Below are positions 1-64,000 of a stretch of 64,000 nt of DNA, in pieces (within the stretch, counting starts at the first letter, position 1; each line of letters opens with the position of its first letter). This DNA is from an uncultured Acidobacteriota bacterium (GTDB lineage: Bacteria > Acidobacteriota > Thermoanaerobaculia > UBA5066 > Gp7-AA6). Location: positions 96,001 to 160,000 of the forward strand of contig CAVXTP010000017.1 of the NCBI GenBank assembly GCA_963764715.1. The letters are read 5' to 3'. The position numbers and the translations under genes are program-made. The notes beneath the pieces are model-generated. The model was given only the letters and a program-made list of their open reading frames with translations. It was not told where the DNA came from and did no database searches.

Positions 1-2044
1 CGCCGTTGACGAGCACGCGCGTGACCCGCAGCGGCAGCGCCTTCCGAGGCGCGTCGGGGACCGGCTCGAGCCACGAGAGGCCCTCCGAGGAGCCGAACCA
101 GAGACGTCCCCGGCGGTCCCGGAGGCAGGTCTCGATCACTCCGCGGGCGAGACCGTCGTCGCTCGTGAAGTGCTGGACGTTCCCGCTCGCCGGATCGACC
201 CGGTCGAGGCCCCGCTCGGTCCCGGCGTAGATGCGCCCCTGCGGGTCCTCGGCCAGCGAATACGCGTTGTCGCTCGCCAGGCCCTGCGCCGAGGAGACGC
301 GTTCGAAACGCACGGAAGCCTCGGCCGGCCGGTCGACCCGGGCGAGGCCGCCGCGGCTCGTCGCGATCCATAGCCGTCCCGCGCGGTCGACGTGGAGGGC
401 GCGGACCGATCCCGGCGGCAGCCCTTCGCGCTCGCCGAACGCGGCGGACTTCCCGCCGTGCCGGCGGACGAGCCCGCCCCGAAGGAAGCCGATCCACACG
501 CCCCCGCCCGGGTCTTCGGCGAACGCCATCGGCAGCTCCGCCGGGATGCCGTCGGCCGCCGAAAGAGTCTCGATCCGGTCCGTCGAGCGTTCCCAGCGCG
601 CGAGCGGCCGATCCGTGCCCGCGAGCCCCATCCAGAGGTCCCCCCGGCGGTCTTCGAAGAGACGGTAGACCTGGTCGGAGGGCAGCCCGTCGCGCTGCGT
701 GTAGACCCGTCGCGGCGCGACCTGCCCGAGCCGCTCGAAGGGCACCGCGGGAAACCGGAAGAGCCCCGCGAAGGTCGGCACCCACCACTCGCCGGCGGAG
801 TCCCGCAGCGTGAGTTGATTCCATCCCCATCCGTAGGACGTACCCGCCGGAAGGCGCACGCGCTGCGTGTGAAAGCGCTCCCCGTCGAAGCACTCGAGGA
901 AGCCGTCGTCGCCCCCGACGTCCTCGGGTCGCCGGCCACGGGTGAATGCGCAGGGCGCGCCGCCGACGCCCGCGAAGAGGGCGCTCACCCGGTCGCTCGA
1001 GAGCCCGTCGCGGGAGTCGAGCCGCCGGAAGCCGTTCCGGGCGAGCCGCATGACGCCCGCGTCGTCGCTTCCGATCCAGAGGTTCCCCTCGCCGTCTTCC
1101 GCGAGCGACCAGATCCCGAAGCCCGCCAGCCCCTGCGCCATCGTGTGGCTCCGGACCGACGCGCGATCGGCGGCGATCTCGGAGACGCCGCCGAAGCAGG
1201 CCGCCCAGATTTCTCCGTCGGAAGTTCTCTTCAGCGCCGTGACGTGGTTTCCGGCCAGGCCGTTCTCGCTCCCGAACGCGTGCCGGGCGACGAGCTCGCC
1301 CGATGCGGAGCGGCGGACCTCCGCGATTCCCTCGGCGAGCGTCCCGACCCACAGCGGGCCGTCGGGCTCGGCGAGCAGGGCGCGGACCGTTCGCGGCGGC
1401 CCGTTCGGACCGCCGACCCGAACGGCCGTGCTCCCCGCCCGAAGCCGGAAGAGGCCGCCCTCGGTTCCGACGAAGAGATCTCCGCCGGGGCCCCGGGCGA
1501 GCGCGTTGACGATGCGGGCGTCCGCATTGCCCGGGGGTTCGAAACGGACGCGCTCCGCCGCCCAGCTCCGCCCCGAGGGCGACACACGATAGAGCCCGTC
1601 GCGCGTTCCCGCCCAGAGCACGCCGCCGTCCTCGAGCAGCGCCTCCACCTCGTCGCCGCCTCCCGCGCCGGCGGGATGGACCACGAGCATCGACGCCGGC
1701 GGCCCGGTCGGCTCCCGGGCCGGATTCCAGCGCACGATCCCCCGGTTGGTCGCGGCCCAGTACGCACCGTCGCCCGCCTCCAGGAGGTCGCCCACCTCGG
1801 GACCGGGCAGTCCCTCGGGCACGCCGAGGCCGGTGAACCCGTAGCCGTCGAAGCGCGCGATCCCGTCGGACGTTCCGAGCCAGAGGTAGCCGTGCGAGTC
1901 GGGAAGGATCGCGTGGATCCGGTCGCTCGGGAGGCCGTCGGCCGTCGTGTAGAGCTTGAGGGGGAGCTGCTCGCCGAACGTGGTGCCGGCGACCGCCGCG
2001 ATGGCGGCGAACGAGACGGCGCGGAGCGCGCGTCCGGGATTCAT
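1..2044 (-). CDS. Two-component regulator propeller (ligand-binding sensor) domain protein, probably a sensor histidine kinase; 3' part outside window
   Basis: Manual translation from ATG 2044: signal peptide, then QLPLKLYTTADGLPSDRIHAILPDSHGYLWLGTSDGIARFDG with repeated DxxGxLWxGT propeller motifs; runs off the left edge, so absent from the ORF track. Confidence 0.85.
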   Translation of the reverse strand, partial: MNPGRALRAVSFAAIAAVAGTTFGEQLPLKLYTTADGLPSDRIHAILPDSHGYLWLGTSDGIARFDGYGFTGLGVPEGLPGPEVGDLLEAGDGAYWAATNRGIVRWNPAREPTGPPASMLVVHPAGAGGGDEVEALLEDGGVLWAGTRDGLYRVSPSGRSWAAERVRFEPPGNADARIVNALARGPGGDLFVGTEGGLFRLRAGSTAVRVGGPNGPPRTVRALLAEPDGPLWVGTLAEGIAEVRRSASGELVARHAFGSENGLAGNHVTALKRTSDGEIWAACFGGVSEIAADRASVRSHTMAQGLAGFGIWSLAEDGEGNLWIGSDDAGVMRLARNGFRRLDSRDGLSSDRVSALFAGVGGAPCAFTRGRRPEDVGGDDGFLECFDGERFHTQRVRLPAGTSYGWGWNQLTLRDSAGEWWVPTFAGLFRFPAVPFERLGQVAPRRVYTQRDGLPSDQVYRLFEDRRGDLWMGLAGTDRPLARWERSTDRIETLSAADGIPAELPMAFAEDPGGGVWIGFLRGGLVRRHGGKSAAFGEREGLPPGSVRALHVDRAGRLWIATSRGGLARVDRPAEASVRFERVSSAQGLASDNAYSLAEDPQGRIYAGTERGLDRVDPASGNVQHFTSDDGLARGVIETCLRDRRGRLWFGSSEGLSWLEPVPDAPRKALPLRVTRVLVNG

Positions 2045-2087
2045 GACGTCGTGCGGGAAGTCTCCGCTTCGAACCCCCGGGACAGGC

Positions 2088-3902
2088 CTACCAGCCGACC
2101 GGCTTTCCCTTGTTCTGCTCGTCGAGCCACTTCTGGAGCGGGGCGAAGTAGTCGCGGATCGCGGTCGCGTCCATCTGCCGCTGGCCCGTCAGGGCCTCGA
2201 GCGCGTCGGGCCAGGGACGGGACTGCCCCATCGCCAGCGTGTCGCGCAGGCGCTTGCCCGCCGCCGCGTTTCCGTAAATCGAGCAACGGTTGAGCGCTCC
2301 CGTGCAACCCGCGGTCTTCGTCAGCGCCCGGTGGAACTGGAACTGCAGGATGTCGGCGAGGAAGTAGCGCGTGTACGGAACGCCCGCGGGCACGTGGTAC
2401 TTCGCGCCCGGGTCGAACGCGTCGGCCGGACGCGCGATCGGCGGCGCGACGCCCTGGTACTTCAAGCGCAGGTCCCAGAACGCCTTGTTGTAGTCGGCGG
2501 GCGGAATCTCCCCGGAGAAGACCTTCCAGCGCCACTGGTCGATCAGGAGGCCGAAGGGCAGGAAGGCCACTTTCTCGAGCGCCTTCTGGAGAAGCAGGCC
2601 GATGTCCCTGGACGCGTCGGGGGCCGAGGAGAGGAGGCCGAGCTTCACGAGGTACTCCGGCGTCACCGAGAGCGCGACCGTGTCGCCGATCGCTTCGTGA
2701 AAGCCGTCGTTGGCGCTGTCGCGGAAGAGCACGGGCTGCGTGTCGTAGGCCCGCTGGTAGTAGTTGTGGCCGAGCTCGTGATGCACGGTGACGAAATCCT
2801 CGGCCGTGATGTCGATGCACATCTTGATCCGGAGGTCGTCCACGTAGTCGATGTCCCAGGCGCTCGCGTGGCAGACGACCTCGCGGTCCTGCGGCTTCAC
2901 GAACATCGAGCGCTCCCAGAAGGTCTTCGGGAGCGGGTCGAAGCCGAGGGAGCTGAAGAAGCCCTCGCCGTACCGGACCATCTGGCGCGCGTCGGTCTTC
3001 CGGGACTTGAGGATCTCGGTCAGGTCGTAGCCGGGATCGGCCCCCTTCGGCGCGACCAGCGGATAGACGTTGTCCCAGGTCTGGGCCCACATGTTGCCGA
3101 GCAGATGGGCCGGGATCGGTCCGGTCGCCGGCACGGCGTCGCCGTACTTTTCCCGCAGCTTCCACCGCACGTACGCGTGGAGCGAGACGTAGAGCGGACG
3201 CACCTGCTCCCAGAGCCGGTCGAGCTCGGCTGCGAACGCCTCCGGCGCCATGTCGTACTTCGAGCGCCACATCGCGCCCGTGTCCTTGTAGCCGAGCTCC
3301 CGCGCGCCCTTGTTGGCGAGCTCGACGTACCGCACGTAGTTCGGCTGGATGGGCGGCGCGATCGTGTGCCAGCCGGCCCAGACGTCGAGGAGCTGCTTCG
3401 CGTCCCGCGACGTGGCCATGATCTTCGTGATGTCCTCGAGGTCGAGGCACTTTCCCTCGGGCGGGCAGTACTTGCCCTTGCCGTACATGCCCTCCATCGC
3501 CGCCCCGAGCCGCGTCAGCTCCGCCGCCTCGGCCGGGTCCCCGGGTGCCGCGACCGTCAGCGCGAGCTTCAGAAGCTTCAGCTTGCGCGCCGTCTCGGCG
3601 TCGGCAGGGACGCCGTCGAACCGCGTCGCCTGCTTGGCATACCGGACCCCGGCCGAGATCGCCTTCTCGTTGGCCTGGGCCGCCAGAATCTCGGTGTCGT
3701 CCGTGATGTACGTCGACTTGACCCAGTCGGCGCGGCTCGAGTCGATCCAGAGCCTCAAGAGGTCCTTCTCGGCCGCCTCGACGAAGGCCTTCGCCTCGCC
3801 GGCGGTCGGCGCCGCCGCCGCGGTCTGGGCCGCAGCCTCAGCGGACACGAGTGCCCCCGCCAGTAACAAACCGGCCGCGAGGCCGGAAAGCGGTCTCCTC
3901 AT
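2088..3902 (-). CDS. M2 family peptidyl-dipeptidase A (ACE-like zinc metallopeptidase), secreted
   Basis: Signal peptide; HHELGH zinc motif, ANDGFHEAIGD, IPAHLLGNMWAQTW, FDPGAKYHV. Confidence 0.95.
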   Translation of the reverse strand: MRRPLSGLAAGLLLAGALVSAEAAAQTAAAAPTAGEAKAFVEAAEKDLLRLWIDSSRADWVKSTYITDDTEILAAQANEKAISAGVRYAKQATRFDGVPADAETARKLKLLKLALTVAAPGDPAEAAELTRLGAAMEGMYGKGKYCPPEGKCLDLEDITKIMATSRDAKQLLDVWAGWHTIAPPIQPNYVRYVELANKGARELGYKDTGAMWRSKYDMAPEAFAAELDRLWEQVRPLYVSLHAYVRWKLREKYGDAVPATGPIPAHLLGNMWAQTWDNVYPLVAPKGADPGYDLTEILKSRKTDARQMVRYGEGFFSSLGFDPLPKTFWERSMFVKPQDREVVCHASAWDIDYVDDLRIKMCIDITAEDFVTVHHELGHNYYQRAYDTQPVLFRDSANDGFHEAIGDTVALSVTPEYLVKLGLLSSAPDASRDIGLLLQKALEKVAFLPFGLLIDQWRWKVFSGEIPPADYNKAFWDLRLKYQGVAPPIARPADAFDPGAKYHVPAGVPYTRYFLADILQFQFHRALTKTAGCTGALNRCSIYGNAAAGKRLRDTLAMGQSRPWPDALEALTGQRQMDATAIRDYFAPLQKWLDEQNKGKPVGW

Positions 3903-4014
3903 TCGATCCTCCAGCGTACGACTTCGTTTTCGACACCGGAGAAATCTACATCAGGCCCGCAGGGCGAAAGGGCCCTCCGCAAAGTGAGTCAAACGACCCT
4001 TGCGCGGCCCGCCC

Positions 4015-5520
4015 TCAGCCGATCCGCACGAAGTCGATGAAGCCGCGCTCGACGTCCGTCGAGATGAGCTTGACGCGGAGGCGGTCGCCGACCTCGAGAT
4101 CTTCCCAGCCGTGGACGAGCTTGCCCTCGACGGGCGGCTGGAAGATCCGGACCCAGGTCCCCTTCTCCGACGCGCCCGTGACGATGGCGTCGAAGGCCTG
4201 GCCGATCCGCGGCTCGAGGAGAAGCGCGGCCGCGGATTTGCGGACCTGCCGCTCGACCTTGTCGGCGTCGTCCTCCTGCTCCGTGCAGTGGGTCGCGAGG
4301 AAGCCGAGCTCGGCGACGTCGTAGGCCGGCGGCTCGCCCGCGAGCGCCGCCTTGACGAGGCGCTGCGTGATGAGGTCGGGGTACCGGCGGTTCGGCGCCG
4401 TCGAGTGCGTGTAGTCGCGGACCGCCAGGCCGAAGTGGCCGATCGCCGCCTGGCCGGGCCGCTCGACGACGTACTCGCCGGCGCCCATCAGCTTGATGAT
4501 CACGAGAGAGAGATCCGGGAACCTCAGGGGATCGGCGCGGCGACGCTTCACGAGGAAGGCCTCGAGGGCCCGCGCGTCCGGCTCGGCGGGCAGGCGCTCC
4601 CCCGACTGGGCCGCGACCGACACGATCTTCGACCACCGCTCGGGCGAGCGGACGACGCGGCGGAGCGACGCGATGCCGCGCGACGCGAGAAACCGGGCGG
4701 TCACGCCGTTGGCGGCGATCATGAAATCCTCGATGAGCTCGCGGGCCCGGTTCTTGGGCTGGACCGCGAGGTCCGTCACGGTGTCGTCGACGAAAACCGC
4801 GCGGGGCTCGATCGTTTCGAGGTCGAGCGCACCCTCCTCGTGGCGCCGCGTGCGGAGCGCCTGCGCCACCGCGTCCTGGGCGCGGAGCTGCTCGGCCGCC
4901 CCCGGGGTTCCGTCGACCTTCTCCGGCATCGCTCCGCCCTCGAGACCGACGGAGACGCTGTCGTAGGCGAGCTTGGCCCGGTTGTGGACGGCGGCGCGGT
5001 AGATGTCGGAGCGGACGAGGGTCCCGTCCTTCTCGAAATCCATCTCGGCGACGACGGCGAGCCGGTCTGCGGCCTCGTTCAGCGACGTCAGGTCGGTCGA
5101 GAGCTTCTCCGGCAGCATCGGAAAGATCTCCGCCGCCGTGTAGATCGAGGTCGTGTTCGTCCGCGCGTGCTCGTCGATCGACGAGCCCTTCGGAACGAGC
5201 GCGTCGACGTCGGCGATCGCGACGAAGATCCGCGTGCGCCCGCCGGGGATGGCCTCGGACACGGACAGCTGGTCGAGGTCGCGCGAGTCGTCGTTGTCGA
5301 TCGAGACCCAGAGCCGGTCGCGCAGGTCCCGGATGCCGGCGCCCGAGGCCGTCGCCGGGCCCCGGATCGCGGAGAGCTCCGCGAGAACGTCGCGCGAAAA
5401 GTCGGGGGCGAGCCCCCGGTCGACCATCGCCTTTCGGGCGATCGCCTTCAGGTCCGCGCGGTCGTGCCGCCCGGTGCGCGCCTTGCGCCGATCGAGCCCG
5501 CTGCGCCGCTCGCGTTCCAC
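4015..5520 (-). CDS. RNB-domain exoribonuclease (RNase II/R family, short form: RNB + S1)
   Basis: SIDNDDSRDLDQ, LIEDFMIAAN, HFGLAVRDYTHSTAPNRRYPDL; GTG start 5520 chosen because of upstream TAAACT. Confidence 0.9.
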   Translation of the reverse strand: MERERRSGLDRRKARTGRHDRADLKAIARKAMVDRGLAPDFSRDVLAELSAIRGPATASGAGIRDLRDRLWVSIDNDDSRDLDQLSVSEAIPGGRTRIFVAIADVDALVPKGSSIDEHARTNTTSIYTAAEIFPMLPEKLSTDLTSLNEAADRLAVVAEMDFEKDGTLVRSDIYRAAVHNRAKLAYDSVSVGLEGGAMPEKVDGTPGAAEQLRAQDAVAQALRTRRHEEGALDLETIEPRAVFVDDTVTDLAVQPKNRARELIEDFMIAANGVTARFLASRGIASLRRVVRSPERWSKIVSVAAQSGERLPAEPDARALEAFLVKRRRADPLRFPDLSLVIIKLMGAGEYVVERPGQAAIGHFGLAVRDYTHSTAPNRRYPDLITQRLVKAALAGEPPAYDVAELGFLATHCTEQEDDADKVERQVRKSAAALLLEPRIGQAFDAIVTGASEKGTWVRIFQPPVEGKLVHGWEDLEVGDRLRVKLISTDVERGFIDFVRIG

Positions 5521-5571
5521 GCGGCGGAGTTTACGCGAGGGCGGCCGCGCCGCGGGCACTATGATTTCGGC

Positions 5572-6531
5572 GTGACCACGGCAGCCGCGCCGATCCCCGC
5601 CCGCTCCGCGCGGTTCTACGCCTTCGTGTCGATCGGCGCGGCGGTCGTGACGATCGTGTTGAAGCTCGCGGCCTGGAAGCTGACCGGCTCGGTCGGCCTT
5701 CTCTCGGACGCCGCGGAGTCGGTCGTCAACCTCGTCGCGGCGTTGATCGCCCTGTGGGCGCTGACCGTGGCCGCGAAGCCCCCCGACCAGAAGCACGCCT
5801 TCGGTTATACGAAGGCCGAGTACTTCTCGAGCGGCGTCGAGGGCTTTCTCATCATCGCCGCGGCGGCCGGCATCGTGGTGGCCGCGTGGGAGCGCTGGAA
5901 GACGCCGCAACCCCTGACCGACGCGTGGCTCGGCGTCGGCGTGTCCGTCGTCGCCTCCGCGATCAACGGGTCGGTCGCCGTGATGCTTCTCGCCGCCGGC
6001 CGGAGACTGCGCTCGATCACGCTGACCGCCGACGCGCACCACCTGCTGACCGACGTCTGGACCTCGGCGGGCGTCATCGTGGGGATCGCGCTCGTCGCGC
6101 TGACGGGCTGGGTCCGCCTCGACCCTCTCATCGCCGCCGCCGTCGCCGTGAATATCGTCTGGACCGGCTGGAGGCTGGTGCGCGACACGGGCCTCGGGCT
6201 CATGGACTCTTCGCTTCCGGAGGACGAGCGCAAGGTCGTGACCGAGGCCCTCGCGCCCTTCCAGGAGCAGGGCATCCTCTTCCACGCGATCCTGTCGCGC
6301 GTGGCCGGCCGCCGCCGCTTCGTGACGATGCACGTCCTCGTGCCCGGCACGTGGACCGTGCAGAGGGGCCACGACCTCTGCGAATCGATCGAGGCGGCCG
6401 TTCGCCAGACCCTTCCCGGCTCCCACGCGATCACGCATCTCGAGCCGCGCGAGGACCCCGTCTCCTGGGACGACCGTGGGCTCGACCGGCCCTCGCCGGA
6501 AATCAGTCCTGGAGCGCGGCCGGCAGGGTGA
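5572..6531 (+). CDS. Cation diffusion facilitator family transporter
   Basis: GSVGLLSDAAES, PPDxxHAFGYTKAEY, ADAHHLLTD, C-terminal dimerisation domain (THLEP); GTG start. Confidence 0.92.
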   Translation: MTTAAAPIPARSARFYAFVSIGAAVVTIVLKLAAWKLTGSVGLLSDAAESVVNLVAALIALWALTVAAKPPDQKHAFGYTKAEYFSSGVEGFLIIAAAAGIVVAAWERWKTPQPLTDAWLGVGVSVVASAINGSVAVMLLAAGRRLRSITLTADAHHLLTDVWTSAGVIVGIALVALTGWVRLDPLIAAAVAVNIVWTGWRLVRDTGLGLMDSSLPEDERKVVTEALAPFQEQGILFHAILSRVAGRRRFVTMHVLVPGTWTVQRGHDLCESIEAAVRQTLPGSHAITHLEPREDPVSWDDRGLDRPSPEISPGARPAG

Positions 6532-7845
6532 CGATGTCGACGAGCCCCGCGCAGCCGTAGATCGCCGGCAGGACCTTCTCCGGAGGGTGGTTCCGGCGCA
6601 GGTCGGCGACGACCTCGGTGCCGGCGCGGTAGGCGGGCAGGTTCATGCGGCCGAAGAGAGGATGCTTTCCCCACGCCCCCCGAATTTCCCGGCGCGCTCT
6701 TCGGAGACCAGGAAGTCGCGCCGCAGCGCCGCGACGATCTCTTCCTGCGGCGCGCGCTCGCCCCAGGTCCGGTACGACGCCTGGTTCTTGGCGTCGTCCT
6801 GGAGGTGGGCGAGCCAGAGGCCGATCTGGAGGTCCTCGTCGGGCACCTGTTCGACCTCGGTCAGGCCCATCGCCATCAGGACCGCGTTGTTGCCGATGCC
6901 CTCGGCGAGCGTTCCCCAGCGCGTGTTCATCGCGAGGATCGTGGCCTCGAAGCCGACGCGGCCCCGCACGTAGAGGCCCTGCATCAGCGCCGCCGTCGTA
7001 ACGTGGCCGGGGACGACCTCGTGGCCGACGAGCTGCTCGAACTCGGGCACGGAAATCTGCAGCGAGGCGTTGATCTCGTAGAGCGCCTCGTACTGCGGCG
7101 AACCGTCGGGGTTGCGGGCGCGGCCGACGTAGCTCATGAAGCCCGAGAAGAACGCGTCCTTGATGGGCACGAACGTCATGTTCGAGCGCGGGACTCCTCG
7201 TAACTCGGCGGGCAGGTGGGGCGCGAGGTTCTTCGTCGTCCCGGCGTCGAAGCGGGCGATGAAGGCGTTGGCGAGCGTCGCGATCGTTTTCGGCGGCACC
7301 ATCCGCTCGCGCCGCCAGGCGTCGACCGCGGCGAGGAGCTCGTCGCCGGTCTTCGACGGATATCCGGCTTTCGCCAGGAGCTCGGCGAGCCGCCGCCGCT
7401 TCTCCTCGGGGCGCGAGGGCGAGGGCGGCCTCCCCGTCGATGCGACGACGCAGCGCTCGTAGGGAACCTCCGGACCGCGGCCGAGCAGGTGCATCGAGAG
7501 GTCCCACATCACCGACATGCACTCGCCGAGGCCGTCGAAGAACGCGCCGCGCAGGCCCGGAAGCGTCGCGCCAGCGGCGGCGACGGCGTCGATCGCCCCT
7601 TTCACGTCGATCGCGGCGAGGTAGGCGTCGACGGCCGCGCGGTCCGGCTCCTTCGCGGCGACGCCCCCGGCGGCCCGGAGAGTCGCCGCGGCCGGATGCG
7701 TGTACGCCTCGGGCATCGGCTCGTCCGAGAACCAGGAATCGACGACCGCCCGCCCGGTCCCGGACGGGTTCATGACGTCGCCGCCCCAGAGCGTGTCGAT
7801 CCCGAGGAGGGCCGTCGCCGTGAGCGTCCCGAGCCGGTCGGTCAG
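6503..7845 (-). CDS. Putative zinc metallopeptidase (HExxPGH, DUF885-like); one apparent frameshift near 6680
   Basis: GHEVVPGH and downstream LAEG; N-part lies in ORF 6643..9237, C-part (AWGKHPLFGRMNLPAY) in ORF 6503..7522, joined at a G6 run; probable CTG start overlapping the OPT stop with AAGGAG upstream. Confidence 0.6.
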
Positions 7846-9842
7846 GCGGGCTTCTCCTTCTTCATGGAGCCGTACCAGAGGTAGAGACACAGCAGGACGA
7901 AGCCCGCGGCGCTCACGGTCTGGGAAACCGGGTCGATGTCGTAGAAGGGCAGCTTGATCAGGTCCTCGCGGAACCCGGGCACGACGCGCAGCCCCGCGCC
8001 GAAAACGCCGCCGAGCGCGCCGCCGGCCATCAGTCCCGACGCGATGATGATCGCCCGCTCGCGCATCGACCGGCCGGTCACGCCGCCGGCCGCCTCGGAG
8101 CGCTTGTTGACGAAGTGCGAGATGACTCCCCCGACGAGCGCCGGCGTATTGAGCTCGAGCGGCAGGTACATCCCGAGGGCGAAGATCAGGGGGGGAACCT
8201 GCAGCATCTCCATGGCGACCGCGATCATCGCGCCCGCGCCGAAGAGGATGTAGGCGACCGGCTGGCGGCTCATGAAGCCCTCGACGAGGGCCTTCATGAT
8301 CGAGGCCTGCGGGGAGGCCAGGACCGGCCGCAGGTCGCCCGGCGCGGACTCGCCGAACTGGAAGGTCTTCGCGAGGAGCACGATCACGAGGCCCACGACG
8401 ACCGACGAGACCAGCACGCCGTAGAACTTGACGCGCTCCTGGACGGCGGGGGTCGACCCCAGCCAGTAGCCCGTCTTCAGGTCCGTGATGGTCTGGCCGG
8501 ACACCGACAGCGCCGTGCAGACCATCCCGGCGATCGCCATGACGAAGAACATGCCCGTCCGCCCCGACACGCCGAACTCGAGGAGGATCAGGGACGAGAT
8601 GATGATCGTCAGCATCGTCATCCCCGAGACCGGGTTGCGCGCCGTCGTCGCGATCGCGTTGGCCGCCACGGACGTGAAGAAGAACGAGAACACCATCGTC
8701 AGCCCGAGGCCGATGAGGACGATGACGGCCCTGGCGTCGAGATTGCCCAGGAAGATCGCGACGGCCACGGTCGACACCACGACGCCGACCAGGATCTTCA
8801 TGATCGCCATGTCCCGGTCCGTCCGTTCCAGCCCTTCGGCCTCGCCGTGGCGGAAGGCTTTGGCGGCGATCGAGAACGAACCGGCGACGATCTTGAGCGA
8901 CTTGATGATGCCGAAGATGCCGGCGGTCGCGATGGCCCCGACGCCCATGAACCGCACGTAGGCGCGGTAAATGTCCGTCCCGGTCATCTCGGCGATCGGG
9001 AGCGTGCCCGGGTAGACGACCGCGTCGGGAAACTTCCGGCCGATGAACCAGATCACCGGCACGAGCACGAAGTTCGACAGCACGCCCCCGGCGCACAGCA
9101 GCGTCGAGGCCCGCAGGCCCATCACGTAGCCGAGGCCGAGAATGAAGGCGACGGCGTCGAAACGCAGGACCATGCGGGCCTTGACCGCCAGATCGTCGAA
9201 GACCTTCACGAACCGGAAATCGACGAACTCCTTCCACACCTGAAAGGTCGTCACGAAGAAGTCGTACACGGCCGAGATGCCGGTCGCCTGGAGCAGGAGC
9301 TTCGCCTGCGAACCTCCCCTCTCGCCGGTGACGAGAACCTCGGTGATGGCCGTCGCCTCGGGGAAGGGAAACTGCCCGTGCATGTCCCGGACGAAATAGC
9401 GGCGAAGCGGAATGATGAACAGGACCCCGAGGGCGCCGCCGGCGAGGCAGATGAAGATCGTCTGCCAGGGATGAGGATCGAGCTTCAGGATGTAGAGGGC
9501 CGGGAGCGTGAAGATCGCGCCGGCGACGACCGACGCCGAGACGCCCCCGATCCCGGTGATGATGACGTTTTCGAGGATCGACGAACGTCGGCCGTAGACG
9601 CGCGCCAGGCCGATCGCCAGGATCGAGATCGGGATGGCGGCCTCCATGACCTGCCCGACCTTGAGCCCGGAATATGCCGATGCCGCGGTAAAGATCGCGC
9701 AGAGGAAGAGCCCCCAGAGGACCGAGCGCCAGGTCGCCTCGGGGAGATTGGCGGAGGCCGGGACGATCGGCTGGTAGACCTCGCCGGACCCGAGCGGACG
9801 GTAGGCGTTTTCCGGCAGGGATTTCGTCTCGGACGCGTCCAT
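7842..9842 (-). CDS. OPT family oligopeptide transporter
   Basis: YSGLKVGQ..EAAIP, ENVIITGIG, FPEATA, NPVSGMTM, DLKTGYWLG.TP, ASGLMAG; many TM helices. Confidence 0.93.
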   Translation of the reverse strand: MDASETKSLPENAYRPLGSGEVYQPIVPASANLPEATWRSVLWGLFLCAIFTAASAYSGLKVGQVMEAAIPISILAIGLARVYGRRSSILENVIITGIGGVSASVVAGAIFTLPALYILKLDPHPWQTIFICLAGGALGVLFIIPLRRYFVRDMHGQFPFPEATAITEVLVTGERGGSQAKLLLQATGISAVYDFFVTTFQVWKEFVDFRFVKVFDDLAVKARMVLRFDAVAFILGLGYVMGLRASTLLCAGGVLSNFVLVPVIWFIGRKFPDAVVYPGTLPIAEMTGTDIYRAYVRFMGVGAIATAGIFGIIKSLKIVAGSFSIAAKAFRHGEAEGLERTDRDMAIMKILVGVVVSTVAVAIFLGNLDARAVIVLIGLGLTMVFSFFFTSVAANAIATTARNPVSGMTMLTIIISSLILLEFGVSGRTGMFFVMAIAGMVCTALSVSGQTITDLKTGYWLGSTPAVQERVKFYGVLVSSVVVGLVIVLLAKTFQFGESAPGDLRPVLASPQASIMKALVEGFMSRQPVAYILFGAGAMIAVAMEMLQVPPLIFALGMYLPLELNTPALVGGVISHFVNKRSEAAGGVTGRSMRERAIIIASGLMAGGALGGVFGAGLRVVPGFREDLIKLPFYDIDPVSQTVSAAGFVLLCLYLWYGSMKKEKPA

Positions 9843-9942
9843 CGGCCCTCCGGCGGCGGTTGGGCTATCGTGTCCGAACGGTGCCCGCCGCGAAACTCCG
9901 CGGATCTTACCGGAGTCGGGGCGGACGAAGGAGGGCCGGGGC

Positions 9943-10389
9943 GTGAGCGGGAGCGCGAGCGATGCGGCGGGCCGGGCCTGGGCGGTCCTCTTCGCCCGCG
10001 GCGTGCTCGGCCTGATCTTCTTCATGGCCGGCTTCTGGAAGGTCTTCACCCTGACGCCGTCGGGCCACGCGCACCGGTGGTTCGTCGATCCCTACGCCGA
10101 CACGTTTCTTCCGGCGTGGTCGCTCTGGATCGCCGGCGTGACGATTCCCTTCGTCGAGCTCGCGGGCGGCGCGCTCATGCTCGCCGGCTGGCGCGTGCGC
10201 GAGGCCTCGCTCGCCCTCGGCGCGGTGCTCCTCGTCGTCACGTTCGGCCACCTGCTGAAGGAGCCGCTCTACGAGTTCCACACGCACGTCATTCCGCGCC
10301 TCGCCCTGGTCGTTTTCGTCCTGATGGTTCCGCGCGATGCGGACCGCTTCTCGCTCGACGCGCTCGCCACGCGGCGGGCCCGCGCATGA
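9943..10389 (+). CDS. DoxX family membrane protein
   Basis: ARGVLGLIFFMAGFWK, VELAGGALMLAG, FSLD tail. Confidence 0.8.
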   Translation: MSGSASDAAGRAWAVLFARGVLGLIFFMAGFWKVFTLTPSGHAHRWFVDPYADTFLPAWSLWIAGVTIPFVELAGGALMLAGWRVREASLALGAVLLVVTFGHLLKEPLYEFHTHVIPRLALVVFVLMVPRDADRFSLDALATRRARA

Positions 10390-10400
10390 AAGGAGCTCTC

Positions 10401-10985
10401 GTGAAAAAGCCCGTGCTCGCCCTCGTCGCCCTGCTGCTCTCCTCGATCGCCGCCGCCCAGGCGACCCGGCCGCCCTCGTCGGCCCCGCCGAGCGACGCGG
10501 CTCGCCGCCCCGGCGCGCCGCCCGCCGGCGACGGCGCCTCGATCGACTCCATCCTCGCCGCGCTCTACGCGTCGGTCAGCCATCCCGACGGCGCCGAGCC
10601 CGACTGGGCGCGGATGCGCGCGGTGATGCTGCCCGTCGGGATGTTCATCCCGCCCAAGCGCCCGAAGGAAGAGCTCTTCACGGTCCTCGACGTGGACGGC
10701 TTCCGCGACCGGGTGCGCAAGGGCGCCGCCGAGGCGAAGGAGAAGGGCAACTCGACCGCCTTCTACGAGAAGGAGGTCGCGCGCCGGCTCGACTGCTTCG
10801 GGAACGTCTGCCAGGCCTTCTCGACCTACGAGGCGCGCCGCGCGCCGTCCGACGAGAAGCCCTTCGTCAGCGGCATCAACAGCATCCAGATGCTCAACGA
10901 CGGCGAGCGCTGGTGGGTGGCCTCGGTCGTCTGGGACGTCGAGCGGCCCGGCAACCCGATCCCCGACCAGTACAAGCCGAAGTAA
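10401..10985 (+). CDS. Secreted NTF2/SnoaL-like protein
   Basis: Signal peptide, FYEKEVARRLDCFGNVCQAFSTY, GINSIQMLNDGERWWVASVVW; SD AAGGAG before GTG (alternative ATG 10386). Confidence 0.7.
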   Translation: MKKPVLALVALLLSSIAAAQATRPPSSAPPSDAARRPGAPPAGDGASIDSILAALYASVSHPDGAEPDWARMRAVMLPVGMFIPPKRPKEELFTVLDVDGFRDRVRKGAAEAKEKGNSTAFYEKEVARRLDCFGNVCQAFSTYEARRAPSDEKPFVSGINSIQMLNDGERWWVASVVWDVERPGNPIPDQYKPK

Positions 10986-11024
10986 CGGTCAGGGAGGCGG
11001 GCGCGATCGGCGAAGGAGGACACC

Positions 11025-11447
11025 ATGGGCCGGATCAACTTTTCCCGCGTCGTCCTCGGCGGCATCCTGGCCGGCATCCTGATCAACATCTCCGAGTACC
11101 TGCGCTACGACGTCGTCATGCGGGGAGAGTACGAGTCCGGCATGCGCGCGCTCGGGAAGGGACTGCCGCAGGGCGGCGCGGTGACCGCGGTCTGGACGCT
11201 CTGGGGATTCGGGCTCGGCATCGCCGCGGTCTGGCTCTACGCCGCCATCCGGCCGCGCTTCGGCGCCGGCGCCGCGACCGCCGTGCGGGCCGGCGTGGCG
11301 GTCTGGTTCTTCACGTCGCTGCTCGCGATCATCGCCATGCGGGCGATGGGCCTCTTCGGGATCTCGGCGCTCGCGCTCGCGTGGACGCTCGTCGAGTGCG
11401 TCGCCGCGACGCTCGCCGGCGCCTGGCTCTACCGCGAGACGGACTGA
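11025..11447 (+). CDS. Hypothetical 4-TM membrane protein
   Basis: SD AAGGAGG, hydrophobic helices, WLYAAIRPRFGAG. Confidence 0.75.
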   Translation: MGRINFSRVVLGGILAGILINISEYLRYDVVMRGEYESGMRALGKGLPQGGAVTAVWTLWGFGLGIAAVWLYAAIRPRFGAGAATAVRAGVAVWFFTSLLAIIAMRAMGLFGISALALAWTLVECVAATLAGAWLYRETD

Positions 11448-11451
11448 TCCG

Positions 11452-12576
11452 TCAGGCGAGGGCCTGCCGGAAGTCCTCGACGAGGTCGTCGGGGTGCTCG
11501 AGGCCGACCGAGACCCGGAGGAGGTTCGGCGGCGTCCTGGACCCCGGGCCCTCGCTCGAGGCGCGGTGCTCGAGCAGGCTCTCGGTCCCGCCGAGGCTCG
11601 TCGCGTTGACGAAGAGCTTCATGCGCGAGGCCGCGCGCAGGGCGCCCTCGCGGCCGCCCTGGATGCGCACCGACACCATCCCGCCGAAGGCGCTCATCTG
11701 CCGCCGGGCGACCGCGTGGCCGGGGTGCGAGGGCAGCCCCGGGTAGTGCACCGCCTCGACGGCCGGATGGGCCTCGAGCGCCCGGGCCAGGGCGAGGGCG
11801 TTTTCGGAATGGCGCTCCATCCGGCAGGCCAGCGTCCGGAGGCCCCGGAGCACGAGCCAGGAGTTGAAGGGCGCCGCCACCGCGCCGAGGATGTACCGCA
11901 CCTCCTCGGCCTTCGAAAAGGTCTCGTCCTTCTTCCGGAACACGAGGGCCCCGCCCTGCACGTCGCTGTGGCCGCCGAGGTACTTCGTCGTCGAGTGCAG
12001 GACCGCGTCGGCGCCGAGGTCGAGCGGGCGCTGCAGGGCGGGCGTCGCGAACGTCCCGTCGACGACGAGCTTCGCGCCTGCCCGGCGCGCGATCTCCGCG
12101 AGGCCCGCGAGGTCGGCGATCTTCATCAGCGGGTTCGACGGGGTCTCGGCCCAGATCAGACGCGTCGCGGGCGTCACCGCCGCCTCGACCCGGCCGAGGT
12201 CCCCCATGTCGACGGCGGACGCCGTCATCCCCCAGCGCGGAAGGAACTCGTCGGCCATGTGCCGGAAGCCGTAGTAGACGTCGTCCGGGAAGAGCACGTG
12301 CGACCCCGGCGGCATGGCCTGTAGGTACGCCGCCCCGGCCGCGAGGCCCGACGCGAACACGAGCGTGTCCTCGCCGCCCTCGATCGCCGCGAGGGCCTCG
12401 GCGAGCTGGCTCTGGTTCGGGTTGGACTCCCGGATGTAGATGTGCCCCCCCGGCCGCTCGGCCGCGGGGCCGTGCTCGAAGGTCGTCGAGAGGTGGATCG
12501 GCGGCGCAACGTCGAAGGTCGCCCGGTCGCGGCCTCCCCCGGCATGGATCGCGAGCGTTTCGAACTTCATGAACAT
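11452..12576 (-). CDS. PLP-dependent trans-sulfuration enzyme (cystathionine gamma-synthase/lyase family)
   Basis: [28 protein letters not shown] (PLP Lys), [17 protein letters not shown]. Confidence 0.92.
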
Positions 12577-12626
12577 CCCCCCGGTTTGCGCGCAACTCTC
12601 TCACGGGGGGAGGCTTGCCTGCCACG

Positions 12627-12657
12627 GAATCCGCGGCGCCGTTCGGGACGTACTCCG
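12627..12657 (+). promoter_or_regulatory. Putative ECF sigma promoter upstream of msrA
   Basis: GAATCC-N16-CGTACTCCG; near-identical motif at 17626-17656. Confidence 0.6.
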
Positions 12658-12729
12658 TGCGAAACCCGCGAGCCCCGCCGGAATCTAAGGCAGTCCGGCA
12701 GGGTTCTCGCCGGAGGAGGATCCATACCC

Positions 12730-13344
12730 TTGAAGACCCGGTGGCTCGCCCGTCTGATCCTGTCTCTCGCCCTCGGCGTCCTGGCCCGGGCCGCGCTCGC
12801 CGCGCCCAACGAGAAGGCCATCTTCGCCGGAGGCTGCTTCTGGTGCGAGGAGAGCGCGTTCGAGGACCTTCCCGGCGTCGTGTCGGCCGTCTCGGGTTAC
12901 ACCGGCGGCCGGACCGCGGACCCGACGTACGAGCAGGTCTCGACCGGCATGACCGGCCACGCCGAGTCGGCGGAGATCACCTTCGACCCGGCGAAGATCT
13001 CCTACGAGCAGCTTCTCCAGGTCTTCTGGCACAACATCGATCCGACCCAGGCCGACGGACAGTTCTGCGACCACGGGTCGCAGTACCGGTCCGCGATCTT
13101 CTACTTGAACGACGCGCAGAAGAAGGCGGCCGAGGCCTCGAAGGCGAAGCTCGAGCAGGACCCCCGGTTCCGCGGGAAGATCGCGACCCAGATCGTGCCG
13201 GCCTCGAAGTTCTATCCGGCCGAGGAGCATCACCAGAACTACTGCAAGGTCAATCCGCTCCGCTACAAGATGTACGCCGCGGGCTGCGGCCGCGCCGCGC
13301 GCCTCAAGGCGATCTGGGGCGAGGACGCCGGGAGCCACCCGTGA
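12730..13344 (+). CDS. msrA: Peptide-methionine (S)-S-oxide reductase, with signal peptide
   Basis: [37 protein letters not shown]; TTG start with SD GGAGGA. Confidence 0.96.
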
Positions 13345-13922
13345 CGCGCGCCCTGCTCGCCGCCTTCGCCGGCGTTCTCGTGCTCGGCGCGACGCTCGCC
13401 GCGACCCTCGCGCCGTCTCCCGCTCCGACGCCCGCACCCGCCGCCGCGGCCTCGACGCCGCGCTGGAACGGCGCCGGCGCGTTCCAGAAGCCCTCGAGCG
13501 CGGAACTGCGCCGGCTGCTGACGCCCCTCCAGTTCGCCGTCACCCAGCAGGAGGGGACCGAGCGCGCGTTCTCCAACGAGTACTGGGACAACAAGCGGGC
13601 CGGGATCTACGTCGACATCGTGTCGGGCGAGCCCCTCTTCTCCTCGTTCGAGAAGTACGACTCGGGCACCGGCTGGCCGAGTTTCTGGAAGCCCCTCGAG
13701 CCCGCGAACGTGAAGGCGGGGGCCGAGATCTCCTTCATCATGCCGTATGCGGAAGTCCGGTCGGCCCACGCCGACTCCCATCTCGGCCACGTCTTCCACG
13801 ACGGCCCGAAGCCGACGGGATTGCGTTACTGCATGAACTCGGCGGCGATGCGGTTCATCCCGGCCGAGGACCTCGAGAAGGAAGGCTACGGGCAGTACAG
13901 GGCGCTGTTCGAGAAGAGATAG
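13341..13922 (+). CDS. msrB: Peptide-methionine (R)-S-oxide reductase, with signal peptide
   Basis: [38 protein letters not shown]. Confidence 0.96.
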
Positions 13923-13934
13923 TCTCCGCCCCGG

Positions 13935-13999
13935 GTCGTAGGGGCGGCCCTTGTGGCCGCCCTTCGAGCGAGGGCGGGGGCAAGCCCCGCCCCGACGAC
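13935..13999. repeat. GTAG-type REP doublet (REPIN) between convergent genes
   Basis: GTAGGGGCGGCCCTTGTGGCCGCCC followed by inverted GGGCGGGGGCAAGCCCCGCCCCGAC; recurs elsewhere in the window. Confidence 0.8.
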
Positions 14000-14016
14000 G
14001 GGAGCCGCCCTTCGTC

Positions 14017-14916
14017 CTACGGCGACAGCCCCGGCTCGTAGTTCTCGACGAACTCGAGGAACCGGATCGTCTCGAGCATGTCCTTGCCGCGGAACCGGAT
14101 CGCGTGGGCGTCGGTGCGCTCGACGATCGGGAGGTACGCGAGGACCTCCGACGGCCGGTAGTTCTTGAAGCGGAGGTCGAGAGTCACGGGCGCCTTGACC
14201 TCGTAGACCTTCATCGCCGAAAGCCGGCCGAGCGCCGCCTTCGCGGCCGCGCGGATCCGGTCGCAGCTTGCCTCGGGCGTCAGCGTCCGGGCCGAGTGGA
14301 AGCCGGCGTTCCACTTCACGACGGCGCCCTCGATCGGCCCGAGCAGCGCCTGGGCCTCTTTCACCGCGGCGTCGTCGCCCGAGATCATCGCGACCGGAAC
14401 GTGGAAGTGCCCCGCGATCGCGGCGTTGAGGCCCGCCTCCAGCACGGAGACGCCGTTGAGCCGCACGTCGGCGAGCGTCGCCGAGGACATCGTGTGCGCG
14501 CGGACGCCCTGCGGGTTGGTCGTCGACGCGTGGTAGCCGACGAAGAGGACCGCGTCGAAGCTCGCGTCGATTCCTTCCATCATCGCGAGCGGGCGCGGCC
14601 ACGACCGGACGATCTGCACGTCCTTCGGGAAGCGCTCGATGAGGAGGTTTTCGCCGTTGCCGTGGGAATCGGAGACGAGGATCTCCGTCGCGCCCGCGGC
14701 CCGGGCCCCGTCGATCGCCGCCAGCACCTCGTTCGTCATGAACCCGCGGAACCGCTCGTACTCGAATCCCTGGGGGCCGAGCTGGTCGCCCGTCACGACC
14801 CCGGCGACGCCTTCCATGTCGGCCGAGATGTAGACCTTGAGCTTCGGCTGCGCGGCGGCGGGAAGCGCCGCGGCGAGAGCGAAGACGAGGGCCGCGGCGG
14901 TCCGGCCGCTCTTCAT
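14017..14916 (-). CDS. dppA: M55 family D-aminopeptidase (DppA-like), with signal peptide
   Basis: KVYISADMEGVAG, VSDSHG, VGYHA, AHT, SGDD. Confidence 0.92.
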   Translation of the reverse strand: MKSGRTAAALVFALAAALPAAAQPKLKVYISADMEGVAGVVTGDQLGPQGFEYERFRGFMTNEVLAAIDGARAAGATEILVSDSHGNGENLLIERFPKDVQIVRSWPRPLAMMEGIDASFDAVLFVGYHASTTNPQGVRAHTMSSATLADVRLNGVSVLEAGLNAAIAGHFHVPVAMISGDDAAVKEAQALLGPIEGAVVKWNAGFHSARTLTPEASCDRIRAAAKAALGRLSAMKVYEVKAPVTLDLRFKNYRPSEVLAYLPIVERTDAHAIRFRGKDMLETIRFLEFVENYEPGLSP

Positions 14917-15689
14917 CGGCCGCCCCCGCCGCCGACGCCCGGGGGCTCGGATTTCGCGGGCATCGCGAAGCGCGAGTCGTCGATCGGGACGTTGAGCTCG
15001 ATCTTGTCGAACTTGAGCGACTGGGTCTGGTCGACGCCGGACGCCGCCGCCTCGAAGGAGTGCGGCAGCATCAGGCCCGACACGTCGCGGTAGTCGCCGA
15101 TCCGGCTCCGGATCTCGACGTCGCGGCCGTCGACCGACCGCTTCGTCACGGCGAGGATCTGCAGATAGGTCTTCGCATCGAGGTACACGTCGCGGGTGTC
15201 GCCGGTCTTGCGCTTGATCCGGAGGTGCCACGCGTCGACGTCCTCCTCGATCTTCTCGCGCCCGATGACCTCGATCGTGTTGCCCTTGGCCGCGGCGTCG
15301 ACGAGCGGCCCGTCGATGTCGGCCTGAAGCTCGATGTCCGCGGTCTCGGACGGCGACATCTTCTGGGGCTCGGTGACCCCGGCGAACGGCATCAGCATCC
15401 ACGCGGTCTTTCCGTCGTAGGCCTGGATGGCCGTCTGCCCGTCGAAGATGAATTCCCAGCGCGTCATCGCGGGGCGCTTGATCTCGAGCGTCGTCGGCAG
15501 GGTCTCGTCGGCGAGCTTCATCTTGCCGGTCATCCGCATCGACTGGATCGACTTGATCTTCTCGAGTCCGCCGCGCGCCTGGATGCTCCGGGCGACGAGC
15601 TCGTCGGCGGTCGGTTTCTCCGTCTGCGCCGCGAGCGCCCGGGCGAGCCCCAGCGCGGCGAGGAGCGCGATCGTTCGTGTCCGTTTCAT
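14913..15689 (-). CDS. Secreted LolA-like / outer-membrane lipoprotein-sorting-type protein
   Basis: Signal peptide, ARGGLEKIKSI, YDGKTAW, DYRDVSGLMLPH, IELNVPIDDSRF. Confidence 0.7.
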   Translation of the reverse strand: MKRTRTIALLAALGLARALAAQTEKPTADELVARSIQARGGLEKIKSIQSMRMTGKMKLADETLPTTLEIKRPAMTRWEFIFDGQTAIQAYDGKTAWMLMPFAGVTEPQKMSPSETADIELQADIDGPLVDAAAKGNTIEVIGREKIEEDVDAWHLRIKRKTGDTRDVYLDAKTYLQILAVTKRSVDGRDVEIRSRIGDYRDVSGLMLPHSFEAAASGVDQTQSLKFDKIELNVPIDDSRFAMPAKSEPPGVGGGGGR

Positions 15690-15781
15690 GGGGACCTCCC
15701 GTTCGCGGGGACTCTACCCCAGCGTCCCCGGGCGCGCCCGGGCCCGTCCGGCCGCGGCGCCGCGCGATAGGCTCTCGCCCC

Positions 15782-16873
15782 ATGCAATCGATCGAAGACC
15801 TCCCGACCCCTTCGGTCCTCGTCGACCTCGACGTCCTCGAGTCGAACGTCCGGGGAATGCAGGCCCGCGCCCGCGAGGCGGGACTCAAGCTGCGTCCCCA
15901 CGCCAAGACGCACAAGTCGCCGGAGGTCGGGCGGCTGCAGCTCGCGGCCGGCGCCGCGGGCCTCACGCTCGCGAAGACCTCCGAGGCCGAGGTCTTCGCC
16001 TCCCTCGGGTTCGAGGACATCTTTCTGGGCTATCCGATCTACGGAGCGGACAAGGCCCGCCGACTGCTCGCGCTCGCGGACCGCATCCGGCTCGCCGTCG
16101 GCGTCGACAGCGAGGCGGGGGCGAAGAGCCTCGGCGACGTCTTCCACGCCGCCGGGCGCCGGCTCCCGGTGCGCCTCAAGATCGACTGCGGCTACCACCG
16201 GGTCGGCGTCGCCCCCGAGCAGGCCGTCGCCATGGCGCAGCGCATCGCGTCCCTGCCCGGACTGTCGTTCGCCGGCGTCTTCACGCACGGCGGGCAGGGC
16301 TACGCGGGACGGACCCCCGAGGAGGTCGCCGAGGCGGGCCACCTCGAGGGCCGCGTCGTCGCCGCCGCGGCCGAGGCGATCCGGTCCTCCGGGCTTCCGG
16401 TCGGCGAGGTCTCCCTCGGCTCGACCCCGACGGCGCGGGCGGGCATGTCGGAGCGCGGGGTCACCGAGACGCGGCCCGGGACCTACGTCTACAACGACTT
16501 CTCGCAGGTGCAGCTCGGGAGCTGCCGGCTCGAGGACTGCGCCATGACGATCGTCGCCACCGTCGTGAGCTCTCCCGCGGCGGACCGCGCCGTCGTCGAC
16601 GCCGGATCGAAGACGCTTTCGAACGATCCCCTGCGGCCCGAGGGCCCCGGCCACGGCGCCATCCTCGGCCGCCGCAGCCGCCTCGCGCGGCTCTCCGAGG
16701 AGCACGGCGTCATCGCGGTCGAGCCCGGCGAGTCGTTCGCCGTCGGCGATCGCGTCCGCATCCTGCCCAACCACGCCTGCATCGTGTCGAACCTCCACGA
16801 CCGTCTCGTCGCCGTCCGCGGCGGAAGGGTCGAAGGCTGGATCACCGTCGCGGCGCGGGGCTGCGTGCAATAG
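15782..16873 (+). CDS. PLP fold-type III enzyme, D-threonine aldolase / D-serine deaminase (DSD1) family
   Basis: LRPHAKTHKS, IDCGYHRVG, GSTP, ETRPGTYVYND, DAGSKTLS, LSEEHG, PNHAC. Confidence 0.9.
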   Translation: MQSIEDLPTPSVLVDLDVLESNVRGMQARAREAGLKLRPHAKTHKSPEVGRLQLAAGAAGLTLAKTSEAEVFASLGFEDIFLGYPIYGADKARRLLALADRIRLAVGVDSEAGAKSLGDVFHAAGRRLPVRLKIDCGYHRVGVAPEQAVAMAQRIASLPGLSFAGVFTHGGQGYAGRTPEEVAEAGHLEGRVVAAAAEAIRSSGLPVGEVSLGSTPTARAGMSERGVTETRPGTYVYNDFSQVQLGSCRLEDCAMTIVATVVSSPAADRAVVDAGSKTLSNDPLRPEGPGHGAILGRRSRLARLSEEHGVIAVEPGESFAVGDRVRILPNHACIVSNLHDRLVAVRGGRVEGWITVAARGCVQ

Positions 16874-16927
16874 ACTGGCGGCCCGAAAAAACCAGACCTG
16901 ACCCTGGACTTTTTCGTAAGGAGAAAG

Positions 16928-17536
16928 ATGATGTTCCGTACCCGGTTGCTCGCCCTCGTCCTCGCTGCCGCGGCCGCGCCGCTCGCCGCCGCCGACACCT
17001 ACACCATCGACAAGAACCACTCGGACGTCAGCTTCCGCGTCCGGCACTTCGCCTCGAAGGTCCGTGGCACCTTCGGCGACTTCGAGGGGGCGATCCAGGC
17101 CGATCCCGCCAGGCCCGAGATCTCCTCGGTGGTCTTCACGATCAAGACCGCCTCGATCAACACGAACACCCCCGACCGGGACAAGCACCTCCAGTCCCCC
17201 GACTTCTTCGACGCCGCGAAGTGCCCGGAGCTGTCCTTCAAGAGCGCGAAGATCGTCCCGGCCGGGAAGGACAAGTACACGGTGACGGGCACGCTCACGA
17301 TGCACTGCGTCTCGAAGGAGGTGACCCTTCCGGTCGAGTACCTCGGAAGCACCAAAGACCCCTGGGGCAACGAGCGCGCGAGCTTCGAGGTGACGACGAA
17401 GCTGAACCGCAAGGACTGGGGCATCAACTGGAACAAGGCGCTCGACGCGGGCGGATTCATGCTGTCCGACGACGTCGACGTCACCGTCAGCCTGGAGACG
17501 GTCAAGAAGAAGCCCGAGGCGGCCCCGGCCAAGTAG
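16928..17536 (+). CDS. yceI: YceI family lipid/polyisoprenoid-binding protein
   Basis: Signal peptide, IDKNHSDVSFRVRH, RDKHLQSPDFFD, GTLTMH, DPWG, NRKDWG. Confidence 0.93.
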   Translation: MMFRTRLLALVLAAAAAPLAAADTYTIDKNHSDVSFRVRHFASKVRGTFGDFEGAIQADPARPEISSVVFTIKTASINTNTPDRDKHLQSPDFFDAAKCPELSFKSAKIVPAGKDKYTVTGTLTMHCVSKEVTLPVEYLGSTKDPWGNERASFEVTTKLNRKDWGINWNKALDAGGFMLSDDVDVTVSLETVKKKPEAAPAK

Positions 17537-17625
17537 CTCTCGTCGCTCCACCGATCCGAGGGCGGCCCGCGCGGCCGCCCTGCGCTTTTCTGGACAACTT
17601 TTCCGCCCCCGAAGGGGCCCGCCTA

Positions 17626-17656
17626 GCATCCACAGCCCGCTCCGGACCGTACTCCG
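17626..17656 (+). promoter_or_regulatory. Putative ECF sigma promoter upstream of lipid-modification operon
   Basis: GCATCC-N16-CGTACTCCG, matching the motif upstream of msrA. Confidence 0.6.
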
Positions 17657-17686
17657 GCGGACGGAGCCAGCGGTAAAGTTCCTCTC

Positions 17687-18848
17687 ATGAAGACCTCAGT
17701 CGCAATCGTCGGGCGTCCCCGGACCGTACGGGCCTCCGCCGTGGCGGGCTTCGCGCTCGTCCACGCCGCCGCCCTGGGCGTCATCGCCCTCGGCTTCTCC
17801 TGGCGGGGAGTCGCCCTGTGCGTGGCCTCCTATTACCTGCGGATGTTCGCGGTCACCGCGGGCTTCCACCGCTACTTCAGCCACCGGACGTTCCGCCTCG
17901 CCCGCGGGCCGCAGTTCCTGCTCGCCTTTCTCGGGCAGACCGCCGCCCAGAAGGGCGTTCTCTGGTGGGCCTCCAACCACCGCCATCACCACAAGTACTC
18001 GGACCGGCCCGAGGACATCCACAGTCCCCTCCAGCGCGGTCTCTGGTGGAGCCACATGGGCTGGATCCTGTCGCCGGACTACGTCGAGACCGACCTGTCC
18101 AGGGTCCCGGACCTGGCGAAGTACCCGGAGCTCCGGTGGCTCGACCGGCACCAGTACGTCCCGACCGTCCTCTACGGCGTCGCGCTGGCCCTCGCGTTCG
18201 GCCCGGTGGGCCTCTTCTACGGTTACTTCCTCTCGACCGTCCTCCTGTGGCACGGCACGTTCTCGATCAACAGCCTCATGCACGTCTTCGGCCGCCGCGC
18301 CTTCGCGACGACCGACGACTCTCGCAACAGCTTCCTGCTCGCTCTCGTCACCATGGGCGAGGGCTGGCACAACAACCATCACTGGGCCCAGGGCTCGGCC
18401 GCGCAGGGGTTCCGCTGGTGGGAGATCGACGCGAGCTACTACCTCCTCTGGCTCGGAGAGAAGCTCGGCCTCGTGCACGAGCTGCACCGCCCGCCGCAGC
18501 GGTGGCGCGAGGCCGCGCTCGAGGCCGCCCGGACCGGGCGCGCCTTCACGTCGGCGAGACTCCACGTCGAGGTCAAGACCCTGACCGAGCGCTGGGCGAG
18601 AGATGCGCGCGTCCGTGCGTCTGACGGCGCACGACGCGCTCGCCGAGCTCGAGGCGGCCCGGGTGCGCGCCGCGGTGCGGCTCGAGCACCTCCACGCCGA
18701 AGCCGCCGCCGCCGGCGCGCGGGCCGGCCGGCGTCTCGACGAGATCCACCGCGAGATCGAGAAGGCGCGCGCGATCCTCGTCGAGATCCTCCGGCGCCTC
18801 GTCGCGACCGCCGAGTCCCTGGGACTGCCGGATCCCCAGACGGGATAG
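17687..18848 (+). CDS. Acyl-CoA/fatty acid desaturase (delta-9 type) with C-terminal helical extension; apparent frameshift near 18600
   Basis: His boxes HRYFSH, HRHHH, HNNHH; after ERWA the sensible helical tail continues in ORF 18603..18848; uncorrected ORF ends at 18871. Confidence 0.85.
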
Positions 18849-18867
18849 CCATGTCGCCCGGAGCCGC

Positions 18868-20118
18868 TTGAGTCGCATCGCCGTCATCGGCTCCGGGATC
18901 TCCGGTCTTTCCGCCGCGTACTTTCTGTCGCGCCGGCACTCCGTCACGCTCTTCGAGCGGGAGGAGCGCCTGGGCGGCCACACGCACACGCACCGGGTCC
19001 AGGCGCCCGAGGGCATCCTTCCCGTCGACACCGGGTTCATCGTCCACAACCCGCGCAACTACCCGAAGCTCTCGCGCCTCCTGCGCGAGCTCTCCGTCGA
19101 GACCCAGCCAAGCGACATGTCCTTCTCGGTTTCCTCCGGCGGGGACGGACCCGACTGGTCGAGCCGCGAGCCGCTCCGCCTCGCGCTTCGCTCGGCCAAC
19201 CTCCTCGACCGCGCCTGGCGGGGCTTTCTCCCCGAGATCGCGCGGTTCAACCGCCGCGCGCCGTGCCTGCTCGACGAGCCTGCTCCCGATCGCCTGACGC
19301 TCTCCGAGTACCTGACGCGGGAGCGCTTCGGAAAGCGCTTCCGGGACCACTATCTCTACCCGCTCGCGGCCTCGGTCTGGTCGGCCTCGGCCGACCGGAT
19401 GGACGACTTCCCCGCGGCGACGGTCGTGCGTTTCTTCAAGAACCACGGCTTCCTCGGATTCTTCACGCAGAGCCCGTGGCGGTCGATCCGCGGCGGAAGC
19501 GCCTCGTACATCCCGCCCCTGACTGCCCCGTTCCGGGAGCGCATCCGCCTCGCGGCGCCGATCGAGCGGGTCGTGCGGGACGCGCGCGGCGTCACGGTCC
19601 GCGCGCGCGGCCTCGCCGACGAGCGCTTCGACGAGGTGGTCTTCGCCTGCCACGGCGACCAGGTGCTCCCGATGCTCGCCGACCCGACCCCCGCGGAGAC
19701 GAGCGTCTTCTCCGTCTTCAAGACGAGCGCGAACGAGGCCAGGCTCCACACCGACACTTCGGTGCTGCCCCGCCGGCGGCGGGCCTGGGCGTCGTGGAAC
19801 TTCCGGCGGTCCAGGGCGCAGGACGGCCGCCTCTCCGTCACGTACCACATGAACCGGCTCCAGGCGCTGCCGACCGCGACGGACTACTGCGTCAGCCTGA
19901 ACGCGAACGGCGAGGTCGACTCTTCGCGCCTTCTCGCCCGCATGGAGTACCGCCATCCGCTTTTCACCCGCGAGTCCGCCGCGGCCCAGAGGCGCTGGGC
20001 CGAGGTGTCCGGAGTCTTCCGCACCCACTACTGCGGGGCGTACTGGGGACACGGCTTCCACGAGGACGGGCTCGTCTCGGCCCTCGCCGTGGCCGGGCGC
20101 CTGGGAGTCGCCTGGTGA
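18868..20118 (+). CDS. FAD-dependent oxidoreductase (UfaD/RSP_1091-like)
   Basis: IAVIGSGISGL, RLGGH, VDTGFIVHN..NYP, AWASWN, CGAYWGHGFHEDG. Confidence 0.9.
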   Translation: MSRIAVIGSGISGLSAAYFLSRRHSVTLFEREERLGGHTHTHRVQAPEGILPVDTGFIVHNPRNYPKLSRLLRELSVETQPSDMSFSVSSGGDGPDWSSREPLRLALRSANLLDRAWRGFLPEIARFNRRAPCLLDEPAPDRLTLSEYLTRERFGKRFRDHYLYPLAASVWSASADRMDDFPAATVVRFFKNHGFLGFFTQSPWRSIRGGSASYIPPLTAPFRERIRLAAPIERVVRDARGVTVRARGLADERFDEVVFACHGDQVLPMLADPTPAETSVFSVFKTSANEARLHTDTSVLPRRRRAWASWNFRRSRAQDGRLSVTYHMNRLQALPTATDYCVSLNANGEVDSSRLLARMEYRHPLFTRESAAAQRRWAEVSGVFRTHYCGAYWGHGFHEDGLVSALAVAGRLGVAW

Positions 20119-20897
20119 GCGCGGCGCTCCCCACGCCCGCCTTGTACCGTGGAACGCTCCGGCACCGCCGGTTCGCGCCGAAGCTCCACGCCTTCACCTA
20201 TCCCGTCTTCATGGTCTTCCTGGACGTCGACCGCATCGCGGAGCTCTCCCGCGTCTCGCCGTTTCTCTCGGTCAACCGCTGGAACTGGGCGAGCTTCGAC
20301 GACCGCGACCACCTGGGCGCCCCGGGGCGCCGACTGCGCGACCGGCTCGCCGACAGCGCGGCCGAGCGGGGCCTGCGGCTTCCCGACGGGCCCATCTTCC
20401 TCCTCACGAACCTGCGCTATCTCGGATACTGTTTCAATCCGGTCTCGTACTTCTACTGCTACGACGGGGCCGGGGAGCTTTCGCTCGTGATGGCGGAAGT
20501 CAGCAACACGTTCGGGGAGATGCACCCGTACTGGCTCGACGGATCCCTCGAGACCCGCACGGGCGCCGGCCGGCACTACGACTTCGACAAGGCCTTCCAC
20601 GTGTCCCCGTTCATGCCGATGGATTGCCGCTACCGGTTCGGGTTCACCGACCCCGGCGACTCGCTCGTCGTGCAGGTCTCCGAGTGGAGGGCCGCCGACC
20701 TGTTCTTCGACGCGACGCTCCGGCTCCAGCGCGAGCCGTGGGGCGCCGCGGCGCTGCATCGGGCGCTGTGGCGGCACCCGTGGATGACGCTGAAGGTGAT
20801 CGCCGCGATTCACTGGCAGGCGCTGCGGCTCTGGGTCAAACGGGTTCCGGTCTTCACGCACCCGAAAAGACTCGACGGGAAGGAGGGCGCGCCATGA
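20115..20897 (+). CDS. DUF1365 family protein (UfaO/RSP_1090-like)
   Basis: HRRFAP..HAFTY, GYCFNPVSYFYC, AEVSNTFGE, KAFHVSPF, IHWQALRLW. Confidence 0.9.
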   Translation: MSAALPTPALYRGTLRHRRFAPKLHAFTYPVFMVFLDVDRIAELSRVSPFLSVNRWNWASFDDRDHLGAPGRRLRDRLADSAAERGLRLPDGPIFLLTNLRYLGYCFNPVSYFYCYDGAGELSLVMAEVSNTFGEMHPYWLDGSLETRTGAGRHYDFDKAFHVSPFMPMDCRYRFGFTDPGDSLVVQVSEWRAADLFFDATLRLQREPWGAAALHRALWRHPWMTLKVIAAIHWQALRLWVKRVPVFTHPKRLDGKEGAP

Positions 20898-22126
20898 GCG
20901 TTTCTCGCAATCTCTTCCTCCGCGGTCTCGAGCGGATCGCCGATGGCCGGCTCGAGGTGCGGCTTCCCGGCGGCCGCGTACGGGAGTTCGGCGACCCCGC
21001 CTCGGATCTCCACGCGACAGTCGAGATCCGCGACGAAGCGGCATTTGCCCGGTTCGTGTTCGGCGGCGACATCGCCTTCGGCGAGGCCTACGCGGAGGGG
21101 CTCTGGTCCTCGCCGGATCTGCCGTCGGTCGTGCGCCTGGCGGTCCGCAACATTGCCGCCTTCGACGCCGGCAACCGCGCGACCGCCGCCCTCTCGCGCT
21201 GGGCGGCGCGCCTGCGGCACTGGCTGCGCCGCAATACCGTCTCCGGCAGCCGCCTCAACATCTCGTATCACTACGACCTCGGGACCGACTTCTACTCGCT
21301 CTTCCTCGACCCGACGCTGACGTACTCGTGCGGGCTCTTCGAGAGGCCGGGCCTCTCGCTCGAGGAGGCCCAGGTTGCGAAGTTCGACCGCATCGCGCAG
21401 ATGCTCGAGCTCGCGCCGGGGGACCGGCTCGTCGAGATCGGCTCGGGCTGGGGCTCCTTCGCTCTGCACGCCGCCCGCCGCTACGGCTGCCGGGTCACGA
21501 CGACGACGATCAGCCGTTCCCAGTACGACCACGTCCGCGACCGGCTCGCTCGCGAGGACGGGGGCGGACAGGTAGAGCTCCTCTTCGAGGACTACCGCCA
21601 GCTGACCGGCCGGTATGACAAGGCCGTTTCGATCGAGATGTTCGAGGCGGTCGGCCTCGCCTATTACGACGACTACTTCCGCGCCGTCGACCGGCTGCTC
21701 GAGCCCGGCGGGACGATGCTGCTGCAGACGATCTGGATCAACGAGGAGCGGTTCCCGCGCTACCACGCCCAGCCCGACTTCATCCAGCGCCACGTCTTCC
21801 CCGGCAGCGAGCTCGCGTCGATCGGGCAAATCCGCCGGTCGCTCGCACGGGCCACGACGCTTTCCGTCGCCGCGCTCGAGGAGATCGGGCTCCACTACGT
21901 TTCGACGCTCACCGCCTGGCGCCAGGCCTTCCTCGCCCACCGCGACAGGGTCCGCGCCCTCGGCTTCCCCGAGACGTTCGTGCGCCTGTGGGACTACTAC
22001 CTCGCCTACTGCCAGGGGGCGTTCGCGGAGCGGTACATCGGCGACGCGCAGATCCTCCTCGCGAAGGTGGCGGCGCCGGCCGGCCGGGCCGCGGTCCGCT
22101 CCGGGGCGGCGGGAGCGAAGGCGTGA
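20894..22126 (+). CDS. cfa: Cyclopropane-fatty-acyl-phospholipid synthase family SAM methyltransferase (UfaM-like)
   Basis: GEAY, NISYHYDLG, TYSC, EIGSGWG, SIEMFEAVG, FIQRHVFPG, WDYYLAYC. Confidence 0.92.
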   Translation: MSVSRNLFLRGLERIADGRLEVRLPGGRVREFGDPASDLHATVEIRDEAAFARFVFGGDIAFGEAYAEGLWSSPDLPSVVRLAVRNIAAFDAGNRATAALSRWAARLRHWLRRNTVSGSRLNISYHYDLGTDFYSLFLDPTLTYSCGLFERPGLSLEEAQVAKFDRIAQMLELAPGDRLVEIGSGWGSFALHAARRYGCRVTTTTISRSQYDHVRDRLAREDGGGQVELLFEDYRQLTGRYDKAVSIEMFEAVGLAYYDDYFRAVDRLLEPGGTMLLQTIWINEERFPRYHAQPDFIQRHVFPGSELASIGQIRRSLARATTLSVAALEEIGLHYVSTLTAWRQAFLAHRDRVRALGFPETFVRLWDYYLAYCQGAFAERYIGDAQILLAKVAAPAGRAAVRSGAAGAKA

Positions 22127-22455
22127 AGACCGCGCTCATCGCCCTCTTCGGGGCCATCCTCGCCGGCATGCTCGCGGTCACCGGCTGGGCGAGCCTGCGC
22201 ATCCCGATCTGGAAGGCGGGCCCGGACATCTCGGACCCCTGGTCGCTCGCGACGCTCGCCGACGCCTACGCCGGGTTCCTCACCTTCTTCGTCTGGGTCG
22301 CGTACCGGGAGTCGAAGCTCGCCGCCAGGGCCCTGTGGTTCGTCCTCATCATGGCCCTGGGCAACATCGCGATGTCGATCTATGTCCTTCGGGAGCTCCT
22401 GCAGCTCGCGCCGGGCGAGCCGCCCTCGCGCCTGCTCGAGAAGCGCCGCGCATGA
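22123..22455 (+). CDS. DUF1475 family small membrane protein
   Basis: PWSLATLADAYAGFLTFFVWVAYRE..LGNIAMSIY. Confidence 0.8.
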   Translation: MKTALIALFGAILAGMLAVTGWASLRIPIWKAGPDISDPWSLATLADAYAGFLTFFVWVAYRESKLAARALWFVLIMALGNIAMSIYVLRELLQLAPGEPPSRLLEKRRA

Positions 22456-22970
22456 GCCTCCGGGAATTCCTCCGCTCGTGGATCGCCGCGCCGATCCGCG
22501 AGCAGCTCACGCAGGGCCTCTCGCCCGAAAAGATCGCCCTGACGATCGGCGTGGGCCTGGCGATCGCCGTCATCCCGGTCGTCGGCGTGACGACGGTCAT
22601 GAGCTTCCTCGCCGCCTGGGCGCTCCGGCTCAACCAGCCCATCATCCAGACGATCAACTGGTCCTCGTATGCGCTCCAGCTGCTGATGATCTTCCCCTTC
22701 ATCCGCCTGGGCGAGAAGCTCTTCCGCGCGCCGCGCCTCCGTCTCTCCCTCGACGAGCTCGTCGCGATGGGCAAGGCCGATCCTCTCGGGACGCTGTCGC
22801 GCCTCGGCTCGACGATCGGGCACGCGGTCGTCGCCTGGGCGCTCGTCGCGCCGCTGATCGTGGCCGCCGCGTACTACGGGACCCGACCCGCGCTGCGCGC
22901 CCTGTCCCGCCGGCTCGCGCCGCCGGCCGCGAGGCCGGACGACGCCAGGGGAGTGGACGATGTGGCGTGA
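22452..22970 (+). CDS. DUF2062 family membrane protein
   Basis: QGLSPEKIAL..P..GVTT..LRLNQP..PFIRLG. Confidence 0.8.
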   Translation: MSLREFLRSWIAAPIREQLTQGLSPEKIALTIGVGLAIAVIPVVGVTTVMSFLAAWALRLNQPIIQTINWSSYALQLLMIFPFIRLGEKLFRAPRLRLSLDELVAMGKADPLGTLSRLGSTIGHAVVAWALVAPLIVAAAYYGTRPALRALSRRLAPPAARPDDARGVDDVA

Positions 22971-23745
22971 GGCCGCCGCGCTCGCCCTCTGGGGCGCCCT
23001 CCTCGTGACGGCGGTCATGTTCGCCGCCTGGGCCGCGCACTTGAAGGCCCGGAACGCCGGCGTCGTCGACGTCGCCTGGTCGGCCAACATCGCGCTCCTC
23101 GCCGTGCTGTACGCGGCGCTGGGACCGGGGCTTGTGCTGCGGCGCGTCCTCGTCGCGCTCATGGGCGGCGTCTCCGGCTTGCGTCTGGCATGGCACATCC
23201 ACGCCCGCGGGCACGGCAAGCCCGAGGACGGCCGCTATGCGACCCTGCGAAAGGAGTGGGGCGGGAACGTCGAGGTGAAGTTCCTCTTCTTCTTCCTCTT
23301 CCAGGGACTCCTCGATCTCGTCCTCGGAATCCCGTTCCTCTTCGCCTCGCTCGACGAATCCGCTCCGGTCTCGCCTCTCGCATGGGCCGGCGTCGCGCTG
23401 TGGTGCGTCGCCGTCACCGGCGAGACGACGGCCGACCGGCAGCTCGAGCGTTTCAAGTCGGACCCGGCCAACAAGGGCCGGACGTGCCGCGCCGGCCTCT
23501 GGCGGTTCTCGCGCCACCCCAATTACTTCTTCGAGTGGCTCGTGTGGGTCGCCTGGGCCGTCTTCGCGCTCGCCTCGCCCGGCGGGTGGCTCGCGCTCGT
23601 CTGCCCGGCCCTGATGCTGTTCTTCCTGCTGCGGGTCACCGGCATCCCCGCGACCGAAGCCCAGGCCCTGAAGTCCCGCGGCGACGACTACCGCGACTAC
23701 CAGCGCACGACGTCGGCGTTCGTGCCGTGGCTCCCGAAAGCATGA
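22960..23745 (+). CDS. DUF1295 family (steroid 5-alpha-reductase-like) membrane protein
   Basis: NAGVVDVAW, EDGRY, ADRQL, GLWRFSRHPNYFFEW, TGIP..E, YQRTTSAF. Confidence 0.9.
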   Translation: MWREAAALALWGALLVTAVMFAAWAAHLKARNAGVVDVAWSANIALLAVLYAALGPGLVLRRVLVALMGGVSGLRLAWHIHARGHGKPEDGRYATLRKEWGGNVEVKFLFFFLFQGLLDLVLGIPFLFASLDESAPVSPLAWAGVALWCVAVTGETTADRQLERFKSDPANKGRTCRAGLWRFSRHPNYFFEWLVWVAWAVFALASPGGWLALVCPALMLFFLLRVTGIPATEAQALKSRGDDYRDYQRTTSAFVPWLPKA

Positions 23746-24794
23746 GCGCCCGGGCGAAGCTCGAGATTCCGGCCGCGGGCCTCGTCGAGCGGGGCCTCGT
23801 CCCGGACGCCATCCTGCGCCTGGCGATCCGGCGCCTCCTCGCCGCGCGACTCCGCGAGGAAGACGCCGGAGACCCCGAGGCCGCGCGCCGCCGCACCGAC
23901 GCGTTCGCCGCGAGGATGCGGGAGAGCCCGATCGCCATCGCGACTTCCGACGCCAACGCCCAGCACTACGAGGTCCCGCCGCGGCTCTTCGAGCTCGTCC
24001 TCGGGAAACGCATGAAGTACAGCTGCGGTCTCTACGAGAGCACGACGGTGACGCTCGACGAGGCCGAGGAGGCGATGCTCGCCCTGACGGGCGCCCGGGC
24101 GCAGCTCCAGGACGGCCAGGAGGTCCTCGAGCTCGGCTGCGGCTGGGGCTCGCTCACCCTCTGGATGGCGGAGCGGTTTCCGCGTTCCAGGATCACGGCC
24201 GTCTCCAACTCCCGCGACCAGCGCGGATTCATCGAGATGCGCGCCCGGGAGCGCGGCCTCTCGAACGTCACGATCGCGACGGCGGACATGAACGTGTTCG
24301 ACCCCGGCCGGACGTTCGATCGGATCGTGTCCGTCGAAATGTTCGAGCACATGCGCAACTGGCCGAAGCTGCTCGAGCGGATCGCCTTCTGGATGCGCCC
24401 CGACGCGCGTCTCTTCCTGCACGTCTTCTCCCACCGGGCGGTCGCCTACCCCTTCGACGTGCGGGACGCCTCCGACTGGATGGCGCGCGAATTCTTCACC
24501 GGGGGGCTCATGCCCTCCGACGACCTGCTCGACCGGTTCCCGGACCACGTCCGGATCGAGGCGCGCTGGCAGGTCGACGGCACCCACTACCAGCGAACCG
24601 CCGAGGACTGGCTCGCGAACCTCGACGCCCGGCGCGACGAGGCCCTCGCGCTCTTCGCCGCGACGTACGGAGAGACCGAAGCGCGCGCGCGGCTCGCGGC
24701 CTGGCGCCTCTTCTTCCTCGCCTGCGCCGAGTGCTGGGGCTACCGCGGCGGAACGGAGTGGATCGTCTCGCACTACCGGCTGCGCCGGTCCTGA
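23742..24794 (+). CDS. Second CFA-synthase-like SAM-dependent methyltransferase
   Basis: ANAQHYEVP, MKYSC, LELGCGWGS, SVEMFEHMRN, FFTGG.MPS, EWIVSHY. Confidence 0.9.
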   Translation: MSARAKLEIPAAGLVERGLVPDAILRLAIRRLLAARLREEDAGDPEAARRRTDAFAARMRESPIAIATSDANAQHYEVPPRLFELVLGKRMKYSCGLYESTTVTLDEAEEAMLALTGARAQLQDGQEVLELGCGWGSLTLWMAERFPRSRITAVSNSRDQRGFIEMRARERGLSNVTIATADMNVFDPGRTFDRIVSVEMFEHMRNWPKLLERIAFWMRPDARLFLHVFSHRAVAYPFDVRDASDWMAREFFTGGLMPSDDLLDRFPDHVRIEARWQVDGTHYQRTAEDWLANLDARRDEALALFAATYGETEARARLAAWRLFFLACAECWGYRGGTEWIVSHYRLRRS

Positions 24795-24811
24795 GGTAGC
24801 CTGCCCGGAGA

Positions 24812-25729
24812 GTGAACCTCCCCACGCCGCTCGAGGCGGCGCCGGCGGAGCTCGCCGGCGGCCGGCCCCTGGACTTGAAGCGCGAGGACGCGCACGAGCT
24901 CGGCGCGTTCAAGTGGCGCGGAGCGCTGCCCACGGTCGAGGCGTACAAGCGGCAGGGCGCCTCGGCCGTCGTCACCGCCTCGACCGGGAACCACGGGGCC
25001 GCGGTCGCCTGGGCCTCGCGGCGGCTGGGCCTGCGCGCGATGGTCTACGCGCCCGCGGGCGCTTCGCTCGCGAAGCTCGCGCTGATCGACTCGCTCGGCG
25101 CCGAGATCCGGCTCATCGGCACCGACCTCGACTTCGCCAAGGACGAGGGCAAGCGCTTCGCGGCCGAAGCCCGGCTTCCCTTCTTCGAGGACGGCGTCGA
25201 GCCCACGCAGTACCAGGGATACGGGGCGATCGCCGACGAGATCCTCGACCAGGGCACAGAGCCGCCGGCCGCCGTCGTCGTGCCGGTCGGCAACGGCGCG
25301 CTGATCGGCGGGATCGGCCGGACCCTGAAGCGCCGCTCCCCCGCGACGTCCCTCGTCGGCGTCGCCGCGAAGGAGGCGCCGGTCATGGCGCTGTCCCACC
25401 GGGCGGGCCGCGCCGTCGAGAGCGACCGCATGGGGACCTTCGCCGACGGCCTCGCGGTCCGCGTCGCGATCCCCGAGGCGGTCGAGCTCGTCAACGGGGT
25501 CGTCGACCGGATGCTCCTGGTGTCCGAGCGGTCCATGGCGGAAGCGATCGGCGCGTTTCACCGTGCCGGAATTCGCGCCGAGGGCGCCGCCGCCGCGGGC
25601 CTCGCCGCGCTGCCTCAGCTTCCGCTTCCGGTCGACGTGGGACGGATCGTCCTCGTCGTCACCGGCCGCAACATCGACGAGGCTCTCCACCGCCGCGCCG
25701 TCGAGGACCCCGGCTCCTTCCCGGACTGA
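24812..25729 (+). CDS. PLP-dependent threonine dehydratase-like enzyme
   Basis: LKRED..GAFKWRG, TASTGNHG, PVGNGALIGG, TFADG, TGRN. Confidence 0.85.
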   Translation: MNLPTPLEAAPAELAGGRPLDLKREDAHELGAFKWRGALPTVEAYKRQGASAVVTASTGNHGAAVAWASRRLGLRAMVYAPAGASLAKLALIDSLGAEIRLIGTDLDFAKDEGKRFAAEARLPFFEDGVEPTQYQGYGAIADEILDQGTEPPAAVVVPVGNGALIGGIGRTLKRRSPATSLVGVAAKEAPVMALSHRAGRAVESDRMGTFADGLAVRVAIPEAVELVNGVVDRMLLVSERSMAEAIGAFHRAGIRAEGAAAAGLAALPQLPLPVDVGRIVLVVTGRNIDEALHRRAVEDPGSFPD

Positions 25730-25781
25730 GCCCGTCTTCGGCCCCGGCTTACTGCTTACCGCTTACCGCTTACCGCTTACT
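25730..25781 (-). repeat. Heptamer tandem repeat (GCTTACY)x5 with conserved flank
   Basis: gcttact gcttacc gcttacc gcttacc gcttact at 25747-25781; reverse complement of the arrays at about 28923 and 34098; supplies the amidase stop codon. Confidence 0.85.
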
Positions 25782-27401
25782 GACCCTCAAATCCACCGTC
25801 GGCAGATACCGCGGCGGCCGCCGCACCTTCGTCGCCTGCTCGAACGCGTAGGCGATCTTCAGGAGCGTCGGCTCGCTGCCGGCCCGGCCGAAGAACGACA
25901 GCCCGACCGGCAGCCCGAAGTGCCAGCCCGCGGGCACGGTGATGTCGGGATAGCCGGCGATCGCCGGGATCGACGAGCTCCCGTCGGCGCCGTAGCCGCC
26001 GTTGACGAGGTCGATCAGCGACGCGGGGCCCGAGGTCGGCGCGACGAGGCAGTCGAGACGATGTTCGTCCATGGTCTTGTCGATGCCCTCGACGCGCGAC
26101 AGCCGGAGGTCCTTGGCGAGCGCGTCGACGTAGGCCTTGTCCGTCAGCGGGCCCTTGGCTTCCGCCTTCTCGAAGATCTCCTGCCCGAAGTACGGCATCT
26201 CGCTCTCGCGGTTCTTCGCGTTGAAGAGGATCAGGTCCGAGAGCGTCCGGTACCGCGTCCGGGAGCCGAGCCCCGCGAGATGGGCGTTGAGGTCCGCCTT
26301 GAACTCGTAAAGGAGCACTTCGAATTCGGACTCGCCGATCTCGCCCGCCGATGCGATGTCGGCCGGGTCCACGATGACGGCGCCCTCCCGCCGCATGACC
26401 GCGAGGGCATCCTCGGCGACGGCGTCGGCCGCCGGGCTCTGCCCGTAGAGCTTTTTGCGCGGCACGCCGATGCGGGCGCCGGCGAGGCCGCGGGGATCGA
26501 GGAAGGTCGCGTAGTCGATCGGCGCCCTCCCGGCGAGGTCGCGTGTCGCCGGGTCCGCCGGATCGAAGCCGCACATCGCGGTCAGCAGGATCGCGGCGTC
26601 GGCGACGGTGCGGGTCATCGGGCCGGCGGTGTCCTGGCTGTGCGCGATGGGGATGATCCCGCTCCGCGACACGAGGCCGAGCGTCGGTTTCAGCCCGACG
26701 AGGCCGCAGTTGTTGGACGGCGAGACGATCGAGCCGTCGGTCTCCGTCCCGATCGTGATCGCGCAGAGGCTCGCCGCCGCCGCGGCCCCCGAGCCCGAGC
26801 TCGAGCCCGACGGATCGCGGTCGAGGGCGTACGGGTTGCGGCACTGCCCGCCGCGGCCGCTCCAGCCGCTCTGGGAGTGCGTCGAGCGGAAGTTGGCCCA
26901 CTCCGAGAGGTTCGTCTTGCCGAGGATCACCGCGCCCGCGTCGCGCAGCCGCTGGACGATGTGGGCGTCCTTCTCGGGAACCGCTCCGACGAGGGCGAGC
27001 GAGCCGGCCGTCGTCTGCATGCGGTCGGCGGTCCCGATGTTGTCCTTGATCAGCACGGGGATCCCGTGGAGGGGCCCGCGGACCTTGCCGGCCTTGCGCT
27101 CGGCGTCGAGGCGGTCGGCGATCGCCAGGGCGTCGGGGTTCACCTCGAGGACCGCCCGCAGCGTCGGGCCCTTCCGGTCGATCGCCTCGATGCGCGCGAT
27201 GTACTTCTCGGCGAGCGTGCGGGCGGAGTCCGCGCCCGAGGCCAGCCGCTTCTGGAGATCGGCGACCGTCAGCTCGTCGAGCTCGCCCGCCGGCGGCGGC
27301 GGAGGGTCGGCCGGCGGCGGCCCCGCCGCAGCGTTGCGGGAGACCGCCGCGGCGGCGCCTCCCAGGACTCCGCTCTTCAACAGGGACCGGCGATCGATCA
27401 T
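25770..27401 (-). CDS. Amidase signature family enzyme with Tat signal
   Basis: MIDRRSLLK, GPLHGIPVLIKDN, GKTNLSEWAN, SGSSSGS, GTETDGSI. Confidence 0.94.
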   Translation of the reverse strand: MIDRRSLLKSGVLGGAAAAVSRNAAAGPPPADPPPPPAGELDELTVADLQKRLASGADSARTLAEKYIARIEAIDRKGPTLRAVLEVNPDALAIADRLDAERKAGKVRGPLHGIPVLIKDNIGTADRMQTTAGSLALVGAVPEKDAHIVQRLRDAGAVILGKTNLSEWANFRSTHSQSGWSGRGGQCRNPYALDRDPSGSSSGSGAAAAASLCAITIGTETDGSIVSPSNNCGLVGLKPTLGLVSRSGIIPIAHSQDTAGPMTRTVADAAILLTAMCGFDPADPATRDLAGRAPIDYATFLDPRGLAGARIGVPRKKLYGQSPAADAVAEDALAVMRREGAVIVDPADIASAGEIGESEFEVLLYEFKADLNAHLAGLGSRTRYRTLSDLILFNAKNRESEMPYFGQEIFEKAEAKGPLTDKAYVDALAKDLRLSRVEGIDKTMDEHRLDCLVAPTSGPASLIDLVNGGYGADGSSSIPAIAGYPDITVPAGWHFGLPVGLSFFGRAGSEPTLLKIAYAFEQATKVRRPPRYLPTVDLRVSKR

Positions 27402-27456
27402 CGCGTCCTCCGCTTTCGTGCGGCCGAGAGATATCACGGAGCGGCGCGGGCCCGCG

Positions 27457-28863
27457 TCAGAAGAGGTGCGCGATCGAGTTGGCGTAGTAGCGCAGCAGCG
27501 GCACCTCGTCCGGGCGGGCGCGGAAGAGGCCGCCGGCCTCCTCGACGAGGCGGCGCAGCGTCAGCATGCGGAGGCCCACCGTGATCGCGTAGTCCTGGTC
27601 GCCCCGCGGGACGTAGACGTGGGCCCCCCGCCCCTCGAGCTCCCGGATCAGCCGCAGCACCTCGCCCTTGAGCTCGAGCTCGCTCCAGCTCCGCTCCGGC
27701 GCCCGCACGAAGACCGTCGCGACGAGCGAGACCGGGACGACCGGGATGACCCGCGCGATCTCCCCCATCAGCTCCCGCGCCAGGTCCGACAGGCGCCGGG
27801 AGCGCTCCTCTCCCGCGAGGGAGCGAAAGTCGAACGCGTGGCGCTGGAGGTGGCGCCGGAGCGAAACGGGCGAGCCGAAGTTCACGCACGCGTAGCCGAA
27901 CCGGTGCCAGCGATTGAGGGCCCTCAGCCAGACGTTGCGGCCGATGAACCGCGCCGTCGTCCCCGCCGCGGCCGGCGCGCTCCGGGGAGAGGCCTCCGGG
28001 TCGAGCTCGCGCAGGAAGCTGCGGTCCTCGAACGTCCGGTCGTAGTTGATGCCGACCGGGATGAAGACGATGTCGCGCTCCCCCGCCGGGTCGAACGACC
28101 GGACCATGTAGTCGAGGATGCCGAGCCTGGGCGGCCGCAGCTTCCCGTCGCGCGAGAGGCCGCCCTCCGGGAAGACCGCCTGCGTCACGCCCGCCGCGGT
28201 GGCCATCCCGACGTAACGCTCGAGGACCTTGCGGTAAAGGGGGTCCTTCGAGTTGCGCCGCACGAAGTACGCGCCCATCGAGCGGATCAGCGTCTGCAGC
28301 GGCCAGATGCGCGCCCACTCGCCGACGGCGTAGGAGAGCGCGGCCTTCTCCGCCGCGAGATACGAGACGAGGACGTAGTCCATGTTGCTGCGGTGGTTGA
28401 TGAGGAAGACGACCGTCGCCTTCGGAGGCATCGACGCGAGGCCTTCCTCGTCCTCGTAGCCGAGGCGCACCCGGTAGAGCGAGCGCGCCAGGTTGCGGGC
28501 GAGCCAGTAGCCGATGCGGAAGTAGGCGTACGCGTTGAAGGCCGGGACGATCTCGCGCGCGTAGCGGCCGACGCGCTGCATGACGACCTCGCGCGGCATC
28601 GCCTTCTCCCTCGCCTCGGCCTCCGCGGCCTGCTGCACCTGGGGGTCGTAGAGCAGGCGGTCGATCAGGACCTCGCGCTTCGTCAGCTCGAAGTGCGCGA
28701 TGCGGATCTTCAGGCGGGTGTTGATCTCCTCGAGGACCCGGTTGACCCGGCGCCGGAGAAACCACCGGACGCTCGGGATGAGCAGCCGGTCGAGGGCGGC
28801 CCACGCCGCGAGGATCGCGAGCAGGATGGCGAGCCAGGTCGGAAGCTCGACGGTGCCGCGCAT
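27457..28863 (-). CDS. Glycerol-3-phosphate/lysophospholipid acyltransferase (PlsB/PlsC family)
   Basis: NHRSNMD (HX4D), GAYFVRR, FPEGGLSRDG, PVGINYD. Confidence 0.88.
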   Translation of the reverse strand: MRGTVELPTWLAILLAILAAWAALDRLLIPSVRWFLRRRVNRVLEEINTRLKIRIAHFELTKREVLIDRLLYDPQVQQAAEAEAREKAMPREVVMQRVGRYAREIVPAFNAYAYFRIGYWLARNLARSLYRVRLGYEDEEGLASMPPKATVVFLINHRSNMDYVLVSYLAAEKAALSYAVGEWARIWPLQTLIRSMGAYFVRRNSKDPLYRKVLERYVGMATAAGVTQAVFPEGGLSRDGKLRPPRLGILDYMVRSFDPAGERDIVFIPVGINYDRTFEDRSFLRELDPEASPRSAPAAAGTTARFIGRNVWLRALNRWHRFGYACVNFGSPVSLRRHLQRHAFDFRSLAGEERSRRLSDLARELMGEIARVIPVVPVSLVATVFVRAPERSWSELELKGEVLRLIRELEGRGAHVYVPRGDQDYAITVGLRMLTLRRLVEEAGGLFRARPDEVPLLRYYANSIAHLF

Positions 28864-28904
28864 GGGAAGTGCTTGCCGAGCATAGGACAGTCGTCGGCCA
28901 GTGA

Positions 28905-28996
28905 GCAGGAGGCAGGAGGCAGGCAGTAAGCAGTAAGCAGTAAGCAGTAAGCAGTAAGCAGGGATACGAAAAGGGGCGGCCGTGCGGGGCCGCCCC
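28905..28996 (+). repeat. Heptamer array (GCAGGAG)x2 + (GCAGTAA)x5, linker and GC hairpin
   Basis: gcagtaa repeated from 28923, then GCAGGGATACGAAAAGGGGCGGCC-gtgcgg-GGCCGCCCC. Confidence 0.85.
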
Positions 28997-29017
28997 ACCT
29001 GGTCCGACCGGCCTGAC

Positions 29018-29572
29018 CTAGCGCGGCCAGAGCCAGCCGAAGACGCCGGCCGTCAGGAGCCCGTACACGATCCCGTCGATCACTTCCTTGATCGTCGAGG
29101 ACCAGGACCGGCCCCACCAGATCGCGTTCGGCACGATCCCGGCGGCGTAGGCCAGCGCGGCGGCCCCGCCCGCGGTGTGGAAGACCGTGCGGTAGGAGGA
29201 GCCCACCGGCAGGACGCGGCCGGCGACGCAGGCGACCACCGTCGAGACCACCAGCAAATAGACGAACCAGAGGCCGAGCTGCTTGCCCATCCCCATCGGT
29301 CCGGGCGGCCAGACGACCATCGTGCCCATCGGGCCTTCTTCCATCTTCTTCTTCGTCTCGGGGCTCTTGTCGCGCGGGTCGCAGAACGGGAAGCGGTACT
29401 GCCCGCGCCCCACGCCCGCGCGGCGCATGGCCTCGAGCACTCCCGCCTCGCCGGGAAGCTGGGCCCAGTCCTTCTTGTGGTGCGGCAGGAACATCCAGAC
29501 GATGGAGCTCGCGATGTAGACGAGGACCGCGGAGCCCAGGATGGGAAGCCAGAGTGAGCCGAGGGCGACCAT
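29018..29572 (-). CDS. Hypothetical membrane protein
   Basis: SD AAGGAGGT; LWLPIL..ASSIVWMFLPHH, GQYRFP, IWWGRSW; 4 TM. Confidence 0.8.
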   Translation of the reverse strand: MVALGSLWLPILGSAVLVYIASSIVWMFLPHHKKDWAQLPGEAGVLEAMRRAGVGRGQYRFPFCDPRDKSPETKKKMEEGPMGTMVVWPPGPMGMGKQLGLWFVYLLVVSTVVACVAGRVLPVGSSYRTVFHTAGGAAALAYAAGIVPNAIWWGRSWSSTIKEVIDGIVYGLLTAGVFGWLWPR

Positions 29573-29646
29573 ACCCACCTCCTTGTGCGGTTGGAGCGAA
29601 GTGGCGGAATTATCCTCCCGAATCCGCGCGGCGTAGGATGCGCCCC

Positions 29647-30093
29647 ATGGAATGGCGCCGCGGCGGTTATGCGATCTCGACCGACCCGCAACGGCTGGAC
29701 CGGGCCGCCATTCACGGCTTCCTGTCCGGTTCCTACTGGGCGAAGGGCATCCCGCGCGAGGTCGTCGAGCGCTCGATCGAGGGGGCCCTCTGCTTCGGCC
29801 TCTACGAGGGAGAACCCCAGGTCGGTTTCGCCCGGGTGATCACCGACCGTGCGACCTTCGCCTACCTCGCCGACGTCTTCGTCGTCGAATCGCACCGCGG
29901 CCGGGGGCTCGCCGCCTGGCTCATGGAGACCGTCATGGGGCACCCCGAGCTCCAGGGGCTCCGCCGCTGGATCCTCATGACCCGGGACGCGCACGGGCTC
30001 TACCGGAAGTTCGGCTTCCGCGAGATCGCCGATTCCGGCCGCTGCATGGAGATCGTGGACCGCGAGGTGTACACGCGGGCTCCGCGACGCTAG
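29647..30093 (+). CDS. GNAT family N-acetyltransferase
   Basis: SYWAKG, QVGFARVITD.ATFAYLADVFV, HRGRGL, TRDAHGLY. Confidence 0.92.
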   Translation: MEWRRGGYAISTDPQRLDRAAIHGFLSGSYWAKGIPREVVERSIEGALCFGLYEGEPQVGFARVITDRATFAYLADVFVVESHRGRGLAAWLMETVMGHPELQGLRRWILMTRDAHGLYRKFGFREIADSGRCMEIVDREVYTRAPRR

Positions 30094-30218
30094 AATCGCC
30101 CCGCTGCCTATGATCGTCCCTCGGTAAAAAGCGCGGTTCCCCGGACGGCCCGGCCGTCCGATCACGAAGCCACGAACGCGGGGCGCCCGCGCACGGGCGC
30201 TCGCCGAGAGGAGATCCC

Positions 30219-30995
30219 TTGAACGCACCCACGGACTGGTGGAAGACCTTCTTCGACGGCCTCGCCGTCGGCTTCTGGCGGGCCGCCGTCCCGCCGGAAG
30301 CGACCCGGGCCGACGCCGACTTTCTCTGGAAGCACCTGAATCTCGCGCCGGGCGCCCGCGTCCTCGACGTGCCCTGCGGCGCCGGGCGGCTGACGCTGCC
30401 GCTCGCCGAACGCGGCTGCGCGATGTCGGGCGTCGACATCTCGACCGAGTCCGTCGAGGCCGCGGCGGCCGCCGCCGCCGAGCAGGGGCTCGCCGTCGAC
30501 TTCCGGTGCGCCGACATGCGCGACCTGCCCGCGTCGTCCGGGTTCGACGCGGCGTTCTGCTTCGGCAACAGCTTCGGGTACCTCGACGACGCCGGCAACG
30601 AGGCCTTCGTCGCGGCCGCCGCGCAGGCGCTCTCGCCCGGCGGACGCCTGGCCATCGACTTCGGGCAGACGGCCGAGGGCGTCTTTCCGCGGCTCGAGCC
30701 CCGGCTCGAGGGCGAGCTCCACGGATTCCGGTTCGTGGAAGAGACGCGCTTCGACCCGGTCACCTCGCGCATCGAGAACGTCTTCGAGTTCTCGAAGGAC
30801 GGCCGGTCCGAGCGCAAGCTCGCTTCGCAGCGCGTCTACCTGGCGGGCGACCTCGTCCGCATGCTCGGCCGCGCGGGCCTTCGGGTCCTCGGCCTCTACG
30901 GATCGCCGGAGGAGGAGCCCTTCGCCCTCAGCTCGCAGCGCCTCCTGATCGTGGCGGAGAAGCCGCGAGCTTCCGGACGAGGGACACGAGGCTGA
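30219..30995 (+). CDS. Class I SAM-dependent methyltransferase
   Basis: VLDVPCGAGR, GVDIS, ADMRDL, FGNSFGY, LSPGGRL. Confidence 0.9.
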   Translation: MNAPTDWWKTFFDGLAVGFWRAAVPPEATRADADFLWKHLNLAPGARVLDVPCGAGRLTLPLAERGCAMSGVDISTESVEAAAAAAAEQGLAVDFRCADMRDLPASSGFDAAFCFGNSFGYLDDAGNEAFVAAAAQALSPGGRLAIDFGQTAEGVFPRLEPRLEGELHGFRFVEETRFDPVTSRIENVFEFSKDGRSERKLASQRVYLAGDLVRMLGRAGLRVLGLYGSPEEEPFALSSQRLLIVAEKPRASGRGTRG

Positions 30996-31191
30996 TGACC
31001 GACCAGGAGCCCTCGAGCACGATCAGGCCGGCGTTCTTCGCTTCGACGGCGAACCACGTCAGGATGACGGCCCCCAGGAGATTGAGAACGAGGTAGGCGC
31101 GGTCCTCGCCGCCGAGCTTCCCGGCCTGCTGGGCGGCGAAGGCGGCGAGGATCATCGCCGCGCCGAGAAGCGAGACGAGCTGGGCGATCAC
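30928..31191 (-). CDS. CBU_0592-like small membrane protein
   Basis: GAAMILAAF..YLVLNLLGA..LEGSWSVISL. Confidence 0.75.
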   Translation of the reverse strand: MIAQLVSLLGAAMILAAFAAQQAGKLGGEDRAYLVLNLLGAVILTWFAVEAKNAGLIVLEGSWSVISLVSLVRKLAASPPRSGGAAS

Positions 31192-31277
31192 GACGCCGCC
31201 CGTTCGGCCTCGCCCGGCGTGGCCCGGGTCCGCATTGCGACTTCGAGGCGTCGTCCGCGATGGGTTCGTTCGGTCAC
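31188..31277 (-). pseudogene. 29-aa ORF, possible truncated SRPBCC/START-domain remnant
   Basis: SD GGAG then GTG; MTERTHRGRRLEVAMRTRATPGEAERAAS resembles SRPBCC N-termini; coupled to the flanking genes. Confidence 0.4.
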
Positions 31278-31279
31278 GA

Positions 31280-31933
31280 TCAGGTCTCCTCTTCCGAAAC
31301 CGGTCCTTCGGGCGCTTCGGCGACGGGGTAGCAGGCGAGGACGAGACGGTAGGGGCGGCCCTTCCCCGGGCGGCCGTTCTCGCGCAGATTCGGCATCGAG
31401 TGCCGGGCGATGACCTCGACGATCGCCGCCCGCATCGCCTCGGCGAACCGGGTCCGCTGTTCCGGAGTCTCGAACCGGAACTGCGACTTCACGGACAGGG
31501 TCGCCAGGCGCTTGCCCTCGGCGGCGGCTTCCCGAGCGGCGCGACCGACGTCCGACCGGACCTGGTCGGCGAGGGCGAGGAGGTAGTCGGAGGAGGCCGT
31601 GTCGGCGATCTGCCGCCAGTCCGCCGCGAGGGGCCCGAGAAGGTCGGGCGAGAGCGTGTAAGAACGGGCCGTGGCCACATAGCGCTGCTCGATCAGGTTT
31701 CGCCGCCGGCGGCGGCCGGCCGGGCGCAGAAGCCCGGCCCTCTCGAGGGCCCGGACGTGGTAGTTGACCCGCTGCCTCGGGAGCCCGAGTCGGCGCGCCA
31801 GCTCGGTCGAGGAGGCAGGCTCCCGGGCGAGGGCCAGCAGGCGCGAGCGCAGCGGGTGGAGCATCGCGCTCGCCCGCCGCGCGCTTTGCACCGCTTCGAG
31901 TCCGATGGCCCCGGGAGTTGGCTGCACCTCCAC
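31280..31933 (-). CDS. ArsR-like winged-helix transcriptional regulator
   Basis: HPLRSRLL..EPASSTELARRLGLPRQRVNYHVRALE; GTG start 7 nt after -10. Confidence 0.88.
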   Translation of the reverse strand: MEVQPTPGAIGLEAVQSARRASAMLHPLRSRLLALAREPASSTELARRLGLPRQRVNYHVRALERAGLLRPAGRRRRRNLIEQRYVATARSYTLSPDLLGPLAADWRQIADTASSDYLLALADQVRSDVGRAAREAAAEGKRLATLSVKSQFRFETPEQRTRFAEAMRAAIVEVIARHSMPNLRENGRPGKGRPYRLVLACYPVAEAPEGPVSEEET

Positions 31934-31934
31934 A

Positions 31935-31970
31935 GACAGTATTATCTGTACAGACAAATCTACTTGTCAA
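31935..31970 (-). promoter_or_regulatory. Sigma70 promoter overlapped by two palindromic operators
   Basis: TTGACA-N18-GATAAT on minus strand; GACAG-N6-CTGTA (31935-31950) and GACAA-N6-TTGTC (31953-31968). Confidence 0.75.
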
Positions 31971-32110
31971 TACGGCGGTCCTGCTCCCATTCGGGCCGGC
32001 GAGCGTATTTGGAGGGTGAACACTTCTCCCGTCTTCCCCGGATCCCGTCGGTACAATCCGTCGGTGGTGCCCTCTTTCCTCCTCGTCCGCGCTTTCAGGG
32101 TCGCCTGACA

Positions 32111-34072
32111 ATGCCGAAGCTCGGGCTGACGGGAGGCGGATTCTCCTCCCGCTCGATGCGCGCGGAGCGCCGCGGCCGCGCCGGCTCCGACCGGCCGGAC
32201 GAAGCCGGCAGGCCGAAAAAGAAGCTGCCGGTAAAGGTCATCCTCCGGGACGCGTCCGAGCTCATCGCGGCACGCAAGGGCCGGCTCGCCCTCGGCTTCG
32301 GCCTTCTCCTCGTCAGCCGGCTCTGCGGCCTGGTGCTGCCCGGGACGACCAAGATCCTCCTGGACGACGTGATCGGGAAGGGGCGCCGCGACCTCCTCGT
32401 GACGATCGTCCTGGTTTCGGGGGCTGCAACCCTCGTCCAGGCGATCACCGGTTTCGCCCTCTCCCAGGTCCTCGGAAAGGCGGCCCAGCGCTCGATCACC
32501 GACATGCGCCGGTCGGTGCAGCGCCACGTGGGCCGTCTGAAGGTGGCCTTCTTCGACCAGACGAAGACGGGAATCCTCCTCTCCCGGGTCATGACCGACG
32601 CCGAAGGGGTCCGGAACCTCGTCGGCACCGGGCTCGTCGAGCTCGCCGGGGGGCTCGTCACCGCCCTCTTCGCCCTCGGAATCCTCTTCTATTTCAGCGC
32701 CAAGCTGACGCTCATCGCCCTCGCGGTCCTGTCCCTCTTCGGCCTCGTCCTGCTCTTCGCGTTCAAGACCCTCCGGCCGCTCTTCCGCGAGCGCTCGAAG
32801 ATCAACGCCGAGGTCTCGGGACGCCTGACGGAGTCCTTCTCGGGGATCCGCGTGGTCAAGGCCTACCGGGCCGAGCGCCGGGAGGCCCTGGTCTTCACCC
32901 GGGGGGTCCACCGGCTCTTCAGCAACGTGGCGAAGACGATGACGGGCTTTTCCGCCGTGGCGGCCTTCTCGACGCTGCTGCTCGGCGTCGTGGGCGTCTC
33001 GATCATGTGGGTCGGCGCCCATGAGATCGAGGCCGGCCGCATGACGGTCGGCTCGTTCGTCTCGTTCACGCTGTACCTGGGCCTCCTCGTCGGGCCGGTG
33101 ATCCAGATCGTCTCGATCGGCAGCCAGATCACCGAGGCCTTCGCCGGCCTCGAGCGGATCCGGGAGCTGCGGGACGAGCTCGCCGAGGACGCCGGCGACC
33201 GCGAGCGCGAGCCGCTCCCGCCGCTCGAAGGGAGAGTCGAGTTCCGGGACGTCTCCTTCTCCTACGAGGAGAACGTGCCGGTCCTGAACGACGTCTCGTT
33301 CGTCGCCTCGCCGGGGACCGTCACGGCCCTCGTCGGCCCGTCGGGCTCGGGCAAGAGCACGATCATCGGCCTCGTCGCGGCCTTCCACCGGCCCACGGCG
33401 GGAACGATCTTCGTCGACGGCCGCGACCTCTCGAAGGTCCGCCTCTCCGACTACCGCGGCCAGATCGGGGTCGTCTTCCAGGACAACTTCCTCTTCGACG
33501 GCAGCGTTTACGAGAACATCGCCTACTCGCGCCCGGAGGCGCCCCGCGAGGACGTGCTCCGGGCCGCCGAGATCGCGCGCTGCGACGAGTTCGTCGTGAA
33601 GCTTCCCCAGGGCTACGACACGATCGTCGGCGAGCGGGGCGTGAAGCTCTCCGGCGGGCAGCGCCAGCGGGTCGCGATCGCCCGCGCGATCCTCGCCGAT
33701 CCCCGGGTCCTGATCCTCGACGAGGCGACCTCCTCGCTCGACAGCGAGAGCGAGGCGCTCATCCAGGAAGGCCTCGCCGAGCTGATGAAGGGGCGGACGA
33801 CCTTCGTCATCGCCCACCGGCTCTCGACGATCCGCCGCGCCGACCTCATCCTCGTCGTCGAGGCCGGCCGGATCGCCGAGCGCGGGCGGCACGAGGAGCT
33901 GCTCGCCCGCGGCGGCCGGTACGCCGACCTCTACAACCGGCAGTACGGGCTGGAGGCGAACCTCTTCCTGAATCCGGGAGAGGGTGTCCGCGTCGAGGAC
34001 GAGGAGAAGGTCCCCGTGGCGGCCGCGGACTCGGGGGCGGTGGGGAGTTTGCCGTTGGTGGGCGGGAATTGA
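32111..34072 (+). CDS. ABC transporter, fused permease/ATPase (MsbA/MdlB-like exporter)
   Basis: TM domain, GPSGSGKS, LSGGQRQR, ILDEATSSLD, IAHRLSTI. Confidence 0.95.
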   Translation: MPKLGLTGGGFSSRSMRAERRGRAGSDRPDEAGRPKKKLPVKVILRDASELIAARKGRLALGFGLLLVSRLCGLVLPGTTKILLDDVIGKGRRDLLVTIVLVSGAATLVQAITGFALSQVLGKAAQRSITDMRRSVQRHVGRLKVAFFDQTKTGILLSRVMTDAEGVRNLVGTGLVELAGGLVTALFALGILFYFSAKLTLIALAVLSLFGLVLLFAFKTLRPLFRERSKINAEVSGRLTESFSGIRVVKAYRAERREALVFTRGVHRLFSNVAKTMTGFSAVAAFSTLLLGVVGVSIMWVGAHEIEAGRMTVGSFVSFTLYLGLLVGPVIQIVSIGSQITEAFAGLERIRELRDELAEDAGDREREPLPPLEGRVEFRDVSFSYEENVPVLNDVSFVASPGTVTALVGPSGSGKSTIIGLVAAFHRPTAGTIFVDGRDLSKVRLSDYRGQIGVVFQDNFLFDGSVYENIAYSRPEAPREDVLRAAEIARCDEFVVKLPQGYDTIVGERGVKLSGGQRQRVAIARAILADPRVLILDEATSSLDSESEALIQEGLAELMKGRTTFVIAHRLSTIRRADLILVVEAGRIAERGRHEELLARGGRYADLYNRQYGLEANLFLNPGEGVRVEDEEKVPVAAADSGAVGSLPLVGGN

Positions 34073-34266
34073 GGCGGGGCTTGTCCCCGCCCTCTTGGCA
34101 GTAAGCGGTAAGCAGGGGTACGAAAAAGGGCGGCCACCACCCGGCCACCGAAGGCATACCCCCGGCAGTAGGGAACGCCACGCGAAGCGCGGCGTTAACG
34201 CCGCCCCGACTTTGTCCGGGCGATGGTTACGGAACGTCAGAGTAGGGGCGGGGCTCGTCCCCGCCC
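34073..34266. repeat. Composite intergenic repeat: three REP-like hairpins plus GCRGTAA heptamers
   Basis: GGCGGGGCTTGTCCCCGCCC (34073), GCAGTAAGCGGTAAGCAGGGGTACGAAAAAGGGCGGCC (34098), GCGGCGTTAACGCCGCCCCGAC (34189), GTAGGGGCGGGGCTCGTCCCCGCCC (34242). Confidence 0.8.
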
Positions 34267-34271
34267 TTTTC

Positions 34272-34988
34272 TCAGTCTCTCCGACCGCCGAGGAACCGCA
34301 GCATGAAGAGGAACAGGTTGATGAAGTCGAGGTACAGCGAGAGCGCCCCGACGACGGCGTAGGAGCCGACCTGGCCCTCCGGAACGGCGACGGCCATCGC
34401 CTTCAGCTTCTGCGCGTCCCAGGCCGTGAGGCCCGTGAACACGATGACGCCGACGATCGAGATGACGAACTGCAGCCCCTCGGACTTGACGAACATTCCG
34501 ACGACCGAGGCGAGGATCACGCCGATCAGGCCCATGAAGACGAACTGGCCGACGCCGGCGAGGCTGCGTTTCGTGGTCGTCCCGTAGAGCGCCAGCGCGC
34601 CGAACATGCCGGCCGTCACCGCGAAGGTCGTCGCGATCGAGGTGCCGGTGTAGGCGATGAAGATCATCGCGAGGGTGGCGCCGTTCAACGCCGAGTAGAG
34701 CAGGAAGAGGCCCGAGGCCGTGGCCGGCGCGATCTTGTTGACGCGGGCCGAGAGGTAGAACACCAGGCCGAGCTCCGCGATGATCAGGCCGAAGAAGAGA
34801 AGCTTGTTGCCGAAGATCGCCTGCAGGAGCGTCGGCGAGCCCGCCACCCCCAGCGAGACCGCGGCCGTCACGCCGAGGCCGACGAACATCCAGCCGTAGA
34901 CCTTGCGCAGGAACGCCGTCACCCTCTCCGCGGTGGCCGCGGCCGTCGGCGAAAAGGCGGTCGGCGGGGTCATTTCGAATTCGTTCAT
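34272..34988 (-). CDS. Bax inhibitor-1/YccA family membrane protein
   Basis: FLRKVYGWM, TAWDAQKLK, GALSLYLDFINLFL. Confidence 0.95.
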   Translation of the reverse strand: MNEFEMTPPTAFSPTAAATAERVTAFLRKVYGWMFVGLGVTAAVSLGVAGSPTLLQAIFGNKLLFFGLIIAELGLVFYLSARVNKIAPATASGLFLLYSALNGATLAMIFIAYTGTSIATTFAVTAGMFGALALYGTTTKRSLAGVGQFVFMGLIGVILASVVGMFVKSEGLQFVISIVGVIVFTGLTAWDAQKLKAMAVAVPEGQVGSYAVVGALSLYLDFINLFLFMLRFLGGRRD

Positions 34989-35059
34989 TTGTCCTCCGAG
35001 AGGGGCATTCTATGCCCCCGATGTAAACGGCCGGGGAGGGGTCGGGGATTCCCGAGGGG

Positions 35060-35539
35060 TCAGTTGACCCGGTAGCGCAGCTCCTCGAGGAACCGGAGCG
35101 CGACCGGATCGTCCGGGCTCTCCGCGAGCGCCCCCTCGAACTCCAGCAGCGCCTCCGCGATCTCGCCGCGCGCCGCCCGCAGCCGCCCGAGGTTCAGGTA
35201 CGGGAAGTGCCGCGGCTCGTAGCGCGGCGCCTTCTTGGCCTTCTCGAACCAGCCGATGGCGTCCTCGGTCTCGCCCTGCTCGACGAGATAGCAGCCGATG
35301 TCGTTGTACGGATTGCCGAAGTCCGGATCGGTCGCGATCGCTTTCCGGCACTCCTCGATCGCCTCGGGCAGGCGGCCGGCGAACGAGTACGCCCAGCCGC
35401 GAAAGGTGTAGGCCTCGGCGGTGGGCTCGGTTTCGAGCGAGCGCGTGAAGAGCGAAATCGCGTCCTCGAGGTCGCCCGACAGCAGGCGGTCGGTGCCCTC
35501 GCGCCAGAGCTCCAGGGCCCGCTCCGATCGCGCGCTCAC
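35060..35539 (-). CDS. Tetratricopeptide repeat protein
   Basis: PTAEAYTFRGWAYS, AIEECRKAI..DPDFGNPYNDIG, YLNLGR. Confidence 0.88.
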   Translation of the reverse strand: MSARSERALELWREGTDRLLSGDLEDAISLFTRSLETEPTAEAYTFRGWAYSFAGRLPEAIEECRKAIATDPDFGNPYNDIGCYLVEQGETEDAIGWFEKAKKAPRYEPRHFPYLNLGRLRAARGEIAEALLEFEGALAESPDDPVALRFLEELRYRVN

Positions 35540-35566
35540 GGAACGATTATAGAATCGAGACCTCCC

Positions 35567-36007
35567 GTGAACGACGACCGGAAGTACCGCCATCGCGGCT
35601 ACCAGGAGTCCGACCGCGACTCCTCTCCACGGCGCCCGTCCGGACCGCGGCCGGATCGCGACGACGGCGCGCCGCGCGGGCGCGGCATCGACCAGAACAA
35701 GGCCGTCGTCTTCCGCTGCAAGCACTGCGGCGAGAAGGTCCTGGACCTCGACTCGATCGCCGTGGGAGCGACCTGCCGCAAGTGCGGCGAGGCGCTGCAC
35801 GCCTGCAGCCAGTGCACCCACTTCGATACCTCGGCCCGCTTCGAGTGCACGCAGCCGATCCCGGCGAGGATCGCGTCGAAGAAGGCCGCCAACGACTGCA
35901 CGTTCTATTCCCCGGCGAAGACCTTCGATCTGACGGGCAGCCGCGGCACGGTGGCGACTCCCGACGACGCCCGCTCCGCTTTCGACGCGCTGTTTCGTAA
36001 GTCGTAG
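35567..36007 (+). CDS. Hypothetical Cys-rich (double zinc-ribbon-like) protein
   Basis: CKHC, CRKC, HACSQC, C..C; C-terminal ARSAFDALF. Confidence 0.75.
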   Translation: MNDDRKYRHRGYQESDRDSSPRRPSGPRPDRDDGAPRGRGIDQNKAVVFRCKHCGEKVLDLDSIAVGATCRKCGEALHACSQCTHFDTSARFECTQPIPARIASKKAANDCTFYSPAKTFDLTGSRGTVATPDDARSAFDALFRKS

Positions 36008-36032
36008 GGGGCGGGTGGCCGCGAGGCCGTCC

Positions 36033-36734
36033 CTATTCTCGTTCCGCCAGCCGGACCGCCCTCCGCAGCACCGCCCGGAGCATCGCCGGCGTCAGCTTCC
36101 CGGTGAACGTGTTCTGCTGGCTGGGGTGATACGTCGCGAGGAGCCGGTCCTCGCCGATCCGCCAGCCCGCGCCGTGCGCGAACCGGGGCTTCGGCTTCGG
36201 CAGGACCGCACCCTCGGCCGCGAGAACGTCGAGGCACGCCGCGAACGCGAGCGCTCCGAGGGCCACGAGGACCCTCGGCCGGCCGAGCGCCGCGAGCTCG
36301 CGCGCGAGGTACCCGCGGCAGTTGGCGAGCTCCTCCGGCAGGGGGCGGTTGTCCGGAGGCGCACAGCGGCAGGCGGCGCTGACGAGAGCCCCGGCGAGCG
36401 CGAGGCCGTCGCCGCGCGCGGTCGACTCGGGCTGGCTCGCGAGCCCCACCGCGTGGAGCGCCGCGAAGAGAAACCGTCCCGACTCGTCGCCCGTGAACAT
36501 CCGCCCGGTGCGGTTCCCGCCGTGGGCGGCCGGCGCGAGACCCACGAGGACGATCCGCGCCGCGGGATCGCCGAAGCAGGGCACGGGCTTCGCCCAGTAC
36601 GCCTGCCCGGCGAACCGGCGCGGCGGATGACGCGCCGCCTCCTCGCGCCACGCCACGAGCCGCGGGCAGCGCCGGCACGCGACGACCTCGCGCTCGATCG
36701 AGGCGATCGCGCGGCCTGTCCTCCGATCCGTCAT
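36033..36734 (-). CDS. Uracil-DNA glycosylase, family 5 (UdgB-like, Fe-S)
   Basis: CRRCPRL, GLAPAAHGGNRTGRMFTGD, CAPPDN, YHPSQQN. Confidence 0.93.
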   Translation of the reverse strand: MTDRRTGRAIASIEREVVACRRCPRLVAWREEAARHPPRRFAGQAYWAKPVPCFGDPAARIVLVGLAPAAHGGNRTGRMFTGDESGRFLFAALHAVGLASQPESTARGDGLALAGALVSAACRCAPPDNRPLPEELANCRGYLARELAALGRPRVLVALGALAFAACLDVLAAEGAVLPKPKPRFAHGAGWRIGEDRLLATYHPSQQNTFTGKLTPAMLRAVLRRAVRLAERE

Positions 36735-38068
36735 GGCGTCCGGCGAAACACGACGACCGCCTTCCGGCCCGACACACGCCGGACCTCGCGAAAGCCCCGG
36801 CGCTCGAGCAGCTCCCGATCCGCCGGCGCGAGATCGGCCGCGTAGAAGGAAGCGGCGTCCACGCCGGCGAGCGCGGGCTCGGCGAGCCCGATCGGAGTCC
36901 GCGGCTCCAGATCCCGGATGTCGACGCCGGGGCCGAGCATCAGCCGGTCCCCGTAGGCCCAGGCCTGCTCGAGCAGAACCGCGCGCACGCCGAGCGAGCG
37001 CAGGTAGGAGGCGGCCTCGACGGCGGACCGCGACTTCTCGCGCATCAGCGCGAGGGTGCGCTCGGCGCCCCACGCCGGCGCGAGGACCAGGGCGGCGACG
37101 CCGGCGGCCCGCCGCCACCGCTGCGCCGAGGCGAGAAGGTCGGCGCACCCGAGCCCCATGAGAAGGGCGAGCATCGGAATCGCCGCCTGGAGGTAGCGAT
37201 AGGCCTTGTACGCGAAGATCGAGTACCCCGCCACGACGAAGAGAAGCAGAAGCGCCGGCTGCTTCCAGCCCTTGCGGCGGGTCGCGGCGAGCACGAGCAG
37301 CACCGCGACCGGGCCCGCCCACCGCAGCACCGACTCTCCGTACCAGAACCAGGGCTTGTCGTAGCGCGGGAAGCTCGGGGGCGGATTCAGGTACGTGATC
37401 CGGACGAATTCCGAAAGGCTCGCGAAGGGACGGCCCCAGGTCAGCGCGTCGGTCAAACCGACGCAGACCGCGGCGCCGGCGAGGAACCCGGAGAGAGCCA
37501 GGCCGAGCGCCACGACGCGCCGATGCCGCGCCCAGACCACCCAGAGGAAGGGCAGCAGGAGGACGCCTTCGCTGAAACGAACGGCGAAGGCGGCGCCCGC
37601 GAGAAAGCCGCCGGGGACCGTCCAGGCGGCCCGGCGCTCCAGCGCGAGCATCAGGGCGAGCATGAAGAACATCGTCGAGATCGGCCGCGGGTAGGGCGTC
37701 GCCCCGTAGCCGAGCGGCAGCCAGTGGGTCGCGTAGAAAAACGCCGCGAGGGTCGCCGCGCGACGCGGCCACCCGAGAAGAACGCCGACGCGAAAGACGA
37801 TCCCGACCGTGGCGGTCGAAGCCGCGAGCGTCGGCAACGCGGCGAGCCAGGCGACGTCGAGCGGGCCTCGCCATCCGAGCATCGCGCCGGCCCCGAGGAC
37901 CGGCGCGACGAGGACGGCGGGATGGAAGAGGCATCGGAGCGACCACGGCGTGTAGTCGAGCGCGAGGGCGTACTTCGCAGCCGCTTCCACGACCTCCAGG
38001 TCGTCGCCCGACAGAAAGCCGTCGAAGCGCACCGCGAGAACGAGCTTCGACGCGGCGACGGCCGTCAT
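36731..38068 (-). CDS. GT-C fold membrane glycosyltransferase (ALG9/PIG-B-like)
   Basis: DD..E after first TM, multiple TMs, KPWFWY, YKAYRYL. Confidence 0.65.
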   Translation of the reverse strand: MTAVAASKLVLAVRFDGFLSGDDLEVVEAAAKYALALDYTPWSLRCLFHPAVLVAPVLGAGAMLGWRGPLDVAWLAALPTLAASTATVGIVFRVGVLLGWPRRAATLAAFFYATHWLPLGYGATPYPRPISTMFFMLALMLALERRAAWTVPGGFLAGAAFAVRFSEGVLLLPFLWVVWARHRRVVALGLALSGFLAGAAVCVGLTDALTWGRPFASLSEFVRITYLNPPPSFPRYDKPWFWYGESVLRWAGPVAVLLVLAATRRKGWKQPALLLLFVVAGYSIFAYKAYRYLQAAIPMLALLMGLGCADLLASAQRWRRAAGVAALVLAPAWGAERTLALMREKSRSAVEAASYLRSLGVRAVLLEQAWAYGDRLMLGPGVDIRDLEPRTPIGLAEPALAGVDAASFYAADLAPADRELLERRGFREVRRVSGRKAVVVFRRTP

Positions 38069-38152
38069 GATCCCGAGGACGATCCGAAGGTCGAGATCCG
38101 GCGCCGGGGTCGGGGCGGTCCGCGTCGGGCCCGGTCGATTCCGGAGAATGCT

Positions 38153-38614
38153 TCAGTCCCGCCGGTAGGTTCCGATGAGCTTCGCCTGTGCGAGGATCCG
38201 GCCTTTCATCGCCGACTCGAGCTCGGCCTTCGTGGCGCCGGGCGGAAGGCCGAGGACCCGATCGAGGGCGTAGAGCCGGAACTCGTAGTGGTGCACTCCG
38301 TGGCCCCGGGGCGGGGCCGGTCCGCCCCAGCCGAGCTCTCCGTAGTCGGTCCGGCCGTGCGTGCCGCCCGCGGGGTGCCGCTCCGCCTTGACGACGGCGC
38401 CCGGCAGCGTCGAGACCGAAGGCGGCAGGTCGTAGAGGACCCAGTGGACCCAGGTGCCGCGCGGGGCATCCGGGTCGTCGCAGACGAGGGCGAGGCTCTT
38501 CGCCTCCTTCGGGACCCCGGACCACGACAGCGGCGGCTGGGAGTCGGCGCCGTCCCGCGAGTGCACCGAGGGGATCGGGGCGCCGTCGCGGAAGGCCGAG
38601 CTCTCGAGCCGCAT
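38153..38614 (-). CDS. YbhB/YbcL (PEBP, Raf kinase inhibitor-like) protein
   Basis: DDPDAP.GTWVHWV, WGGPAPP.GHGVHHYEFRLYALD. Confidence 0.93.
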   Translation of the reverse strand: MRLESSAFRDGAPIPSVHSRDGADSQPPLSWSGVPKEAKSLALVCDDPDAPRGTWVHWVLYDLPPSVSTLPGAVVKAERHPAGGTHGRTDYGELGWGGPAPPRGHGVHHYEFRLYALDRVLGLPPGATKAELESAMKGRILAQAKLIGTYRRD

Positions 38615-38616
38615 CG

Positions 38617-38784
38617 CTACTTCTTCGCCGGAAGCCCCTTCGGAACGCCCATCTCGCGCCACCGCTTCTTCTTCTCTTCCCAGTCCCTCTCGGCGCGCTT
38701 GCGATTGGCCGCGGCGGCCGCCGCCCGCGCGTCGTCGGGGTTCTCGGGCGGCGTTTCCCTCCGGGAGTCGTCGGCTTCCGTCAC
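38617..38784 (-). CDS. Small hypothetical protein (55 aa), not in the ORF track
   Basis: TAGAAT-N6-GTG; MTEADDSRRETPPENPDDARAAAAAANRKRAERDWEEKKKRWREMGVPKGLPAKK; GC3-biased codons; stop 2 nt before ybhB ATG. Confidence 0.65.
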   Translation of the reverse strand: MTEADDSRRETPPENPDDARAAAAAANRKRAERDWEEKKKRWREMGVPKGLPAKK

Positions 38785-38813
38785 GCACTCATTCTAGCCG
38801 AGCGCCGCGCGAC

Positions 38814-38841
38814 AAAAAAAAGGCCGCCCTCGCGGGCGGCC
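38814..38841 (-). terminator. Intrinsic terminator
   Basis: GGCCGCCC-gcga-GGGCGGCC followed by T8 on the minus strand. Confidence 0.9.
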
Positions 38842-38865
38842 AGGGGACGGAAAGCCGGGAACCGG

Positions 38866-40011
38866 TCAGGGGTTGACGACAACCGTGCCGGTCATCGCCT
38901 GGTCGTGGACGATGCAGTAGTAGGGGAACGATCCCGCGGTGTTGAACGTGTGGGTCAGGCTGTCGCCGGACTGCGCCGGCCCGGAGCTGAACTGGCCGGC
39001 CGGGGTGCACGGGGGGCAGGGACCCGATTCGACGTTGTGCGTGCCGGACACCCAGACCCAGTGCACCGTGTCGCCGACGTGGATCGTCGACGTGCTGTTG
39101 CCGCTGACCTGGTCGACGTAGTTCGTCCCGCCCTGGCCGACGTTCACGGTCCGCGTCGAGCCGGCGGGCGGCGTCGGGGTCCGCGTCGGACTTGGCGTCG
39201 GCGTCGCATTCGGCTGGGTCGGCGTCACGGTCGGGCCGCTCGGCGTGATCGCCTGCTGCGGCAGGTCCTGCGCGCCGACGACGAAGATCGGGTCGGTCGT
39301 GTGGTTGTCGATGACCGCCGCATACGAGAAGACCGACTGCGTCGACGACACGACGATGATCGCGTTCTCGGTCGCGTGCCCGGCGCCGCCCGCCACGTCG
39401 AAGATCCGGTTGACCTGGCCGCCGGAGTGCCCGGCGATCGAGCGGGTCACGGGATTTCCGACCTGGTTGCCTCCGTCGAAGATCGTGAAGGTCACCGTGG
39501 CGGCGGCGTCCTGCGGATTGAAGACTCCGACGTTGGTGCGAAATCCGTCGCCCGGACCCCCGTTGCGGATGGACGTCAGGACCGTCGTCGGATGGGCGTC
39601 CGACGTGTCGAGCCCGCCGATGAACATCCCGACGGTGGGCGTCGGCGCCGTCGAGAACAGCCGGCTCGTCACGACGAGCTGATCGCTGTCCCCGTTGTGC
39701 TCGAACTCGATTCCGCCGGCCGAGTTCGGGGTGTTGAACTGCGACACCACGATGTCGTCGAAGGCCCGCGACTCGCGGGGCGCCAGCGTGAACGGCACCG
39801 ACGGCGTCGTGGGAGTGCAGGGGCTCGGGATGAAGCACCGGTAGCGCGCCTCGACCGCGAGCGCGTTGGTGTACGACGTGTTGAACGCGCGAACGTCCGA
39901 GAAGAACGGCGCTCCGCCGACGATCGACGCCGCCGCCGGCAGCGTGACTTCCTCGGCCAGGACCGACCCGCCCGCCAGACCCGCAAAGACCAGAAACAAG
40001 AATTTCCGCAT
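38866..40011 (-). CDS. Secreted protein with PT-rich linker and C-terminal plastocyanin/azurin-type cupredoxin
   Basis: Signal peptide; VGDTVHW..HNV..YYCIVHDQAMTGTVVV (type-1 Cu His/Cys/His/Met). Confidence 0.85.
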   Translation of the reverse strand: MRKFLFLVFAGLAGGSVLAEEVTLPAAASIVGGAPFFSDVRAFNTSYTNALAVEARYRCFIPSPCTPTTPSVPFTLAPRESRAFDDIVVSQFNTPNSAGGIEFEHNGDSDQLVVTSRLFSTAPTPTVGMFIGGLDTSDAHPTTVLTSIRNGGPGDGFRTNVGVFNPQDAAATVTFTIFDGGNQVGNPVTRSIAGHSGGQVNRIFDVAGGAGHATENAIIVVSSTQSVFSYAAVIDNHTTDPIFVVGAQDLPQQAITPSGPTVTPTQPNATPTPSPTRTPTPPAGSTRTVNVGQGGTNYVDQVSGNSTSTIHVGDTVHWVWVSGTHNVESGPCPPCTPAGQFSSGPAQSGDSLTHTFNTAGSFPYYCIVHDQAMTGTVVVNP

Positions 40012-40120
40012 GACGACCTCCTCGAGACATCCTCGAGACCGCAGGCTATGGCCCGGCCCGGCCCGCGAGGCCCCGTTTTAGGAAGCCTTCAGAATGCCGC
40101 ACGTATAATGCTCAGCCGTC

Positions 40121-41332
40121 GTGACTTCCGCTTCGTCCGCCCTGGAGTTTCTGCGCCGCGGCTCGGTCGACCTGATCGAGGAGGCGGACCTCGCCCGCAA
40201 GATCGCGCGCGGCCCGGTCACCGTCAAAGTCGGTTTCGATCCCTCCGCGCCCGACATCCACCTCGGGCACACGGTGGTCCTGCGCAAGATGCGCCACTTC
40301 CAGGACGCCGGGCACCGGGTCGTCTTCGTGATCGGCGACTTCACCGGGGCGATCGGCGATCCGTCGGGCAAGAAGACGACCCGCCCCCAGCTGACGCGCG
40401 AGGAGATCGAGGAGAACGCCCGCACGTACACGAAACAGGCGTTCAAGATCCTCGACGCGGACAAGACGGTCATCGAGTTCAACGGCAAGTGGCTGAACGC
40501 CCTCGGCGCCGCCGGGCTGGTCCGCCTGGCGTCGCGGATCACGGTCGCCCGGATCCTCGAGCGCGACGACTTCCAGAAACGCTGGAGGGCGAACCAGCCG
40601 ATCGCCCTCCACGAGCTGCTCTACCCGCTCGCCCAGGGCTACGACTCGGTGGCGCTCAAGGCCGACGTCGAGCTCGGCGGAACCGACCAGCTCTTCAACC
40701 TGCTCGTGGGCCGCGACCTGATGCGCGCCGAGGGGCTGGAGCCCCAGGTCGTCATGACGCTGCCGCTCCTCGTCGGAATCGACGGCGTCGAGAAGATGTC
40801 GAAGTCGCTCGGCAACGCGATCGGCGTCCTCGACCCGCCGGGCGAGATGTACGGCAAGGTCATGTCGATCCCCGACGCGCTCCTCTGGAGCTGGTACGAG
40901 CTCCTGACGGACGCGCCGGCCGAGGAGATCGCGGCGCGGCGCCGCCGCGTCCAGGCCGGCCAGGAGAATCCGCGCGACGCCAAGGCCGAGCTCGCGCGCC
41001 GCATCACGACGGACTTCCACGGCGCCGAGGCCGCGGACCGGGCGGCCGAGGACTTCCGCCGGGCGTTCTCGCGCGGCGAGGTGCCCGCGGACGTCGAGAC
41101 GAAGGAGCTTCCCGCCGAGGGCGGCGGCCCGGCCGCGAAGACGCTCGTGGCGCTCGGGCTCTGCCCCTCGATGCGCGACGCGCGCCGGAAGCTCGAGGAG
41201 GGAGCGCTGAAGGTCTACGCCGACGGCGCGGGCGAGCCGCGCGAGGTCCGCGATCCCGAAGAAAAGCTCGCCCGACCCGGCGCGTCGGTGCTGCGCCTGG
41301 GGCGCCGCTTCATCCGCGTGGTCTGGAAGTAA
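40121..41332 (+). CDS. tyrS: Tyrosine--tRNA ligase
   Basis: GFDPSAPDIHLGH, GDPSGK, QGYDSV, GGTDQ, KMSKS. Confidence 0.97.
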   Translation: MTSASSALEFLRRGSVDLIEEADLARKIARGPVTVKVGFDPSAPDIHLGHTVVLRKMRHFQDAGHRVVFVIGDFTGAIGDPSGKKTTRPQLTREEIEENARTYTKQAFKILDADKTVIEFNGKWLNALGAAGLVRLASRITVARILERDDFQKRWRANQPIALHELLYPLAQGYDSVALKADVELGGTDQLFNLLVGRDLMRAEGLEPQVVMTLPLLVGIDGVEKMSKSLGNAIGVLDPPGEMYGKVMSIPDALLWSWYELLTDAPAEEIAARRRRVQAGQENPRDAKAELARRITTDFHGAEAADRAAEDFRRAFSRGEVPADVETKELPAEGGGPAAKTLVALGLCPSMRDARRKLEEGALKVYADGAGEPREVRDPEEKLARPGASVLRLGRRFIRVVWK

Positions 41333-41819
41333 ACGGCACGAGGCCCGTCCCGGCCCCTTCCTCGCTCGCGCCCTCCGAGGACTTCCGCCGCGGCCGGCAG
41401 GACCGGCAGATCCCGCGCATCTGGTGCGTATGGGAGAGCAGCACGAACCCGTGACGCTCGGCGACCTCGTCCTGGAGCTGCTCGATGCGCTCCTCGAAGA
41501 ACTCGATGACGCGTCCGCAGTGGTCGCAGATCAGGTGGTCGTGGTGGTCGCCGGCCCGCAGCCGCTCGTAGCGATACCCCGCCTCTCCGATGCGCAGGCG
41601 CCCGACGATGCCGGCGTCGACCATGAGCTCGAGCGTCCGGTAGATGGTGGCGCGGGAGATCTTCTTGTGCTTGGCGCGCAGCCGCACGAGGAGCTCGTCC
41701 GCCTCGACGTGCTCATGCCGGCTGAAGAGCTCGTCGAACAGGGCCTGGCGCTCGTGCGTGAGCTTGAGCCCCCGCCGTTCCAGGTACTTGCGAAAAATCT
41801 GCAGCTCGCGCTTTTCCAT
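41310..41819 (-). CDS. fur: Fur family transcriptional regulator
   Basis: LKLTHER, ISRATIYRTL, HHDHLICDHCG, GICRSC. Confidence 0.93.
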   Translation of the reverse strand: MEKRELQIFRKYLERRGLKLTHERQALFDELFSRHEHVEADELLVRLRAKHKKISRATIYRTLELMVDAGIVGRLRIGEAGYRYERLRAGDHHDHLICDHCGRVIEFFEERIEQLQDEVAERHGFVLLSHTHQMRGICRSCRPRRKSSEGASEEGAGTGLVPFTSRPRG

Positions 41820-41822
41820 GGG

Positions 41823-41841
41823 ATTGCGACTCTGTCTCAAT
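41823..41841. promoter_or_regulatory. Putative Fur box between fur and the FTR1 gene
   Basis: ATTGCGACTCTGTCTCAAT 19-bp inverted repeat 3 nt from the fur ATG; similar to 43592-43610. Confidence 0.7.
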
Positions 41842-41902
41842 TGCGGTACTCTCCCGCTTCCAGGCCGACAAGTCAAGCCATTCAGCGAAGGGAAACGAGG
41901 CC

Positions 41903-42694
41903 ATGTGGCAGGGATTCACGATCGCGCTCCGGGAGGGCATCGAGGCGTTTCTGATCGTCGCGCTGACCCTCTCCTATCTGGCCCGGACCCGGCGGCCCGC
42001 CCTGGCGCGGGCCGTGTACGCCGGGATCGCCGCCTCGGTCGTCACGTGCGCCCTCGCCGGGTGGTTCTTCTCGCGGGCCGTCAACCAGCCCCTCTGGGAG
42101 GGGATCCTCGCGCTCGCCGCGGCGGCCCTCGTCGGCAGCCTTCTCGTCTACATGAAGCGCGTGGCCTCGCGGCTGAAGTCGGACATCGAGAGCCGGATCG
42201 AGGCGAGCGCCAGCGCGGTCGACCCCGCGCGCGCGTTCTGGGGAGTCTTCGCGTTCACCGTCCTGATGATCACGCGGGAAGGCATGGAGACCGCCCTCCT
42301 GATCGCCACGGCCCTCTTCCAGATGAAGTCCTCCGCCGTCTTCCTGGGCCTCGCGCTCGGGCTGATTTCGGCCGCGGCGATCGGCGCCCTCTGGACGCGC
42401 CTGGGGAAGGGCGTCGACCTGAAGACGCTCCTGAACGTCTCGGCGGTCTTCCTGGCGATCTTCCTCGCGCAGCTCGTCCTCTACGGGATCCACGAGCTCT
42501 CCGAGGCCCGGCTCTTCCCCGCCTCGCAGGCGATCCACGACGCCACCGAGATCCTGGGTCCGGACGGGAAGATCGGCCGGCTTCTCGCCTACGCCCTCGC
42601 CGCGATTCCGACGGTCTGGCTGGGCGGAATGTGGTGGAAGCGCTGGCGCACGCGGGGGGCCGCTCCGGCGGCGCCGCGCACGAACGCGGCCTGA
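41903..42694 (+). CDS. FTR1/EfeU family iron permease
   Basis: Two RExxE motifs (LREGIEA, TREGMET), 7 TM, GIHEL. Confidence 0.92.
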   Translation: MWQGFTIALREGIEAFLIVALTLSYLARTRRPALARAVYAGIAASVVTCALAGWFFSRAVNQPLWEGILALAAAALVGSLLVYMKRVASRLKSDIESRIEASASAVDPARAFWGVFAFTVLMITREGMETALLIATALFQMKSSAVFLGLALGLISAAAIGALWTRLGKGVDLKTLLNVSAVFLAIFLAQLVLYGIHELSEARLFPASQAIHDATEILGPDGKIGRLLAYALAAIPTVWLGGMWWKRWRTRGAAPAAPRTNAA

Positions 42695-42698
42695 GCGC

Positions 42699-43481
42699 TC
42701 AGCGCGCCGGCGCGGTCGGGCTCGGCTGATAACGGACGCCCGGGGTCACGGCGGCGCCCGACTGGATCATCGCCTCGATCACGCGCGGCGGAATTCCGTC
42801 CGCCCGCAGCTGCTGGATCTCGGCGGTCGTCAGCGCGTAGCGCCGGTTCTCCGCGCGCACCGCCTCGAGGAGCGCGTCGTCCGAGGCGCCGGCCTGCTTC
42901 ATCCGCACGATGGCCGCGTACGGTTTCTCGCCGGCGGCCGGGGTCCCGAACCACGGCTGGTCCGGCACGATGTTCGCGGGCCGGGGGGGCGTGACCACGG
43001 GCGTCGGCGTGACGGGAACGATCTTGCGCAGAAAGCCGGCCGGATGCCCGCCGCCCGACCCGCAGCCGGCCTTCGCGTCGGCGGAATGCGTGAAGTGGAT
43101 GACGTCGCGGCCCCCCGGAACGTCGACGTACTCGCCGACGAGCTCGACCCGGTCGCCCGGGACCAGGACGAGACCGTCCCCGCCACACGAGAGGTCGTGC
43201 ACCACCCTGATTCTCCCCATCATGTCCACGGGAGTGTTGCGGTCGGCGCCGGCGGGTTGCTCGGCGGCCACGAAGTACGCGTCGAGCGTGACCTCGAATT
43301 CCAGGAACTTCCGGCCGTTCTTGTGAACCGTCTTCCGCGGCGCGGTCTCGACCCGGGCCTTCGCGGTGATCTCGACGTGCGGGCTCTTGGACGACGGGGT
43401 CTTCCCCGGACGGGCCGCTCCGGCCGCCGCCACGAGAACGGCCGCCCCGAGTCCGATCGCCCGCGCCGCGCGTCGAAGCAC
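42699..43481 (-). CDS. Hypothetical secreted protein (DUF3465-like OB-fold N-domain, helical C-domain)
   Basis: Signal-like N-terminus, HD..PGDRVELVGEY..VIHFTH..HPAG; CATAAT-N6-GTG. Confidence 0.6.
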   Translation of the reverse strand: MLRRAARAIGLGAAVLVAAAGAARPGKTPSSKSPHVEITAKARVETAPRKTVHKNGRKFLEFEVTLDAYFVAAEQPAGADRNTPVDMMGRIRVVHDLSCGGDGLVLVPGDRVELVGEYVDVPGGRDVIHFTHSADAKAGCGSGGGHPAGFLRKIVPVTPTPVVTPPRPANIVPDQPWFGTPAAGEKPYAAIVRMKQAGASDDALLEAVRAENRRYALTTAEIQQLRADGIPPRVIEAMIQSGAAVTPGVRYQPSPTAPAR

Positions 43482-43552
43482 GCGGGCATTATGGGTCAGC
43501 CGCTCCCGCGGATCCCCGCCCGGGCCCCCGGAAAGGCCGGTGCGCTCTCCTC

Positions 43553-43610
43553 TTGACGGACCGCGCCCGGGCGCACTATCCTTCCGACGCGACTGAGACT
43601 GAATCTCAAT
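43553..43610 (+). promoter_or_regulatory. Sigma70 promoter and putative Fur box of the apbE operon
   Basis: TTGACG-N18-TATCCT, then ACTGAGACTGAATCTCAAT (TGAGA-N5-TCTCA) at 43592-43610. Confidence 0.7.
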
Positions 43611-43644
43611 CCAAACGGACGATGGACGAGGAACGACGACGACG

Positions 43645-44670
43645 ATGCTGCCGCTCCTGACGCTCGCCGCCGCCCTGGCGGCCCCCGCCCGGCCCGTCCT
43701 CGTCGAACGGAGGGTGTCGTCCATGGGCACCGTCCTCGCGTTGACGGTCGCCGCGCCGACGCGCGACGGGGGACTCGACGCCTCCGAGCGGGCGATCCGG
43801 GAGATCCAGCGCGTCGAGGACCTCCTGACGACCTGGCGGGACAGCCCGCTCTCCCGGCTCGACGCGGCCCCGGTCGGGGCCGAGGCCCCGCTCGACGAGG
43901 AGCTCGCCGGCCTTCTCGCGACGACCTTCGCGTGGTCGGCCCGCACGGGCCGCGCCTTCGATCCGACCGTGATGCCGATCGTCCGCGCCTGGGACCTGCG
44001 CGGCGCGGGGCGGATTCCGTCTCCGGAAGAGCTCGCCGCGGCGCACGCCGCGACGGGAACCGGGCGCTTCCGCTTCGCGGCCGACGGACGGTCCGTGGCC
44101 CGGCTCGACCCGCGCGCGGGGATCGAGGAAGGCGCGTGGGGCAAGGGCTATGCGCTCGATCGCGCCGCGGAAAGGCTCGGCGGCGACGCCGGAGCGCTGA
44201 TCGACCTGGGAGGCCAGGTGCTCGCGCGCGGGCAGGACGATGCCGGCCGCGACTGGTCCGTCGCGATCGCCGACCCGCGGCGCCGCGACCGGCCGGTCCT
44301 CGCGCTGCGCCTTTCGAACGCCTCGGCCTCGACCTCGGGTGATTCGGAACGCCGCCGCGTCGTCGCCGGGCGCCGCATCGGCCATGTGCTCGACCCGCGC
44401 ACCGGCGAGCCCGCCGAGGATTTCGGGTCCGTGACCGTGATTGCTCCCTCGGCCCTCGACGCCGACATCCTTTCGACCGCGTTCTTCGTGCTCGGTCCCG
44501 ACGCGGGCCTCGCGCTCTCGGACCGCCTGCGGCTCGAGGGAGTTCCCAACGAAGCCCTCTATCTCGTGGTCCGCGGCGACGCGCTCGAAGCGCGGTCCAG
44601 CCCCGGAGTCTCCCGATTCTTGATCTCGGTCGACACGACGGTCGTGCACGGCCTTTCGACGGAGAGGTGA
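43645..44670 (+). CDS. apbE: FAD:protein FMN transferase
   Basis: SMGT, AFDPT, GKGYALD, DLGG, STSGDSE, HVLDPRTG, ADILSTA. Confidence 0.92.
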   Translation: MLPLLTLAAALAAPARPVLVERRVSSMGTVLALTVAAPTRDGGLDASERAIREIQRVEDLLTTWRDSPLSRLDAAPVGAEAPLDEELAGLLATTFAWSARTGRAFDPTVMPIVRAWDLRGAGRIPSPEELAAAHAATGTGRFRFAADGRSVARLDPRAGIEEGAWGKGYALDRAAERLGGDAGALIDLGGQVLARGQDDAGRDWSVAIADPRRRDRPVLALRLSNASASTSGDSERRRVVAGRRIGHVLDPRTGEPAEDFGSVTVIAPSALDADILSTAFFVLGPDAGLALSDRLRLEGVPNEALYLVVRGDALEARSSPGVSRFLISVDTTVVHGLSTER

Positions 44671-44684
44671 GGAGGATTCTTCCC

Positions 44685-46187
44685 ATGCATCGAGTCTCGA
44701 GAAGCGTCGTCGCCGCCATCCTCGCCCTCTCAGGCGCGCTCGCCGCGACGGCGCAGACCCCGACCCCCTCCCCCACCCCGGCGCCGGCCGCTCCCCTCTC
44801 GCCCGAGGAGCGGATCGAGCGCCTCGAGAAGCTCCTCGCCGAAACGCGCTCGGAGCTCGCCGAGGTCAAGGCGGCCTCCACCGGCGCCGCGACCGACGCG
44901 AAGCTCGCCGAGATCGAGCGCAAGGTCGACATCCTCGCCCAGGAGATCGAAGCGATGAAGCTCGGCGAGGCGGCGGCCTCGGGAGCTCCGCCGGCCGCTC
45001 CGGGCGAGGCTCCCGCCGTGGCCGCCGCGGCCGCGCCGCCCTCGCCCCGCACCGAAAAGCAGTCCCTCGACCGCTTCGGCCTCGGCCTCTCCGCGTCCAA
45101 GATCTACGGAATCAAGCGCGGCGTTTCGATCGGCGGCTACGGCGAGGCGCTCTACCAGAACTTCTCGAGCACGAACCAGAGCGACGAGCCCTCGGACGCC
45201 GAGGACCAGATCACGCTCCTGCGGGCCGTCGTCTACCTCGGCTACAAGTTCAACGAGCACTTCGTCCTGAACTCGGAGATCGAGTACGAGAACGCCGTCG
45301 TCGCGTCCGACAAGGGCGGCGAGGCCTCGGTCGAGTTCGCCTACCTCGACTACATGCACTCGCGCGAGCTCAACGCCCGCGCCGGCCTCGTTCTTCTCCC
45401 GGTCGGCCTCGTCAACGAGCTCCACGAGCCGACGGCGTTCCTCGGCGCCCTGCGGCCGGGCGTCGACGATGTGATCATCCCGACGACGTGGCGCGAGCTC
45501 GGCGGCGGCCTGTACGGCGAGCTCGGCCCCTTCGCCTACCGCGCGTATGCCGTCAACGGGCTCAACGCCGCCGGCTTCACCCCCGACGAGGGCATCCGCG
45601 AAGGCCGTTCGGAGGGCTCGGAGGCGCCGGCGACGAACTTCGCCGTGACGGCCCGCCTCGACTTCACCGCGGTTCCGGGGCTTCTCGTCGGCGCCTCGGT
45701 CTTCTCGGGCGACTCGGGCCAGGGACAGTTCACCCCCTCGGGGCAGAAGATCAGCGGCCTGACGACGCTCTGGGACGCGCATGCGGACTGGCGCTGGCGC
45801 GGGCTGTGGCTGCGCGGCGTCTACGCCCGGACGACGATCGCCCAGGCGAACCTCATCAACCAGCTCAACGATCTCGTCGGCGAGGAGTCGATCGGCAGCG
45901 TGCAGGAGGGCTGGTATCTGCAGGGCGCCTTCGACCTCTTCTCGCTCGAGGCGGGCGGGTCGCGCGCGGCGCTCATGCCGTTCGTGCGCTACGAGCAATA
46001 CGACACGCAGGCCGAGGTCCCGCTCGGCTACGCCCGGAACCCCGAAAACGATCGCACCGATCTGACGCTCGGCCTCGCCTACAAGCCGATCGACCAGATC
46101 ATCTTCAAGGCGGACTGGCAGCAGCGGCAGAATGCGGCCCGGACCGGAGTCAACCAGTGGAACATGTCGCTCGGATACATCTTCTAG
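44685..46187 (+). CDS. Outer-membrane beta-barrel/porin with N-terminal coiled coil
   Basis: Signal peptide, coiled coil, GGYGE, SEIEYE, VEFAYLD, NELHEP, PTTWRE, terminal YIF. Confidence 0.8.
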   Translation: MHRVSRSVVAAILALSGALAATAQTPTPSPTPAPAAPLSPEERIERLEKLLAETRSELAEVKAASTGAATDAKLAEIERKVDILAQEIEAMKLGEAAASGAPPAAPGEAPAVAAAAAPPSPRTEKQSLDRFGLGLSASKIYGIKRGVSIGGYGEALYQNFSSTNQSDEPSDAEDQITLLRAVVYLGYKFNEHFVLNSEIEYENAVVASDKGGEASVEFAYLDYMHSRELNARAGLVLLPVGLVNELHEPTAFLGALRPGVDDVIIPTTWRELGGGLYGELGPFAYRAYAVNGLNAAGFTPDEGIREGRSEGSEAPATNFAVTARLDFTAVPGLLVGASVFSGDSGQGQFTPSGQKISGLTTLWDAHADWRWRGLWLRGVYARTTIAQANLINQLNDLVGEESIGSVQEGWYLQGAFDLFSLEAGGSRAALMPFVRYEQYDTQAEVPLGYARNPENDRTDLTLGLAYKPIDQIIFKADWQQRQNAARTGVNQWNMSLGYIF

Positions 46188-46189
46188 GG

Positions 46190-46751
46190 ATGAACGTCCG
46201 GCGGCGGGCGCTCGCCTTCGCGGCGGGCGCCCTGCTCGCCTCGTCGCTCGAGGCGAAGGTCTTCCTCACCCGGGAGGAGGCCCTCCGGCTGGCGTTTCCG
46301 GGCGCCGAGGTCACGCGCTCGACGGCCTACCTGACCGACGCGCAGCGGCGCGAGGCGCAGAGCGCTTTCGCGCGACCCCGAGCTCCCGGCGGCGCTCGCC
46401 GCGTACTACACGGCGGTCAAGGACGGCCGCACGGTCGGCACCGCGTACTTCGACGCGCACCTCGTCCGCACCCTGCCCGAGACGATCATGGTCGTCGTCG
46501 ATCCGCGGGGAGCGATCGCGCGGATCGAGGTCCTGTCCTTCGACGAGCCCGAGGATTACCTGCCGCGGGCCGGCTGGTACGCTCAGTTCATCGGCAAACC
46601 CCTGAACGACGAGATGTCCCTGACGCGCGGCCTCCGCCCCGTCGCCGGGGCGACGCTGACGGCGCGCGCGACGACCGACGCGGCCCGCCGCGTCCTCGCG
46701 CTCCATCGCGTCCTGCATCCGCCGCCGCCCGCCGCCTCGCCGACGCCATGA
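46190..46751 (+). CDS. Exported FMN-binding domain protein (flavinylation substrate); apparent frameshift near 46361
   Basis: Signal peptide and KVFLTREEAL in one frame; YFDAHLVRT..VLSFDEP.DY..WYAQF..VAGATLT in the next frame. Confidence 0.8.
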
Positions 46752-47185
46752 AACGCTGGGAAGCCTGGTGGAACCACGCGGCGCTCGCCGCAGTCTCGCT
46801 GACGGGGCTCGTCTACGGCATCGCCCGCTATTTCCTCCACAACCCGGACCCCGATTCGCGCCTCGGCCATCCGTGGCAGCCCGGACTGATGAAGGCGCAC
46901 ATCCTGGTGGCGCCGCTCGCCGTCTTCGGCATCGGCCTGCTGCTTCGCCGCCACGCCCTGGCGCGCATCCGCAACGGCGAATCGAACGGGCGCCGGACGG
47001 GAGCCGCGATGCTCTGGCTCGCGCTCCCGCTGGCGCTCTCGGGGTACCTCGTGCAGGTCTTCGTCAGCCAGTCCGCGACGCGGCTGACGGGCTGGTCGCA
47101 CGCCGGCCTCGGCGCGGTCTTCCTTCTCGCGTACGCCTTCCATCCCAAGCGCCGCGCCCCGTCGGACGCCGGCACGGACGAGTGA
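46748..47185 (+). CDS. 4-TM His-containing membrane protein, candidate cytochrome b (DUF4405-like)
   Basis: Four TM helices with WNH, KAH, RRH, WSH, FH; ATGA-coupled to the FMN-binding gene. Confidence 0.6.
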   Translation: MKRWEAWWNHAALAAVSLTGLVYGIARYFLHNPDPDSRLGHPWQPGLMKAHILVAPLAVFGIGLLLRRHALARIRNGESNGRRTGAAMLWLALPLALSGYLVQVFVSQSATRLTGWSHAGLGAVFLLAYAFHPKRRAPSDAGTDE

Positions 47186-47197
47186 GGCGCCGCCGCC

Positions 47198-48118
47198 TCA
47201 GAAGACGTACGTCAGGCCGGCCGTGTACGCGGGCTTGATGTCCTGGATGCCGTTCAGGTCCTCCCAAACCGGAAACTGGGCGGCCGCGCGGGCGACCAGG
47301 CCCTTGACGACGTTCACGCCAACGCGCGGCGTGATGTACAGGCTCCGGCCTCCGGTGTCCGGATCGGGCACGCCGAGAGCGTCGACCTGGTCCCGCTCCG
47401 CGTCGAGGAAGTTGACCTCCACGACGCCGTCGAGCCAGTCGGTCAGCTTGCGGTCGTAGACGAAGTTGACCTGGACGTTGTCGCCGTACTTGTAGCCGAA
47501 ATCGTTGCGCCCGGTCCCGGTGTACGCGGCGGAGAGATACAGCGACGACAGCTCGTCGACGAGATAGAGCCCCGCGAGGCCGCCGGAGAGGTTGGTCGCG
47601 CCCGTCCCCGGCTGCACGTGCTCGTCCAGTCGCACGCCCTCCTCCGAGACGTCGTTCTTGCCCCACGGCGTCTTGACCGAGAAGACCGCCGAGATCCAGG
47701 CGCGCCGCCCGAGGGGCGACTGGAACGGCGAGGACCAGAGGCGAAAGTAGGCGAAAAAGACCGGGTCGCCGAGGCCGTCGGCGGTCTCGACCTCGTCGCC
47801 TTCCGTCAGGTGATTCCACATCACGGGGACCTGGGCGACGACGGTGAAGCGCTCGCGAAACCCGTAGGAGAGCGTCGCGATCATGGAGTTGCGGACCTGC
47901 TCCTCGAGGTCCGGGCCTTCACCCTGGCTCTGGTTCAGCCGGCTCCAGTCGAGGGCGATCTGGAAGCCGCCGTAGCTGTAGAGCCCCTCGCCGAGCGCGC
48001 TGAAGACGGGATCGCTGCAACGGCACATCGAGCAGGCTCCGGCCGAGGAGGGCACGAGAGCGAGGCCGAGAATCGTGAGACTGAACGCCGCCGCCAGGCG
48101 GAGATTGCCGCGATGCAT
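47198..48118 (-). CDS. Outer-membrane beta-barrel transporter (SphA/phenol-MetA-like) with N-terminal CxxCxC
   Basis: Signal peptide then ACSMCRC; GLGD, KTPWG, QPGTG; terminal YVF. Confidence 0.75.
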   Translation of the reverse strand: MHRGNLRLAAAFSLTILGLALVPSSAGACSMCRCSDPVFSALGEGLYSYGGFQIALDWSRLNQSQGEGPDLEEQVRNSMIATLSYGFRERFTVVAQVPVMWNHLTEGDEVETADGLGDPVFFAYFRLWSSPFQSPLGRRAWISAVFSVKTPWGKNDVSEEGVRLDEHVQPGTGATNLSGGLAGLYLVDELSSLYLSAAYTGTGRNDFGYKYGDNVQVNFVYDRKLTDWLDGVVEVNFLDAERDQVDALGVPDPDTGGRSLYITPRVGVNVVKGLVARAAAQFPVWEDLNGIQDIKPAYTAGLTYVF

Positions 48119-48172
48119 CAACGACTCCTTCCTGCTCCGGCGCGCGCGCCGGAGAAACCGGGATTCCGGGGG

Positions 48173-48517
48173 TCAGGAAAGGAGTTTGGGGACCGGGTCC
48201 GGCCGTTCCGAAAGAACGCGCAGGACGAAGCCGGCCGTCATCAAGGCGAGAAATCCCGAGAGCGGCAACGGGGCCGGTCCGGAGGGAAGCGCGGGCGCGA
48301 CGGCCCGCATCGCGGAAGACGGCAGGAACCAGCCGCCGGGAGACGGGCAGCGCCGCAGGGACTCGCCGCCGCCCGACGCGCAGCAGCACGCCATCCCGGT
48401 TCCGTGCTCGCAGGCCATCGCGCAGGCTTGACCCGCCGCCACCGTCGTCGACGGCAGCGCGAGGCTCGCGGGAATCGCGAGCGCGGATAGAAAGAGGATG
48501 CCTCCGAGTCTCCGCAC
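48173..48517 (-). CDS. Cys-rich leader/membrane peptide (DUF2946/CruR-like architecture)
   Basis: N-terminal hydrophobic segment, CAMAC..CCC..C, Pro-rich linker, C-terminal RPDPVPK; TACAAT-N7-GTG. Confidence 0.6.
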   Translation of the reverse strand: MRRLGGILFLSALAIPASLALPSTTVAAGQACAMACEHGTGMACCCASGGGESLRRCPSPGGWFLPSSAMRAVAPALPSGPAPLPLSGFLALMTAGFVLRVLSERPDPVPKLLS

Positions 48518-48571
48518 GGGGCGCATTGTATAGGCCCGACCGATACGATGTCCCCCCACAAAGGAGGTCCC

Positions 48572-49327
48572 ATGGTGACCCTGATCAAGAGGATCGGACA
48601 CGTCTTGGCCTCGACGGCGATCGCGCTGCTGAGCACGGGCGTCATGGGCGCTCAACAGCCGCGGCCCAACGCCCTGCCCACCACGCGCGAGGTCCCGAGC
48701 GGTTTTGGCGTCAACTCCTACACGGTCACGACGGTCTCGGCGATGTCCTTTTACCCGGGGACCAATCTCGCCTATGGCACGTCCGGCAGCCTCGGCCGCT
48801 ACACGAACACCAACACCCTGGTCGACTACTACGTCGGCCTCGATCTCCCTCCCGGCGTCATCATCGATTACATCGGCCTCAACAGCACGACCGACACCCC
48901 CTTCATCCTCGGAGTCGAGCTGTTGCGCCGGAACAAGTTCGGAAGCCTCTCGGTCATCGGAAACATCGACAGCCAGGTCCACGACTGGGACACGGACATC
49001 AATGCGGCCCCGATCGGCTACCTGTGGCACGGTGACCCCGGCGAGGCGCTGGTCCTCCACGTGCAGAACGGCTCCAGCCCGAATTTCCAGTTCTTCGCCT
49101 GGGCCGAAGTGTGGTGGAAGCGCTCGGTCAGCCCCGCGCCGTTGGCACCGACCTTCAACGACGTTTCGACCGGCCATCCGTTCTACCAGTTCATCGAGGC
49201 GCTCGCCGCCTCCGGTATCACCGGCGGGTGCGGCAACGGCAACTACTGTCCGGACAACCCGGTCACTCGAGCCCAGATGGCCGTGTTCCTGGCGAAGGCC
49301 CTCGGCCTGCACTGGGGTGCGGACTAG
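48572..49327 (+). CDS. Secreted protein with C-terminal S-layer homology domain
   Basis: SD AAGGAGGT; FNDV..HPFYQFIEALAASGITGGC..YCPDNPVTRAQMAVFL. Confidence 0.85.
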   Translation: MVTLIKRIGHVLASTAIALLSTGVMGAQQPRPNALPTTREVPSGFGVNSYTVTTVSAMSFYPGTNLAYGTSGSLGRYTNTNTLVDYYVGLDLPPGVIIDYIGLNSTTDTPFILGVELLRRNKFGSLSVIGNIDSQVHDWDTDINAAPIGYLWHGDPGEALVLHVQNGSSPNFQFFAWAEVWWKRSVSPAPLAPTFNDVSTGHPFYQFIEALAASGITGGCGNGNYCPDNPVTRAQMAVFLAKALGLHWGAD

Positions 49328-49339
49328 GGAGCTTCTTCT

Positions 49340-49903
49340 CTACGCCCGGCTGTCCCAGAGAACGTCGGCGACGCCGCGCCGCCGGTTCTCGTGGCGCGCC
49401 ATGACGAAGAGGGCGTCGGAGAGACGGTTCAGGTACCGGACCGTGTGCGCGCCCACGGGCTCCTTGCGCGAGAGCGCGATCACGAGACGCTCCGCGCGGC
49501 GGCAGACGGTGCGCGCGACATGGAGCTCGGCCGCCGACGGGCAGCCGCCCGGGAGCACGAAGTTCTCGAGCGGCGGAAGCTCCTCCGAGAGGCGGTCCAT
49601 CAGCGCCTCGAGCGCCTGGACGTGCCGGCCCTCGATCTTCGGCGCCGGGCGCCGGGCCTTGTCCTCCTCGAGGAGGCACAGGTCCGAGCCGAGGTGAAAG
49701 AGCTCGTTCTGGATCGTCGCGAGGGCCGCGCCGACCGTTTCGTTGACGCCCGCGGCGACGGCGACTCCGATGTGGCTGTTGAGCTCGTCGACCGTGCCGT
49801 AGGCCGCGATGCGAATCGAGTCCTTCGGGACCCGCTGGCCGCCGCCGAGCGCCGTCGTGCCGTCGTCGCCCGTGCGCGTGTAGACCTTCGTGATGCGCGG
49901 CAT
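49340..49903 (-). CDS. pduO: Cob(I)alamin adenosyltransferase, PduO type
   Basis: [40 protein letters not shown]. Confidence 0.95.
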
Positions 49904-49907
49904 CGAG

Positions 49908-51947
49908 CTAGAACTTTACGTCCAATCCGCCGGCGACGAGCCGTCCGGCGGCCGGATATCCCGCCGCCTCTTCGTACGCGTGGTTCGTCAGGTTGATCAT
50001 CCGCAGGTACGGGGCGAGGTTGCGCGTCGCCTGCCACCTTGCGACGAGGTCGACCCGCAGGTACGAGGGGTCCTCGACGCGGTCCCCCGTCCGCGGGTCC
50101 GCGTCGGCGCGCGGCCCGACGTAGAGGAGCCGCGGCGAGAGGTCCACCTCCGGGATCGGCATCCAGGAAAAGCCGAGGCTCGCGCCGTTCTCGGGCCGGC
50201 GCAGCAGCGGGTCTCCGGTCGCGAGGTCCTCGGTCTTCAGGTACATGTACGTCGCGTTCACCGCGAGCCGCGGAAGGACCGTCTGCTGCCAGCCGAGCTC
50301 GACGCCGTACGTGCGCGCGTGCCCGACGTTGAAGTTCTGGAAGGCCGCGAAGTCGTACACGATCAGGTCCGTCAGGTCGTTCCAGAAGACCGAGACCTCG
50401 GCCCGGCCGCCGTCGAAGTAGCGCTCCGCGCCGACCTCCGCCGAGACCGACCGCTCGGGCTTCAGGTCCGGGTTCCCGCTGAAGGGGTAGTAGAGCTCGC
50501 CGATCGAGGGCGCGCGAAACCCCGTGCCGCCCGAGGCGCGCACCTTCCAGAGCTTGTCGGAGGAGAGCCACGAGATCGTCCCGCGCGGGCTCCAGGCGTC
50601 GCCGTAGGTCGAGTAGTGGTCGTAGCGCAGGCCCGCCGCGAACGTGAACGCGCCGAACGTCACGGAGTCCTGGGCGCCGAGGCCCCAGAGCGTCGTCCGA
50701 TCGTCGTCGAGGTTGATCCCGAAGTTGCTCTCGTCGCTGACCTGCCAGCGCTGCCACGACGCGAAGGCCGTCAGCGTGTGGGCTCCGAGCCTCGCCGTGT
50801 CCGACACGTTGGCCTGCAGCGTCTGCGCGTCGGTCTGCGAGGCATAGCCGCCGGCGGTGTCGCGGTAGGAAGGCTCGGAGCGCACGCCCGCGAGGTTGAC
50901 GTCGAGCCGGTTCGAGTCGGAGAGGGCAAACGAGCCGGGGACCGACAGCCGCGTTTCGTGGGTCGTGCCGCGCGCCGTGCTCGGCAAACCGAGCGGGCCC
51001 GGGTTGCCGACCTCGCCGTCGTTCAGGCCCCACTCGATGCCGATGCGGCTCTTCTCGGAGAGACGCGCCTGGAGGCTGGCCGAGCCGTTGCGCTGGCGCC
51101 AGTCGCTGTTGGGGCGGTCGCCGTCGAACGCCACGTACCGGTAGCTCGCCGTCGCGGTGATCGGCCCGTCTCCCGCCGAGACGAAAGCCGAGCCCTGCCC
51201 CTGGCCCTCGTTGCCGGCCTCCCCCGTCGCCCGTCCCGAGACGCCGTCCGACCCCGGGCGCGTGAAGATCTGCACGACGCCGCCGATCGCATCCGAGCCG
51301 TAGAGCGCCGAGTACGGGCCGCGCGCGATCTCGATCCGCTCGATGTTCTCGGTCGTCATGCCCGACCAGTCGTAGCCCGAAAAATACGGCGAGTTCATCC
51401 GCACGCCGTCGACCAGGACGAGCGTCTGCGTCGAGTTGGTGCCGCGGGTGAAGAGCGAGGTCAGCGAGCCCGGCGTCCCGTAGCGCACGACGTCGAGGCC
51501 CGGGACCGAGCGCAGGACGTCCGACACGACCGCCGACTCGTGCTTCTCGAGCTCCTCGCGCGTCACGACCGTGATCGCCGAGCCGACCTCCGTCTCGTCC
51601 TCCGGCACCGAGGTCGCCGTGACGACGATGCTCTCGGAGGCGGGCGGGACCTGTTGCGCGAAGACGGGGCCCGCCGCCGCGAAGAGGACGGCGGCGGTGG
51701 CAAACGCCCGCACGCGACGGCGGCGCGACAGAGCGTCGAGGCCGAAGAGCGTCGCCGTGCCGAGTTTCTGGTGCGTTGCCCGTTTCGGGCCCCGGTACGT
51801 AGGGGCGGGGCTTGTCCCCGCCCGAGGGCGGCCACGAGGGCCGCCCCTGCGACCGAAGCAAGTCGCGAAGAAGAAGGAGAAGAAGGGTGGATGGGGAACG
51901 AGCCGGGACAGGGCGCCGAGCAGAACCAGCAGGATGGCAGTCGTCAT
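49908..51947 (-). CDS. btuB: TonB-dependent cobalamin receptor with aberrant N-terminal extension
   Basis: ESIVVTAT TonB box, [36 protein letters not shown], terminal F; under a B12 riboswitch, upstream of pduO. Confidence 0.85.
51799..51853. repeat. REP doublet inside the 5' part of the btuB ORF
   Basis: GTAGGGGCGGGGCTTGTCCCCGCCC-ga-GGGCGGCCACGAGGGCCGCCCCTGCGAC. Confidence 0.85.
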
Positions 51948-52054
51948 TCGAACCTCCCGTTCGACAGGACGGATCTCTCGAACGGTTCGAGAAGCGTCCC
52001 GCGCCCCGGGAATTCGAAGGCGCGTCTCTCGTGTGGCCCCGTCCGAGAAGCGTG

Positions 52055-52255
52055 TCGTTCGGCAGGTCTCCTGGCTTCCGGATCGACCGCCTGCGGGCTC
52101 CTTCCCGGCTGCGCAACCGGCGTGTGCCGATCTCTCGCATCCAGTGGTTTGCCGCCCGAGGCGTCCCCGGTGACAGTGGCGGGGGCCGCGTGGGATTCAC
52201 ACCCACTTCCCTTGGCCGAACGAGTCAAAGAGCGCGAAGGGCTGGAACCATAACG
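52055..52255 (-). ncRNA. Cobalamin riboswitch
   Basis: Minus strand: GGTT..AAGGGAAG.GGGTG.GAATCCC..CGG.CCCCGCCACTGT..CCACTG..GGGAAG..AGCCAGGAGACCTGCC (B12 box). Confidence 0.95.
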
Positions 52256-52298
52256 CCTCGTCCGCCTCCGCGCAACCTCCGCATAGAATGCCGCCAGA

Positions 52299-53078
52299 AT
52301 GCGGGGCCCCGACTACACGCTCGACCTCGATCGCCTCCGGCGCGTCGGCTTCCCGGAGGTCGTGCTCGCGCAGGGAAAGAGCGCGGAGCAGGTCGTCGAG
52401 ATCTGCCGACAGCTCTCCCGGGCGCACGACGTGCTCGTCACGCGGCTCTCCCCCGACGCCTGGGCCGAGGTCGCGGTCTCGCCGCTGCCGGGGCGGGCCG
52501 ACTACGATCCGCGCTCCGAAACCCTGCACCTCTCGGTCGGGAAGCCCATGCCCCGCGTCGAGGGCTCGGTCGCAATCGTCACGGCCGGCACCTCCGACAT
52601 GCCGGTCGCGCTCGAGGCGCGGCGCGCGCTCGAGTACCTCGGCGTCGCCTCGGCGATCGTTCCGGACGTGGGCGTCGCCGGCGTGCTGCGGCTCCTCTCG
52701 CGCCTCGAGGAGATCGAGCGCGCCGAAGTCATCCTCGCCGTCGCCGGCATGGAGGCCTCGCTCTTCTCGGTCATCGCCGGCCTCGTCGGCAAGCCCATCA
52801 TCGCCGTGCCCACCTCGCGCGGGTACGGCGCCGCCTTCGGCGGGCTCGCCTCGCTTCTCTCCGCCGTCAACTCCTGCGCCAACGGAGTGACGGCGGTCAA
52901 CATCGACTCCGGCTACGCCGCTGCCATGGCGGCCTACCGGATACTCTCGGGAGGGCCTCGCCGATGGGACCGAAAGGAAAAAGAGCCGACAGCGCCAAAG
53001 ACTACGTCCACGCCGCCGGCGTCGGCGTCGACCGCCGGCGGAAAAAAGCGCTCCTCGGCCGCCCGACGACGCCGGTAA
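52299..53078 (+). CDS. larB: Nickel-pincer cofactor biosynthesis protein LarB-like (PurE fold)
   Basis: GFPEVV..GKS, TAGTSDMPVA.EA, DVGVAG, AGME, AVPTS.GYG, NSCANGV..VNID; tail overlaps the next gene. Confidence 0.88.
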   Translation: MRGPDYTLDLDRLRRVGFPEVVLAQGKSAEQVVEICRQLSRAHDVLVTRLSPDAWAEVAVSPLPGRADYDPRSETLHLSVGKPMPRVEGSVAIVTAGTSDMPVALEARRALEYLGVASAIVPDVGVAGVLRLLSRLEEIERAEVILAVAGMEASLFSVIAGLVGKPIIAVPTSRGYGAAFGGLASLLSAVNSCANGVTAVNIDSGYAAAMAAYRILSGGPRRWDRKEKEPTAPKTTSTPPASASTAGGKKRSSAARRRR

Positions 53079-54082
53079 AGATCCGCAAGTCGACCACCGT
53101 CTCCCAGCTCCTCGATTCCTACCGCGACGCTTCGTTCCAGGCGAGGGCCCTCGGCAAGGCGGCCGCGGTCTTCGAGGGAATGCTCCGCGACCGCCAGCGG
53201 CCGACCATCATGCTGGGCCTCGCCGGGTCGCTCATCGCGGCCGGCATGCGCCAGGTCATCGTCGACCTGATCCAGGAAAACATGGTCGACGTCGTCGTCT
53301 CGACCGGCGCGATCATCTCGCAGGACTACTACCAGGTCCTCGGCGGCCGCCACTACCACGGCCACGCCGACGCCGACGACAAGGAGCTGCGCGACCTCTA
53401 CATCGACCGGCTCTACGACACCTTCATCGACGAGGAGAAGTACTGGGCGACCGACCTCGCCGTCTCCCGGTTCGCGGATTCGCTCGCGGGCCAGTCGATG
53501 TCCTCGCGCCAGTTCCTGGCGCTCCTGGCGCAGAAGGCGCGCCGAGACAAGGGCTCGATCCTCGGCGCCTGCGCGCGCCACGGCGTGCCCCTCTTCGTGC
53601 CGGCCCTGAACGACTCGTCGATCGGCATCGGCCTGACCGAGCACTACCACCGGGCGCGCCAGGAGGGCCGCGAGCCCTTCCGGATCTCCTCGATCGCCGA
53701 CAACTACGAGCTCACCCAGATCGTCGTGAAGAGCTCCGCGACCGCCGCCGTCTACGTCTCGGGCGGCGTCCCGAAGAACTACATCAACGACTCGATCGTG
53801 ATGTCCTACATCTTCGGGCTCGACACCGGCGGCCACAAGTACGCCCTCCAGATCACGACCGACGCGCCGCACTGGGGCGGCCTCGGCGGCTCGACGCTCT
53901 CGGAAGCGACTTCGTGGGGCAAGGTCGCGAAGAAGGCGACGCACGAGATGGCCTTCATCGAGACGTCGGTGGCCCTGCCGCTCCTCTACGGCTACGCCTT
54001 CCAGAAGAACGCGGCGAAGGGACGCACGCGCCTCGCCTACGACTGGCGCGGCGACATCCTCAAGTCCCTCAAGCGGGTATAG
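52964..54082 (+). CDS. Deoxyhypusine synthase family protein (possible homospermidine synthase)
   Basis: SD GGAGG; STGA, DRLYDT, PALNDSSIG, GGVPKNY, WGGLGGSTLSEATSWGK. Confidence 0.9.
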   Translation: MGPKGKRADSAKDYVHAAGVGVDRRRKKALLGRPTTPVKIRKSTTVSQLLDSYRDASFQARALGKAAAVFEGMLRDRQRPTIMLGLAGSLIAAGMRQVIVDLIQENMVDVVVSTGAIISQDYYQVLGGRHYHGHADADDKELRDLYIDRLYDTFIDEEKYWATDLAVSRFADSLAGQSMSSRQFLALLAQKARRDKGSILGACARHGVPLFVPALNDSSIGIGLTEHYHRARQEGREPFRISSIADNYELTQIVVKSSATAAVYVSGGVPKNYINDSIVMSYIFGLDTGGHKYALQITTDAPHWGGLGGSTLSEATSWGKVAKKATHEMAFIETSVALPLLYGYAFQKNAAKGRTRLAYDWRGDILKSLKRV

Positions 54083-54088
54083 CGGGCG

Positions 54089-54673
54089 ATGCGCGAGCTC
54101 GGCCGCGTCGTCCGCCTGCAGGTCCAGACCGGCGGCCTCAAGCGCGGCGAGCGGCCGAACCGCGTCTACGACCCGGGACCGCTCCTGGCCGTGACGGAGC
54201 TCCTGCTGACGCCCCGGGGCACCGCGGGCGCGATGCCGCACGGCGAGGTCGTCCTCGACGTGCACCACGCAGACCATCCCGCGTCGAAAGCGGCCCCCGG
54301 CCGCGAGGCATCCTTCGGCTTCACCAGCCACTACGCGAAGATGCACGAGCGCTTCGGGGACCGGATGGTCCCCGGCTGCGCGGGCGAGAACATCCTCGTC
54401 GAAGCGCCGGAGATCCACCGCCTCGAGGACTTCGCCCGCGGGCTCGCGTTCCGAAGCGCCTCGACCGGCGCGCTCCTGCGGCTCGCGGCGGTCTCGGTCG
54501 CCGAGCCCTGCGTGGAGTTCTCGCGCTTCTCGCTCGGCGAGGCGGAGTCGTCCCCGCAGGACCTGAAGCCCGTCCTCCAGTTCCTCGGGGAAGGGCTTCG
54601 CGGCTACTGCTTCACGCCCGCCGCCGACTTCACGCTGCGCCCGGGCGACGCCCTCGTGGCCGCGGCACGCTGA
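54089..54673 (+). CDS. MOSC-domain-like protein
   Basis: GCAGENILVE, EPC, RGY..LRPGD. Confidence 0.65.
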   Translation: MRELGRVVRLQVQTGGLKRGERPNRVYDPGPLLAVTELLLTPRGTAGAMPHGEVVLDVHHADHPASKAAPGREASFGFTSHYAKMHERFGDRMVPGCAGENILVEAPEIHRLEDFARGLAFRSASTGALLRLAAVSVAEPCVEFSRFSLGEAESSPQDLKPVLQFLGEGLRGYCFTPAADFTLRPGDALVAAAR

Positions 54674-54677
54674 CGCC

Positions 54678-55292
54678 GTGCGCGCCATCGTCCGCATCGT
54701 CCCCTGGGTCCTGGCGCTCTTCTTCGCGGCGGCGAGCGCCGCGCTGATCGTCCGCCTCGCGACGACCGTGCGCGAGTCGCGCCGCGTCGAGGCCGCCCCC
54801 GTCGTCGAGGCGATCCGGAAGATCGCGCACCTCGCGACGGTCGAGGCGCAGATCACGGACGTCCTGCGCTTCGAAGAGGTCAAGACGTTCCTGATCTTCG
54901 ACTTCCCGAAGACCGCGACGATCCGCATGCGCGGCAAGGCGATCGCGGGCTTCGATCTCGCGTCGCCCGACTTTCGCGTCCGGCCCGACGAAGAGCGGCG
55001 GGTGCTGACGGTCGAGCTTCCGCCGCCGCGCATCCTCGCGATCGATCCGCGACTCGAGTGGTTCGACGAGTCGAGCGGCCTCTTCAATCCCATCACGCCG
55101 CAGGACCGGACGCGCTGGATGCTCTGGGCCCGTGGCCAGCTCGCGCGCGCCGCGAAGAACTCCGGGATCGAGGCCCGCGCCGTCGAGCACGCGCAGGAGC
55201 TCCTCTCGACGGCCGGCGCGGCGCTCGGCTGGACGGTGCGGGTGAGCGCCGGGCCGAGCGGCGCGAACGCGACCCCGGTGCCGACGCCGTAG
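54678..55292 (+). CDS. DUF4230 domain membrane-anchored protein
   Basis: N-terminal TM, LATVE, GKAIAGFDL, LPPPRIL, GLFN. Confidence 0.8.
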   Translation: MRAIVRIVPWVLALFFAAASAALIVRLATTVRESRRVEAAPVVEAIRKIAHLATVEAQITDVLRFEEVKTFLIFDFPKTATIRMRGKAIAGFDLASPDFRVRPDEERRVLTVELPPPRILAIDPRLEWFDESSGLFNPITPQDRTRWMLWARGQLARAAKNSGIEARAVEHAQELLSTAGAALGWTVRVSAGPSGANATPVPTP

Positions 55293-55308
55293 GGAGGGCG
55301 CCGGGGCC

Positions 55309-55454
55309 GTAGGGGCGGGGCTTGTTCCCGCACTCGTGCATCTCGCCATATCCGAACGGAGGGCGCCCACGAGGGGCGCCCCTACGACCGTGACCGGATT
55401 CCGCCACCCGGCAAATTACGAGCCCCGTCGTAGGGGCGGGGCTTGTCCCCGCCC
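55309..55454. repeat. Cluster of three GTAG-type REPs between convergent genes
   Basis: GTAGGGGCGGGGCTTGTTCCCGC (55309), inverted GGGCGCCCACGAGGGGCGCCCCTAC (55361), GTAGGGGCGGGGCTTGTCCCCGCCC (55430). Confidence 0.85.
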
Positions 55455-55458
55455 TCTG

Positions 55459-55490
55459 AAAACAAAAACGCCCCGGTTGCCCGGGGCGTT
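55459..55490 (-). terminator. Intrinsic terminator
   Basis: AACGCCCCGG-gcaa-CCGGGGCGTT followed by TTTGTTTT on the minus strand. Confidence 0.85.
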
Positions 55491-55511
55491 CGAATTCCGG
55501 ATCAGTGCGCC

Positions 55512-56607
55512 TTACAGCGCTTCGCCCTTGAGCGGGATCTCGATGACGCTCTTCTCCTTGTCGGTCGTGTGGAGCGTGACCTTGCCGTCGACGGCGCCCT
55601 TCTTCACCTTGTCCGAGGCCTTGACGACGACGGTGTAGGAAACGCCCTCCTGGGTCGGCACGACGTCGGTCATGAAGCCCGGGATCGAGACCTCGGCCTT
55701 CGTGACCTTGACCGGCGTTCCCGGCTTGTTGTTCGTCACGACGATGTTGCGGGTGATGGGGTCCTTGCCCGCCGTGAAGTTGCCGAAGTTGACCGTGATC
55801 GGCGAGACCGAGACGCGCGGCCGCACGATGCCCGAGACCGGGATCTCGAGGGTCGGCTGCTGCTGGACGCCGGTCGTGACGCGGACCGGGGCGTTCAGGA
55901 GGCCTTCGGGAGCGTCGGGCAGCACCGAGACGTTCAGCTTGTACTGGTCGCCCGGACGCCCGGCGATCTTGTCCTTGTCGCCGGCCGGCGAGATCTCGGC
56001 CTTGACGTACGGCTGGGCGGTCTCGGCGACGGTCGGCTTGAAGCCCTTCTCCTCGGAGATCAGGATGACGTCCTGCGAGGCCGGGTCGCCCTTGACGACC
56101 GAGAAGCGCACGTACTGCTGGGGAGCGACGTCGACGAAAGGCTTGACGACCGCCTTGACGAAGAGGTTCATCTGCGGGCGGTCGGGGTCGTTCGAGACGA
56201 CGAGGACCGACTTGGAGATCGGCCCCGAGAAGCTCTTGGTGTCGACACTCGTGTGGACCTTGCCCTCGGTTCCGGGCTTGATGACCTTGTCGAAGGAGGA
56301 GACCGTGCAGCCGCAGGAGGGACGGGCGTCCGAGATGATCAGGTCCGAGCCGCCCGAGTTCTTGATCACGAAGTCGGTCTCGATGACCTGGCCCTTCGGG
56401 ACCGTGCCCATGTCTTTGGTCTCCTGACCGATGTCGATCTTGGGGGCGGCGACCGCCTTGCCGGCCGCCGGGGCCTTCGCGGCCGCCTGGGGCGCCGGGG
56501 ACGCCGATGCCGCCGACTTCGACTCGGCGGGCTTCTGGGCCAGAGGCCACCCCGGCCGTCAGGAGCGCGGCGAACGCGAGCCGGCCGATTTTCAGGACAT
56601 GACGCAT
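55512..56607 (-). CDS. Secreted DUF1573 (Ig-like) domain protein; apparent +1 frameshift near 56545
   Basis: SD GAGG, MRHVLKIGRLAFAALLTAGV signal in one frame; AQKPAE..FVIKNSG..PSCGCT..IKPG..SNDP in the next. Confidence 0.8.
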
Positions 56608-56710
56608 CTTCAGTTTCCTCCTGTATTTCGGGATGCCGAAGCGCTGAAACCCTCGAAATTTCGGGGTTATTTCCGAAAACCGTCTAATTAGACCAGACTC
56701 CGCGGGCGAG

Positions 56711-58111
56711 ATGTCGGAAATCCGCCGGTTCCACTTCGTCCCCATCGGCGGGACGGCCATGGTCCCCCTCGCGGCCCTGCTCCTCGAGGAAGGCCATCGG
56801 GTCACCGGAAGCGACCTGAAGCTCTATCCGCCCATGTCGACCACCCTGGAACGGCTCGGCATCCCGGTCGCCGAGGGGTTCGCCGCCGGCCACGTCCCGG
56901 AGGACTGCGACGTAGTCGTCGTCGGGAACGCCGCCTCGCGGGACAACGTCGAGGCGAGCGAGGCGACGCGGCGGGGCCTGCCTGTCCTCTCCCTGCCACA
57001 GGCGATCCGCCAGTACCTCCTGCCCGGGAAGACCTCGGTCGTGATCACCGGCACGCACGGGAAGACGACGACCACGGCCCTGACCTCGTGGCTGCTCCTC
57101 GACGCCGGCCGCGACCCGGGCTTCATCGTCGGCGGGCAGATGCAGAACCTCGGCCGCGGCTACCGCCGGGGGGCCGGGCCGCATTTCGTGCTCGAAGGCG
57201 ACGAGTACAACGCGGCGTACTTCGACCGCGGGCCGAAGTTCCTCCACTACGAGCCGAAGCACCTCTTCGTCGGCAACATCGAGTACGACCACGCCGACCT
57301 CTACCCGGACCTCCCGTCGATCGTCGAGGCGTTCCGCCAGGTCGTGCGCATCGTTCCGGAGGGCGGAACGATCGTCGTCAACGCCGACGACCCGCGCGTC
57401 GTGGACGTCGCGAAGGACGCGCGCGCGGCGGTCGTCCGCGTGTCGCTCGACGATCCCGGCGCCGACTTCTCGGCGCGCGACATCGTGTTCGGCCCGGAGG
57501 GCACGCAGTTCACGCTCCTCGAAGCGGGGCTGCCGACCGCGCGGCTCGCCTCGCCCCTCTCCGGCGTCCACAACGTCCGCAACGCTCTCGGCGCGATCGC
57601 GCTCGTGCGCGGCCTCGGGCTCTCCTCGACCGAGGTCGCGCGCTCGCTCCCCCGCTTCGGGGGCGTCAAGCGCCGGCTCGAGGTCAAGGGCGAGAAGAAC
57701 GGCATCCTCGTCGTGGACGACTTCGCCCACCATCCGACGGCCGTCGCCGGGACGCTCCTCGCCGCGCGCGCGAAGTTCCCGGGCCGCCGGATCTGGGCGC
57801 TCTTCGAGCCTCGCTCGAACACGGCGGGACGGAAGGTCTTCGAGGAGGAGTATGCCGAGGCTTTCGCCGGAGCCGACGCCGTCGTCCTCGCTCCGGTCTT
57901 CCACGCGCAGCGCCTGACGCCCGACAAGCAGATCGACCGGGCCGCGCTCGCCTCCCGGTTCTCGGCCGCCGGCAAGCCGGCCTTCGCGCCCGGCTCGATC
58001 GACGAGATCCCCGGGATCCTCCGGCGCGAAGCGCGCGCGGGCGACGTGCTCCTGCTGATGTCCTCGGGCGCCTTCGGAGGTCTGCCCGAGACGCTGCTCG
58101 ACCGGTTGTGA
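56711..58111 (+). CDS. mpl: UDP-N-acetylmuramate:L-alanyl-gamma-D-glutamyl-meso-DAP ligase (MurC-like)
   Basis: IGGTAM, YPPMST, TGTHGKTTT, EGDEY, DDFAHHPTA, FEPRSNT, MSSGAFGG. Confidence 0.9.
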   Translation: MSEIRRFHFVPIGGTAMVPLAALLLEEGHRVTGSDLKLYPPMSTTLERLGIPVAEGFAAGHVPEDCDVVVVGNAASRDNVEASEATRRGLPVLSLPQAIRQYLLPGKTSVVITGTHGKTTTTALTSWLLLDAGRDPGFIVGGQMQNLGRGYRRGAGPHFVLEGDEYNAAYFDRGPKFLHYEPKHLFVGNIEYDHADLYPDLPSIVEAFRQVVRIVPEGGTIVVNADDPRVVDVAKDARAAVVRVSLDDPGADFSARDIVFGPEGTQFTLLEAGLPTARLASPLSGVHNVRNALGAIALVRGLGLSSTEVARSLPRFGGVKRRLEVKGEKNGILVVDDFAHHPTAVAGTLLAARAKFPGRRIWALFEPRSNTAGRKVFEEEYAEAFAGADAVVLAPVFHAQRLTPDKQIDRAALASRFSAAGKPAFAPGSIDEIPGILRREARAGDVLLLMSSGAFGGLPETLLDRL

Positions 58112-59766
58112 GCCGTCGCCGGATTCTCGTCGCCATCCTGGGAGTCGCGGGACTCGCGCTCTACCTCTGGCCGGCCCTGACCGCGCCCGTCGTCCTGTGG
58201 TCCGACAGCGAGATCGATCTTGCTTGGGCCAGGGCAGGACAAGGGATCGTGACGCCAGCGGGAACCCCAGGGCACGCCGCAAAACCGGGCTATCTCCTTT
58301 TCTTGCGCGTCGCTCTGGCGCTCGGCGGAGGAACGCCGCGGGGGGTCGTCGTCTTTCAGTCGATCCTGGTCGTCGGCGCGATCATGGTCGCCTCCTTTCT
58401 CGTGGGCCGCCGCTACGGCCTCGGATTCGGAACCGCCTTTTATGCCCTCGAGTTGTTTTTCCTCCGCACGCGGGATGCCGCCAGCTCCGTCATGAGCGAG
58501 TCCCTCTCGGCGGCAATCTTCCTGCTCGTCGTCGTCGCCCTGCTGGAGCCGCCCCGGCGGCGGTCCGCCCTGGCGGCGCTCGGACTCGCTGTTGGCTTCC
58601 TCTTCCTGGTCCGGCCCAACGTCGGCGCCGCGGCTGGCCTGCTCGCTGCAGCGAGGCTCGCCGCGGAGCGCGAAACGTGGCGGGGACTCGCGGTCTTCGA
58701 CGCGACCGCGGCCGCACTCGTTCTGCCAATCTGGCTCGCCACCGCGGGAGGCTCCGCCGCCGGGACCCGCGGCCTCGCTTTTCAGGTCCTCGAGGCGAGC
58801 GTCGACGACCTGTGGACGCCGGAACTCGGCCGGATCTTTCGCGAAGGCGCGCCGAACGACATCGCGCGCAAATGGCAACGCGAGGCCTTGTCCCGGTGGC
58901 GCGCGACCATCGCGCGCGGAGGGCCCGACGCGACGCGCCAGATCGTCTGGAGGCTGACGCACGGGTTGCTCGGGACCGAGTTTTACGACGCGACTTGGTC
59001 ACCCGCTTACCGCGCCTTCTCCACGATCTCGCGCCTCGCGGCGCCTTTCTTGGTACTTGCCGCAGCCGGCTTCCTGGTAGCCCTGCCCTGGCGCGGCGAG
59101 ACAGGGAAGCTCAAGACGCTCGGGATCCTTCTGCTCGCCCTGCTCTTGATTCAGAATCTCGTCATCGGTTCGCTCCCGCGCTATGTCCTGCCGATGATTC
59201 CGGCTCTCCTCGGCCTCGGACTCCTCGCGGCCCGTGCGCTCGGTCGCTCTTCGCTGCCGCGGCTGGTGTTGGCCGCCGCCATGTTTCTCCTCGCCGTTGC
59301 CGCACTAAGGCGCTTTCCGTCCGGTCTCGGATGGGAATGGGGCCGCTTGGCAGAGGCCGGCGAGCGAATCGCGTTCCGCGTCCCGCGCGCCGCCCTTCCT
59401 CGGAGCGGCCCGGCGGTGCTCCACCTTCGCGTCGCCCCTTCGTTGCTGCCGACACTCGCCGACGCCTCGATCGTCGACGCCTCGGGACTCGTCCTGCCCA
59501 AAGTCCCGTCGGGTTCCGAACCGATTCGCGCGGAATTGGCCGTCGCCCTTCCTGAAGGCCTGCTTCGTGCCAATCTTGATTCCGATCTCGACTTCGAGCT
59601 CGTCGCCACCGGCGACTACGGGCCGGTTCACTACATGCTCTTTCCCGTGATTCCCCGGCCGTTCAAAGGCCAGGCACGACGCCTGCCCTCCGGCGAGCTC
59701 TCACCAACGACTGGGATCGCCGCCGGCGGACTCGACTGGTGGGCGCACGGGCCTCCGATTCCTTAG
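58108..59766 (+). CDS. Multi-TM membrane protein, probable GT-C glycosyltransferase
   Basis: WSDS after TM1, KPGY, MSESL, LVRPN, PRY; codon usage visibly less GC3-biased. Confidence 0.65.
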   Translation: MSRRRILVAILGVAGLALYLWPALTAPVVLWSDSEIDLAWARAGQGIVTPAGTPGHAAKPGYLLFLRVALALGGGTPRGVVVFQSILVVGAIMVASFLVGRRYGLGFGTAFYALELFFLRTRDAASSVMSESLSAAIFLLVVVALLEPPRRRSALAALGLAVGFLFLVRPNVGAAAGLLAAARLAAERETWRGLAVFDATAAALVLPIWLATAGGSAAGTRGLAFQVLEASVDDLWTPELGRIFREGAPNDIARKWQREALSRWRATIARGGPDATRQIVWRLTHGLLGTEFYDATWSPAYRAFSTISRLAAPFLVLAAAGFLVALPWRGETGKLKTLGILLLALLLIQNLVIGSLPRYVLPMIPALLGLGLLAARALGRSSLPRLVLAAAMFLLAVAALRRFPSGLGWEWGRLAEAGERIAFRVPRAALPRSGPAVLHLRVAPSLLPTLADASIVDASGLVLPKVPSGSEPIRAELAVALPEGLLRANLDSDLDFELVATGDYGPVHYMLFPVIPRPFKGQARRLPSGELSPTTGIAAGGLDWWAHGPPIP

Positions 59767-61124
59767 ATGGACGAATAGGCCTCAGGCCCGGGATTGATTG
59801 ACGATCGAGATGTCCCGATGCGGAGCCCGATGAGCAGCGTGAAAGCGGGAAACAGGCTCATCGTGATTCGGCGGAAGGCGCCGTCGATCGCATAGAGCGG
59901 GTTGAACGAGGACACGGAAAAGGCGACAGCGTACAGGGCGAGTTGAGCAAGGAATACCAGCAGCAGCGGATCACCCTCGCTCCGTCGGGTCACCAGAAAG
60001 AACGTTACGATCGCGAGCAAGGGCACGACCGCAGCTCGGGCTTCCACGCGGAGCATCCGTCCGACGACGAGCTCAAGAGATTCCAAGAGCTCTCTCCAAC
60101 GATCAGGAGCGAACCGCCCGAAGTCGAAATCTCGCCGTGTCTGATTTCCGCGCACGACGTACAGCAACCCCCAGTGCACGAGCGGAACACCGACGAGAGC
60201 CAGCGTGCCCGGCCACCATCGTGACATTCGCGACCGCCGCAGATTCCACGCGATAGCGAGCCCGAGCAACACCGCGAAGAGTGTGCCTTCCTGCTTCAGC
60301 GAGGCACAAAACAGCGCCGCCACGCCGAGCCGACCGACGGAGCCGGCGCCCGGCGATCGCAGGTAATCGACTGCGGCGGAGGTCGCAAGAACGAGGCCCA
60401 TGGCGAGCGGGATTTCCGCGGTCCCGGCGTTGACGGGCCGGTAGACAAAGAGGCACAACGACGCCAGGGTCACGGCCGCCGCGCCAGCAAGACCCGAGGC
60501 ACGACGGGCAAGCAACCCGGACAGTGCGAGGAGCGTGGCGAGCTCCACGGCCGGGAACAGCGCGGCCAACGCCTGCGAGTTCCAGTCCCCGATGAAGAAA
60601 CCGAGTGAAGCAAGAGAAAGCGGCACGAGGAGCGGGTATTCGCGGTGGGCGAAAAAGAGCGCCGGGTCATCGAAGAGCCGTCGCGGCACCTCCGACATGA
60701 GGAAGATCATCTTGCCCTTGTAGCCCCAGATCGCGAGGTAATCCGTCGACCACATGGGATCGGCCAGCGCACCGACCAGGAATGTGAACCAGGCAGTACC
60801 CGCGACGACTCCCAGGCCAAGCGCGAGCGCGCTACGCGGCGGCGCCGGGGACCGGATCGGAGCGCTGCCGTGCGGCCAGACGCTCCAGGCAATCACCGCG
60901 ACCAGTGCCTCCAGAAACCAGATCGAGAACGCGCTGGGCCGAATCCGGACTGCGAAGTGCAAGAGGATGATCGTGGCTTGCAGCAGCAAACCGCTGGCCA
61001 GCGCCCACGCCGCGCGTTCGCGGGGCCCGAGGTCCCTCGTGATGCCTCGGTTGATCGACCCGCCGGCGGCCGCGGCGGTCGCGAGGCCGAAGACGACTTT
61101 CAGCAGCGCGGCGGCGAGGATCAT
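59763..61124 (-). CDS. Multi-TM membrane protein, probable GT-C glycosyltransferase
   Basis: D..AIW..K, HREYPLL, AE.P, LKQEG, RR motifs; ATG 61124 overlaps the upstream stop. Confidence 0.65.
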   Translation of the reverse strand: MILAAALLKVVFGLATAAAAGGSINRGITRDLGPRERAAWALASGLLLQATIILLHFAVRIRPSAFSIWFLEALVAVIAWSVWPHGSAPIRSPAPPRSALALGLGVVAGTAWFTFLVGALADPMWSTDYLAIWGYKGKMIFLMSEVPRRLFDDPALFFAHREYPLLVPLSLASLGFFIGDWNSQALAALFPAVELATLLALSGLLARRASGLAGAAAVTLASLCLFVYRPVNAGTAEIPLAMGLVLATSAAVDYLRSPGAGSVGRLGVAALFCASLKQEGTLFAVLLGLAIAWNLRRSRMSRWWPGTLALVGVPLVHWGLLYVVRGNQTRRDFDFGRFAPDRWRELLESLELVVGRMLRVEARAAVVPLLAIVTFFLVTRRSEGDPLLLVFLAQLALYAVAFSVSSFNPLYAIDGAFRRITMSLFPAFTLLIGLRIGTSRSSINPGPEAYSSI

Positions 61125-61555
61125 CTTCGGCAGAGCTCGCCGGGTCCCCGGATTAGCCCCGACGAAACCGCGCACGCCGTCGCTCGAAATCCGGCGAGGT
61201 AGTCCGCCTCGTCTCTGAGTCCTTCGTCGATGACCCTGCGGGGCGCGAGCTGATAGAGGGCCTGGTAACGGTACACATCCGGTCGTTTCGGGACAAACAG
61301 GGCGATCGTGGCGTCGTTCGGGGTCAACCGTTTCACTTCGCCCAGAAAGTCGGCGTAGCCAGGATCGAACCAGAAGCCCTTGCTCTCGCGAAGCGAGATC
61401 GAATCTCCCGACAGCGCTTTCTCTAGCGACCTCAGAGAGGCCCTTGTTTCCGACAATCTCCAGGGACTTGCGAGACACGCGCTGAGGACGAGGAGCGAAG
61501 CGGTCTCAAGACCTCGGCGCAGCCCGACTAGGGCCCGGGGGGGGGGGGGCGACAT
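61121..61555 (-). CDS. Hypothetical membrane-anchored protein with a 5' poly-C tract
   Basis: ORF track 144 aa; Y.LAPR motif; ATG TCG C13. Confidence 0.55.
   Translation of the reverse strand: MSPPPPRALVGLRRGLETASLLVLSACLASPWRLSETRASLRSLEKALSGDSISLRESKGFWFDPGYADFLGEVKRLTPNDATIALFVPKRPDVYRYQALYQLAPRRVIDEGLRDEADYLAGFRATACAVSSGLIRGPGELCRR
61537..61549 (+). repeat. G13 homopolymer (simple sequence repeat)
   Basis: 13 consecutive G, the longest homopolymer noticed in the window. Confidence 0.9.
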
Positions 61556-61637
61556 TCAATAACAGTATTACGGAGCTCGGGGCGGCGACGCTCGGCTCAA
61601 TAGGGCCGAATCAGGTTCGCCGAGACGTTCGACGCCT

Positions 61638-62273
61638 CTAGGGCGCGGCGACGCGGTTGCGCAGGACGCCGACCCGCTCGATCTCGACTTCGACGACGTC
61701 GCCCGGGGAGAGCGGTCCGACGCCGGCGGGCGTGCCGGTCAGGATGAGGTCGCCCGGCTCGAGCGTCATCATCCGGGAGATGTAGGCGACGAGGAAAGCC
61801 GGCGAGAACACCATCGCCGACGTCCGCGAGGATTGCTTCACGACGCCGTTGTGGCGCGTCTCGATCGCGAGATCCGACGGGTCGACGCCCGAGACGATCT
61901 CCGGACCGACCGGACAGAACGTGTCGAACGACTTCGAGCGCGAGAACTGCTTGTCCTTCTTCTGGAGGTCGCGCGCCGTGACGTCGTTGGCGCAGCAGAC
62001 GCCGGCGAGGGCCTCGAGCCAGCGCTCCTGCGGCCAGGACTTGATGCGGCGGCCGATGACGAGGGCGAGCTCGCCCTCGTAGTCGACGCGCTCCGACTCC
62101 GGCGGGAGGACGATGTCCCCGCCGCCGAAGACGAGCGCCGACGGCGCCTTGAGAAAGAGCAACGGCTCGTCCTCGGGCGCGGCGCTTCCGAACTCGGCCG
62201 CGTGCTCGCGGTAGTTCTTGCCGACGGCGACGATCTTGGACGGGAAGGGCGGCGCGCCGTGAGAGCCGAACAC
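61638..62273 (-). CDS. Fumarylacetoacetate hydrolase family protein
   Basis: KIVAVGKNY..H, DYEGEL, NDVTARD, KSFDTF, LTGTPAGVG. Confidence 0.92.
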   Translation of the reverse strand: MFGSHGAPPFPSKIVAVGKNYREHAAEFGSAAPEDEPLLFLKAPSALVFGGGDIVLPPESERVDYEGELALVIGRRIKSWPQERWLEALAGVCCANDVTARDLQKKDKQFSRSKSFDTFCPVGPEIVSGVDPSDLAIETRHNGVVKQSSRTSAMVFSPAFLVAYISRMMTLEPGDLILTGTPAGVGPLSPGDVVEVEIERVGVLRNRVAAP

Positions 62274-62285
62274 CGCGATCGGACT

Positions 62286-62507
62286 CTAGCGCCCGACCTG
62301 ATAGACGGCGGGCTTGTAGCGCGGCGCCGGGACCGGCTTTCCGGCGGAGCGCGCCGCCTCGATCCAGGCCTCCCTGGCCCGCTCGACCTCCGCCAACGCC
62401 TCCTGCGGCGTCGGGCCGAGGGCGGAACAAGCCTCGAGGTCGGGGATGTCGGCCACGTAGGCGTGATCCTCGTCGCTGTAGAAGATGTTGATGTGGTAGT
62501 CGGTCAC
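62286..62507 (-). CDS. hicB: HicB family antitoxin (short, no DNA-binding domain)
   Basis: YVADIPDL.ACSA.G.TPQEALA..W...GKPVP.P. Confidence 0.9.
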   Translation of the reverse strand: MTDYHINIFYSDEDHAYVADIPDLEACSALGPTPQEALAEVERAREAWIEAARSAGKPVPAPRYKPAVYQVGR

Positions 62508-62763
62508 GGGCGAGGCTCCAGCTTCAAATTATAGCGTTCGACGAGACGAAGAAACTGGCGCACCTGGTAGGGCTTGGCCTCTCCGCCGACCTCCTGGATG
62601 TTGATGAGCTCGGCGAGCCCCGGGTGGCTGAAGATGTGGTGGCTCCCCGCCGTCCGAACGAGAGCGAATCTCATGGTCTCGAGCAAGCGACGCAGGTCGG
62701 GAAATGCGACGTTCTGAACCGCGCCGCCGGAGATTCTCCGAAGATAGGGCCTCAGGTTTCAGC
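62504..62763 (-). CDS. hicA: HicA family toxin; start uncertain, possible frameshift near 62748
   Basis: NVAFPDLRRLLE..F..GSHHIFSHP..INIQ..AKPYQV. Confidence 0.85.
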
Positions 62764-62772
62764 TTCTCCCCC

Positions 62773-63603
62773 TCACGCCTGCCAGGCCTCTTCGAGGAGC
62801 TCGCCGGCGTAGACCTCGCGCGCGTCGCCCGTCAGGCGCACGCCCGTGAAATTGTCCTTCTCGTCCGAGAACTCGACGACGAGGTCCACACCGCTCTTCG
62901 TCTCGCAAACGACGGGCGAAACGGCGAGGCCCTGGCGGCCGGCGACGATCGCCGCGGCGACGACACCCGAGCCGCACGAGAGCGTTTCGCCCTCGACGCC
63001 CCGCTCCCAGGTCCGGACCTGGATGCGGTTGTCCTTGCCCGCGCGCACGAAGTTGGCGTTGGCGCCCTCGGGCATGGCGGGATGGTGCCGGACGAGCGGC
63101 CCCAGCCGCTCGATGTCCATCTTCGAGAGGTCTCCGCGCATGAAGACCACGAGGTGCGGCACGCCGATCTTCATGGGGATCGCCGTGGGAGGAAGGCCCT
63201 TTCCGGAGATGGGAACGGGATCCGTGGGCGCCGGAACGGTCGGGAGGGCGAGCGTCACGCTGTCTCCTTCGACCCGGGCGGCGATCGGGCCCCAGCCCGT
63301 CTCGAGAACGAGGCTCGGGCCCGAGGCGAGGCCGTGTCGAACCGCATAGCGCGCCGCGCACCGGGTGCCGTTGGCGCAGAACGTGGCGGGGCCGCCGTCG
63401 GAGTTGTAGTAGTCGAGGCGGACCCGTCCGGGGCCGTCCGGCGAAAGAAAGAGCGCCCCGTCGGCGCCGACGGAAAGCCCCCGGCGGCAGACGAGCGCGA
63501 GGCGCTGGCGGGCCCCTTCCGAGAGCGACCGGCCGTCAGCCTCGAAAACGAGGAAGTCGTTTCCGCCGCCGGCCATCTTGATGAATTTCGCGGGCAGGGA
63601 CAT
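62773..63603 (-). CDS. dapF: Diaminopimelate epimerase
   Basis: KMAGGGNDF, GADG, NSDG..CANGTRC, GVPH, TWERGVEGETLSCGSG. Confidence 0.96.
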   Translation of the reverse strand: MSLPAKFIKMAGGGNDFLVFEADGRSLSEGARQRLALVCRRGLSVGADGALFLSPDGPGRVRLDYYNSDGGPATFCANGTRCAARYAVRHGLASGPSLVLETGWGPIAARVEGDSVTLALPTVPAPTDPVPISGKGLPPTAIPMKIGVPHLVVFMRGDLSKMDIERLGPLVRHHPAMPEGANANFVRAGKDNRIQVRTWERGVEGETLSCGSGVVAAAIVAGRQGLAVSPVVCETKSGVDLVVEFSDEKDNFTGVRLTGDAREVYAGELLEEAWQA

Positions 63604-63696
63604 GGGAGCGGGAGTGTAAACGATGCGCGAAGGGTTTCGGCGGCCTGTTGATTGCCGGCCTTCCGGGGTCCCCGGCGACCGAAGCCGCTCAAACCG

Positions 63697-64000
63697 TCAG
63701 AACGGCTCGGCCACGGCTCGCGGGGAGGGGGCGCTCTGGTTGCCGGCGCGGTCGACCGCGCGGACCGTATAGACGTATTTCCTGCCGGGCCGCGCGGCGA
63801 GGTCGTTGAAGTAGGGGTCGAGGATGGGCTCCTTCGTCAGCTGCACCGGCGGCCCGCCGGCGTCCGACCGGAACACGAGGTAGCCGGCGAGGTCGGGCGA
63901 ATCGACCGGGTCCCACAGGAGACGGACGAGGTTGCCTTCCGAGAGCGCGTCGACGCGCGTGGGCGACCTGGGGGGATAGATGTCGCGCGGCTCCGCGACG
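63697..64000 (-). CDS. Fibronectin type III domain protein, C-terminal part (start outside window)
   Basis: Manual translation: DIYPP..P..VRLLWDP..DLAGYLVFRS..YVYTVRAVDRAGNQS. Confidence 0.8.
   Translation of the reverse strand, partial: VAEPRDIYPPRSPTRVDALSEGNLVRLLWDPVDSPDLAGYLVFRSDAGGPPVQLTKEPILDPYFNDLAARPGRKYVYTVRAVDRAGNQSAPSPRAVAEPF

Follow-up and report, generated by a model that had tools for sequence, protein, structure and literature searches.

Gene clusters that encode ApbE have already been tied to the reduction and uptake of iron, and the general idea that such clusters serve iron uptake under the control of Fur has been published. A Caulobacter operon of ApbE and a DUF2271 protein was induced 12- to 51-fold when iron was limiting and when fur was mutated, and for DUF4405 and FezC binding of haem b has been demonstrated. 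Flavinylated systems are described as serving many different reductases, and those linked to iron are discussed as reductases. Here, we describe a locus from an uncultured soil bacterium of the Acidobacteriota, contained in a stretch of 64,000 nucleotides that we refer to as the window. No characterisation of exactly this architecture was found in the literature, in agreement with the preliminary description of this DNA. We consider it about an even bet (probability roughly 0.5) that the locus encodes a Fur-repressed, flavinylation-dependent electron chain of the cell envelope that acts in reductive iron acquisition.

A coupled four-gene operon and its split flavoprotein gene

The genes at positions 43645-47185 of the window form a translationally coupled four-gene operon encoding ApbE, a porin, an exported FMN_bind protein and a four-helix membrane protein (tm4). 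The end of apbE and the beginning of the porin gene share 4 nt, a gap of 2 nt separates the porin gene from FMN_bind, and FMN_bind in turn shares its last 4 nt with tm4. The first gene, apbE (43645..44670, forward strand), encodes a FAD:protein FMN transferase whose N-terminus carries a signal-like segment (PF02424, E 5e-62); a second ApbE of the genome, on contig C22, is 37% identical to it. The second gene (44667..46187, forward strand) encodes an outer-membrane porin of 506 aa that matches no Pfam or NCBIfam family. It is composed of a signal peptide, a Pro/Thr linker, a coiled coil (approximately residues 46-104) and a 16-strand barrel ending in Phe. The AlphaFold2 model has 16 strands, with barrel blocks mostly at pLDDT 68-89 and some loops at 33-52. 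Foldseek finds OmpM1 (8bys_A, E 3.2e-13) as top match, followed by OmpF, OmpC, PorB and OprP, and the Atlas features resemble Porin_O_P with scores of 0.97-0.98. With the domain matches and gene junctions, these data support the operon anatomy and the porin nature of the coiled-coil barrel that had been proposed before.

The third gene (46190-46751), which has no FMN_bind paralogue in this genome, lies in two reading frames. By frame comparison, the ATG at 46190 sets the frame for the 5' part (46190..46361, forward strand), with the signal peptide and the opening ~57 codons. The 3' part (46362..46751, forward strand) is shifted by +1; its 22.0 bits with PF04205 equal the cut-off of 22, and it contains the motif VAGATLT, of which the threonine predicted to be flavinylated is encoded at 46653-46655. 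Within this motif G-A-T is invariant in 40 aligned FMN_bind homologues (alignment A3), and a [T/S/A]GA motif is present in 88 of 96 loci; the flavinylation motif claimed earlier is thereby supported.

The two frames are separated by one extra base near 46361, which is either an assembly error or a recent mutation. The preliminary description had considered that the frameshift might be real and the operon decaying, and of this the first half holds in so far as the shift is truly present in the assembly. It is a tentative reading, somewhat short of even odds, that in this strain the base is a true mutation, that FMN_bind is a pseudogene and that decay of the operon has begun; this would be compatible with any of the functional readings discussed below. 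The base is absent from three relatives (L013, L014 and L016) and from contigs of ~90-99% identity in four of four public runs from four studies, runs that do not include the reads of the source sample and whose best share is 0.19. The site lies in no long homopolymer run, and the genome is 96.8% complete, which disfavours a very high indel error rate. However, the 3' part retains 93.8% protein identity to L013, a level of conservation on a par with that of the adjacent genes (tm4 95.9%, porin 87%, apbE 85%), and damage was seen in no other gene of the cluster. Moreover, related metagenome assemblies often contain genes that are split, such as cobA of L018 and omb307 of L020, and apbE, FTR1, porin or tm4 are found in pieces in L039, L041, L054, L071 and L103.

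One promoter, two operators and the fur gene

Upstream of the operon lies a sigma-70-like promoter (43553..43582, forward strand) with TTGACG and TATCCT separated by an 18-nt spacer. It is the sole such match in the 6.6 kb from 41700 to 48300, where shuffled sequences lead to an expectation of 0.2, and the same layout is also visible in relatives. Two 19-bp imperfect palindromes were identified. Operator 1 (41823..41841; matrix score 33.4 bits) is located in the fur-FTR1 intergenic region, where it underlies both divergent promoters as read from the sequence, and it is kept in all 13 aligned intergenic regions. Operator 2 (43592..43610; 34.9 bits) begins 10 nt past the -10 hexamer of the operon promoter, at the place where transcription of the operon should begin. 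In each of them 7 of 9 arm positions are paired, and in a direct alignment they have 14 of 19 bases in common, counted by eye. A matrix built from 32 orthologous sites was run on the whole 4.36-Mb genome, and among sites of at least 12 bits only Operators 2 and 1 reached the strong level; the next match scored 14.4 bits and the maximum of the reversed-genome control was 15.9 bits. Thus, the promoter and the palindrome shared between the operon and fur/FTR1, both predicted previously, stand up to these searches. The operator upstream of the operon is kept in the relatives' loci L013-L030 and L032. Among 62 evaluable wider loci the matrix detects it in 38 and misses it in 24, three of which show the site by inspection. 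The feoB gene of this genome is without such a site.

The gene product most likely to act on these operators is encoded next to them. The fur gene (41310..41822, reverse strand), whose ATG lies 3 nt from Operator 1, encodes a Fur-family regulator of 170 aa (PF01475, E 1.7e-32) that scores below the cut-offs of the NCBIfam equivalogs for both Fur and PerR. The only other Fur paralogue of the genome (C10) looks PerR-like because a rubrerythrin gene follows next downstream, and hence the copy in the window is the candidate for Fur. Fur is predicted to bind the two operators and to make the operon responsive to iron.

Iron context and possible directions of electron flow

As a rule, FTR1-type permeases work with the oxidation rather than the reduction of iron, as in yeast (Fet3), Bacillus (the peroxidase EfeB) and Brucella and Bordetella (FtrABCD with the membrane ferredoxin FtrD). 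The window encodes an FTR1/EfeU-type iron permease of 263 aa (41903..42694, forward strand; PF03239, E 1.4e-28) with the two RExxE motifs REGIE and REGME. It is the only FTR1 of the genome and reaches 121 bits with the EfeU model, under the cut-off of 255. No family match to P19, EfeO or DyP was found in the 96.8%-complete genome, an absence that we count in favour of the reductive reading as well as of its oxidative rival below.

Homologues of the module were collected from 582 loci, and it recurs across hundreds of bacterial species in Acidobacteriota, Gemmatimonadota, Methylococcales and Verrucomicrobiota. In the best 80 of the 582 loci, porin, FMN_bind and a membrane protein occur together in 73; taken singly, FMN_bind is found in 76 of them, ApbE in 57, tm4 in 58 and an alternative four-helix protein in 15. 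The gene fur adjoins FTR1 in 12 of 20 relatives' loci, and the same best 80 of 582 contain fur in 24 and FTR1 in 23, in three different arrangements; fur, FTR1, apbE and porin are colinear in L077, L093, L104 and L105. In the sister family f2 genes for bacterioferritin, Rrf2 and Fur adjoin the module, and in Methylococcales a Fur-like gene and a TonB-dependent receptor lie directly upstream of it. The link to Fur and FTR1 that had been suggested is thus supported, and so are operon, promoter, operator, motif, porin and histidine pattern, which upholds the earlier interpretation in part. Its statement that the chain feeds FTR1 is weakened: seven of nine f2 genomes have the module and none of the nine has FTR1, while in family f3 all seven have FTR1 and none the module (f3 counts including the unpublished G030). 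Because module and FTR1 separate in this way, feeding FTR1 cannot be the general function.

In the reading that we favour, iron scarcity would cause the neighbouring Fur to leave both near-identical operators, at the fur/FTR1 promoters and at the start site of the operon. The operon would then supply a trimeric 16-strand porin with a periplasmic coiled-coil stalk in the outer membrane, a periplasmic FMN_bind protein, a periplasmic ApbE and the four-helix protein in the inner membrane. ApbE would attach FMN to the threonine in the G-A-T motif of the FMN_bind protein, and two b-haems held by tm4 might pass electrons from the quinol pool to this flavoprotein. The flavoprotein may in turn reduce Fe(III) species, the substrate that we infer for the porin, which would enter through it by diffusion. 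Import of Fe(II) would be left to FTR1 in this genus and to another importer, e.g. FeoB, where FTR1 is missing.

Electrons might also flow in the opposite direction, although we regard this as unlikely. Fe(II) would enter via the porin and undergo periplasmic oxidation, assisted in some relatives by a di-haem peroxidase-like protein, and Fe(III) would pass to FTR1; the electrons would leave from the flavin via tm4 to the quinone pool, making flavoprotein and tm4 the sink of a ferroxidase-type pathway. This fits the oxidation coupling of FTR1 permeases elsewhere, a fusion of FTR1 to an FtrD-like domain within the L104 cluster, and a genome in which searches for EfeO, EfeB and P19 found no protein for this job. 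In addition, a di-haem cytochrome c peroxidase-like gene (CCP_MauG, PF03150, E 1.2e-6) heads the operon of 4 of 20 relatives (L014, L021-L023), and L015 and L019 contain remnants of it; this arrangement is at least equally compatible with an oxidative or peroxide-linked function. However, the peroxidase gene is absent from the window and from most loci, a same-strand upstream copy occurs in none of the best 80 of 582 wider loci, and f2 retains the module without any FTR1. The treatment of flavinylated iron systems as reductases in the literature cited above likewise speaks against it.

A similarly low chance is given to a Fur-family-controlled redox chain with a substrate other than imported iron, in which the iron genes nearby would reflect shared regulation only. 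Electrons might then go to a periplasmic peroxidase, be used to repair oxidised envelope proteins or leave the cell by extracellular electron transfer on a small scale. The family-level separation of module and FTR1 speaks for this reading, as do the peroxidase-like gene in the four relatives, the many Gemmatimonadota loci with no iron gene in the scanned flanks and the variety of reductases that flavinylated systems are described as serving. Against this, fur, FTR1, bacterioferritin, Rrf2 and the TonB receptor recur independently in Acidobacteriota and Methylococcales, the two strong operator sites of the genome join the operon to FTR1 and fur, and regulation by peroxide likely falls to the second Fur paralogue, beside rubrerythrin.

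The four-helix protein and the flanking genes

The last gene of the operon (46748..47185, forward strand) encodes tm4, a predicted inner-membrane protein of 145 aa with no Pfam match above threshold. AlphaFold2 models four helices (pLDDT 79.9). All of 39 close and 98 diverse sequences retain its histidines H51, H69, H118 and H132. These lie on helices 2 and 4 with spacings of 18 and 14 residues and make up two layers, which would place two near each membrane face. The pattern fits two bis-His haems, in line with the haem-b protein proposed earlier, and tm4 is a candidate di-haem cytochrome b. The family comprises 791 clusters and is without a Pfam model. Faint matches are to the di-haem cytochrome families DUF4405 in 15 of 39 members and Ni_hydr_CYTB in 13 of 39, and one relative scores 28.0 bits where the cut-off lies at 30.1. 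Among PDB sequences tm4 has no match (best E 0.8), Foldseek returns nothing at E <=0.001 and fold searches give generic four-helix bundles only; VIA-align yields Z <=10.1, a range that is uninformative for helical bundles. The predicted complex of FMN_bind protein and tm4 has an ipSAE of 0.42, compared to 0.00 for the best control, which the tool grades as weak support; as a calibration of its mark, 116 of 157 solved complexes reach it, as do 2 of 215 mismatches.

It is improbable that tm4 is instead a membrane partner of ApbE, acting as anchor or as FAD channel to the periplasm while the flavoprotein draws electrons from a source encoded elsewhere. In favour of this, tm4 is fused to ApbE in 11 of the 12 long proteins of the family, L061 has the order porin, FMN_bind, tm4, apbE, tm4 stays under every cytochrome family threshold and the four-helix protein that can replace it is unrelated (hhalign probability 0.2). 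Against it, the invariant histidine layers follow the bis-His di-haem pattern, apparently unlike known flavin transporters, the faint family matches all point toward di-haem cytochromes, and there is the weakly supported predicted contact with the flavoprotein.

One tm4 relative is fused to a Phenol_MetA_deg-like barrel. Downstream of the operon lies the convergent gene omb307 (47198..48121, reverse strand), encoding an outer-membrane barrel of Phenol_MetA_deg-like type with a Cys-rich N-terminal motif. It has no Pfam match, but Atlas places it at 0.99 to clusters with Phenol_MetA_deg in 11-15% of their members. It adjoins the module in 11 of the best 80 of 582 wider loci and is possibly an accessory to the operon. 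Between FTR1 and apbE lies hyp267 (42699..43502, reverse strand), a conserved exported protein with no Pfam or NCBIfam match, which we regard as context; its synteny extends to 12 of 20 relatives' loci and to 17 of the best 80 of the 582 wider loci.

The operon and its envelope proteins

The operon lies in a genome of 4.36 Mb on 26 contigs with about 70% G+C, and close homologues carry source names of the Thermoanaerobaculia, phylum Acidobacteriota. Gene order was derived from an ORF listing together with Pfam and NCBIfam scans. The tyrS gene (40121-41332, +; ORF listing) and fur (41310-41822, -; PF01475, E 1.7e-32) are convergent and their 3' ends overlap by 23 nt (41310-41332). Beyond fur lie a gene for an FTR1 permease (41903-42694, +; PF03239, 1.4e-28), with two RExxE motifs visible in the translation, and hyp267 (42699-43502, -; ORF listing), which encodes a conserved exported protein without a family match and separates FTR1 from apbE. 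Because a CATAAT hexamer that is kept in relatives stands about 7 nt before the GTG start of hyp267, a leaderless transcript is suggested for this gene. The operon itself consists of apbE (43645-44670, +; PF02424, 5e-62), a porin gene (44667-46187, +; 506 aa, no Pfam or NCBIfam family), an FMN_bind gene (46190-46751, +; PF04205 at 22.0 bits, which is exactly the cut-off) and a gene for a small membrane protein that we call tm4 (46748-47185, +; 145 aa, no family). The preliminary description had proposed a tightly coupled four-gene operon, and the junctions between these genes, which overlap or abut by 4, 2 and 4 nt, bear this out. Convergent to the operon is omb307 (47198-48121, -; ORF listing), an outer-membrane barrel of 307 aa with a Cys-x-x-Cys-x-Cys motif just past the signal peptide. 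Its language-model features are close to those of the Phenol_MetA_deg family (0.99), and it is syntenic within the genus; a barrel of this kind is fused to one tm4 relative (P0252).

Covalent flavinylation by ApbE is now regarded as a general way of wiring the bacterial envelope to the membrane electron pool, and most of the clusters that encode it are uncharacterised. The ApbE of the window is a standard family member. In the N-termini of ApbE and of its substrate a hydrophobic stretch followed by an Ala-x-Ala-like site can be seen by eye in the translations. The G-A-T of the FMN_bind family is invariant in an alignment of 40 sequences that are 28-70% identical to the first, and the motif [T/S/A]GA is present in 88/96 loci. 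The A-G-A-T of the window is a minority form; most relatives have T/S-G-A-T. By the criteria for flavinylation clusters of Meheust et al. 2021, in which the substrate domain can be FMN_bind, DUF2271 or DUF3570, we find an ApbE gene and an FMN_bind substrate with its site, the latter in a frameshifted gene that matches at the cut-off. With Pfam, none of the NapH-, MsrQ-, PepSY-like, DsbD and NQR/RNF-like membrane classes was detected on any operon protein, and a search of 39 tm4 members for these five classes was negative even with E allowed to rise to 10.

The porin gave no Pfam or NCBIfam match, Porin_O_P (PF07396) and BBP2 (PF07642) included. A precomputed PF07642 label stands on 3 of 120 homologues among the matches listed, and the language-model features of the protein resemble Porin_O_P clusters of the Atlas, which is a lead only. 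Its structural model (mean pLDDT 65.7; barrel blocks mostly 68-89, some loops 33-52) has two long stalk-like helices, 46-70 and 74-104, followed by a 16-strand barrel. With a limit of E 0.001, Foldseek matched this model to 286 PDB chains. The list is led by OmpM1, a stalked attachment porin of Veillonella parvula (8bys_A, 3.2e-13), then come OmpF, OmpC, PorB and OprP, classical trimeric 16-strand porins with which the barrel shares its strand number; the leading matches have E-values from 3.2e-13 to 4.6e-11, a TM-score on the target of 0.53-0.68 and an identity of 11-15%. No SLH domain was found on the protein with Pfam. Because of the 16-strand model, the matches of OmpM1 and OmpF type and the missing SLH domain, the protein is predicted to be a diffusion-type porin with an OmpM-like stalk. 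The earlier proposal of a TonB-independent porin agrees with the strand number of the model and with the solved diffusion porins among its matches. Relatives are named TonB-dependent receptors in some database records, but the modelled fold of the protein is that of a porin and not of such a receptor. As in OmpM1, the barrel would stand behind a periplasmic coiled-coil stalk, but the tip of the stalk is without SLH, and unlike OmpM1 and the classical porins the protein is encoded inside a redox operon. SLH proteins do occur in the same genome, in the window at 48548-49327 (+; PF00395, 3.4e-11) and on contig C21 (L114:3537-5987; 1.1e-10); they are of interest beside the porin, since its best structural match, OmpM1, is SLH-anchored.

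The model of tm4 shows four helices (pLDDT 79.9). Four histidines, H51, H69, H118 and H132, do not vary in 39 close tm4 sequences or in 98 diverse ones that are 26-52% identical. They lie near both ends of helices 2 and 4, with a spacing of 18 and 14 residues, a layout that would suit a four-helix bundle holding two putative bis-His haems. No tm4 match reaches a Pfam threshold. Faint matches among the 39 members include Ni_hydr_CYTB (PF01292; 13 members, best E 0.003), cytochrome b561 (PF03188; 5, best E 0.017) and DUF4405 (PF14358; 15, best E 0.04), which is the second most frequent of all, next to hydrophobic noise such as TctB in 19; one relative scores 28.0 bits on Ni_hydr_CYTB, where the cut-off is 30.1. 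A comparison with one PF01292 protein in hhalign gave a probability of 0.19. A 98-sequence profile found no relative among PDB sequences (best E 0.8), and Foldseek on the tm4 model found nothing at E 0.001 or better (best FdnI, 1kqf_C, E 0.29). VIA-align against 48,161 chains returned only four-helix bundles, at Z 10.1 to 7.6, among them a designed two-haem protein (9.6), CybB (8.7), FdnI (8.3) and cytochrome b6 (8.3), a range that the tool itself rates as uninformative for helical bundles.

In a profile search of 1.84 billion representatives the tm4 family comprises 791 clusters when the limit is set at E 0.001, and 458 when it is set at 1e-10. Twelve hits are longer than 440 aa; one carries a Phenol_MetA_deg barrel domain and the other 11 are fusions of tm4 with ApbE, which tie tm4 firmly to flavinylation. 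The same fusions allow another reading, in which tm4 is a partner of ApbE or a supplier of flavin and not a cytochrome. With the four invariant histidines placed as they are, we consider this reading improbable. A predicted complex of the flavoprotein and tm4 from the relative L013 lends weak support to a contact between the two: its ipSAE is 0.42 (runs 0.45, 0.38, 0.42; best of three controls 0.00). The mark set by the tool is reached by 116/157 solved complexes and 2/215 mismatches; among passes of 0.60 or lower, wrong ones outnumber right ones except where the pairing was already probable. In some loci an alternative membrane protein, tmX, follows the FMN_bind gene in the place of tm4 (15 of the best 80 of 582 loci that encode a porin relative). 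This protein (L030:6637-7182 and 16 further loci) also has four helices, is 165-200 aa long and has invariant histidines at 73, 75 and 88. It shows no Pfam affinity even at E 10 and no detectable relation to tm4 (hhalign probability 0.2).

Candidate Fur control and the spread of the module

A consensus scan of 41700-48300 returned a single sigma-70-like match, TTGACG-18-TATCCT at 43553-43582, where 0.2 were expected; this agrees with the promoter proposed for the operon. Ten bases downstream of it lies a 19-bp imperfect palindrome (43592-43610) in which 7/9 arm pairs match. The palindrome had been said to recur between fur and FTR1, and its second copy is indeed located there, at 41823-41841, ending 3 nt from the fur start codon. 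The intergenic region of fur and FTR1 is nearly invariant in 13/13 aligned relatives, and by reading of the sequence the operator within it would be placed between candidate -35 and -10 hexamers of FTR1. With a matrix made from 32 orthologous sites, chosen by coordinates, strong sites in the whole genome were found only at 43592-43610 and 41823-41841 (34.9 and 33.4 bits). The next genomic match has 14.4 bits, and the reversed-genome control reaches up to 15.9. A matrix of the 15-bp core added two candidates on contig C21, at 22243 and 372602 (21.7 and 20.1 bits; control maximum 13.6), and the neighbouring open frames of these two cores hold no informative family except a protein kinase and an SLH protein. 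The genome also contains feoB, for which the genome-wide matrix scan found no operator.

In the wider set the operator stands upstream of the operon, or of fur where the genes are colinear, in 38 of the 62 loci having enough upstream sequence, and it is visible in three further loci (L052, L056, L103). The Gemmatimonadota loci carry a variant form, the 15-bp core of which is within two positions of the textbook Fur 7-1-7 repeat of the E. coli consensus. Judged by the criteria for a Fur regulon, there is a PF01475 regulator together with palindromic operators of about 19 bp, which lie beside or under promoters and are conserved in relatives. The operon is a candidate for Fur repression, in a circuit of two operators. 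The genome has a second Fur paralogue on contig C10 at 252950-253770 (L115:3403-4270; PF01475, 4.5e-19), directly followed by a rubrerythrin gene (PF02915, 1.2e-30), and the two form a typical PerR-rubrerythrin pair. Because this other paralogue adjoins rubrerythrin, which is the usual PerR arrangement, the fur gene of the window is the Fur candidate. That the regulator of the window is itself PerR, an idea which came from a peroxidase gene in some relatives, is less likely on the same grounds. The gene in question encodes a di-haem cytochrome c peroxidase-like protein (552 aa; CCP_MauG, PF03150, 1.2e-6) and lies between operator and apbE in 4/20 relatives, as the first gene of the operon (L014:2352-4010, also L021, L022 and L023). 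Only a short 3' remnant is left upstream of apbE in L015 and L019, and the gene is absent from the window, a pattern that looks like repeated loss.

We use the term module for the porin, FMN_bind and membrane proteins of this operon type, which usually come with apbE. In the 20 fetched loci apbE, porin and FMN_bind are always together, with tm4 next in 18 and tmX in the other two. A pattern scan with one genome per species found a porin relative in 582 loci. The best 80 of these come from Acidobacteriota, Gemmatimonadota, Methylococcales, Verrucomicrobiota (Akkermansiaceae, Kiritimatiellales) and Omnitrophota, and encode FMN_bind in 76, tm4 in 58 and ApbE in 57 cases, Rrf2 plus a binding protein in 8 and bacterioferritin in 2. 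A survey of the neighbourhood of the porin family had been suggested for iron genes, and it bears out the association in part: fur is present in 24 and FTR1 in 23 of these best 80 loci. Three arrangements of fur and FTR1 occur. They are divergent as in the window; or fur stands immediately before apbE and FTR1 is divergent (as in L036); or fur, FTR1, apbE and porin are colinear (L077, L093, L104, L105), and in L104 the FTR1 is fused to an FtrD-like domain. Two Methylococcales loci have a Fur-like gene and a TonB-dependent receptor ahead of the porin.

Among related genomes the porin is found in 26/41, and its distribution over three families is uneven (f1 18/24, the sister family f2 7/9, f3 0/7). 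FTR1 is present in 23/24, 0/9 and 7/7 of the same families, which in f2 and f3 is the opposite of what the module shows; the f3 counts include one genome that is flagged unpublished (G030), without which they are 6/6 for FTR1 and 0/6 for the module. Therefore neither of the two depends on the other: the module functions where FTR1 is missing, and FTR1 where the module is missing. The preliminary description had the module feeding FTR1, and as a general role this fails, since 7/9 f2 genomes have the module and 0/9 have FTR1, and f3 shows the reverse. Neighbours of the operon in f2 loci are a Fur gene, Rrf2 or bacterioferritin. In the genome of the window FTR1 is single-copy.

A proposed iron route and its known relatives

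We propose, with a probability of about 0.5, that the operon encodes a Fur-repressed chain for the reduction of iron. Electrons from quinol would pass to tm4 with its two putative haems, from there to the covalent flavoprotein, and finally to Fe(III) that came in through the porin; the resulting Fe(II) would be imported, which in this genus would be the task of FTR1 and in other organisms that of different importers. The family-level split of module and FTR1 warns against deriving the function of the module from the gene neighbourhood in a single genus, and a Fur-controlled redox chain might act on a substrate other than imported iron. Given the operators and the iron genes that recur beside the operon, we regard such a substrate as unlikely. 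A further reading turns on the direction of electron flow. EfeUOB and FtrABCD oxidise Fe(II), and the same chain running backwards could, though with little probability, be the electron sink of an oxidising FTR1 pathway. In common with these systems the locus has a permease of FTR1/EfeU type, two RExxE motifs and adjoining genes for periplasmic redox proteins. In contrast to them, the candidate redox partner here is a covalent flavoprotein, which comes together with a dedicated membrane conduit and a porin. No P19 (PF10634), EfeO or DyP was found in the 96.8%-complete genome, which sets the locus apart from EfeUOB, with its EfeO and EfeB (DyP), and from the FTR1 clusters that are associated with P19.

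The proposed reductive chain can also be compared with MtrCAB, where the gene for an outer-membrane barrel likewise stands with genes for electron carriers of the periplasm and the membrane. Barrels of the MtrB type far exceed the present one in size and surround a multihaem protein, whereas the barrel of the window has 16 strands and is of the diffusion-porin type, and the carrier is a single-flavin protein. Relatives are also found among flavinylation clusters. Meheust et al. 2021 (eLife, PMC8238504) describe, in the part of the paper considered here, five classes of membrane component and a P19/FTR1 cluster that includes an FMN-binding gene, and propose assimilatory iron reduction for several clusters with PepSY-like and MsrQ-like putative reductases. 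Like the clusters of that account, the operon has a presumably periplasmic ApbE, a putatively exported FMN_bind substrate with a motif of the [S/T]GA[S/T] type, a small histidine-bearing membrane protein as the presumed conduit and an iron transporter nearby. It differs from those treated there in its dedicated porin and in having none of the five membrane classes and no P19. The word "porin" is absent from the main text of PMC8238504, and its supplementary cluster table may list such clusters as unclassified.

Binding of haem b has been shown for DUF4405 and FezC, according to the sections consulted of the mSystems 2024 paper (PMC11334425), whereas for tm4 it is a prediction from the histidines. 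As far as those sections describe them, DUF4405 and FezC are associated with flavinylation and ferrosomes; they share with tm4 a small size, a place in the membrane, conserved pairs of histidines, an apbE neighbour and a link, putative for tm4, to iron redox reactions. The DUF4405 proteins of that source have six membrane helices, while tm4 has four and its best match to PF14358 lacks significance. Among systems with experimental data, the nearest parallel to a flavinylation cluster under Fur control, within the portion of BMC Genomics 2013 (PMC3751524) that we draw on, is CC_3059-CC_3063 of Caulobacter crescentus, which encodes a transporter, DUF2271, DUF4198, ApbE and a flavoprotein. These genes are reported there to be Fur- and iron-regulated and to rise 12- to 51-fold under iron limitation and in the fur mutant. 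Regulation was thus measured in Caulobacter, whereas for the operon of the window it is predicted from the operators. The substrate also differs, FMN_bind here and DUF2271 in Caulobacter, and the Caulobacter operon, as it is given in that source, has neither a porin nor tm4.

The system belongs to the flavinylation-based envelope redox kind, and its new elements are the family of the membrane protein, the built-in stalked porin and the minimal Fur circuit. A full-text literature search found no paper on this exact architecture, in line with the earlier statement that no experimental characterisation of it was known. Taken together, the data permit a wider but distinctly tentative reading. The module could be an unrecognised three-tier machine across the envelope, built of porin, flavoprotein and cytochrome and widespread in diderms (at least 582 species-level genomes in at least four phyla), that would provide a reductive iron route across both membranes, independent of TonB and siderophores, under a dedicated Fur circuit of two operators. 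The stalk of a trimeric porin would then hold the flavinylated protein under the channel. The tm4 family, whose clusters were counted at 50% identity, which has no Pfam model and in which fusion to ApbE is frequent among long forms, would add one more class of transmembrane electron carriers that go with flavinylation, next to the five of 2021 and DUF4405. If true, this would add a membrane component outside the described classes and the first case found of a porin built into a flavinylation operon, and the Fur circuit, with two operators in the genome, would be small enough to put the iron hypothesis to a direct test. Acidobacteriota and Gemmatimonadota, abundant soil phyla in which iron acquisition is poorly known, commonly carry the module, which occurs also in methanotrophs; the module could therefore, if the reading is true, explain how these organisms gain iron without TonB-dependent siderophore uptake.

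The reading frame of the FMN_bind gene

The ATG at 46190 sets the frame for the first 57 or so codons of the FMN_bind gene, which cover the putative signal peptide and the beginning of the mature protein, and the rest of the gene, including VAGATLT, is in the +1 frame. The frameshift noted in the preliminary description is present in the assembly. In a DNA alignment the window has one extra base compared with the relatives L013, L014 and L016, and contigs of all four public metagenome runs, from four studies, are one base shorter at 46361 or 46362; these contigs represent relatives about 90-99% identical to the window and not the source itself, and the best run contained only 0.19 of the words. 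The 3' part of the gene is as well conserved as its neighbours: its protein identity to L013 is 93.8%, where tm4 has 95.9%, the porin 87% and ApbE 85%. It is quite possible that the extra base is a real and recent mutation and not an assembly error. Genes split into pieces that lie in different frames are also frequent in related metagenome assemblies, as in cobA (L018:596-1157), in omb307 (L020:1627-2500) and in apbE, FTR1, porin or tm4 of L039, L041, L054, L071 and L103, so that single-base indels are common in the assemblies of this clade. Programmed frameshifting was rejected, since in 82 related loci (some genomes and records are in both locus sets) the FMN_bind frame is uninterrupted at 150-240 aa. 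With the extra base present and the G+C content high, the frame that starts with the ATG at 46190 is open through to the tm4 stop at 47185, and a gene caller would therefore report a false FMN_bind-tm4 fusion of 331 aa.
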